From Bugula neritina (taxonomy: Eukaryota; Animalia; Bryozoa): 64,000 bases of DNA. The DNA is taken from NCBI GenBank assembly GCA_964035545.1, contig OZ037768.1:18025700-18089699 (forward strand). The letters are read 5' to 3'. Position 1 is the stretch's first letter; every line of letters starts with the position of its first letter. This document shows, piece by piece, positions 1 through 64,000 of this stretch. The notes beneath the pieces were generated by a model. The model was not told the origin of the DNA and searched no databases. It saw only the letters and a list, made by a program, of their open reading frames with translations. The translations under genes and the position numbers were made by a program.

Positions 1-217
1 AAGAGAAAATAGCTAATACTGATTTGTGACTATAGTTGATGTATGTTCTGTTTAAAAAGAAAGTCAGAGTGCATTAGTTTCTAAATTATATTTTCAATTT
101 GAGAAGATTATCATCAATAAGTTGCCTGCATCGGTTGTATGTATCACTTTATAAGTTATAATGGCATATTATATTTTATTGGACTTTGTGATTTACAAAA
201 TCACTATTATACAATAC

Positions 218-294
218 CAATGGCGCCCGCATATTAACCACATAGGTCATGGAGTTTATAGCTGTTCTGGAGTAACGCGTCAGAGGGTCAGCAA
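218..294 (-). CDS. Possible exon of an unidentified gene running off the left edge of the window
   Basis: 77-nt segment with ctttatactag acceptor and gtattg donor, open in only one frame (xADPLTRYSRTAINSMTYVVNMRAPL). A phase-compatible upstream ATGC|gtaggt donor lies at about 1195-1204. No family recognised. Confidence 0.3.
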
Positions 295-429
295 CTAGTA
301 TAAAGGTCATTTGTTTAAAAACACTAAGCTACATAAGTTTTATAAAAGAGGCAGAGCCGGTTGTAAATATGACACACATATTTTACCTAGATTTTACTGT
401 ATATTTTATACTTATAGTTATAGCAAAAC

Positions 430-830
430 TAAATGTAATACTTATACTAACAGTAATACTAATAGTAATAGTATTACTACTCCTAGTAATATTAGTATAT
501 TACTATTAGTATTAGCAATACTGTATTAACATTACTTATTTCATTATATTTGTTCTACTATTACTACTAGTACTAGTACTAAGAGTATTAGTAATACCAA
601 TACTAATATTTAATGTTATACTTATACTTATAATACTGTCTTATAATGTAGTAATAGTAATACTAAATCTAATACAGTAATACTAATAGTAATACTAATA
701 GTATCAGTATGGATATCACTATGAGTCATACTGAATCATACTATGACTATGAGTATGAGTCATACTCATAGTCATAGTATGACTATCAGTATCGGTATCA
801 CTATCAGTATGATTATCAAGTTTGCATCAG
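430..830. repeat. Degenerate period-3/6 low-complexity array (TAGTAA/TACTAA/AGTATC-like)
   Basis: Runs such as tactaa tagtaa tagtat tactac and agtatc actatg agtatg agtcat. Confidence 0.85.
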
Positions 831-3270
831 TGCCGGTACGTAGGTACTTTAAAAGAATATCTTTAAGTTTAAGTTTAACTTCAACAGTTTAAGTTTATTG
901 AACTTAAACTTTAAAGTTAAACTCAACATTAAACTCAAGTTATTAGTTAACTTGTAAATTTAAAATTTAAATTAAATTAGTTTTTTTGTAAAATTCCAGA
1001 AGACTAAAATTATAAATATATAACAAGAGAAACGCAAAGTTAGAAATTCAAAATGCTAAGACCCAAATTTACTATAAGCGAACATTTCAGCTAAATCCAC
1101 TGCAAGGTGAAAGTGTCGTGGTTAAAAGAATTGTTTGCAAGGTACATCCAATCACTGATCCATGTTGATGTTACGTTAATTTTCAAATTTTGCTACCTAC
1201 GCATGCGTTCTACTGTTTGCAGCGCAACAGCCAAAAACTACAGGGGGGGACTATGAGTGGCCCCATCACTAAAAGCTTAGCGAGTAAAGAGAGAACTGAT
1301 TGTTTATAATAATATACCAACTGCGAAACTAGCAAGCCAATCATTCTCTATCTGTTGGCAATGATTTCAGTGTGATAACCCTTTGAACGATCTGACTCTA
1401 GCATTACAAAAACAATAGCAAGGAAATGCGACCAGCAACTCTCACCTATTATAGCCCCACAACTCACAAGTTATCAAATATTTATATGGCTTTAATTTGC
1501 ATGACATGATGCTGGTAGCTAACTGAAAATAAGTAAATATACAAAGCAAATGTTCATTTTTGGAATTGAAAAAAGTTGCAACATTAATATGCATCTAGCT
1601 TGAAATGTGCATAAAAAGAAACCCTGCTTAGTTTTGAGACCAATTTTTATCTTAAAAAAATGTTTCTTTTATTGGTTTTGTCCACATCTAAATCGATAAC
1701 AAACAAAGTTTCCATATGGGCATATTTTCAAACTTAGGAAGCTATTTTTAAAGAGATATGTCATAGCAAAGCACATGTAGGTATTCTGCTGGAAGAGAAT
1801 AGAATATTAGGAAAAACAACTTCAAGATTATTGTTCAATAATGTTGTCTAGTGGATTCTGTATTTCATTGGAGTTGCATGTCAAATATAATATAATAATT
1901 AAGCATATCAGTTCAATATACATTATAGATAATATGCTACGATACATATTTTATTCCTATTGTATAAAATCACCTACATAACTATATTACATTATTGAAA
2001 TTGCTTTTAAAAATCGAGACCCAAATTAACATATAATCGTGCAAATTTATTTTATTGCTCTGTTAGTAATATGAAGTAAGCTAGACTGCATTGGAAGGGC
2101 ACACTTTGTGAAAGTTGAATGTGAAAGGAATTTTTCGGTATTTTCTATTTCAGTTTTGAACTTTAAACTCGACCCCTACCTCATCATTGAGTCACTGAGA
2201 CAGTTGATGGCATCCATTATACAGGGAACAGTAAAATTCACAATTTGCTAATATGATATATTGTAATAAGAGATGTTATAATACAATATACATTATAATA
2301 CAATATTGTAGAGCAATATCAAAGCTAATATATCAGTTAAAGTTTTTTATTGTGTGCATATTCTTGAAAGAAAGCAAAATTTAGATACATCTGTTTATAC
2401 ATGGTTAAATCAACATTAGTCTACACAAGTTTAAGTTTTTTTTCCAAATATAGGCTACTTCAATTTAGAATTTTATCCCGTATGCAGTTGAATTAGTTCC
2501 ACCATGCAGTATATTGACATCAATTTTCAAGAATGTGTGATAGTTTACAGCAGTTGTGTCATCCTTTTTTCCTTTTACCATATATGAAACAACAAGGAAA
2601 AATGAAACAGCAGCTATAATGTGACAGAAATGAAAGGAGATTTCTACTTTTTCATACTAAATGATGATGGGGAAATTTCTGTGAAAAAGAAGGGAGAAAA
2701 TAAAAGTTTAAATTTCTAGGAGTGTCACTTTTTGCTTCTAACATGCAAGTGGGTGATAACAAGCTGCTTTGCTGTTTATAAATTGGTTTATCACTGTGCA
2801 ATATAGAACCATAACCATATTATAATATATCTATGCTATTATGGGCACACCAATGATCTAAATTCTAAAACTTCCTATAGTTAACTAAAATTATAGTTCA
2901 ATGGAACACACAATACAGCATCTCTATCAATGTGGTACTCAATATAATAGATTATAATTTTTCAATGATATTATGTCTTTTAATTTGTGGTTTCAAGTTA
3001 TGTAATACAGCCAGGGCCTCCGAAGAAATATGAATGCTGGTTGCTAATGTTATGGTAAACAGCTTTTATTTCATTTATCTGCTCATGCACGTCTCTGAAG
3101 ATAAACAGTATTCTGGTTATATCTAGCAATAGAAGAGCGGTGATTGGAATGGCCAATAAAAAATCAGTTCACAGTTCATACTTTGGTTCACCTGAGGTCA
3201 CTTGTAACCAGTGCGGTCTATGGAAAGCATGTGAAAATATTGTTAATGAGCGTTTGTCAAGTGCAAAAAC

Positions 3271-6200
3271 ATGTATGCTGGTCATCCTCAAGCAAGATTG
3301 AGAGCTCAACCCAGGGTCTGCCCTGATCAACGGTCACAGTTTGAAAATGGAGAATTTTTTCGAAAACTAACAAGAGAGTCAGAAGTAAGTTGGAAGAACT
3401 ATTTTTGGTGTAGTGTGTCCTACAGCTGTCTAAATCTAAAATCAAGTAACTGTAAGATTAACTCATCAAATTTAACTTTAAGTACGATTTGATTAAATTT
3501 AATACTAGTACTACAACTACAAGTTGAGGCTACAGAGTAAAACTAGCTGTAATAGTTACTCTTATGCTTATACTTATACCCAATAGTGTTCATATTGTGC
3601 TAACAAAATCCAAGTATTTTCTCAATGCTGGTGCATTAGACTTAGTTTCTTGAATAAAACCATATTGATATATTCAATTACAGTATTTTAATTCATTATT
3701 CAAATCTTGAGAATCAGAATCACTTCAAAAATTGTTTTACCACCAAGATAAATATATTATAACGTAATATTGTATTTATATATGCAATACAATAATATTA
3801 ATATAGGCACACAACTCAATGTTATATTATAACTCATATAAGCCCAAATGCAGTCCTATATTTATAATAAATTTGTATGTTGATATTTATGTTAGAATTA
3901 TAATACTACTATTACTATTAGTATTAACATAACACCAAATTTTAGTTCAACTACCAGCAGAAAAAATCTCTAGATTGTAGATGCATTTGATAAAAATAGA
4001 GTGGGATAGACAATATTGAGGATTCAATAATTCAATAGTTTTATAGCACCCAAAATAATTCAAGTGAAGGAAGCAAATTTTAAAGTGTGTAAGATATCTG
4101 AGACTGATGTGATGCAGATTGCTATTTATCTGGTTTCACAGATAATCTGAGGCGTGTCATATTCATTAAATTTAATACATTGGCTAGTGCTTATTGTAAA
4201 TTTGAAGTAAAAGCATGTTTTTTAACCATAAGCGTTATTCATATTATAGATACAACATTTCTTGAGCAGACAAATATGTCCATTTTAATATGTTTTCATG
4301 TAAAATTTCAAGTCGATAAAAATGGTGCCATGATAAAATAGTTAGTACTTTACAGGCTAATACCTGGTAACTATAAGTAATAACTTACCTAAAATACTTG
4401 ATTGAAGTTATATTACATTTTTAGTTGTTAATAAATATAGAGAAATAGAATTTAGATTTTATTATCCATTTATTGTCACATATAATAAATAATCTGTTAT
4501 AGTATCATCAACTGAAGGTGTCACACTCATTGTGTCAACTGGTTTTTTCAACCTCCAAAACTTACCTTACATTTAGGTTTGATAAGATTTTAGGCAAAAA
4601 AGCAGAGTTCATGTCAATATCAATAGTTACTGGGAAATTTATAAAACATTTCCGATCAATGTCAATGTCAATTTCCACTATTAAGTTTTCACATAGAAAT
4701 AATAATATCAAGCTAAATTTTTTTTCTTTATAAAAAAGTTGAATATGTAATTCCTATTTGTAAGACCTAATTTTTTGGGTAAAGGTTCATAATGCTGTAG
4801 TCACTAAATTTACAGATGGAATAATTTTACACATCCAAGGATTTATTTTGAAAAAAAATGTAAACCTCAAGATTTCTAAACAATTTGAAAAAAATTAAAA
4901 CCCACAAAAACTATACATATTTTTATTAGCAGTTTGTTATACTCTGATTCTCAACTAGTAGTTTAAAAAGATGACTTTTACAACTGTATTCACTTTTAGA
5001 TGACCTGATAATTTCATAGCTCTCCATCTGAGCTAAATGATTATTATTTCTACCAGAACTCGCAACTTTTTACATTAGATTGATTGAAGACAAGTCCAAA
5101 CTGTATTTCTACCATCACCTGTTTACATTATATTTTTAAACTTCATCTATATGTTGAGTTTAGCAAAGAAATACTTTTAAGATTAAATGAATATATCTAG
5201 CAAGTAATGCTAAATTTGGTTTTAGATAAGGTACACTGGTTACAGAGATCGCCCCACTCAAGAGAGGCAGGCTAAATTCCAACAAGAATGCCGGGAAGGA
5301 CATGCAGATGTGGTGAGTTTTGCATAATTTTCAAATCGCTGTAATAAGTTATTTGTAGAATCATTAAGTATTAACTTCATAGGCATAGCCTACCTAAAAG
5401 TTTCTTGTAAAAGTTGAAAACTTAATGAAGTTATTCTTCGCCAATCGGTACAATTCTGTCTTGAGAGTTGTTGCATTTGTGTGATATTTAGAAGATATTT
5501 ACAAGAATAAAGTGACAATCAACCCATTTTCACCACTGATAAGGATTAGCAATACTAACAATTATATCTCAGTCATTGCTAGTAAACATAAAAGAATGTG
5601 TAAATAACATTTGTTAAACTAATCAGTCTGAATTCACAGTCATTGATTCAGTAACCTGCATTTTCTATTATGTATCTACTTTTACTGTAAATTAGTCTAA
5701 AATATTATTATAAACTATGGATTGTATGAATATGATTGTTGCCTATAGTTGTGTTATATCAGTTTATCTGGTTATGATAATGTTTACTTGCATTCACAAC
5801 TACCTTCAGTATTTCTAAAATTCAACAATACCTAAGAAAATGAATGAAGATAATGGCAGTGACACTTGGGCTTGAGTTGACATAGCAATTATTTAAAGAG
5901 AGACAGATATTCAGTTATTTACAAACTATACCTAATATTTGCATTCTAGAATATTTTATGACTGAACCTAAGGCTTCTAAGCCATGACGCTGGAAGCTTT
6001 TGAATGTCCATATAATTCGAAGCTCAAGAACTGTCTAACTGGGTTAAAATAATTAGGATAATATATTACTGCACATAAAGCAAATGATGAGCATACATGT
6101 CCACATTATAGCCAATTAGTAGTGTCACTCACCCTACTGTCAGATAAGAGTTGCTGTTCATCCTGTCACCACTAACAATTGACCATTGGTCACTAGATGC

Positions 6201-9200
6201 TTACTTCCCATGCCAAAACCTATTAAATGATTATGCAACCTTGTTTAATGCGTGAGTTTGGCAGGGCTTGCTGGCACCAATGGTGTATATTTTAATAGCA
6301 GTGTTCATTATTTAGCATACACTGTCTTTTCAGTAAGCAGCTGATTTTAGTTATGACATGCGTTTATGTGTAAATTGTTATTAAATGCAATTTATGTATC
6401 TTGTAGTCATTTGTAAATAATGGAACGAATTTGGCTCTAAGCTTTGCAGCAGATCCGTACAGTGAGAACTCAGATGATCGGTTGCCAACAAAAGAAACGG
6501 TAGACTTTGAAAAAGAACAAGGAAAGGTTGGTGTTTTGTCCAGTATGAGACCAATATCAAACCATGCCTCTTCCACAGGAGTGACTAGTGGGTTTTGTGT
6601 TAAACTGTTACAGAGCCAGTAGTCTGCTTGTAGCTATTAATAGATAATAGTACACCATGCCAGTACGTCCAGTTTGTAATCAACAAGTATGGCCGAGCTC
6701 TACTAATCACTTTTGGTAATATGTTCTGTTGGCATTACCTTATCCCTTGTAATAATATGACACCTTGGAGTGCAGAAGGGCAGAGGGTTTAATCATATCT
6801 GCTTTAAAGCTTAACCAAGTGCTAACATTACATGTAACTTTCCTTTGGCTGGGTATTACATAAAACATATGGCTAGATGCAAGCATGCAAGCAATGTTTT
6901 TACCAATCTGAGTTTCCAAGATTTGCCATGAGGCTAGGATTATTAGCTACCGACAGAATTTATAAGAAATCTGCTTTGTCACTCAGATATTTCCTCCTCG
7001 CAATTGCAAGGAAATTCAATGTTATCAGCTAAATTCCAACAAATGAAGCTAGTTTGACCAGAGACTGTTCGGGAAGTTTCATTTGCTGATAAGCAGTCTT
7101 TGTCAGCTGTGAAAGTATCATGCCTTAGCCTATTTTCCATTTCCATACTCTTCTTTAAGAAGTGCACATGAGTAAATAATTTCCATAGAGCAGATTAGAA
7201 GGTATTAGAATTAGTTTTAGTATGCATTATAATTATGTATTACACCATAATCAATCAATTCTAATAAGGAATCTTTGATCGGTATTGCTTATTGAAGACA
7301 GTTTATTGAACGTTCTACTATCTACTGTTGAAGCCTTTTCTCCAAGTAATTAAAACTCATCTACACCTGTTGACTCCATGTAATATTTTATTCAAAAATA
7401 ACCTAATAGTATTTATTATGTATATAATTGTTGGTTTGTGCTAAATTGAATTTATGCTGGTTTTGGCTAAGGTTAAAGAGTGCATAAATGATATGCTAAT
7501 AAAAATGTAAATATGATTGGATTGAGGCAAATGTTTTTTATTACAATTCATATAATAAAATGTGTTGCAATCCAAGTGACACATGCAAATAACCACAACT
7601 AGAGTTTTAACAGAACTTTGGTCAACTCCAAACCCATCTCGTCCTTCCTTATTAAGTCACAGTGGAAATTCAGATTCAGATTAAAAGCTGAATATAATGA
7701 GGTTCAAATAAGTTCCTCCACCTGCATGAATAGTTGAACTATATCCCTCGCTTCGCAATGAACAACTTTATTTAGATTTTAGTGTATGTAATGAAAACCA
7801 ACTGATTTATTGGGTAAAGAAATAGTTTTACTCTGCAAAAGTGCAGGAAAGGCCAAAAATTTATGGTTTAAAAGAAGTTTTAAGCTGGTGAACAATAAAA
7901 ACTAATGAACATACTTTTCAATATTCTAATTAAATTTAATGCGACTGATGATTGAGATTTATAATTAATTTGAAAATGACACCGTATATCTTGAAAAGTA
8001 AAAATGCATTTTCAATAACCTACGATGATTTAAATAAATATGCTCAATAAATTGAAGATATCTTTATCCTCTCCAGTCATGCATCGTCGGAAAAAGTTTT
8101 TTCTTAGCAAAAACCTTTTATTTTATTTGACATTGAGATGACTTGCAAGTAATTTTCTCTGTAAAATAATATTTAAAACAATATTGTTGACTATAAATCT
8201 GATTATAAACCTGGAGGTTTGCTATTTTCTTGCTCAACATTTTAAGCTGAATAAAAATTTAACAGAATCAAACGTGAGACAAGATACATTATTTGTATTT
8301 ATCTGAATAGGGTGAAGAATAAACTTTTTTCTAATTTCTCTCTCGCTTCTTAAGAGTTTTTTTAGCAATAGCAATGTAGAACCAGAACAGGAATAAATTT
8401 TAACTATTCATGTGGGACTCTAAACTACTCTTCAGTTATGTGTTATTTAATATGCGACAAAATGTGATGTAGGAGCAATGGTGATTTTTATAAAATTAAC
8501 ATATTATACATTATAAAATATTATTTGTAAAGAAAATAAAAGTCAAGAGTCCACTAATAGTGCTTAATATTAGAAAAGCAAAATGTTCATCAAATTAAAT
8601 AGAACAAGTTTAGACATCAAATATCCACGGTTTTACTCGATGCTTATGAGCTTACTTGAGGAAACAGAAATTATTTGCCATCTTCAAATATTATATTTAG
8701 TAAAGATTTATAGTATTAAGAAAATATTCTTGTTTATATAATATTCTGGCTAAACAAGTTTATATAGAAAAGTTAAAAATATTGTCTACTATTCAAGGTC
8801 GTTCAAGTGTCAACACTAAGTGTTTATATCTAGTAATTATAGCAACTTCCAGAAAAACTGAACCGACTTGGTGGTACACCATCTCACAAACATGCACCTA
8901 GTAACACCTAGTAACCGGTAGCTAAGCTCTTGAAATAGCCTAAAATGTGGTAAAAACTAACTTATTTATACCCATACCCACAAAAATATGAGACAGGATA
9001 AGATAAGTGGCAAGCCTTCTCATTGTCTTGCCATAAATGGGAAACTCATCATTTTCAACAACACCTAGTATGTCTCTCAAGAACTTTTCCTTTATCAAAC
9101 TTCCCAACTGTTTCCCAACAAAGAATAAATTAAGTGCTTTCTGAACAAAGCATCATTAAAAATGGCAAAGTTCTTATTCATACTTTGTTTGGTGGCTTAG

Positions 9201-11279
9201 AGTATGACTTTATGTTGCAGGTTCATTTGAAAGCCAGATTTATACTGAATGGTGTTTGTGTGATATGGAAAGGATGGATTGACTGTAACAGACTAGATGG
9301 CACTGGCTGCTTGGAATTTGATGAAGAAAAGTCGTTGGTGAGCAAATGGTGTCCATATACAAGTATATCTATTTATATTTTTAATATGTTTACTATGAAA
9401 TATATCTAATATATTTAATATATTAGAAATATATTATATAGCAAATGAAATATATTTAGCAAATTATTTGATCTTGAATATATAATAAATAATTAAGAAA
9501 ATAGAAATGCTGGAACTCTGTGTAATTGCTATTACGATTTTATTAGAAAATATAACAGTAGTAATTACAGATCTTTAATTCTCGTTATAATATCAATGTC
9601 TGAGAACGTTAGATATCTATGACTATTATTTATTACTCCTCCCACCCTGCTATCAGCTTATACTTTTGTGTTGGAGATTTCAAGTAAATGTAGTCTATAC
9701 TAAAACATGGAGAGTGGTTAGTAGTGATGGTAAACACTTCTATTACTGGAAAGTAGGTCACCAGTGTTATGTGCCACCAACAGAATTTACTAAACAAAAT
9801 AAATTATAATTAAATCAATTTTGTAGATGGAAGAGTCAAAGGAGAGGGAAAGGCAAGAAAAAATTGCTTTACAAATACAAGAATTTAATCAGCAGCACAG
9901 ATTATACAGTGATCAAGAGCGGCAGGCTGAGGAGTCCGAGGTATGTGTTTTACTGTCAATTAACTTTGCCTGGAAAATTTCTTCTTTTGAGTTTGAAAGT
10001 TTAGAGTGTAAAATCTGTATCGAACAAGACTCGACTCTGGATTTTTTTCTTATAAGAATTCTGTTGTAAAACTGGTTTACGAAGTTCATAAAAAATCTGG
10101 TTTTAAGCAGAAAACATACATCTGTTCTCTTGAACGCATAAAAGGTCCCAAAACATTTGATAAAAACTTTAACAACACCAAAGAGTTTATTGCTCTTTCC
10201 TCAAATGAAAATCTGTAACATCTTGGACTTCAGAGTAATTTGACTCTCTGGGACAGTGTGGTACAGCAGATTATGTGGTAACTACTAGTATGACTGGATT
10301 ACTAACTCACTCTAAGTGACAAAACAACACTGTGGTTATACACGAGACCACAGGACTTCACTTGTATTGTATATAACTAAATAAGGATAGCACTGCTTAG
10401 CAAACAGTGAAGGGGCAGTGGCAAGTAATCTGGGTAAACAGGAAGTAATTAACAGTTCCATCAGCGTTACTTGTGGTCGAGAATTAATAAAGTAGCAAAG
10501 TCAAAAATAAGATTATTTTGCCCTATATATGCATTATGTTATCACCAACTTCTTGGAAATACTGTAACTAATGTGATATTACTGTAAAATATTGCTCTGC
10601 CGTAATGTAGTAATGTAATTGCTCCACAGGGAACCTAATAGATTTGTGAAAGGTTTGTGCAAAAAAGGACATGTCACAGAATTAAAACAGGATGTCTGCT
10701 ACCAGACAATCTTAGAAGTTATTTAGAGTTAATAAAATAGCTATCAATTATGAAAAATACTTGTTTAACATCGTGTCAATTACAGGCTATTGAATGTAAA
10801 AATATCTAGAGATTTAAAATTGTAGCAAGTTGTAATAAAAGTACATCACAAAATGGAAACCACAGCTAATAAAATATTGTTGGGCCCTTTCAGGAACCAC
10901 AGAATCTGTAGAATAAATTCATTTATTAAAGGTGAATTTGATTTGAATAAATTAGTTGGAGTAAAATACTAGAAAAGAAATAACATTTGGTTGAAGATAG
11001 AGAAACTCTAAGTGTTAAAATGTGAAGTATATTTTGAGAGTTATTATCGCCAACATGCTGGCAGTTGGATAGAAAATTCATTGTACGTTGCTACTTCCAT
11101 ATGCTTTTAATAACCATTTTCAAATGTGTAAATATGAAAACAACGTTCAGAGCCAATTTGCTATGTGCTAGGTTCTATTTCTCATTCAACATGAAATTAA
11201 TAACTGAGTTGTTTGTGTTTTGCAGAATTTAAGACGAATGAGGAGAAACGGAGGTATAAAACTGGAGCAACCATTATGA
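3271..11279 (+). CDS. CBFB: Core-binding factor subunit beta (CBFB / Brother family), 6 coding exons, about 201 aa
   Basis: Exons 3271-3384, 5226-5312, 6407-6526, 9221-9337, 9827-9940, 11226-11279, all phase-0 GT-AG. Translation includes PRVCPDQRSQFENGEFFRKLTRESE|IRYTGYRDRP, GTNLAL and FILNGVCVIWKGWIDCNRLDGTGCLEFDEE, diagnostic of CBF-beta. The last exon is the least certain. Confidence 0.96.
7725..8412. mobile_element. Putative non-autonomous TIR element in CBFB intron 3
   Basis: Inverted ends catgaatagttgaactatatccct and aggaataaattttaactattcatg (20/24 match). No ORF and no clear TSD. Confidence 0.45.
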
Positions 11280-12002
11280 TTTTATAGCAAGCAGATACAG
11301 TTTATCTCACAAGATCTCACTCCATATTAGCCCAGAGTTCCTAAACTCTTTATCTAGTTAAACAACTTGTAAATCCTGGCTACAAATAGTTAAGGAAGTA
11401 GATAAAGAGTCAAGAGTTTCATAAGAAATGGTTTTTGTTGTGCTTTTATTTTGCTACAAAAGTGAAGAAAGAAAACACAACAAGGCCTTGTACGAGTGCA
11501 ATGATCCTTGGTTGTTTTCATTGCTTATTCTCATTTTTTACACTTTTGTACCAACCTTTTATTCCATGTAAATAATTATTATAAAGATAGCCAGTATGAA
11601 ATTTTTGTTTTTGAATGAAATTTTCATTCTCATTTAAAATCGAAATCAAAAGCCTGCATAATTATATAGCTGCTATGCATATATGGTGGTATTAGAGGAA
11701 ATCTAGTTGGTTATTGTGGCAATAATAATGATCACTAGTCACCATTCCTCAGTTTCCTAAGTTTTATTGGCTAGAAGCTTAATTCATGCACTAAAAGACA
11801 TCAAACGATACCAGATATTATTAGAGTTTACAATTTTTTATTATATTTTTCAACAGAATTCTGTGTATTATTCCTCAATAATGTTTTATTCAATCATTAG
11901 AAACAATTTTACAAAAATGTTGTATAAAAATAAATTATAATACAAATTAGCCACAAAGTTACCAACGACCTAGCTTTATTATAATGATTGAATAAATTTC
12001 AG

Positions 12003-15000
12003 TCAGGGCCTACAAACAGTGACTGTAACGTCACTAAATGCTTTGATAAGTAAAGATGAGACATTGGAAGCTCTTGCCAACTTGGTAAGGAACAGTTCTC
12101 CTTTGTTTCTGTTGAAATAAAAAACATATTCACCATCAAACATTGAAAAAACTGAATCTTTGAGTGTCCAAAATCAAATGTTATATAGCATAAACCAGAA
12201 AATAGATTATTAAGATTAAGTAAATTATGTGATAATTTAATTGCCTCTAGTCAAAAAGGCTTTTGATGTGGTGCAAAAGCAAAAAAGTTCTTTCCCTGTA
12301 TTGAGAGTCTTCAAAAGCATTTAAATCTGCAGTTGACATGTAGGTAATACATAATATAAGAGATTTTAATTTTGTATAAATTTCAAATAAAAGTTGTGCA
12401 ATCTCATGTGAAGAATGTGAATGTGAACAAGTGTAAAATCTGGCAGTGAATGTTTGCACCAGATACAAGCTTACAAGCTTCTCATGTCATTTGGTGCTTT
12501 AGCTTTCATAAAACAAATATTCAAGTCAATTTTAATGATGTTACAATGTCTATGTAATGTACAACAACGAAAGCATATCGGATTTTTTATAACAAAATAA
12601 TGGAAGAGGTAGCTTTTTACCCCACGTTAGATTTGAAACTTGACTTTTTAAAAACAAGGATACTATTATTTACTCATATTATTATCTATTTAGATGGTAC
12701 ACCATCTAACTAGTCTTTATACCTGCTGATGAGTTGACTGGTTTGTTCTGGAGACTGAATAAGTAGATGAATCAACATTGATAGAGAGTGATTCTCGATC
12801 ATCTTATCCGCCACTAATTCGAGGCCAGCCAGCACTTTGGGTATGATATTTATCTAATAAAGATATACAAAAGATGTACCATTCCCCCAAATACAGAATT
12901 ATTAGATATTTATCCACTACTTGTAAAGATGAGCATATTCTGGTGGCAATAAATTACTTATTGCACTGAAAATGTCAGAATCTTGTGTAACCTCAACTCA
13001 CCACAACTGCAAATCCTGGTCACAAATGGAATTTTGTTCCAATCCCAAAAAAATAAATTAATACACAATAATATAAAATACATCTTGTAGCCGGCTTAGC
13101 TGGTGGTTTTGTGTCTAAGTACTAGCATGAATATTTAATAAATTATCAACACTTAGTAAGCATGTTATGCAAAACAAAATAACAAGCGCAGCAAATGTCC
13201 ACTGTTGTTTTTTGGTAAGAGTAACAGCTATGCAAGAGCTATAAATGGAATGACAGTATTGAAATTGGAAAATGTTAATTGAATTCTGTAATACTGAAAT
13301 AGTTTTCAACCATAAACTAAACAAAGGTTGACTAAAAGATGGAATAATAAATAAGATTTTACAAGAGAAACAGGTGGATGGGATCAGATGTAGCTGTAAG
13401 GTTTATACTCATTACCCTTAAACACACAATAGAAATGAAAAATATCGATAAAATATTTAAATAAATTTAAATAATAGAACTGATTGTATGCTAAATCCAT
13501 GCAAATAATCAGCTACTAATGCAATTAAAGAAGGTTCAATGAGATTTGTAATAAATTTATCAAGAATGTTGCAATATTTTAAACATCTACAAGTGAATTG
13601 CACAATTTCTAGATGTAACTGCAAGTATAATACTTACCAGATGATGTGTATTTTGAGAATGCTGGGAGAAGTTAGACAAAGCTCTTATGACGTGTTGGTA
13701 ATACGGGGCTTTCGGATCTCCAACCAGTGGATGCAGTTGGCTTATTACCTGAGCTAGATGAGACTGAAACAAACATAAAAATGTAACAACTTTATGGGGG
13801 GGATGCAAGGTCTATAAATCATAGGTTTTAATATAATAGATTTTTGGCAATTTTATGATGCAAGGACATTTTATTTTAAATTATTTGTATTTTTGACATT
13901 TAGAGTTGTGTGGGAGTTTGAAAGATGAAACATTTTTTGATGGAATAAACTAACATTTTAGTTTGGGGTGAGAATATTTTGTACTTCTGTTTATCAGCTG
14001 ATCTGATGACATTACAATAATTATTTTTTATAAAAAGTGGTAAAGTGTACTAATAGTGTCAACATGTTTGTACTTTGTGCCTCGTGTTATGCTGCTTGAT
14101 TGACGTAAGAAATGGCACCATGCTCAGATATAGTTTGTGTAGAAAGTGTTTATCAAAAACGTGTGATGTTAACTAAGTATGTAAAAACCTTATGTAGGTT
14201 AATATAAGTACAACATTATATTACAAATAGTGTTTAAAATATTGTCATTAGTACATGATATTATAATTTATACCATAAATAGCACATATCTTAACCACAG
14301 GGTAGTTGAAAATTAATAATTTGCAGGGAAAAATTTATTGCATAAACCAACAGAATCCTAATTATTCATGAGTGATGAGTAATCAATGTAATCAAAACTC
14401 TAGGCCAGTTCTAATATGAATTGTAAAATGCAGATATTATGTTGAAGGAGAAGGCATCCAATGAACAGCCTATAGTTACAATTATAAATGCTGATTATTT
14501 TCCATGCTTAGTTTTTAATCTTAGAATGATTATTATTTGAACCATCTATATGATAGTTGGATAGAAGCTGGTAGTTTAGTAAAACCTGCAATGATTTTTA
14601 TAGTAAACTCCACGGAGAGCTTATTGCTTATACAAAATTGCTAGCTTCTCATATGACAGTACACTAACAAAAAGCATTTATCATATATATGCATTCCATT
14701 GCTATATTATTCTTATTTTACATCAACGTTTTGTGAGATTTAAACACAAAGAAGAGCAAAAACAACAAACAACAACACCTCAACTATTGCTTTCCTATGC
14801 ACTATAATTATAAAGTGGCACTCAACTTGAATCTGTTGCAATTTTCCTTCATTTTCATTACTTTGAAAGCAGGGAGAGCCACAAGTTGGTTAAAAATATA
14901 ACAACACACTTGACTGCACTCCACAAAACATGAGAAATAGAAATGAACTGTTTGCCTCTCACTTCATGTAGCTCATACTGTAAGCTTATACAAGCATAAC

Positions 15001-18000
15001 TCTCACATCAGTTCATATAGGGTAAAGGCCTTTAGAAACTAATTATTAAAATGTTATTTAATATGCAGGTTTACAATGATTTGAAAGCAATGTTTATATT
15101 TATATAACAAAATATTCTTACGTGACTTAACTTTATGATTAATAGTAATTTTAGTTGATAATTTGTTTGTTTGTTATAACTAAAAATACACTCTGCAGGT
15201 AAGCATACTAGAGATGATAGAATATTTCTCTGGTAAAGTTTTGTTGAATTAAGTTTAACTCGGTTGAATTAAGTTTAACTCGGTTGAATTAAGTTTAACT
15301 TGGTTGAGTTAAGTTTAACTTGGTTGAATTAAGTTTAACTTGGTTGAATTAAGTTTAACTTGGTTGAATTAAGTTTAACTTGGTTGAATTAAGTTTAACT
15401 TGGTTGAATTAAGTTTAACTTGGTTGAGTTAAGTCGGGAAATATTATGCTTAAGCCTATCCCATAATATTCTCATTATATCACAAGATGCAACTTTTTTA
15501 ACACACCTAAATTCAATATTGCATTTTCCAGCTTTACAAAACCACTTTCTATCCAGATAAAAGGTAGAAAGTAGTATTGATAAACTAAAGCCTCGAAATT
15601 GTGAAGAGGAAAGGCTAACTGGGGAACCAATCCAGCTCTCCTGCTATAATCATGACTTAATCATTACAGCTGCAACCATAATACCAAACATGCTGAGAAT
15701 AGCTAATAATAAAACTAAGTGGTTGATGATGTGTGACGATAGCTGTTTGTTCGGCATATTGTTGTAGTTATATTTGATTTTACATAACTATGGGGAAGTA
15801 ACTACTAATTAAACTGTTGGTGTCAGAAAAAGTTCACATAGTAAAATCCTCTTGTATCATTTATATGCATTAATATAAGACATTAACTATTCAAAAGTTG
15901 TTCCCGGTAGCGAATCATCAAACTTATATGTCTTAGAGTGCATTTGACCTGCCAATAACCAAGACTATGTGTGACCCATGGCCAGGTATCTCTTAGCACA
16001 AGCTGTGTTTTGTCTACTTGTCTACTAGTAATGATATCATGGCTTGAAACAAACAACCTTTATCTATATATGCTACTCTATTTTGGCAGGAATAGTTTGC
16101 AGAATCAAAGTTCTTTAATTGTTAAGTGAATCACCTATTCTATGCAAAACAGTCTCGATACAAAGACCTGCACACAGTATGAGCCAAATGGCCTGCATCA
16201 GCTGTTTGCCCAATCAAGAAAAATAAAGCGCAAGAACAACAAACATCATTACACATGTACATGTAGTATAGTTTAAGAAAGTAATAACACAGTGCTGACT
16301 GAATGCTGCTGATAAATTCCATACCAAAGTTCACCAGTGACAACCATGGCTATATATCTTTTCAATAAACAAAACATAACAACTAGAGCAGATCTTTTAA
16401 TTTTAAACCAATTGATTAATAATGAAATAAACAGAAATATTGCTTCATCAAAGTATATTGGCCTATATAATCAACACGTAGTCAAACCAGCAGAAGGTTT
16501 ACACACCTCTCAGCTAACCTATAATCATTAATCAAACTGTTATTTCCATGAATCAGAAGAGTTTGATATATGCATTTCCCTGCAGAAGATACTAGTAAAG
16601 TATAAATTCCAACAGACTTTGAAATATGTGTTTTTAAATGCATTAGTAATCTGAATAACATACTAACTTAGTGTTAGTATGCAAATTGGACAAAGACAAC
16701 ATATGATCTTTTTGATAAGCAAGTTTGCTGAAAAGTTTTTGATAGAGCAATTCCTTCCTATAACTAAGTGAGTTAATTTTAGTTACATCACTTTGATTTA
16801 ATGGACAATGAGTGAATTTTTAATAGTTGAGTCATGGTACAGAAAGAGATTTTTTAGTAACTTTATTAGATTGTGTGATAGCATGAGATTCAACAGATAG
16901 AACTATAAGCTGTGAGTACCTGAGTATCTGGAGCAAAGGCTAGATTTGCAACTAGACAAGTTACGTTGGTTAGCAGCTCATTGCTATTCTCCTTTTTCAA
17001 AGATTTACTTATATACGATGAAGTTGCCTCCACCTGAAACAATTGGCTTTGTGTCATCGTGATTGATTAGAGTAATATTGACGTAGCAGATTAGTCGTAT
17101 TATACTATGGCATTTCCTGGAGGGAGGTGCAGTAATGGAGAGATTGAGAAAAGCCTGTGTTCTAGATTACAAATGTAGCAAAAAAAGTTATATTCGCGAA
17201 AGAATTTCAACCTGAGCCCCAAACCAAAATTAATAAAAATATTAATGAACTTAGACTATCTCAATTTCTCCACTACTGCTCCTAATTAGAGGTAGGTGCA
17301 GTAATGGAGAGATTGAGCAAAGCCTGTGTTCTAGATTACAAATGTAGCAAAAGAAGTTATATTCTCGAAAGAATTTCAACCTGAGCCCCAAACCAAAATT
17401 ACTAAAAATATTAATGAACTTAGACTATCTCAATTTCTCCACTACTGCTCCTAATTACTCAAAACTCATATACAATAAATTTTACCTATCACTCTTCAGT
17501 ACTAGAGTATATAGAATAAATGTTTTCTGTACATGTTCTCAAAGCATTTGACAGAGTAAACAGCTTAAAGAGAGCAGTAATTTGCATATTTATCCAAATA
17601 GTTTAACATATGCCATGCATACAAATCTAATCAATAACTTAGAGCTAGGCTGTTGCAAACAAAGCTATGCATCACAGATACATCTTGGTAATTAAAATAC
17701 AAAACACCTTTATTTGAAACTTAGATAATATTTCTAAAACTTTATAAAGTTCTATAAAGAATACCATTTGTTTGAGTTATAATAATGTATTTACTATACA
17801 ATGACACATTTTAATAGCATTTATCCAAGTGCTGAGCAAGCTTTTCCAAAGAGCATACCAAAATCTTTACGTTTAGAGTTATTGACATCTGAGTACATCG
17901 AGATATGATTGCTATTGTTTATTACAATGTCAACGGCTACAATAAAAAACTAGAAAAAATATATATACTTCAATATTAGAAATAGTGCAGTTCAATTACT

Positions 18001-21000
18001 GCTTTCATTATTAAACTTGAACTATTAAAATCCATCAAGAAATGTAATTTATTTCAACCCATCTGCAATTTTTGTTTTTCATGATATATACAATTGAAGA
18101 GATGGCTAATTACTAATAATTTCCTCATAGCATTCGTAATTATTCTAAGGATTAACTGTTACTTTTCCCATATAAACTGTTTCTCAAGTCTAATTTGATT
18201 TGGTAGTAAAATGTAGGACTATTATACTATGACTAATGAAATACTGCATATTAGGAAGAGATCACAACTCCTAAAGCAAACAAATAATTAGAGCAACCAG
18301 ATTATTAGTTTACCTCAGATAAAGCTGTAGTATAAGCTGGGGTTTGTGTAGCTGAAATCTCTGCAAGAATTTTAAATACCAGTGTTGAAACCTGCAGAAT
18401 AACTTTCATGATTAGTTTTTAATAAAAATTACATATTGTCTTTCAACTTGATACGAAAATCAATTTGACCTAATTACAAGTAAATAATTCAGCTTAATAG
18501 ATGAACAACATTATAATGTTGTTACTGAATAAATGCTTTACTACACTAGAAGAAATACCTGAGCATCCTGAGATAGTGTTACTAATGATATAATGTATTT
18601 GACTGTCTGTGTGTTTGACATAATCTGAGAGTGAGCCTGAGGTATACCACAGGTCCTCATTATAGTTTCTAAAGCTAATAGTCTGGTCAGTTCATCGACC
18701 CGGTGTATAATCATAAGAAGAGAAGACAACCCTCCACCTGACACAACTGGAACATGGAATAACACCAACTGGTAATAATGTGCAATAGGAAATCACAAAG
18801 ATAAACACACAGATGCCACATTTATAGAATAAGAACTGATAAAGATGCATCTAATTTATATCAGGATGCTTGATAATATGTTCTGGTTTAAACTTGGTGC
18901 TCTATTTTAAAAGTCAAAATTTTTTTCATTCTTGAACTTTGATATTGCTATCACTCATAAAATAATCACATTTAATTGCGTTCCATTAGAAACAAATAAA
19001 AATATTAACCTGCAAATTAATAAAATGGTGTAGAAACTAGAAAGTGCATAATCAAAACAAAACACAATAGCCTTTATATAATAGTGTGGAAGAGAGATTA
19101 GTGAATTTAGAGTTATCTTACCCTGATGAGCCCCTTCTTTGTTACTTAATACCAGTAAAGTACTGATACAATCTGATATCACTTTCTCTGAGCTCTCAAA
19201 ACTCTGCATTATACTAAAATGTGAAACATATATATGTTTTATTGCATTAATCCTACATCTCACAATGACTATGAACTCAAATTAAGGTTTCCATGTTGGA
19301 CATTCAACAGTTTGTTTTTCAATTGGCACAGACTTATTAAATTAAAATAAATTACATACTCTTAATGTCTAAAATAATCGTTCTAAATGTAGATCTATTA
19401 CAGTGCTCCCTCTGTATCTTATAGTTCCCCGTTCTCACAAAATTCCAAAGTCACGAGACAGACTTGGACCCCGTTTTGTAACTTATATATGAGTGTATAG
19501 GGAAAAACGAACAAATTTAACAGATCCATAAGTTAAAACTGTTATTCTACTATGTCACGAATTGAGGTTTCAGGACCTGTAGCTTAGTGAAATACGGAGG
19601 GAGCACTGTATTTACAAGTTGGCAATAAAAGATGCATATGTACGTTTAACAGAAAAAAACACTAGAGACTCCAAGTTACTTACTTAGAAAGAGCTTGTAC
19701 AGCCCCAGCATCTAGCAAGTATTTCTGTAGACTAACTTGTGTTGACAGTATGTGTAGGGCAGGTACAGCGTACCGGTGTACTTGGCTGCTGTTAGTACCA
19801 CATAGCCACACTAGTGTGTGCAGTCCTCCCATTTCTATCAACTATGATGATAATTCAACTCAACAGCAAAGTACACTGATTATTCAAAGTTACTTTTTAG
19901 TAACAATTATCATGTAATTGATGGTAAGACTGAATAGTGACTCAGATTTGTCTCTCAAGAAAATTTCAAGTGTTTTACTAACTTTTGACCTTATTTTTTC
20001 AATGTGACCATGTACTACTTTAGTGATTCTCCATACCAGTTTGATCGCTTATCAAGACATGCAACTATGTATACTACCTGTATACCGCCTATAGTATACT
20101 ACCTATGGTATACAATCACGCATACTATCTGTTTTAATTTTGTTGAGTTCATTTATTAGCTGATAAAAGTATATAGAATACTCGATTTTTTCTATAGCCA
20201 TTATAACTATTTGAACTGGCAAAAATAAAGGGAATAAACCGAACCTCTTGCATACATTTTCTTGCTTGAATGAGCTCTAAAAATCCTGCAGCTGCTTCAC
20301 TTTTTAACTTCTAAAATTTCAAGAATTTAAGTTTAAAATATGTTTGTAAACAACAACTACTTATGTTGATAAGCCAATAGTTGCATAATCAGATTCTCGG
20401 CCAACAAATTTTAAAATATCTTTCAAACAAAAGTACATACTACAATAGTTATATAATTATGCATATATGTTTAGTAAATGACTTGGGTAAAATAACTGAA
20501 AGTCTAAATAATTTGAAACTGCAGATAGATTTAGTTTTTATCAGTTATTTAAAATGTATACTTTGTTTCTAAACAAGTTTATAAAAAAGTTGGAGTAAAA
20601 TTTTGAAAATTCCTTCAATTTCAAAAAGTAAACCTATATATACAGTTTCAAAGTTTAGTTTGCACAAACAGTGTGAAAGGAAACAACTAACAGTTGCAGA
20701 TTTCCATATTCTTTATCATATACTGTACTAAAATACAGCTTACAGTGTCAGCTGTAAGAGCCTTCGACATTAAAGGAAGTACTGGCTTGCAAATTGCACA
20801 AATTCTTTCTAAGTCAGTCATACCCAAGTGTGTTAACACCATCTACAAAATTATATTATTGACATTTTATTATAACATACTTTATGTTAGTACTATGTTA
20901 GTAGACCAAAGTTATAGTGCAGTAATTATAACTATCATTTAAAATAATTTATTAGCAGATAATATTGCATTACAATGTAGCAAGTATGTGGCAATGTATC

Positions 21001-21717
21001 ACAGTCTACAATGCTTGGTGCAACTTAAAAAGAATAAAAAATGAAACATTAAAAAGTTATTTGCTATAGTGCAGCAACATGCATAGATATTCATCACAAA
21101 ATAGCATTTCAGAACTATTTATAATATGCAAAGTTAGTTCAGTATGAAAGATGCTGTGAAAATTTTACAGTTGAATTTTATATGATGATACATATTATTT
21201 TTATTGTCAGTAACAACAGGCCAATGTTTTACCATTAATAATAACTAAATTAAAATTCAAATACTTTGTCATTGCAGCACTTGCTGCAAAAGAGTCTGCC
21301 ACAGGATCTACAATGATGTTTTCGTCGAATTTGAGTGAATTTATTTTTGCAGTACAAGCACTGAGATGCCCCAGAATCCTCTGTCCATCTGTAATAACCA
21401 ACAAATGGTTTTAATATTTTTCAAGTTCTCTACTTACTATTTTGTAAAAAAACCGTATAGATCAATCATAGTCATTAATATACATTGAATTATAATCATG
21501 AGTGAAAGCTTGGAGTGCTGAAAATCTTCTGCCAAGAATCTTGTGACACATGTTTCATGCATGTATCAGTATGGTGTGCAAAAATGACTAAAAACTGACA
21601 ATAAACTTACTTGGGTCGAATAAATTCAAGTCTTGGTTTGTTGAAGACACAGAGCTCACCTTGTGGAACAGCTACTATAACTCTCTCGCCAGACTCTAGA
21701 AGAATTGACCCTTCCAT
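12003..21717 (-). CDS. Uncharacterised FYVE-finger + armadillo-repeat protein, 12 coding exons, about 462 aa
   Basis: Exons (high to low) 21717-21611, 21388-21265, 20842-20744, 20310-20245, 19841-19684, 19213-19122, 18746-18559, 18391-18314, 17033-16920, 13763-13638, 12853-12723, 12108-12003. All are GT-AG and phase-consistent (1389 nt), with an in-frame stop upstream of the ATG. FYVE signature WTED...CLYC...[10 protein letters not shown]...CSKC...RICAIC, followed by ARM-like repeats ([14 protein letters not shown]...ALHILS; [14 protein letters not shown]; [14 protein letters not shown]; [13 protein letters not shown]; VIRALSNFS). Confidence 0.88.
15241..15434. repeat. 20-bp minisatellite (GGTTGAATTAAGTTTAACTT), about 9.7 copies
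   Basis: Nearly identical head-to-tail units with no spacers, in intron 9 of the FYVE-ARM gene. Confidence 0.97.
17126..17451. mobile_element. Head-to-tail dimer of a ~157-bp MITE (17126-17282 and 17295-17451)
   Basis: Each unit starts ggtgcagtaatggagagattgag and ends ctcaatttctccactactgctcc (imperfect TIRs). Period 169 bp. A related copy lies at 25945-26083. Confidence 0.85.
19401..19608. mobile_element. Tc1/mariner-(pogo)-type MITE
   Basis: TA|cagtgctccctc...ggagggagcactg|TA: CAGT termini, TA flanks, and a diverged second copy at 24053-24246. Confidence 0.85.
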
Positions 21718-22798
21718 TATGAGCAACTTTTACTGTCAAACTCAGTAAGCTTTCATCGACAAAGTTTATATCCCATTATTACGTGCAACTTTTTAGCAGT
21801 GTTGGTTTACTAACTTCTATTAACTAACTCTTTTATAGTCAGTAAAGTGAAACTTCATGCGCTGTGTTATCTGTGTTGTGAATTAATTATCAACAGATTA
21901 TGAAAATTCAATTGCCACAACAATCAGCATGAGCTTTGACTCAACTGACACACCCCCTCCTAAATGTCAAGGCCACCACTAAGCCGTGCAACGAGAGGAA
22001 ATAACTCTATACCGTAATAACCAAACCCACTGTGATATCGTCTAATAATTATACTTGCAAGTTGTACACAATATTTCAGTGGCTATGTCCTAGGACATTA
22101 CGCAGCAATTCTAAATAAATTTAAAAAGACATTACCAGTGTAGTTACTTAAAGTTTAAGTTATTTTCACTGATTCAGTTATTTAACCAGTTTTCTGTATT
22201 ATTCGAAAATATATCCATTTCTTCAACAGTTGTATAAAATTATTTATAGTGCCTATAATCAAATACATTATTTATTAGTTAACTTTATCAAGGACACTTT
22301 AGCAGCTATACTATGGTATACATTAGCTCTACCATTTGTAGGAACTCATTTTCAACTGAGCCAAGACGAGACTCAACACAATTATTACAGCACATTTTTA
22401 TTTTTAGCTATGTCAAGCTACAGTACAGAAAAGTAAACTTTATTGTGTATGAAAATGCTGTCACATTTAGGGCTAGTACAATTAATTGTACCTTTAGATT
22501 AAAAAATTTACAAAAAAAAACAGTTTTGTAGGAGACCTGTAAGCTAGCAAAAAATAACAAATAAGTCATCAACAAAAATCCTATGCTATGCTATAAAGGA
22601 TCTGATTAATGTACAAAGCAAAGCCATTTGAGGTAAATAGGAAAGTAGAAAATCATTAGCAGATTTCATCAAATTTTCTTGCCAGCATTTATCATATAAC
22701 CATTGAGGGTATTATGAAAATATTAAAGTGCATGATGGACAAGTCATTGAAATAGAAAATGAATAATAATACATCATCGAATGAGTTAGCAAAATGAT

Positions 22799-33421
<10,623 letters not shown>

Positions 33422-33869
33422 GTTTATTTGTTATTCTAAAACAGAATGAAGCAAAACTTTGCTTACAGACACTTTGCTTTTAATAATAGCTGATTATAGA
33501 CCTACAGTGACTTGGAATTGGTCCGAATCTACAATCACTCAATGAAGACGATTTCATTTAATATTATTAATAAGTTAGTTATACTAATTACTATTAAATA
33601 AATAAAATAACAAATAATTATAAGCATAATAATAATAATTACTACTTAGTATAGGTATTAGTATTACTATTAGTATAACTCAATTTGATCGCTTGTGAAT
33701 AACATCAACTAAATCTTTGTCATAATCATAGCGTTATTGTTGGACATTCACATTGTCATTGTCGTTATAATTATAATTATTATTACGATAAATGATAACA
33801 TTAAATGCCACTGTAATACTAATAGTTTTGATACTGAAAGACTCAAACTCAAAGTGAATGTTATGTTGG

Positions 33870-34210
33870 ACATGACAATAGTAACACTAACAGTAACACT
33901 AATAGTGATGCTAATAGTAATACTAATAGTAAATTATTTAGACTTAGTAATACTAATACTAATACTAATAGTAATAGTAGAGTAATAGTACTACATTTAA
34001 TTTCACTTTTAGTAATAATAATAATACCAATAGTAATACTAATACTAGTACTAGTAGTAATACTTATACTGATAGTGATAGCAATACACTTACACTTACA
34101 GTAATACTAATAATAATAATAATACTAATACGGTAATAGCAACACTAAGAGAGTAAGAGTAACATTACTCGGTTACACTTACTGTCAGTCTGTCACTGTT
34201 AGTGTTAGTA
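33870..34210. repeat. Degenerate period-3/6 TA-rich array in the MCM4 5'-UTR intron
   Basis: atagtaacactaacagtaacactaatagtgatgctaatagtaatactaatagt, inside an intron bounded by the donor at 34250-34255 and the acceptor at 33436-33437 on the minus strand. Confidence 0.85.
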
Positions 34211-34249
34211 TGTTTTAGATCGAATATAATTTATAAGAAAAATCATCCA

Positions 34250-34485
34250 ACTTACTAAAAAGCACTAGCAGTAAGGGTGTGAGTATCTGCAGAGCAAATA
34301 TCTAATCCAACTACAGTAAATTGGTTCAGTCCATACAATTAATAATAATATTGTGTACAACCGAATCTCATAGCAAACTTGCGTGTAAAAAATAACTTAT
34401 TAAAGGCAATGTTCCCGCGGTTTAGTCACGTGTTATTGCCAAAGTTTAACATTTCAAGGGCTGGGTGCATTAAACCGCCAATCTA
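34250..34485 (-). promoter_or_regulatory. Putative MCM4 promoter and non-coding first exon
   Basis: gtaagt donor (minus strand) at 34250-34255, E2F-like TTCCCGCG at 34412-34419 and CCGCCAA at 34475-34481, E-box CACGTG at 34427-34432, CCAAT at 34478-34482. MCM genes are established E2F targets. Confidence 0.6.
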
Positions 34486-37082
34486 ATAATCAGTAGTACT
34501 TAGCTTACTTGGCTTTCAGGCTACAGCAAATACTTTCAGAAATGGTTTGCAAACAAAGTTGCTTACTCGACATTCATCAACAGACAACTCCTTAATATAT
34601 AGTCGGTTTTTCATTGTTATTAAGTTGAATTCCTAACACCCACAAGAAATACGGACTCTGCTTTGGTAGAGGCTAGAGCCCCTTTATATTGATTTGCTAG
34701 CATAAATTTTATAAATCGTAAGCCCGAAATACAAATGCTCTAATAAAAAGAAGCAATTTAGAAACTTCATCTTTGTGTCACCTGTTTAACAAGACTGCAA
34801 CTTAATTTGCAACTACTATTTGAAGGTATTAAGGATGATTTCGATGACTTTAATATTGCTCAGATATTAAAATTTCAAATATAATATGAGAAAGAGAATT
34901 AGGCCTATAATGTATTATAAAACTATGAACAGTAGAATTAGCCCAATGCCCATTACATTGCTTTCTAATGCACTTTTACTCAGCAGTCTATTAAATTATT
35001 GGCTGGCAGCCAACCAACAAAATATCTTATTTCACACTAAAAGTGTACTGGTGCAGTTGAAATAAAAAGCAAACTCCAAAGTTAAAATACTATAATTATA
35101 TAGGTCGTAAATCAAGCACATACACTTGCAGGAATAATTTTAACTATAAAGTCAATACAAATGCTGAGCTTACTTTGTAGCTTTACAATATTTTCAGGTA
35201 GCTAGAAACCGCATATACTAATATAACATAAAAATGCCTGGGATGGTCTCAATAACAAAATTTAAATCACTTTTATTACTTAATATGTTTCCACTAACAT
35301 TTGCAATCCTCCAAGGCAAGGAAAAATGTTGTTTTTGGAAAAGAATTAGGCTTATAGCAGAAGTTCACCATATATTAAAAGTAGTTGTGTTTCCTGTTTT
35401 TAAAATCCTAATAAATAATTACAAGGCTTTTAGAAACTCAGGCAAAATAGATTGGAGGTATCAATAAAACCTAGCAGCTATTTGGTCACAGAATTTTGTC
35501 CTTTTAATTGGCTCTTATTTCAAAAATTAAAGTCTTTTTAGATCAGTCTTGGAAGTCATTGCATGCCTCCAAAGCAGCTTGTTTTTTATCCATCAGGTTA
35601 TAAAATAATTGAAGACGGCATATCATTCAGTTGTAGAATATTATAGACATTCATGATAAAACTCATTCATCTGTAGCTCATATTGTTTGCAAGTGGTGGG
35701 TCATTCTTAAACCCTTTCTCATAAACATTATCTTACAGTGATATGAATTCAGATCTCATAATGCTATAAAATCTGACACTATGCGAAGCAGTTCCTCTGC
35801 TGCATAATATAACTCAAACTACTGACTATGTTATAAGAGTTGAATTTATAAGTGGCAATAAAACTATTAGCCGTTTAGAATTATGGAAAGGCATTATTTT
35901 TAACCAAATACATATTAAATTTCTATGAAAGAAGCTTAAATAGTGAATAAAGTTATTAATCATAGGCAGCTAACATCAAAGAAAATTAAGGCCGCCATTC
36001 ATACTTGCTAATACTTGGTTGTGAAGTAAAAAAGTTAATATTTACTCAGCATTATTATTAACCAATTGTTGTTGTATAACTCTAAGAAGAAAAAGATAAC
36101 TTGTTTGTGACATAGTTGTTATTTACTAATGAGTATAATGTTAATTTAAATATAAATAGAGACTTCCTTTAAAGTCAAATAAAAACTGTTATTGATTTGT
36201 AAAGTTTTAAAATTATTAGTTTACTTTATTGGAAATGGTATTTGTATACAACTAACTAATGTTGTATGAATAATGTTTAATAATACTTACATGTTTGTTT
36301 ATGAAGCATGGTGCGTTGTTCAACTGTATCATATGCATGATATTCAAGGAGCAAAACTAAACAAATAGGGAATAAAACAATACCAACTGAATAGAGGAAA
36401 ATCTATACTCACTAACATCAGCTCCATTTGAAGATAAATGCTGTGATATCAAAGGCTTAAATTAATATACTATCTCTACATAGCCTGTTGACAGTTTCCA
36501 CAATATCTATAATATTATTCAATTAACTTTTTTATTTGAATTGCAAATATATAAATGTTTTATCATTTTAAGACAAAAGAGGTCAAAAAGCTTTTACAAG
36601 CCTCATCTTTGATTATTTGTTTTTGAAGTTAATAGATTAAAAATAGGTCTTACATTTAAGCTATAATACATATAGTATTGTTGATTTTATAAAAAAAAAC
36701 AATATTGTTGTATTTCAGTATATTATAACATATTATAGTAAAATTTGTTATATTTTATTTTGTCACAATGGGATTTTTTATAATGATATTGTAGTAGTAT
36801 TTTTTATGTTATAAATTACATTATAATTTAATATTGTTAGAAATAATTGAATCAGAAGCATTTTTATCTCTACTTTATATGTATTAAAACGATATTCATC
36901 TTCACTGCAAAGATATATTCAAAATAATACTGGTGTATTTCATTATATTATTTATATTATATTAAATTATATATTGTATATTAAAATACAACAATATTAT
37001 TTGATGTTATGCAATTACTATACAATATAGTAAATTTGTATTTTAGATTAGCATTACAGCTACTATTTAGTTTATATTATTG

Positions 37083-37403
37083 TAATAGTATTGTTTTATT
37101 GTAGTTTACTGGATACAGCTGCTTGTAAACTTGTTATATTAGCATATTTCAAATATTTATTTAAATGTTTATGCTTGGGAATAATGCTATAATTGTATTA
37201 TCTATAATATTAAAGTTTTTTCACTTTATGCTATTTGATCATATAATGGTAATTTTTTATTTTTAACATCATAATAATATTATTGTTGTATTGTAGTTTA
37301 CTAAATACATGCTGCAGCTTTTAAAATTGTTATATCAGCATGTTCATACATAAAATATTTGTTCAAATTCTCATGTTTTCGGATAATACTGTACAATTAT
37401 ATC
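37083..37403. repeat. Diverged ~190-bp tandem duplication, intergenic
   Basis: tattgtagtttact...gctgc...ttgttatat.agcat...aaatattt occurs at ~37097 and ~37289. Confidence 0.6.
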
Positions 37404-39278
37404 AACTAATTACCTAATTCTTATAACAAACATTATATATCTATATATAAATAATGTATTTATTTCCATTTTATAGAAAATTCTTCCGTTCTTTGTTGTT
37501 AATCAGTAGAGAGGAACAGCTTAGTTGAAATTCAAGAATTGCTGACAGAGAAATATACTGGTGATACACAGTAACTGATAGCATTGCCAGGAGCTCAGTA
37601 TTATAGACTCTTTCCTCTTCAACATTCAATCCTATAAGTTTGAACAAAAGCATTTCCTACAGCAACCAACCCAGTCTGCCTGCTACTCTATTGTCTACAT
37701 TTGTATAAACACGAGAGAAAACCTATAAGACTACATTGTCACCTATCATGGTGTTACATAAAAAATGTCTCATTTACTGTTATTAAACACGTTCATTTAG
37801 TTTTTGTTAATAATTTAAATTATTTGGTTTCTGAATTCTACCTCAATAAGATATTTGTTCTCATAACATTGAATAGGTTTTTAATAAAGTGGTAAGAATC
37901 TTTTGTTCATTTTGCTTATAAAATAAGTTGAAAGTTTATAAACACATCACAGGCATACATGAGCATTATCTACAGTAGGTATAGTATATTGCAATATAAT
38001 AGATACAAGTAGACTTTATATTTCACAATGATAAAGCCCTAATAAGGCATATCGTATATATTTTAAATGAAAAACATTTTCCTTTGCCCCCAAAAACATT
38101 TTAATGCTATAATGAAATTTTTCAAGTTTTTCAAAATTTTTTCCACAACAACACAACAATAACTACTTTTTCTCAACTGCGCCCATGATGTTTCATCACT
38201 TATTAGTTATTATTGTGGTATACACTGAACTGAAACTATAGTTATAGCTCAATGGTGGTATATTTTAGCACTTTAATGATGTTAGCTGTAAGGGGAGCAA
38301 CTTATAACACATTCTAAAATTGGAATTCTTAGTAAGAATTATAGAACATATGAAGCTACGGTAACCTGTTGCCCACAACTGCCACTGACGTCAATATATG
38401 GCAAATATAGCTGCTTATAATCACTCTGCTTCCAGAATATAAAGTCAACTTTTTGTTTAAAACTTTTATATTGCAACAATGAAGTTATTTTTTGTGCTAT
38501 TATAAAAAGTGTGAGATATACACGGCAGTGTTTAAGTAAAGGTCTAAAATTTTCACAATAACAGGGGAACCTGTCAAACAATTATCAGCCTGTTAGAAAG
38601 TCTTACTCGTAATTGTTCGAAAGAATGCTACGAATAATATTCTGCAAAACATATATATTTGGAGATAAAAATCAACTATTTGTTTAATAATGGAATACTT
38701 TGGTGCAAAATATTTACAGCTAATATTTTAAAGAAAAATATGATAAGTATTAAAATAAGTAGGCCAACTAATTAGTCACATTTTAGCAACAAACTATAAA
38801 AATATTTGTCAAATAAGTGATGAGACCAATTGCATAAAAATTTAAACCAGATTCACAATTGGTGCTATAGAATAATATAAATATGATCCCAGTCAAGCCA
38901 CATAGATGGCTGTAAAGTCAAGTCTAACGCAATGCTGTGTCGCCCAGCATACAATATAATATAGACATTAACAGAAATTGGCGTTATCAAATAATGTATA
39001 TATTGTTATTTTATAATTGGAATATGACCATTTTATCGATAAACCAAACAGTGCAACTGCTAAATTGACCAATCATGTGTTTAAACGCTGTGACAGCCGA
39101 TCTTAATTGGCTAATTATCTGCAGTGCATAATGCTAATTAATGAGCTATTACATCAAATTATAGGCACATCTCTTTTCAGCATAGAAATAACGTTGGCCT
39201 GACCATTCATAACAGGAGTAATCATGAGCAAGACTGAAAAGCATTAGACTACAATCCAGCTAGCACAACGCAGTCGAG

Positions 39279-42200
39279 ATGTTTAAGTTCTCAATTGATT
39301 CGTTAATAGACCAAAAGTTACAGAAGACAGAATCAGCTCAGCCAGACATGGCAAAATTCTCCTCATTTTCACACGGAGCACCAAATTTAATTTCTCCGTT
39401 ATCTCCCAAGAGTTTGAATCCACATCAAATCATGCTAAATATGGCGATGTCTTCGTTAAATGAAAATTTCCTGGACACTTTACATGCTAGAGGTTTGTTT
39501 CCAGTGCAGACGCACCCAATACATGCCGGAGCGTTGTCAACATCCCTGCCAGGATATATGACTCATCAAAATATGCACTCGCTTGAAGCTGCTAAGATCC
39601 GTCTCCTGCAACAAAGAAGCGCTCAGTCTTGGTTAGCGGCTCAAGTAGACCGAACACAACTCCATCCAAATGTTCTGTTTCAGTCAGGTAAATATGGTTA
39701 CTCATTGCAAGAATAATTCCGGAGCACACATGTTTGGACTTATTGAAAATTCTTATTTACTCACATGTTTATTTGCTGCTAAGACACATGATCTAACAAT
39801 AACCAACCCATCTTAATAATTTTTTGTTGAAATTGCTATTATTTTTATCAATTTTCAATTTTAAAACTAATAATTTAAATGAAAGCAATAGGAATACCAT
39901 ATGATGTTCACTTGTACATGAATTATATATGTTACAAATGAGTTACACACGGAAACAAGTATATTATGCAATGTTTTTGTGGGGAAGTAGCCGTTAAATA
40001 AGTGGGGTTCATAGCTTATAGGCCTACTGCTGCCGTACAGCTATATATAACATAACAGGCATTAGACCACTTATCAGAAATTAGTAACTTTGTGTAAACG
40101 ATAAATGGAATTGAATGACCCTAATGAATGTGTAGCTGGTTAATTAGTTCTAAATGTTGAGAGTAAAATTACAAGTGGTGGCAATTAGAAGACTAGGCAA
40201 TGCTAAATATCATCACCATGACTAAAGTATAGTACGCTTTAATTGAGTATTTAAATGAAAATGTCAGCAAATTGTCATCAATAAGTGAAGGTGATGACGA
40301 CGAAATTAGGCGTGATTACATGCATGCAGGATAATTATCCTAATGGCACTGGTCGTAACTGCCTTTTGCTTATTGATTTCTTCTTGGGATATAAGCTACT
40401 GTGAAAACTGTCAGAAAGCATGTACAATTAATGGAAATTTGCTAAATAGGTTATTGTCTACTTGACAATAAATAATTAAGGAAGTTGTATTCTGAACTGT
40501 TTAACTTATGGTAGTTGAATGTGGGTTTGCAATCTACTTAAAACAGTGCATACAAATAAACAAGTTGTTATCTATTTATGTAGCAGGTCTGAAAGTTTCT
40601 TGCTTTAATGCAACTTATCAGTTATTTTTGGTGTATGCTATTTGGGTTAGAGTTGCTTTAAGGTAGCCCTGAATATTGGTATAATTGGTAAAAATATTTT
40701 TAAATGTTTTGACAGTTTTCTCTTTATATCAAATTTATTATATTTTACATTTTAATGGTGTGCTTGATCATCAAATACCTTTTGTGATGCATATTCCAAT
40801 AATAATCATTTAATAAGCTCCACCATATAATTCTACGATGACTTAATTCTAGTTCCATAAAATTTTGTTTTAAATTTATATATTTCAATATATTACTTAT
40901 TCAGATGAAAGCTCAGAGGTTCATTTTGCATTTTCAAACAATTTTTGTGTTAAAAACTAAATAATTGGAAATAATGTCGAGCCAGATTTTTTCTGTCAGC
41001 TGTTATCTATCTACTAAATTTTCTAAACTATCATCTAATAAAATCCTTACTGAAGCACATTTTCAAATCAAGCCCAGGTTAACTATTATGTATTGAGTGT
41101 GTCATTATTGGCGGAGCTTAACCTTAATTCAAATGGTAATTCCAAGAGTGAAAACTGACTATTTTTCCTGCTAGATGGTTATGCAATACATACATAGCTT
41201 AAGGCGATTGATAACTTAATTGTTTCATTAAAGCGATGGATTACCAGCACAGCTTGTCAATGCATAAACCCAAAAGAATCAGAACTGCTTTCTCACCTAG
41301 TCAGTTAGTACAATTAGAGGCATCTTTCCACAATAATCACTATGTTGTTGGACAGGAAAGGCGTGACCTAGCCTCTGAACTAGGACTAACTGAAACGCAG
41401 GTAATAAAGCACAGTCTATTGCATATTAAATAATGCTTAGCTTTTTACTAAATAGTGAGGATAATTTGTTCAAACTACTCACAATTATATATATAACTTC
41501 AAATGCATTTGAAAATTTTGTTTACTTATTATTGGTTCTGGTTAAAAAGCTAGCAGTAAGAAACACTAATGTTTGCCATTTTGCTGTAAGTTCTTACTGA
41601 GAACGAAAATATCCTTCCTAGCTGACTGCTTGTGCATAGTCTCAGCTTTTACATTTGATAGATTTAAATCTGAAATTTGACAGTTATTTGACTTTTGAGC
41701 ATTGTTATTTGGATTTTAGAAAATTTGCCAAATTAATAATTGGCACCACTAAAGTTAAATTTAAACAAACAAAAGTTTATATAAAAAGCTTAACAATTCT
41801 AATGAAGATAGACAATCTAAGAGAATTAGCAACATATCGCTACATGCTAAAAGACATACAACAGAATTTTTAATATTTCACAGCAGGTTTTCTATATAAC
41901 TACCTTCTATACACATTTTGACATAATTTCTAAGGCTAACCAGGGTTAATTTTTAGAAAGCTGCTTATTCATTGTAGAGAATAAATAGTTGAACTTACTT
42001 GTGTGCTAGAAAAGCATTTGCTATTGGCCATCATATGTTGCAGTGAATCTAAAGTGAATAGATTTTTTTCTCACTAATGTTTTGTATCAAGTTGTAAACT
42101 GACATAATATATAAAACGTATAATTATTTGCATTAACATTTTATTAAACGGCATCTTAAAACCGAACATAAAATATAATTTTTATAAAATTAAGCTGAGC

Positions 42201-42362
42201 TGAAACTATGTCAGGTTAAAAATTAATGCAGCATCCACAAAATATATTAAATTCAAAGTTTCAACCTTGTCTGCACAGGTGAAAGTCTGGTTTCAAAACA
42301 GGAGGACCAAAAACAAGCGAGTCAAGGGTGAAAATGATGATTGTATTTTGATGGTTAACTGA
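39279..42362 (+). CDS. Emx: Emx / empty spiracles homeobox protein, 3 exons, about 219 aa
   Basis: Exons 39279-39687, 41234-41400, 42279-42362. N-terminal eh1 motif FSIDSLI. Homeodomain [45 protein letters not shown]|[14 protein letters not shown], with the Emx signatures [11 protein letters not shown] and NHYVVG. Confidence 0.95.
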
Positions 42363-42391
42363 GAGTGGAGCACATGTCTTGTAAAGACTAA

Positions 42392-42838
42392 AGTTGCGTT
42401 TATACCTCTGCTGAAAAAAGTACCGAGTTCAAGTTAATAATGCTTGTCCGGGTACCCCTTTATAGTCAAACCGAAACTCGTTGAAATCATATTGATGCGG
42501 TTGCTCACTTTCTGAAATTGAAATTTGACTCGCATAATAGCTATTTGATGCCCTTTGTAAACGTCGTGAATTAGTGAAGCGGAAAGCATAAAAGCGATAA
42601 TTGAGAAGGCGTAGGCTATATAATTATAACCGTATAAGTACGTTGTCTAATCGCCAAAGTAATAACTAAATAACGATGTTTACAAGGAGTTATTACTCCT
42701 ATTCTAAAATTGGCCGAGTAAGTTATCACAGTACAAAAATTTCAACGGGTGGCTTTTACAATGCAATGCAACTCGGAGAAATTTCAACCCGGCCAAATTG
42801 AAATTTTGACCGAAAATCGTGAAGGTATAAACGCAACT
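42392..42838. mobile_element. PIF/Harbinger-type MITE in the presumed Emx 3' UTR
   Basis: Perfect 16-bp TIRs agttgcgtttatacct / aggtataaacgcaact flanked by TAA on both sides. Confidence 0.88.
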
Positions 42839-44579
42839 TAACTTTCACAAGTATTTGCGCCAAGTTATGAATCTGCACAGTATACTAGCTGGACATTTAT
42901 TTCAACATACCACAAAGTTTATCAAATTATAGTTAATTATAACACAACTTGTTCTGTGATTACAATGTACATACTATTATATATATGGATTATTACTACT
43001 TTGTCATGTGTCTATTTATTTTGTCATAGAAAGCTGTATACTTGTTTGTTTGTCACATGAAATAAACTAATATTAAATCTAGTAACAAGTAACATTTGAC
43101 TATTTCTTTTACCCTATGAAATGTCAATATTAACATAGTCAATTAAATTGTGATGATTATTTGTCACAAAAAAGTTTTTAATAATTCTTTCACTTTATAT
43201 CATAAAAAAATACACGTAGAAGTTAGTTTTAAGTAGCTGTAATAATGACCTGCTATTCTAAAGTCTTCTGTCAAATTGGTCTGACTACAATAGAAAACGA
43301 AATTTATGCACTTGTTTATGTAGATAAGAAACATTGGTTTTGATGCTAAATATATGAAGATTCAGGTATGATTATATACATGAGCAGATAATTACAAGCA
43401 CATAGCAGATTGGGTAAGTCAGTTACATGTAAAAATTATTATTTCCATTATATAATATGTTAGTTATTGAAAATTATAATAAAATACCAAAAATTATGAG
43501 TTTCCGCAAAGAGAAATATATTTTGATGAGGTCATAGAAAGCACAAAGTTTAGCTGGAAATGTTAGACAGCGGAGAATTTTGACAATGTGTTTTCATCTA
43601 CCAAGCATTTGGGACGGTTAGAGGAAAAATTTGTCAAACTTGTTTTAAACTAACTTGCAGTGGCTTAGGAGTCACTTTGCACGATTAATATACCAACACC
43701 TCATTTTTTGTAATGCAAGACTATCAAATGTGTGATTACGGAGCAAGCGACATTGGGATGACACTGGAAATATATACTGTCACAAAGTGTAAGTCCACTT
43801 GCTATATGTTTATAATTATAAACTCATATATTATGTCCACACCCACCGCAGCAGCAATTGACTAAGTCACAAGGGAGAAGTAAATTACACCATTATTGAA
43901 ACTTGAATATGCATAATTAATGGCCACCGATGAGACTCATTTATTATGATCATTGAGCTAAGCATTATTGAACTGTCACCTTAGAGCTGTCAATGCATAT
44001 GATTAAACAAATGCCCTCCAGCAGTTGATGATTTCAAAGGTAAACCTGCATCTGAAAGCGATTCATCAATATTAAAAAGTTGAATTTCTGCAGAACTGTG
44101 TTGTTGGGAAGCCATAACACACATAAAGTAGATGTACAAATGTGAATTTCAAAAAGAGTTCTAGAAGCTGAAATTGTATGCAAGACTTGATATATTTCAT
44201 AAGAATTAAAAAAACTTGATAACATAATATTTTATTTCACATTAATTTTGATAACACTTGCAGAGTAAGACAGCATATAAAATTTCAATTCTATATAAAA
44301 AATATCATATATTACACAAGCTTCTTCCTTATGACATCTTCAGCAATACTATAGTAATTGGCACTTGAAAATAAATTTCAACAATGTACACTAATTAATG
44401 ACTTTCAAGAGCTACACATAATTGGTTAATTAGAACTAGTCAAAGTTGACACACACTGAAGATGGAACTGAGTATACAATACACACTTCTAAATTATACA
44501 ATTACTAATATGAGATAGAAGTTTAACCAAATCCACACAGCAATAACATGCAAAAGAGTAGACCAGGTAAAAGGTGTGG

Positions 44580-47500
44580 TCACAAAGCTCCAGGTTTTCT
44601 CCTCTTAAAAGATCTGGTGCCTGATTTACGTTGACCTTTCAACTGCACAACATACGGCAAGAGGGAAGGTCTAGCATGGCACCCAACTCCATTAGGAGTG
44701 TAGGCTTTCAGAGTTACAAACTCCTGATACTCGTACGTAACGGCCACCCAACCTGGCATCATAAAAGAGAGGATAACTACTCATTTGAAAGCATATATTT
44801 CTCAAGCTAGTGCAAAGAGAGACTACCTATGAGTAATTGAAAACTCACAAGTTATTGCGTAGCTCTTCATACAAAGAAACAGATGTTTATATGATGAAAA
44901 ATAAATACTGCTGCACAAAAGTTTTCACTAGTCGCTGCTAAATTTCTAAAGAAAGTAATTCAAAATTGAAGAGAAGAAACATGCATGGTATTGCTGTGTT
45001 GTGAAGCGTTAATTTCACACTTTTAGAGAACATTAAGAAATGCAGTAAACTTTTTCGTTTTTAAAAATGTGTCTTTGAATATGGAATACACAAGTCTAAG
45101 TACTTAATAACGCAACTTTCAAGCTTGACATATATTATTAAACGTGTACTTAAAAACAGCTAATTACAATGGCCAATATATAATATTCCAATGTATAGTA
45201 CTTTAATGCCGACCTACAAAGCTGGCAACATGCCAGTATTGCCCTAAGACAGGGGTGCCCAACCTTTTGTAAACCTTAGTTTGAGCTGGGGACCACAGCA
45301 TCAGTATTTTTCAAATTACCTTATTCTAAATCCTCATGAATCGTTACACAATAACGTCCCAATAGTTTCTGCAGGCTGCATGTTTTTAGCGAATACAAAT
45401 GTAAGACCATTAAAAGGTTAATTTTCAACTCTAAATCATATATGTGTGCAAAATAACTGTATTTGTTATGCCTTTGAGGGCCACATAAATGTAAGCTGGG
45501 GGCTGCAGCTGGCCCTGGGCTGCCTGTTGGACAGCCCTGCCCTAAGAGACGAGTCATGACCTGTGTGTACAGGTGATGACTACAATTTACTGCTGGTTCT
45601 TACACTTACCGATGGAAGAGAGCTGAATATCTGTTTGGCTTTCCTCGTAACCTTCACCTCTAACACGAAACACGTGGCCAATCATACTGGGACAATCATC
45701 CAACTTAGTACCAGTCCCAGGAATCTATCAAGTAGCAACAATCTAATAACATATTACAATTTTTCAAACCTACCTGCTTGAATGAAGTTAGAGATGAGAG
45801 TGTGCGAGTATTATATAATGAGACTTGCTTAACATCAAATTAAGTCAAGACTGCATTTCCTCCTACATACAACACTTGCATAGAAATGGGTCATTTTACT
45901 TAATTTAGTACACCTTTGAAATCTCCAGTTTTTAGCTGTTTTTTACAATTTAGCTAATAATGAACACGGGTTTTTGCCCAAAACTAGGAAAATATCAATA
46001 AATACACCTAAATAATAAAGGTTCTTTTAAATTTTGCTTGATTTCTATGTTTTTTCCTAATTATTCAGCTACTTTTGAAAAGTTACAAAAAATGGGAAAT
46101 CAAGCAAAATTAAAAACAACCTTGATTATTTAGGTGTATTTATTATTTTCCTAGTTTTGGGCAAAAACCCATGTTCATCAGCAGCTAAATTGTAAGAAAC
46201 AGCTAAAACTGGATATTTTAAGTGTGTACTAAATTAAGTAAAATGACCCACATACTAAAACATATTTGAAAATATTTAAGCAACAGTGCATAAGTAGTAA
46301 TGTATAACCATCACATACCACTAACTTGTCTTCTACCAAAGCACTTCTATAGAACTCCTCTGCCTTTTCTGTATAAACAACAGCAACGGGGAGTCCGGCA
46401 GCCGCAATTACTGTGAGATAAACTGGGTGGGCTGACTTGGTGGTCTGAAAAACAAGCCACATCAAGAGTAGATAAACCTCTTTGTGGATATGTCAAAAAT
46501 GGCTTCAAGACATATTCTCAACAGTTGAAATAATTATATTAGAGATAATGGAGCAAGATTGGGAATGGCCTTCAGAAAATGTAGAATATACCCTTTTCAG
46601 AAGTCCCCCTTACAATTAGGAGTTGTGTCCTCCAAAATGAAAGTTATTGAATAAAATAAACTTGAACTCATTTTTGTGGTTTAGCTGCTGAGCAATGCTG
46701 AAGTGCCACTTCAGTATTGCTCAGCAACCAAAACCACGAAAATGCTTTCAAGTTATTTGTTCTTTATACAAAGGTTCAACTTATTCACTTTGGGAGGACA
46801 CAACTCTTAATTGTAAAGGGGATATCGGGACCTCTGAAAATGGTCTATTGCTTCATTTGGTAGACAACTTATGACAAGGTGATTTCTCAATAACAGGTGC
46901 TCTTTCGACAGTTAAAATAAGAACACTGCAAAAAGTACTAAGTATGAAAAGGTACAGATTCTATAACAAAGCAGCAGCAGCCTACTTCCAGGATGTCAAT
47001 TCTGCCAATACCACCGATAAACATTGTCATGCCAGGTCTGAGTGAATAAGTACGAGGCAATGGCTTCCTCTTCATTAGCAACCTTTTGAGATCCGCCATG
47101 CTCATATTATTGATGATCTAAAAGATAATTCATTAGTTATCCCAACTATTGAGAACACGGAGAAAGTGTGGTCATTATCAACATGTTTATTTCACATGGA
47201 ACTCATCATCAAAAATACAACACATCATTTCCCTTATATGTAAAACAATATAGTCATATTACAGAGGCTGTATATTTCATGTAATTTTAACACCAACATT
47301 CATAAGAAAACTTTTCTTAAAAGAGTTTTTACGGGTTTCAGTACAAATTACTACTGAGCAAAGCAAAGCAATCAAGAAGACAATTTCTGATAGGCTTGTA
47401 GTTATGGTGTAGATAAGAATTGTGTTAAATATTCCGCTATTTTGCAGGCAGCATGGCAATCAGGATAATTTTGTGCTTAGCCACTAGTGTTGGACACTTT

Positions 47501-50500
47501 ATTTTAATAATAATAATTAACAAGTATTCAACAAGATTAAGGTAAAATAAAAGCTCTATGTTTGGTTGACATATTTTGGAATATTTTCTTTACAGCTAAA
47601 ACTATTTTCTACAAGTTTTGCATTCATTTCCCATATACAACGTATAGGGGTACAAACTAAATATAATCTAATTACTACTATACATTACATTGTATAAAGT
47701 ATTTGAACAGGGCCCAACATAAAAAAAGTTACAATAGACACATGTGTATAAAGAGTGAATATAACAGCCCAACAATCATGTAGAAAATGATGCAAACACT
47801 AGTCTTATGCTGATGAGCTTTTTCATTTAATTTTTCCGGCTGGAGCTGGCACTGCATCAATGATGCTATATAGTTGACAGTCTATAATCTATATATTTAT
47901 TTGACTAAATATGAGGAAGGAAAACTCCCACATGCTTCAAAATGGAGACATATGGACAACTATATTTTACTAGCAGAAATACCCACTGTACCTGATTCTC
48001 ATTGACTAAACCCGGAGTATCGTATAACCATCTTGACTGTTTATATTTGCTGTAATCAAACGTGGAACTTTTCTACAAATAAAAAAATAGCCGAATAGTT
48101 GCCTAATCTATGTAAGAAATACATAGATTAGAATATTTTTAAAAAGCAAGCAACTATTGCATCGTAATACTTAAGCTGCTTGCATAAAATTATTTTATTA
48201 TTCATATAGATGTAAACATTGCATAAGAAGTCCACTGCAGAAAATTACAGTATCATAAATATTAGATGTTTTATATATTTATTATATATTATATAAATAC
48301 TATGTTATATTATATTGCAACAAAAGCCCTTATCACATTAGCTAACTGCATAGCGTTCTCGATGCCGTACATACTTTATCAACGTTATCTTTGAGGGAAT
48401 TCCATCTGGTCATTTTATACTGAGACTCCACACTACTAGCATCATACTCTTTGTTTGTCCTCTTCAGTTCATCCACGTCAAAGTCTTCATTATCCTGGGT
48501 GGGTTCAACCAGACCTGGAATATTCAGACAAAGGAGATCATTTATTTGATTGAGTCTTCAAGTCTTCAGCTCTTAGAATAAAATTTTAATAGAAAGCAGA
48601 AAAGCTATCCAATGACATTCAGCCAAAACTTCATTGATTTTGACAACCCAACAAATCATATAACATTTTAAGTAGATGTATCACAATTTAGTATACTTTA
48701 CCATAAAAGGAGACAAAAGATACCAACTGCCCACATAACATTTACAATTGTAAGTAAACTGAACGTGTTTCATAAATCAACAGATAGTTTTCCCACCTCT
48801 CAGTGTCGTGTGGTGAGTGTTGCGGGTTTTTTCCATATCCAAAGACTCATCCATCTGGTCAGCTTCCATAAGCCGCTGTCTCCTCAGAGCCAGCATGTAC
48901 CGTGGTGGTCTGTTCACAGGAAACTTGAGTAAGTTTAAAGTTGTACCTGCACGACAAACAAACCACTCTCTAGCAACACAAGTGGCACCTTGTACTAAGT
49001 GATAGCAACAGCCAGTGGTAAAAGTTCAAAGCTTTGTGAGCACGTACCTGGCCATGTGGATATAGTAGCTCTGCCTATTTTATCCCGAGCCATTTCCTTA
49101 CACAGATCAGACATGAGCAGAGAGTTGAATAAAGAACTCTTCCCTGAATTCGTGCATCCAACAAGATGGAAGTGGCAGCCAACTCTATACAAACACACAT
49201 CACAGGATTAACTCAAAGAAAGTCAACAATATTTCTGATAGTAGCACACTCACTACTGAATTAATAACAAAACTCAAAAATAATATATAAAATTGATTTT
49301 TAAATCATGACAAAAATAGTATCTGCAGCGCAATGATAAAGTAAATACAACTGGATGTGTAAAGTCATGTGATGTAGCTGTAGTCTTACCCAGGTCCATA
49401 TTTGAGTAGTTGGGTGACCAACTGCTCCACACCATAGCCTGTGAGAGCACTAACTAACACCACTTGTCTCAGATTCTTACCAAACAACTACAAAAGAAAA
49501 TAGTGTACTATGTATATTAGATTATTTTAAGATCAGCGTTCCGCACTCAAGGCACGGTTATTTACTTTCAGAGTGAAATATTAACCTCGCACATATCAAT
49601 ATGAAGTAGCATACAACCTGAGAGGAATATCCGGTGATGCAATCCTTGATATGATTCAAATACGTGTCGGAATCTTTAGGTAAAAGATCAATCTTGTTTG
49701 CGATGATGTAGATAGGGTGCTTGTTGCTCACTATACTCATCAGGTCCGTTATAGTGCTGTTTTGGTAATCCGTGACATCTATCACATGCAGTATAACACT
49801 TGCCTGGTCTTTCACTTCCGCTAGTATGTTTCTGTACTCTTGTGCACTCACCTTGAGTTGGTTTATTATAAAGGCATTATTTTACATGTATATATAATGA
49901 CAATTGTGAAATTTGATAAATGTGAATTGTGGAACTGACAAGTCATTTTTCATTAATATTAAATAAAATATGATTCAACAAACATCATCAAAACAGCTTC
50001 GACTGCAATTTTAGTTTCCAAATTCTCGTATTTGATTAACAATTAAACAACATTTATTCATTTATACTGAAACAAATCTTGGATTCATACTTGTTAGGAT
50101 TAATACTTGTAAGTTACTTAAAAAATTCATCAGTATAATATTTTCATCAAACTAGCCGAGTTCAAATGCTCTAAAAGCAACTGCCTACATCACATGTGGT
50201 TGAGATAGCAATAACATTAATTTACCTGAGCATTCAACAAGACGTCATGGCTTTCCAAGCCTTTACAGCGCAAACATTTACAGTTTTGTATCTGTATGCT
50301 ATCCAAAGCCTAAAGTACAAATTAGAGTACGATACTAGTGATATATCAGAGAGTGCTGTAACAGCATGGACGTCTATGCTTTGAGCGCAGATGCTGCACG
50401 ATAACTCAATCTATTTTCATATATAAAACTGTAACAATCATTCTGGCAATCAAGTGACAGTTATGTGCATTTTCTTACAAAATGAAACAATGAGTGATTA

Positions 50501-52141
50501 CAGGAAACTCTCCTCCTCCAGTTTTTGAGCTGCACTGACTCATAAAAGAACATTGATGCCTAACAACAGACAAGCTTTGACCAAAAACATTCACTAAAAA
50601 CAGAAGAGGGCGTTACTGATACACCAGTAACACCCTCTTCTGATATACTGAAGAAGTTTTCAGGATAATAAAGAAAACTAACCTTGAACCTTGCACTGGA
50701 TATAAAACCTGGTAAATGGGGTGCAGAGCAGTGTATAGGAGTGCCACACCCCACACATGTGTGCTCACTCGGTGGACAGTTAGGATCAACAGACCCTACC
50801 ATGTTAAGATATTCTGGTGGTATCCTCACACCATACCGAGTTTGCATTTCTTCCTCTTCCCAATTCAACTGCTCTATAGTTGCAAATTTACAGGGTAGTT
50901 GCATTTCAGGTTAAAACAAAGCTAATAATAAAATTATTTAGGCCGTCAAGTTTTCTACACAAGGCAGTTTATGCGTAGTTGAACTGCTTAAGAAATAAGA
51001 CTCTCCTATTCCCCTCCTGCAGACTTTACATAAATAATGCTGACGTCATGTTTGAAGTAGAACTGTTATTACATAACATAGCGATGAAAAGAATTAATAA
51101 ATAACAACAGATTAATATACATGCGGTAGTTTGTGTTAGGTTTCAGATTTGATTTGCACATACAAAATAGGAGTGAAAATGATGGCAATTGCCAAGTGGC
51201 ATAATACAACCTAGACTTGGCAGGTTGGCATACAAAAAATGCATTATTACAATGAAAAACACTGGTGAAATTGGTGAGCTGTTTTCGCCGCAAATGTAGC
51301 AGTTTGAGTAATCAAAGATATACAAGCAGAGAACATACGTCTCTATTTGGTGGATTGAGTGTAAGCAGGGTGCTTAATCAGTTATTCCATGAACATTTTT
51401 CTGTCTAAATTTTAAGCTAAATGCACTTTTTAAAATAGAAATTGAACACTTCAAAAATGAGAAAGCTGTACTGTTTTGTTTTTGTTTTGGCAGCAATAGA
51501 CTTTGAGGAGTGGAGAGGAAGAGAATTAACAAAGCAATGATTTCAATAAAATACTGATGTTACTAGAAAAGACATTTTCAAAACATTTTTGACTAAGAAT
51601 GCAAAATTAAACAAATCAATACTAGTAATAAACAAAAAATCCAAATGTTTGTATAATTCACCTTGCTGCTCTGCTATCTTCAAGTTAACCTCTTTCAACA
51701 AAGAGTTCAGTTTGTTGAGTTGCTGATTAAGTTTAGACATGGAGAGATCATCTGTATTGTCTACCCGAGGAAGAACGGTACTTAGTTTACTAGTCTCTGT
51801 ATTCTTTTTAGTCTTTTTGTTTTTGAACGGCTTTTTTGAATTAAGGGTCAACTGATTCCAACTGGCAGTACAATAGCAGTGAGCTAGACAATTGTATCTT
51901 GTAAACTAAAACAAAATTAACATCTTATAAATCATTTGGAACAAAACTATCAACCACTTATGAAAGCACAGTTTCTACATTTGTATAAACAACAATTATG
52001 TTTTAAATACTTTGCTTGATCAGAACAGAGAAAATATACTTGTATATGAATAAACGTTTTTGCAAAGCACCAATAACTTCAACTTACCTGATATTCCAGC
52101 CCTTTGCCTATCGTCTGAGTAAACTTTGTAAGACTATTCAT
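44580..52141 (-). CDS. NOA1: Nitric oxide-associated protein 1 (mitochondrial circularly permuted GTPase, YqeH family), 14 coding exons, about 652 aa
   Basis: Exons 52141-52088, 51905-51662, 50873-50683, 50309-50226, 49851-49618 (or 49615), 49487-49390, 49184-49048, 48946-48797, 48514-48375, 48072-47992, 47117-46986, 46444-46319, 45724-45610, 44752-44580. Zn finger CVGC...CLRC, then permuted motif order G4 NKID, G5 VSA, G1 GCTNSGKS, G2 [13 protein letters not shown]3 DTPG, and a C-terminal GRID...SSIGWVAV. The two 5'-most exons are less certain. Confidence 0.93.
45250..45539. mobile_element. hAT-superfamily MITE
   Basis: Termini caggggtgcccaac / gttggacagccctg with a perfect 8-bp TSD CCCTAAGA (45242-45249 and 45540-45547). 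Confidence 0.92.
45887..46250. mobile_element. Foldback element / long inverted repeat (arms about 160 bp)
   Basis: tgggtcattttacttaatttagtacac...tttttgcccaaaactaggaaaa...aaatacacctaaataat mirrors attatttaggtgtattt...ttttcctagttttgggcaaaaa...gtgtactaaattaagtaaaatgaccca. Confidence 0.9.
46585..46849. mobile_element. Palindromic foldback MITE, same family as the arms at 24771 and 26871
   Basis: aatatacccttttcag...gagttgtgtcctcc...tgctgagcaatgctgaagtgc|cacttcagtattgctcagca...ggaggacacaactc...ctgaaaatggtctatt. Confidence 0.85.
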
Positions 52142-53522
52142 CTCAGTTGTTTTCTAGATTTTAAAATGAAATTGTGAATTTTCAAAACATTGAAGAAATA
52201 ATTTTGGTCACCCAACTTGGCCAAAGAAATCTATAAAAGCAACTTACTCAAAACTTAAGTCTGAGCAAGTTGCTTTTTTATTAACAAATTATTTGGAAAT
52301 GCAGCCAATCTAGCTTGTCATAAGGAAGAGCTTATTTCAATAAAGAACATGGCGTAAGAAGTTCAGCTTATAAATATTATGCAATGCCTATATGATATAC
52401 AAAGGAAACTATACTATTTTGTTTTGATGATATACTGATTTATTTAATTCCCTGATTGTTGTCACTAGCTGAGCCTTTTTCATCCGAGATGGAAAGCTAT
52501 AAACAGATTTCATAACTCAATGTGAGCATGAACGAATCACAAATATTGATATTGTAATTTTTTATCACTATTCATTTATTGAAACTCAATTTGTCTCAGC
52601 TTAATCATTTAATATACAACACTTACGGCGGCAAAAACTTGATTTTTGTAATAATGTGAAGGTCAGTGTACTTTACCATGTACTTACTATTATTTATAGT
52701 TATATACATGATAACGATAAACAATAAAGTATAATCATAATGGCGATCATGTTGTAATTACTTATCATTAAATTGAATATCAAAAAATCAATATGTAATC
52801 ATTTTGACAGCATGAACTAGATTTAAAAAACAAAATATTACTAGAAGTAAAACTAAAACTAACACAAAAACAAAAGTAAATCCTTAAATCAGCAACTGCG
52901 AGCCCAAGTAACTTCGATTTAAATATTTACTGCAAAATTAAATGAGACATATCAATATTAGATACTAAATTAGTAATCATCTAAATTTTACTTCATAATG
53001 ATAATGGTAATTAGATTTAGTGTAGTATAATCATGTGTTATATTGATATTATAGCATTGCACTTGTAGCTTAAGCTATACAACTACAGGCTTTTAGAGAA
53101 AAAGTTATGAAAAGCTTTCAGCTAAAAGTAAATAGCTCATGTTTTATGCATGTAATATTTTCACTCTCTTGCTGCACTACCCAACTAGTAGTAGCTCACA
53201 TGCCCTACGCACAACATAACATATTTATCATAATTATACAATTACTATTAGTACCTATAATAATAATTATCATTATGATTATAATCATAATCATTCTGTG
53301 TTCAGATTGAAATTCTTATTCTGATAGTGATTATGTTTTCAATTTCCTAGTTATAATAATAATGGTAATATTTCAAAACTATGATAATTCACAATTGACT
53401 TAAATTTAAAGATTAAACTCTAAGGCTAAAACAAAACTCTAATGACAAAAATAATAAAGTAAACGTTGTTACTTGTTAGTGTTACTTCACTTGGTCTTGT
53501 TAGTTGTTGGTCAACGTTACTA

Positions 53523-53910
53523 ACTTACTTGTTATGAGAATCAGAATGATACTGATAGTGATAGTAATTTGATATAAATGTTCAATCAATTTCTTTTAAT
53601 CATACAATTTATTTATTATACAGTGGTAACTATCTAGCTCATGTTGCATACTAATAGTTGATGTCATTAATTTACCGATCACAAAATGATGAAAATGATT
53701 TTTGTAGAACCGAGGGAGCACGCTTTGACTTTCACTTCGAATGTCACATTTATTATTAACGTGACTGATTCTTTCCCGCGTATGACGAAAAAGGTTTAGC
53801 CAATTGCATTTATCAAACTTCACCGGTTCCACTTATTTGCTTCTGTAATATCCGGTGTTACCTTTGGCTTTACGTATCACTGTTATAAATAAAATTTACT
53901 AAACAAGTAA
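53523..53910. promoter_or_regulatory. Putative bidirectional promoter between NOA1 (-) and RNF5/185 (+)
   Basis: Locally CpG-richer patch with E2F-like TTTCCCGCG at 53772-53780 and CCAAT at 53800. A minus-strand gtaagt donor at 53523-53528 and acceptors just upstream of both ATGs (52154-52155 and 54840-54841) imply non-coding first exons here. Confidence 0.55.
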
Positions 53911-54064
53911 AACTTATTGCCAGCCAAACTTGAAGAAGACACCCAAACTATACTCATTCTCGCACTGATGAGTTATTAATTAGTCATATTAATGCCTATT
54001 TCTATAATAATTATAATAGTGTAACTTAATCTTATAGTTCATTAATTGTTAATGTTACTAAGTT

Positions 54065-54165
54065 AAAGTAACTATTACTATTTGAGTATTACTATTACTA
54101 TTAGTATTAGTATTAGTATTAGTATTACATTTACTATTAGTATTACTACTAGTATTACTAGTAGA
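54065..54165. repeat. (TATTAG/TATTAC)n low-complexity array in the RNF5/185 5'-UTR intron
   Basis: agtattactattactattagtattagtattagtattagtattac. Confidence 0.85.
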
Positions 54166-54874
54166 AGCACCTGTTACTGTGCAAAGTCAAATGTCTCTTA
54201 CTCTTGATATTACTCAATTTGACTGTTGGTATGTAAATAAGTAAAGTATTGCATTTTACTATTTGTATACTATTACTTATACTAATACTTATAGTATACG
54301 TTTGTATAGTGGCAAGATGAATTTTAGTTTTAATATGAATATCATTAACACCATTAGATTTAGTGTTAGCCAGTCTTGGTTATTGGATTATAATTATGAT
54401 AATTTGGGCAAAATTAGGGTAGCTGTTGCATTGAAAAAGTTAATTTGAAAAGGAAGTTAATTTAATTAAAATATTTTTATATAGCCAATTTAACTATTTT
54501 AGAACTTGGCTGGGTAAATTTTTCTCCAACATGAAATTATTTATATTCTTGAATTTTATTTTTTCAAAATCAGTGTTATATACTAATATGATGTGAAACA
54601 TAAAATAATAAGACAAGGGTTGGTACAATAGTGATTTAGGGCTGACTGTCTTCGTAGTATTTTTAGCCAATCTATTTTTAGACTTTGGTCAGTCATTTCA
54701 ACTTACTAACAATAGATTTGGAACTTTTGTTATTATAAAATGGTGCTCTATTAGAAAGCATAAATTAACAAGTGCGCAGGCAAAAGTTACGTACATTTAT
54801 GTAGAAAATCACAATGCTATTTAAATATTATCATTTTTCAGATGCTATTTTAAAACGAATAATTAAAAAAAACA

Positions 54875-57303
54875 ATGGCAGAAGCTGCTCCTTCGTCTTC
54901 TGGGGCACCAAGCTCATCTCCAGGTGCTTCAAATTCATCGTCAATACCTGACGAAGAGATAAATGGCACATATGATTGTAATATCTGTCTCGACATTGCA
55001 AAGGATACTGTTGTCACTTTTTGTGGCCATTTGTTTTGGTAAGTCCAAGATTTTTCAGGTACTATAAAATCGTGTACATTTTACAATATAATGCATTTGC
55101 AAGTATAAGATTTAGTATTGTGTGTATATGTTGTTGACCTATTGAGAATTGAGATTCTTATATACATTTTTGGTAAGACTAGTAGGCAATTTTATTGAAC
55201 AAATACGACTTGATAATGTATATAATTTGATAGTGTATAAATACAATGTTTCAGTTGGCCCTGTCTTCATCAATGGTTAAGTACTCGTCCTGATCGCCAA
55301 ATGTGTCCCGTCTGTAAAGCTGGCATTAGTAAAGAGAAAGTTATTCCAATCTACGGCAGAGGAAATACAGATAACAAAGACCCAAGGTACTACAATTATT
55401 TAATTACAAAATGTGTGCTTTAGAGGAATTTTATTGTGCATCTCTGTTTTGGTGAGGAGTTGTTGGACAAATAAAAAGTTATTTCATAATCATTGAAATA
55501 TATTTTAACTGTAATTTACAATTAAAGAAATCAATACACTAAAGCAAATATTTACCAGCACCTACATGTAAGCACTTAGCAAGTTGGATTCTACTGTCAA
55601 AATGTTATTTTGTAAAATTTGATAAATTAAAAGAGAAAGGCAAAAGGCTGAAAGATATGCATTACCGCTTTTTGTATCATAATAATTTGTATATTATTAT
55701 GTTGTAGAGAGAAGCTACCACCAAGGCCCTCTGCTCAAAGAAGTGAACCTGAAAATAACAGTGGTGTAAGTTTCACACAACATCATCATCTCTAGGCACT
55801 TTTAATGTATAATTCTCTTTTTCATTTCTGTTTATCTTCTACCAGTCTTTTCATCATATTTGGTTTTTAGCATATTTCATTGTAATATTTAGTTTCTCCC
55901 ATCGTATTTGCACTGGCAGCTCTAATTCTAGTATTAATCTACGGAGTATGCTGGTATTAAAAAGGTCATGGCAGATGAAAAAGAAGAACAATGAAACAGT
56001 ACATAGGAGTTGTCCACATTTGAATCTTTGTTTCATCAGTTTAATTTATATATTATATTATAGTAGTTCTCCGAGACTACTTTATTTTCTCTAAATTTAG
56101 CCGTGCTTTTTGTTTGAAATTGAAGCAAATGTTATTGGAAGCTTGACCACATAAATTTCCTGTAACTAGAGCAAGTTCATTTTATGCCTCTTTTTCTATA
56201 TAAATCAAGCATAGGAATAGTATCAATAGTACGAGTATCAATAATTAGATTAAACTGAATTATTATTGATTATAGGAAACTTACAATCACACTATTGCGT
56301 AGCTTGGTGGTAATTAAAGTGAAAAATTGAAGTTATTTCCCCTATTCTACCATTAATTAAACAATTCAGTTGTTTTAGCTTAGAGGATTTGAAAACTCGC
56401 TAAAACACATGCTGTTGCGTAGCATTCTTTGGTTAGTTGAAGTTAGATAGTTGTCAAGTTACTCCTGTGTGAGTTTCAGGTTAAATGCAAAATTAACTAA
56501 AAAAGCATATTTAATACACTTTTTAAATAGAACAACCTACACAAAATGCTCAACAACTTATACAATAAAGTTTTAAGGAGTTGCATAATCTCACTATACT
56601 AATTACTAATACAGTACTATGCAAAGCATTTTCTGAATTATTTTTAACGTTTTCTGTTCTGATTGCAGTTTGGCAATTTCAACATGGGGAATCTTCAGTT
56701 CTCATTTGGTATTGGAGCATTTCCTTTTACATTTTTTGCTTCAAATTTCAATCTGGGGGATGCAAGGCCTGGAAACCGTAAGTAAATTAAATTGTCATCC
56801 AGTGATAGTTGAACTTAATAAAATCTTTTATATGCACTGTTTGATCATAGTATTAGATTTTGGTTTGACAATTGTTTTTAGTGGATTTTATAAGATACAA
56901 ATCTGTAGGTGTTTTCATTATATGAATTTCAATTGCACTATATCAGTTAAACACCCACCCCCCCTCAAGTCCTTTAATTTTTTAGCTTATTTGGATGTCA
57001 GACTAGTGTGTATTCTTATTTTATTTGTTCTCCTACTTTTTTTCAATTTGTTGCCTTCCACATCTTAAAATAATTTTCATCAATGATTTTCTTCAAAACC
57101 TTAATCCATTTTCTCACTCCTGTTGATCGAGCTAAATAAAACATGCAATGTTCTCATATTAGATGAAGTTTTTGACCTTCAAGCTATTTTGTATCTGACT
57201 TGTAGCTTCCGCTGGAACACAGCAACATCAGGAGGAGCGTGTCTTATCACAAATATTTCTCTTTGTGGCAATGTTTTTTGCTATATGGCTTATAATTGCC
57301 TAA
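54875..57303 (+). CDS. RNF185: RING-HC E3 ubiquitin ligase of the RNF5/RNF185 family, 5 coding exons, about 186 aa
   Basis: Exons 54875-55038, 55255-55386, 55708-55765, 56669-56777, 57206-57303. [31 protein letters not shown]...[20 protein letters not shown]...[20 protein letters not shown] and a C-terminal TM segment [19 protein letters not shown]. Likely co-ortholog of vertebrate RNF5 and RNF185. Confidence 0.95.
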
Positions 57304-58131
57304 TACAAACAACAATTGTTGCGGATACCATTAGAATTAACAGATATTACTTTTGTTATCTGTATCTCCTCCCTCTATCTTCACAACTAAATTCAGTCAA
57401 CAAATTTATTGCTTATTTATTTGCTTATGCTTTTCGTGGTTATAGATGGTATATTTTTTACTAAATGAGAAGTAATACAACTGGTATGGCCTTGCCACAT
57501 ATAGTTGTACTGATGCATTTATGAATTATATAATATTTTGTTGTCATATGCAGCTAATACAAAATAATATTTAAAATGATATTTTTTTTTTTATTTGTTG
57601 GTAAAGGTGACCATTGATAGAATTTAACACATCATGAGGTTATAATTATATTAGAAAAAATGTTTTCTATCAAAATTAACAAAAATACAGTAAATATAAA
57701 ATACTAAGAAATACAAGATTTAGTTTTTACATAGGATTGTGCTTTGTGAATTAGTTGCTGAGCTAATAATGGGCATCATATTTTCCAATTGTACTCTGTA
57801 CACAAAAAACACAAAAAGTTATTTTCCATATAAGAACTGACAATAAACCGATAGACAATAAGTATCAACAACAAAAATATAGCATGCAAGATATAAATAT
57901 AGTAAATGCCCCACAAATATATGAATAAAAAATAAGCATTTGAGGTCCCAAATGTTAATTTTCTATAACAAAAGTGCAGCAAGTTGTAAAAATAACACAA
58001 CTTGCGATGTGGCATTTAAATTTGATGTCTTGAGGTTACATAAAAAGTAGATTGTATATATTCACACATCACATTATCAAATAAAGAAATAAGTGTAATA
58101 AATTTAAACCTGATAACATAACGGCAATTGG

Positions 58132-61100
58132 TTACTTGGCGCCAGGAACTTGGTGCAACACCTACAAACAGTCAAATTGCATAACATTGTAACGTATTCA
58201 GCAGTGGAGATCTTATCTTAGGAGGATTACTTGGTATTCCAAGCATCAAATCCAATAAATTTAAGCAATATACTAAGCAAATTAAATTAATAACAAGTGC
58301 TCTAAAGTTAAAAAAGAACTTTGTGATATTTGGAAAAGCATTAACAACAAAATTAGTATTCATCAAAACACAGTCTGGTGAATGATGATACAATGTACTC
58401 GTATTTATTTACCTTGGATAAGTCGACACCAGTGAGTGCCTGTACAGCAGGGGGCAGTTGACTGACCAGTTTTGATACTTCACTAGTTGTTCTGTCATCA
58501 CCTACCATAACAATCTCATCAACTCTAGCAAGAGGGGCGGACACTTCGGCAGCAATCTGTAATAATATACACACCATGCAGTAATATACACATCATGTAG
58601 TTAGACTACTAGCACTCTCAAGCTATAATGTAAATCTACTACAAAGTTTATACCGTAATTCTGCACAGGACTAAAACAGTATAATATATTCAGGGTAAAG
58701 TGTACATGATGTCACACACTAAAGTAAAAGATAATTTTAAAGTTGGAGAGAAACAAAAAAAGGACATTAAAAATAAAAAGGTACTTTAGAATGTAGAGAT
58801 CATTTAAAGTATTTCCCATGTAATAAGGTGACTCTAGAAAAATAGAGCTATTGCACAATAATTTCTGACAACTTTCAAAGTAAACAATGCAATGAAAAAA
58901 TTGTTATCTCATTAATCATAAACTTGATAATAAACAAAATATTAAAACAATGTCTCAAAGTTGTCAACTAACAAGAGAAAAAACACTCTAAAGATAGAGA
59001 AGATCATACACAGAATGGGCCTTGCGTAGCCATAGTGTAACCTGGGAACTTACCTTTGGTAAAGTCTCCAGAATAAGGCTGACCATAGCTGCGTCTCCAT
59101 ACTGCTTATAGGCGGAAGCTTTCAGTCTCATTCTCTCGGCTTCTGCTTTACCAACAGCTTCTATAGCCGTAGCCTCAGCTTCACCAGTCAGTCTGATCTG
59201 CTCAGCGTTAGCTTTGGCTGCCTCAACTTTCTGTATTCTGTAAAGAAATGTATCACATGATATAGATATAATATAATAAGTAGTATTCAGTTATTAAACC
59301 TCCAACTAATAATACATCATACTTGACATTTATCAATAGTCAATACTTTACATGACTAAAATAAGAAATGATCAAAAGCGTCAAATACAAGTGAAATAGA
59401 TGTTACAATGCAATGCAAACATTTCATGAAATAATTTGAGTTGTTACAAGAAATCAGCAGAAATGTAAAATGAAAGTAAAAATCTGCAAACTACATGAAA
59501 GCATTATAATAAAAAGAGTTACTGTAAGAATTACAGCATTTTATTTAAATAAACTGGAGTGCGAGTGACAAAGAACAGTGTTGGGGAATTTTTCACCTTT
59601 TGCCATCAGCAATCTGGTTGACTCTGTAGGCTTCAGCCTCTGCAGGTAACTTGATGGTAGCGTGCAGCTCGTTCTCCTTCCTCACAATCTCCTTGTCCTC
59701 TACACTGATTTGTTTTCTTCTCTCCACTACATCTATCTCGATCTCTTCAGCTCGAATCTTTTGATTTGTTTTGGCTGCTTGCAGCTCATAGGCCAACTCA
59801 GCTTCAGCATTCTGCATGTAATAATATACATGTATATGTAATATACATATAATAATATTACAGATATTAATACTACATATAGCAAATACTACATATAGCA
59901 ACAACAAACATTAGAATCGAAATGAAATTTGGTGAAAAGACAGTAATTTATTCACTTAAATCGTTATTTATAAGTTGAAAAGGTAATAATTATTATAGCA
60001 TTTATTATTCAAGTTCAAAGATTTTTAATTTCATGATTTTTGGAGGTGTTTAAAATCTTGCTGAGTAGTTGAATGTTCATATGGATAGTCTGACTTAAGC
60101 TCATACACACAACTGTATATATCAGTGCAGGTATAAAACAATACTGTTGCTTAGCAACGCATCATTCACCTTTGCATTGACCTCCTGGTCGAACTGGGCT
60201 TGCATCATCTGGTAGCCTCTGTTTGAATCAGCAACTCTTGAGTCTGCCTCGTATTTAGTGTCCATCATAGTTTTCTCACACTCAGCCTCCTGGAAACACA
60301 TACAAGATAAATAAGATGACTTGCATACCCAGAAGGGCGTTTCATAATAGAAAATTATGGTGAAAAGACAAATCCTGAAGTGAGCAACTCTTAAATCAAG
60401 TGTTTAATGTATGTAACATGCTGAAATATTAAACTGAAATGACTTTTAGAGAAACATAAATGCATTTTATAAAAATATGTATTGTATACAGATTCAATAA
60501 GAAACTGTTAGTTATATTATAATGTACAACATGTTAACTTCTAGAACTTCAAGAATCAATAACTAAAGTCTTTTTAATTATCAATAATTAAAGGAATTTC
60601 AGATTTGTTTGTTTGCAACACAGTTGTAAACTGTTGGTAATTTTATCAATAAAAAATAACTACTACGGCTTTAATGGCTTCAGTCACAATGTTAAACTAT
60701 AAAACGAAACTTGAAATCAAAAACTGCAATAAGAAATTGTCAGTCATATCATATTACATAATACGTTAATGTTCGTATTTACCTGAATTCCAGCATCTCT
60801 GTTAGCCTCAGCAACACCAATATCAGCATCTCTCTTTACGATGGCGGTTTGGGCACGCCCTAAAGAGGCGAGGTAGTCAACCTTGTCATAGACATCTTTG
60901 ATGGTGAAGGAAACAATCTCAATGCCCATACGGCTGACATCAGGAGAGGCTACTTTACGAACTTCCTGTGCAAACTTATCTCTATCTTGAAACACTTCTT
61001 CCACAGTGAGGGTTCCTTAAAAATACAGAAGTTTGGTTCAAAGATTATGAAAACTTATCATACACAAATGAGAAAAATAATTCAAATGCCTGCATTACAG

Positions 61101-62539
61101 CGTGAAATTCTTGCCCAAGTTCATTGCCCAAAGTTTTTAGCATATTTATTATTTCGTTAGAATACAATGTCACCAGCCATAGAGCTTCAGCTACTACACA
61201 CTATGTAGAATACAATCTGACAATCAGTCACTGTATGACATTCCTTAGACATTGTATTGATATGTATACTCATTTTCTTCAGTGGATAGTGAATGGAACT
61301 TATATTTGTGGATGATCATGTGATCATGATTAATAAAACTATGCATTGCATAACATGAAGATAGATGAATTAAAAGGAAGTAAAGTTGAAAGGGATAATT
61401 TACAGCATTTCTAGCCGTTTTTTACCAAACTGAAAGCAATTAATAAACCCATAGCCTGAGGCTTACTACTCATGTTAATATCATAATAATTTATATAGTA
61501 TTAGTAGTAGTATTAGTAATATTATTTATAGGGTTTTTCATATAGAATGCTAAATGATTTGGAGCTCTAGCAGCAACATAAAGATGTGCAAAGATACTAT
61601 GGCAAAACTCACTTCAAGTATGAGCTGTAATTATGAATGTAGGACCTAAGCTGTACACTTTTAAACTTACAAGATAATATAAATACAATGGACTGTGCTT
61701 TCTTTCACTCCAACTTTTCTCACTCACCAAGAATAGCCCGAAGATGGCCTTCCAATGTTTGCAACACAATGGATCCAATTTCTCTACCAGTTTTCCCCAG
61801 AAACTGTTCAACAGCTCGTCCAATGAATGCAGGATCATGCATGACCTTGACCTGCGAGACGCCAGTGACGTACAGAGGTACACCTTCAGCTGTTTCCACG
61901 CTCTCACATTGTGGGTGGAGTGTCATTACTTCAAGAGGTAGACTAGAAAACACCAGAAACAATGATTGACAATGGTAAAGTTTTACATGAACTGATAAAC
62001 TAAAAACAGAAAGCTTTATAAAAACTGCATTATTAAAGCAAAGACAGGGTTATTGGTGAGTTTGCTGCAAGCTTTCTTAACAATTTAGAGAGAGGTCAAA
62101 AGTTGACAAACACATACTAACAAATCAGCATTAAGTTTAAGAACTTATGCTAAAAACGTCATGTTAAAATAGGCTGAATAGTCAGGACACAAACACCCGA
62201 ACCATATTGGAGAGCATGTGCTAGGCTTGCAGGTTGAGCCTCAGGGAAAACATAAGTGGTGCTGGAAAGCACACTTGATTATAATTGCTTCTACACTATT
62301 CTGAAGGCCTTTAAACCATGCTGCTAGCATAATTTAAGACAAAAGGTCTATATATTGCACAAAACAACCAGGCGTTGGCAGAAAGATTCTGGTTATAAAA
62401 AAAGGTGAGATATAGACCGTGATATAAACTATAGAACTTTTAATAGCAACCACTTACAGCTGCACATCTGATACACAACACCAAGCCCAGCCCCATCCGC
62501 CACTTATATACTTCTTGTCATCACTGCCACAGCATCCAC
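58132..62539 (-). CDS. FLOT2: Flotillin-2 (reggie-1), 5'-partial with 8 exons in the window
   Basis: Exons 62539-62458, 61942-61728, 61015-60783, 60289-60170, 59811-59597, 59237-59054, 58556-58413, 58161-58132. GGCCGSDDKKYISGGWGWAW, LEVMTLHPQCESVETAEGVPLYVTGVSQVK, QTLEGHLRAILGTLTVE, AEAELAYELQAAK and LPPAVQALTGVDLSK are FLOT2-type. The exon encoding the N-terminal MG... was not found before 64000. Confidence 0.96.
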
Positions 62540-64000
62540 CTGTATAAAAGATGTTTAGAAATTAGTCATTAGCTTTGAATGAAAGACAAACATAAGTTTA
62601 AATACGTTACTTGTTGCCGTTTCAAGTCTCTATTATAAACACAATTGGCTCAATCATAACTAAAGAGTTATATGCTAATAGATGGTTAAAATGCAGGCAT
62701 TACTTAATATAAAACCTAAATCCTAGTATCTTTGAAGAATTTGACTTCAGATTTTGTGTGAAAGTTTATGTTACATATATTTGAATAATTTTACTTCATA
62801 TTTTTTTGTGAAAATTCATGTTATAGTTAAATTAAGGACAACTGCCTTCGAAAAACTTGGTCCGATAAAGTATTAAGAAAAGACTCGAGTGTTGTACAAT
62901 TCAGGTTGCAAAGGGCATAAACTACGCTACCCAGCTTCAAATTTAATGAGTCTACATAACATAAAGATAAGTGTATATTATGTGTTATAGTAAATAAAAG
63001 TATTTTGTGAGTACATTATGCAAGGTCACGTTATAACTCACAATGATGGACTACATTTTTTGGAATTTTTTGTCTTTTACATAGTAAAAACTGTTATTCT
63101 GCTAAAAATATACAGGGAGTCTTAAAGACTCTAATGTCATACTAAATGCTAATAGCAGAAGACCTTTAAGTAGGCCTATCATGGTTCAAAATTCACAGAA
63201 TCTAAACTTACATTATTATAGCAAATATTAGTTTTATTTTTGAATTACAAATTCAATATTATGAGAAAATATAGTGTGCTCTATAGAGAAATGCTGTTAT
63301 TATGATTTATAGCAATGTTTTCTAATAAAACAAATAGCACTGTATGTTACTCAAAAAATTTGAGGGTAAATTTATTAGCTAATACAGTTGACACTATCAG
63401 TCTATCACTATGATAATAACAATTTCACAAGTTTAAACATGCTTTTTAAATAAACTATCCTAATACATAGTGATAGTCTACTACTAAATAACATATTCCA
63501 CTATTTTAGAAAATTAAGTTGGAGTTTTACATTCGACTTTCACTGATTCTTTCTGTCATATTATAAAGATAATGATAGTCAGTATTTAAGTCCCACATGC
63601 AACATGAAGCAAGCATTACAGTTACTCTAACTTTTATAGTTACTAATATTGCATTTACAGAGACCTAACAAAGTTACATGATTGTGTAAAGTTTTGTTTA
63701 GCTTGGTTTACTAATTTAAAATTCTTGTTTTGGCATTTGGGTTTTGAATGTGACATTATTGTGACTGTTTAATTTTATACTTGAGCCTAAAATGAGACAA
63801 ATTGACATTCTTGTGGTACAAACTCAAAGTTCTTTAATCTTTTATAATCAACAAAACGCAAGGCTAGGGCCTAAAGCCAAAGGCAAAGATATTTACAAAA
63901 TTACAATTGTGCATTTGCGTTTTACCCTGGCAAACTAACTCTAGGTTAAAGTCTTACAGTTACACTAAGAGCCAAACTAAAGTAAAAGTAACACTAACGT

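Follow-up and report, generated by a model that had tools for sequence, protein, structure and literature searches.

The window analysed, a stretch of 64,000 nucleotides from contig OZ037768.1 of the bryozoan Bugula neritina, carries on its minus strand, from 21717 to 12003, a gene of 12 exons, whose introns all have GT-AG ends and consistent phases. The exons encode, in order, a short N-terminal peptide, a FYVE zinc finger and a series of predicted armadillo (ARM) repeats. They are listed below with the evidence for each; X1, X2 and X3 denote three public runs that contain spliced contigs, and P0003 is the ortholog from Watersipora subatra.

21611..21717, minus strand: exon 1, start codon and 35-residue N-terminal peptide ahead of the FYVE finger; joined directly to exon 2 in the RNA contigs
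21265..21388, minus strand: exon 2, first two thirds of the FYVE finger with Cys 1-6; matches Pfam FYVE and PDB 3t7l; piece 21265-21388 in the X1 and X3 contigs
20744..20842, minus strand: exon 3, last third of the FYVE finger with RIC and Cys 7-8, followed by the linker; tblastn match to P0003 residues 79-109; GT-AG ends and phase; implied RNA joint at 20744
20245..20310, minus strand: exon 4, helical cap ahead of ARM repeat 1; joint 19841 to 20245 in X1, X2 and X3
19684..19841, minus strand: exon 5, ARM repeat 1, the most canonical one; scores slightly below the Pfam Arm cutoff; RNA piece 19690-19841; 65% identical to P0003
19122..19213, minus strand: exon 6, ARM repeat 2; joint 19213 to 19690 in X1, X2 and X3
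18559..18746, minus strand: exon 7, ARM repeat 3 and part of repeat 4; RNA piece 18557-18746
18314..18391, minus strand: exon 8, remainder of ARM repeat 4, 78 nt; exact fit to a 78-nt gap in the spliced contig
16920..17033, minus strand: exon 9, ARM repeat 5 (helix 3 CLVANLA); RNA piece 16920-17031
13638..13763, minus strand: exon 10, ARM repeat 6 (helix 3 RALSNFS); tblastn match to P0003 residues 343-389; GT-AG ends and phase
12723..12853, minus strand: exon 11, ARM repeat 7; collinearity with P0003 (tblastn), splice sites and phase
12003..12108, minus strand: exon 12, C-terminal cap helices and stop codon; collinearity with P0003 (tblastn), splice sites and phase

The reading frame starts with an ATG at 21717, four codons downstream of an in-frame stop, and remains open throughout to the stop codon at 12005-12003. 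The boundaries of exons 4, 6, 8 and 9 were taken from splice sites and phase and, for exons 6, 8 and 9, also from tblastn alignment to P0003. The original prediction, in which an open reading frame of about 462 residues was pieced together from 12 phase-consistent exons, is base-exact: the coding sequence comprises 1389 nt, i.e., 462 codons and a stop. A single copy of the ARM exons is present in the 216-Mb genome.

Spliced contigs from the three runs (X3 record 18, 1593 nt; X1 record 6; X2 record 13) link exons 1, 2, 5, 7 and 9, and the gaps in the spliced-contig record match exons 3, 4, 6 and 8 exactly. On the 3' side of exon 9 the spliced contig extends for another 399 nt, compared with the 363 nt predicted for exons 10-12. 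The read evidence covers exons 1-9, while exons 10-12 are supported by collinearity with Watersipora, splice sites and the 399-nt contig remainder. Because spliced contigs in three runs join them, the FYVE and ARM exons belong to one transcript, from exon 1 through exon 9 and beyond. None of the exon-exon joints was found in the DNA run X4; as they are missing there and the genome contains no second copy, derivation of the spliced contigs from a processed retrocopy was rejected. That two adjacent genes were mis-joined, or that the locus is a pseudogene, is virtually impossible: apart from the fact that the model was originally put together by eye, nothing favours such an artefact, and it is refuted by a single spliced contig that, in three runs, extends from exon 1 past exon 9, by the frame that is open across all exons, and by a full-length collinear Watersipora ortholog with identical intron positions. 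The gene is a single-copy, intact, transcribed and spliced bryozoan gene.

The FYVE finger is complete and canonical, as had been predicted. Exon 2 alone matches the Pfam FYVE profile (PF01363) with E=3e-14 and 53.3 bits (cutoff 27.8), and the Watersipora ortholog matches it with 59.9 bits (E=2.6e-16) over profile positions 1-62 of 67. In the PDB, this part comes closest to the FYVE domains of endofin, Hrs, Vps27 and EEA1; exon 2 aligns to the endofin structure 3t7l with E=1.4e-11. The translations of exons 2 and 3 provide eight zinc-binding cysteines in four CxxC pairs (CLYC, CRSC, CSKC and CAIC). Structural work on the FYVE domains of EEA1, Hrs and Vps27 placed the PI3P-contact residues in the motifs WxxD, R(R/K)HHCR and RVC, and in FYVE variants that fail to bind PI3P, contact motifs or cysteines are usually missing. 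The motifs read WTED, RRKHHCR and RIC in the Bugula protein and WTDD, RRKHHCR and RTC in the Watersipora protein; a third sequence (locus L003), which covers only the RVC end of the finger, reads RVC. Thus, the arginine of the RVC motif is invariant in the three sequences, while its middle residue varies. That all three PI3P-contact motifs are kept favours a PI3P-dependent adaptor. Two further observations on the finger point the other way. The turret-loop residues ahead of RRKHHCR, F-T-Q-I, are hydrophobic in part only. Moreover, membrane binding by a single FYVE finger is usually weak unless a coiled coil dimerises it; PI3P alone may therefore not suffice.

The profile scores of the C-terminal part are weaker. 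Against Pfam Arm (PF00514), exon 5 reaches E=8.5e-4 and 19.7 bits, slightly below the cutoff of 20.6, and P0003 scores 17.3 bits against the same cutoff. The Bugula sequence was searched exon by exon, with P0003 representing the whole protein. In phmmer searches of the PDB, the ARM part matches designed consensus ARM proteins with E=2.3e-7 in 3-4 stretches. Among natural ARM proteins in the PDB, fungal Vac8 is the closest in sequence, though the match is weak, with E=1e-3 for the ARM part alone and E=3e-6 when the query keeps the end of the FYVE finger. Since the consensus designs score far better, this likeness to Vac8 is a likeness to ARM repeats in general. Counted by eye, there are about 7 repeats and a C-terminal cap (about 7-8 repeats in some 350 residues), and the helix-3 segments are the best-conserved stretches of the repeats. 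The ESM Atlas model of P0003, which serves here as a stand-in for the Bugula protein, has a pTM of 0.80 and a pLDDT of 0.83, and its ARM part superposes on the Vac8, beta-catenin and plakoglobin clusters with TM scores of 0.78-0.83 over about 340 residues. A single-sequence AlphaFold2 model of the same protein is all-helical in the ARM part, at low confidence (pLDDT 46, pTM 0.37). Judged from the model of the Watersipora ortholog, the C-terminal part is an ARM solenoid, a right-handed superhelix of three-helix repeats. The predicted solenoid behind the FYVE finger therefore holds in the Atlas model, while the count of 6-7 repeats given with it compares with about 7 and a cap by eye. That the support for the fold is the Atlas model of the Watersipora ortholog weighs somewhat against a PI3P adaptor.

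The closest relative of the Bugula protein, P0003, is a 467-residue "uncharacterized protein" of Watersipora subatra in NCBI and UniRef, which is 56% identical over 458 residues and collinear over the full length. Its gene, like that of Bugula, has 12 exons with the same intron positions and a tail-to-tail (convergent) CBF-beta neighbour. Unlike the Bugula gene, it comes from another bryozoan family, spans 27 kb rather than 9.7 kb and encodes RTC in place of RIC; it is already annotated in NCBI but has not been characterised. Three further contig sets also carry exons of the FYVE+ARM gene. When exon 7 was searched exhaustively with HMMER, the result was only 5 relatives, one of which is P0003, the other four being exon-sized fragments. 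Word-indexed protein searches, limited to 8000 candidates and insensitive to distant kin, yielded among the matches listed only P0003 itself and FYVE-only proteins, e.g., FGD2, whether the query was the whole of P0003, its ARM part (105-467) or its N-terminal part (1-57). By sequence comparison, the family is conserved among bryozoans.

A wider distribution is suggested by an ESM Atlas cluster automatically named [quoted passage not shown] (61 members, most of them molluscan; 472 aa), in which FYVE is present in 100% and Arm in 77% of members. Its feature score with P0003 is 0.98, with 234 of 256 features in common, and the structures superpose with TM scores of 0.88, over 444 residues, and 0.87, or 0.86 for the ARM part alone. 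The architecture is alike, and the lengths are similar (472 versus 467 aa); the likeness comes from features and predicted structures and not from alignment, and the members were returned neither by the word-indexed searches nor by the exhaustive single-exon HMMER search. On the basis of these models, the family probably occurs in molluscs as well. The cluster is uncharacterised, as is P0003, and database and literature searches produced no characterised ortholog, in agreement, as far as searched, with the original prediction. The large clusters of chordate or arthropod proteins that came up in the searches included no evident counterpart; the original prediction had proposed a possible loss in standard model organisms.

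The architecture itself was originally thought to be undescribed. This was not upheld: a FYVE+ARM protein has been studied in Giardia, the Watersipora ortholog is in NCBI, and the Atlas cluster carries an automatic name; for animals, literature searches brought up no publication on a protein of this kind. The Giardia lamblia protein GlFYVE (GL50803_16653) was both localised and perturbed (PMC7058353). It resides on endocytic organelles, in association with clathrin and dynamin, and its ectopic expression, in full length or as either half, reduced fluid-phase uptake (PMC7058353). As a FYVE+ARM protein at endocytic compartments it is a precedent that favours a PI3P adaptor; that its ARM half kept the normal location and its FYVE-containing half lost it counts against one (PMC7058353). 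Compared by described architecture only, GlFYVE resembles the bryozoan protein in having a FYVE finger N-terminal to an ARM-repeat region. It differs in its length of 990 aa, in the position of the finger within a 300-residue N-terminal part with a disordered region, and in its origin from a distant protist; the combination likely arose independently in Giardia and in bryozoans. In endofin/ZFYVE16, Hrs, Vps27, EEA1 and ZFYVE28, the FYVE finger can be aligned throughout with the bryozoan one and has all PI3P-contact motifs. Yet none of these proteins has an ARM solenoid, and the bryozoan protein lacks the coiled coil, VHS, PH, WD40 or other partner domain of those families.

PI3P on endosomes and autophagic membranes is recognised mainly by FYVE proteins, whose known families differ in the effector module to which the finger is coupled. 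Building on the exon structure, transcript, domains and conservation among bryozoans, we infer lipid binding, membrane location, groove binding and a pathway: in our opinion, with a probability of roughly 0.6, the protein is a PI3P-dependent endosomal or lysosomal adaptor or scaffold that combines FYVE docking with partner binding in the ARM groove. The FYVE finger would dock the protein on endosomal, lysosomal or autophagic membranes rich in PI3P, and the concave groove of the ARM solenoid would bind one or more partner proteins by their extended peptides. A compact FYVE+ARM protein conserved in one animal phylum at least, and probably in two, would add one more pairing of FYVE with an effector. 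It would also offer a simple test case for the cooperation of a lone FYVE finger with a peptide-binding solenoid. Nothing is overturned by this, both domains being textbook ones, the protein being already predicted in databases and the architecture having been studied in Giardia; the practical value lies in a well-defined, expression-supported candidate for work on lophotrochozoan membrane traffic.

The finger could instead have a role other than that of a PI3P anchor, i.e., binding another lipid or a protein, or serving the structure, with the ARM domain or the N-terminal peptide setting the location. The behaviour of the two halves of GlFYVE agrees with this (PMC7058353), as does the conservation of the N-terminal peptide, which exceeds that of the finger. 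Against it, the three contact motifs and the eight cysteines are intact in both Bugula and Watersipora, and L003, in the RVC end that it covers, keeps its motif too. We consider such a role unlikely.

It is very unlikely that the ARM part resembles SmgGDS (RAP1GDS1), which would make the protein a small-GTPase chaperone or exchange factor brought to PI3P membranes by its FYVE finger. By language-model features, the ARM part alone lies nearest to several RAP1GDS1 clusters (score 0.92); however, only 152-164 of 256 features are in common, compared with 170 typical of the same family, by a measure that is uncalibrated for protein parts, and RAP1GDS1 is absent from both the structure matches and the PDB sequence matches.

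We give just as little credence to descent from a common ancestor with fungal Vac8, by which the protein would be a true, divergent Vac8 ortholog with FYVE in place of N-terminal acylation. Vac8 of Saccharomyces cerevisiae (PDB 5xjg, 6kbn and 7ycj) likewise combines an ARM solenoid with an N-terminal membrane anchor, the bryozoan anchor being putative, and sits on a lysosome-like organelle. Besides the rank of Vac8 as the best natural ARM protein by PDB sequence search, the structure list of the Atlas places the Vac8 clusters immediately after the molluscan one, with TM scores of 0.78-0.79 to the ARM part of the P0003 model. The beta-catenin and plakoglobin models, however, fit equally well or better (0.83 versus 0.78), and designed consensus repeats are far closer in sequence (2e-7 versus 1e-3). 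Vac8 is anchored by myristate and palmitate and has 12 repeats in about 500-580 aa, in contrast to the approximately 7-8 repeats here, and the Bugula protein starts with M-E-G-S-I-L-L, without Gly2 and without an N-terminal Cys, so that the SH4-type acylation motif of Vac8 is absent. Membership in the Vac8 family was rejected on the acylation motif, the repeat number, the E-values and the TM scores; the term "Vac8-like" in the original prediction is apt as a description and does not extend to kinship.

Apart from common descent, and returning to a PI3P-dependent adaptor, the family might by analogy be a working counterpart of Vac8 limited to bryozoans and molluscs: a PI3P-tethered ARM hub on endolysosomal or autophagic membranes that would organise contact sites or autophagy. 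The 35-residue peptide would then fold back to occupy the ARM groove and inhibit the protein, comparable to the IBB of importin-alpha, and be freed on membrane binding. We regard this elaboration as quite unlikely. The peptide, encoded by exon 1, has no relative in Pfam or the PDB, a GroES match at E=0.6 being due to chance. It is the most conserved part of the protein, with 91% identity to P0003 compared with 80% and 61% in the FYVE finger.

The FYVE-ARM gene pairs two textbook domains, and this pairing is uncharacterised, lineage-restricted and not new to databases; the observation behind the original prediction is confirmed, and its interpretation is partly supported. The minus strand carries the gene; the genome is AT-rich (about 31% GC), and stop-to-stop reading of that strand gives a series of short open stretches. 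Within 21717-12003, 12 collinear tblastn matches were obtained to P0003, the sole full-length relative recovered (467 aa, annotated as "uncharacterized protein" in Watersipora subatra, a cheilostome bryozoan), and exon borders were set by splice-site reading on top of these matches.

Exons of the FYVE-ARM gene (tblastn and splice sites) and the adjoining gene
21717-21611, minus, exon 1
21388-21265, minus, exon 2
20842-20744, minus, exon 3
20310-20245, minus, exon 4
19841-19684, minus, exon 5
19213-19122, minus, exon 6
18746-18559, minus, exon 7
18391-18314, minus, exon 8
17033-16920, minus, exon 9
13763-13638, minus, exon 10
12853-12723, minus, exon 11
12108-12003, minus, exon 12
9134-11291, plus, core-binding-factor beta gene (Pfam CBF_beta, E=6.5e-17)

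All introns are GT-AG with consistent phases, the exons sum to 1389 nt (462 codons and a stop), and an in-frame stop lies 4 codons 5' of the ATG. The coordinates, exon count and length first proposed are therefore exact.

Spliced contigs of the gene were found in three public runs, X1, X2 and X3, which are RNA-Seq by label or RNA by guess (X1 and X2 "symbiont metagenome", X3 "organism A"). Record 18 of X3 (1593 nt) maps to 21611-21742, 21265-21388, 19690-19841, 18557-18746 and 16920-17031, and the stretches between the mapped pieces (165, 98 and 78 nt) correspond to exons 3 and 4, to exon 6 together with six letters of exon 5 that have diverged, and to exon 8, respectively. Beyond exon 9 this contig continues for 399 nt in the 3' direction, a length that fits exons 10-12 (363 nt) with a short UTR; the joints read from contigs are those within exons 1-9. 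FYVE and ARM exons thus share one transcript, as had been predicted. The joints 19841->20245 and 19213->19690 are present in X1, X2 and X3 and absent from the DNA run X4, and the ARM exons are single-copy in the 216-Mb assembly; because of this, a retrocopy is ruled out, and the spliced contigs are mRNA products. The three runs differ from the window by ~4-6% in introns and ~2% in exons, and both readable six-letter differing stretches in exons are synonymous; the likely source of the runs is another strain or a cryptic species, with coding sequence under constraint. X1-X3 also contain unspliced intron contigs, 4-6% diverged (15750-21749 compared); these runs therefore hold genomic DNA or pre-mRNA from another strain or cryptic species of this animal.

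Two introns carry repeats. In intron 8, two tandem copies of a 169-nt unit (17120-17457) are 97% identical; since summed contig depth there reaches tens of thousands in each of X1-X4, the unit is dispersed through the genome at very high copy number, and its open frames are chance. A second high-copy repeat (19350-19750, intron 5) reaches depths from hundreds to thousands in every run except X3, compared with ~30-150 in adjoining sequence.

Domain queries were made exon by exon, with P0003 as the full-length stand-in. The complete FYVE finger of the original prediction was recovered: exon 2 alone matches Pfam FYVE (E=3e-14) and the endofin FYVE structure (E=1.4e-11), and exons 2 and 3 jointly, read from the translation, contain [17 protein letters not shown] and four CxxC pairs. 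The nearest fingers by sequence are those of endofin, Hrs, Vps27, ZFYVE28 and EEA1. From exon 4 onward, about seven repeats of 40-45 residues, against the 6-7 proposed, and a C-terminal cap can be read, with exon borders roughly at repeat borders; exon 5 scores slightly under the Pfam Arm cutoff. Evidence for the fold comes from the ESM Atlas model of P0003, which is confident (pTM 0.80, pLDDT 0.83) and whose ARM part superposes on Vac8, beta-catenin and plakoglobin clusters; AlphaFold of P0003 without an alignment gave pLDDT 46.

An exhaustive HMMER query with exon 7 against 1.84 billion representatives returned only five matches: one near-identical fragment, three exon-sized fragments, and P0003. 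The fragments sit on short contigs, one of which (L003) has exons 3-7 in order, RVC motif included, and another (L001) exons 6-9; the gene is thus present in at least three further taxa, presumably bryozoans. Overall identity of the window exon translations to P0003 is 55.7%, graded along the protein: 91% in exon 1, 80% and 61% in FYVE exons 2 and 3, 68% and 65% in exons 4 and 5 (cap and ARM repeat 1), 45-53% in exons 6-10 (middle repeats), and 35% and 29% in C-terminal exons 11 and 12. Intron positions are the same in both genes, and a CBF-beta gene lies tail to tail with each (contig L011 in Watersipora), which marks them as orthologs with conserved microsynteny. Within the ARM repeats, the helix-3 segments are best conserved (e.g., TDCISTLL, CL[LV]ANLA, RAL.NFS), as would be expected of a conserved binding groove. 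No other part of the protein is as conserved as the 35 residues ahead of the finger (21613-21717, minus), at 91% versus 80% in the FYVE core. Pfam, PDB and the database search gave no relatives of this peptide, and two short beta strands are predicted in it with low confidence; it could be an extension of the FYVE fold, a binding site for a partner, or an occupant of the ARM groove.

The reading we favour, at a probability of roughly 0.6, is that of a PI3P-recruited adaptor. The finger would provide membrane recognition and the ARM groove partner binding; together they would act in coincidence detection, since a lone FYVE finger is a weak membrane anchor. That the finger does not read PI3P is improbable; the motifs of exons 2 and 3 contact PI3P and zinc in solved FYVE domains (EEA1, Hrs and Vps27 structures). 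A divergent ortholog of Vac8, the yeast vacuolar scaffold, is less probable still. "Vac8-like" holds as a picture of the architecture, a membrane anchor with an ARM hub, but two defining features of Vac8 are missing, its acylation motif and its 12 repeats. Because neither Gly2 nor a CAAX box occurs in the translation, no lipid anchor is evident. The sequence likeness is also generic, since designed consensus ARM proteins score better than Vac8 (E=2e-7 versus 1e-3; ARMC4 7e-3, importin-alpha 0.4). A SmgGDS-like GTPase chaperone is as improbable as a divergent Vac8 ortholog.

The claim that no FYVE+ARM protein was known does not stand. Giardia GlFYVE combines a FYVE-containing N-terminal part with ARM repeats at 301-990, is located at endocytic peripheral vacuoles, and binds clathrin heavy chain and dynamin; ectopic expression of the full-length protein or either half disturbs fluid-phase uptake (PMC7058353). 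Since GlFYVE is twice as long as the window protein and comes from a distant protist, the pairing was likely assembled independently in the two.

Word-indexed queries with all of P0003, with its ARM part and with its N-terminal part found only P0003 and FYVE-only matches, e.g., FGD2, which is weak evidence of absence. The nearest Atlas neighbour of P0003 is a 61-member, mostly molluscan cluster (472 aa, auto-named Arm/FYVE-containing), with a feature score of 0.98 and TM 0.88 over 444 residues. The ARM part alone also retrieves this cluster first (TM 0.86), ahead of beta-catenin or plakoglobin (0.79-0.83) and Vac8 (0.78-0.79). These models make an extension of the family to molluscs a good, unconfirmed lead. 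No chordate or arthropod FYVE+ARM cluster is among the Atlas neighbours of P0003, and because both groups are heavily sampled, this weakly suggests that the family is absent from them.

On L011, ~1 kb upstream of the Watersipora start codon, the second half of exon 5 (residues 153-184) recurs at 100% identity (8898-8993); this copy is either a stray duplicated exon or an artefact of assembly. In the window, a multi-exon MCM helicase gene (about 23270-33430, minus; MCM_OB E=3e-21, MCM P-loop 7e-12, MCM_lid 2e-26) lies upstream of the FYVE-ARM gene, ~1.5 kb from its start; the Ser/Pro-rich N-terminal exon of the helicase gene suggests a candidate MCM4. At about 58000-61100 (minus), a putative flotillin gene is suggested by a Band_7/SPFH exon (E=1.3e-10) with coiled-coil exons next to it.
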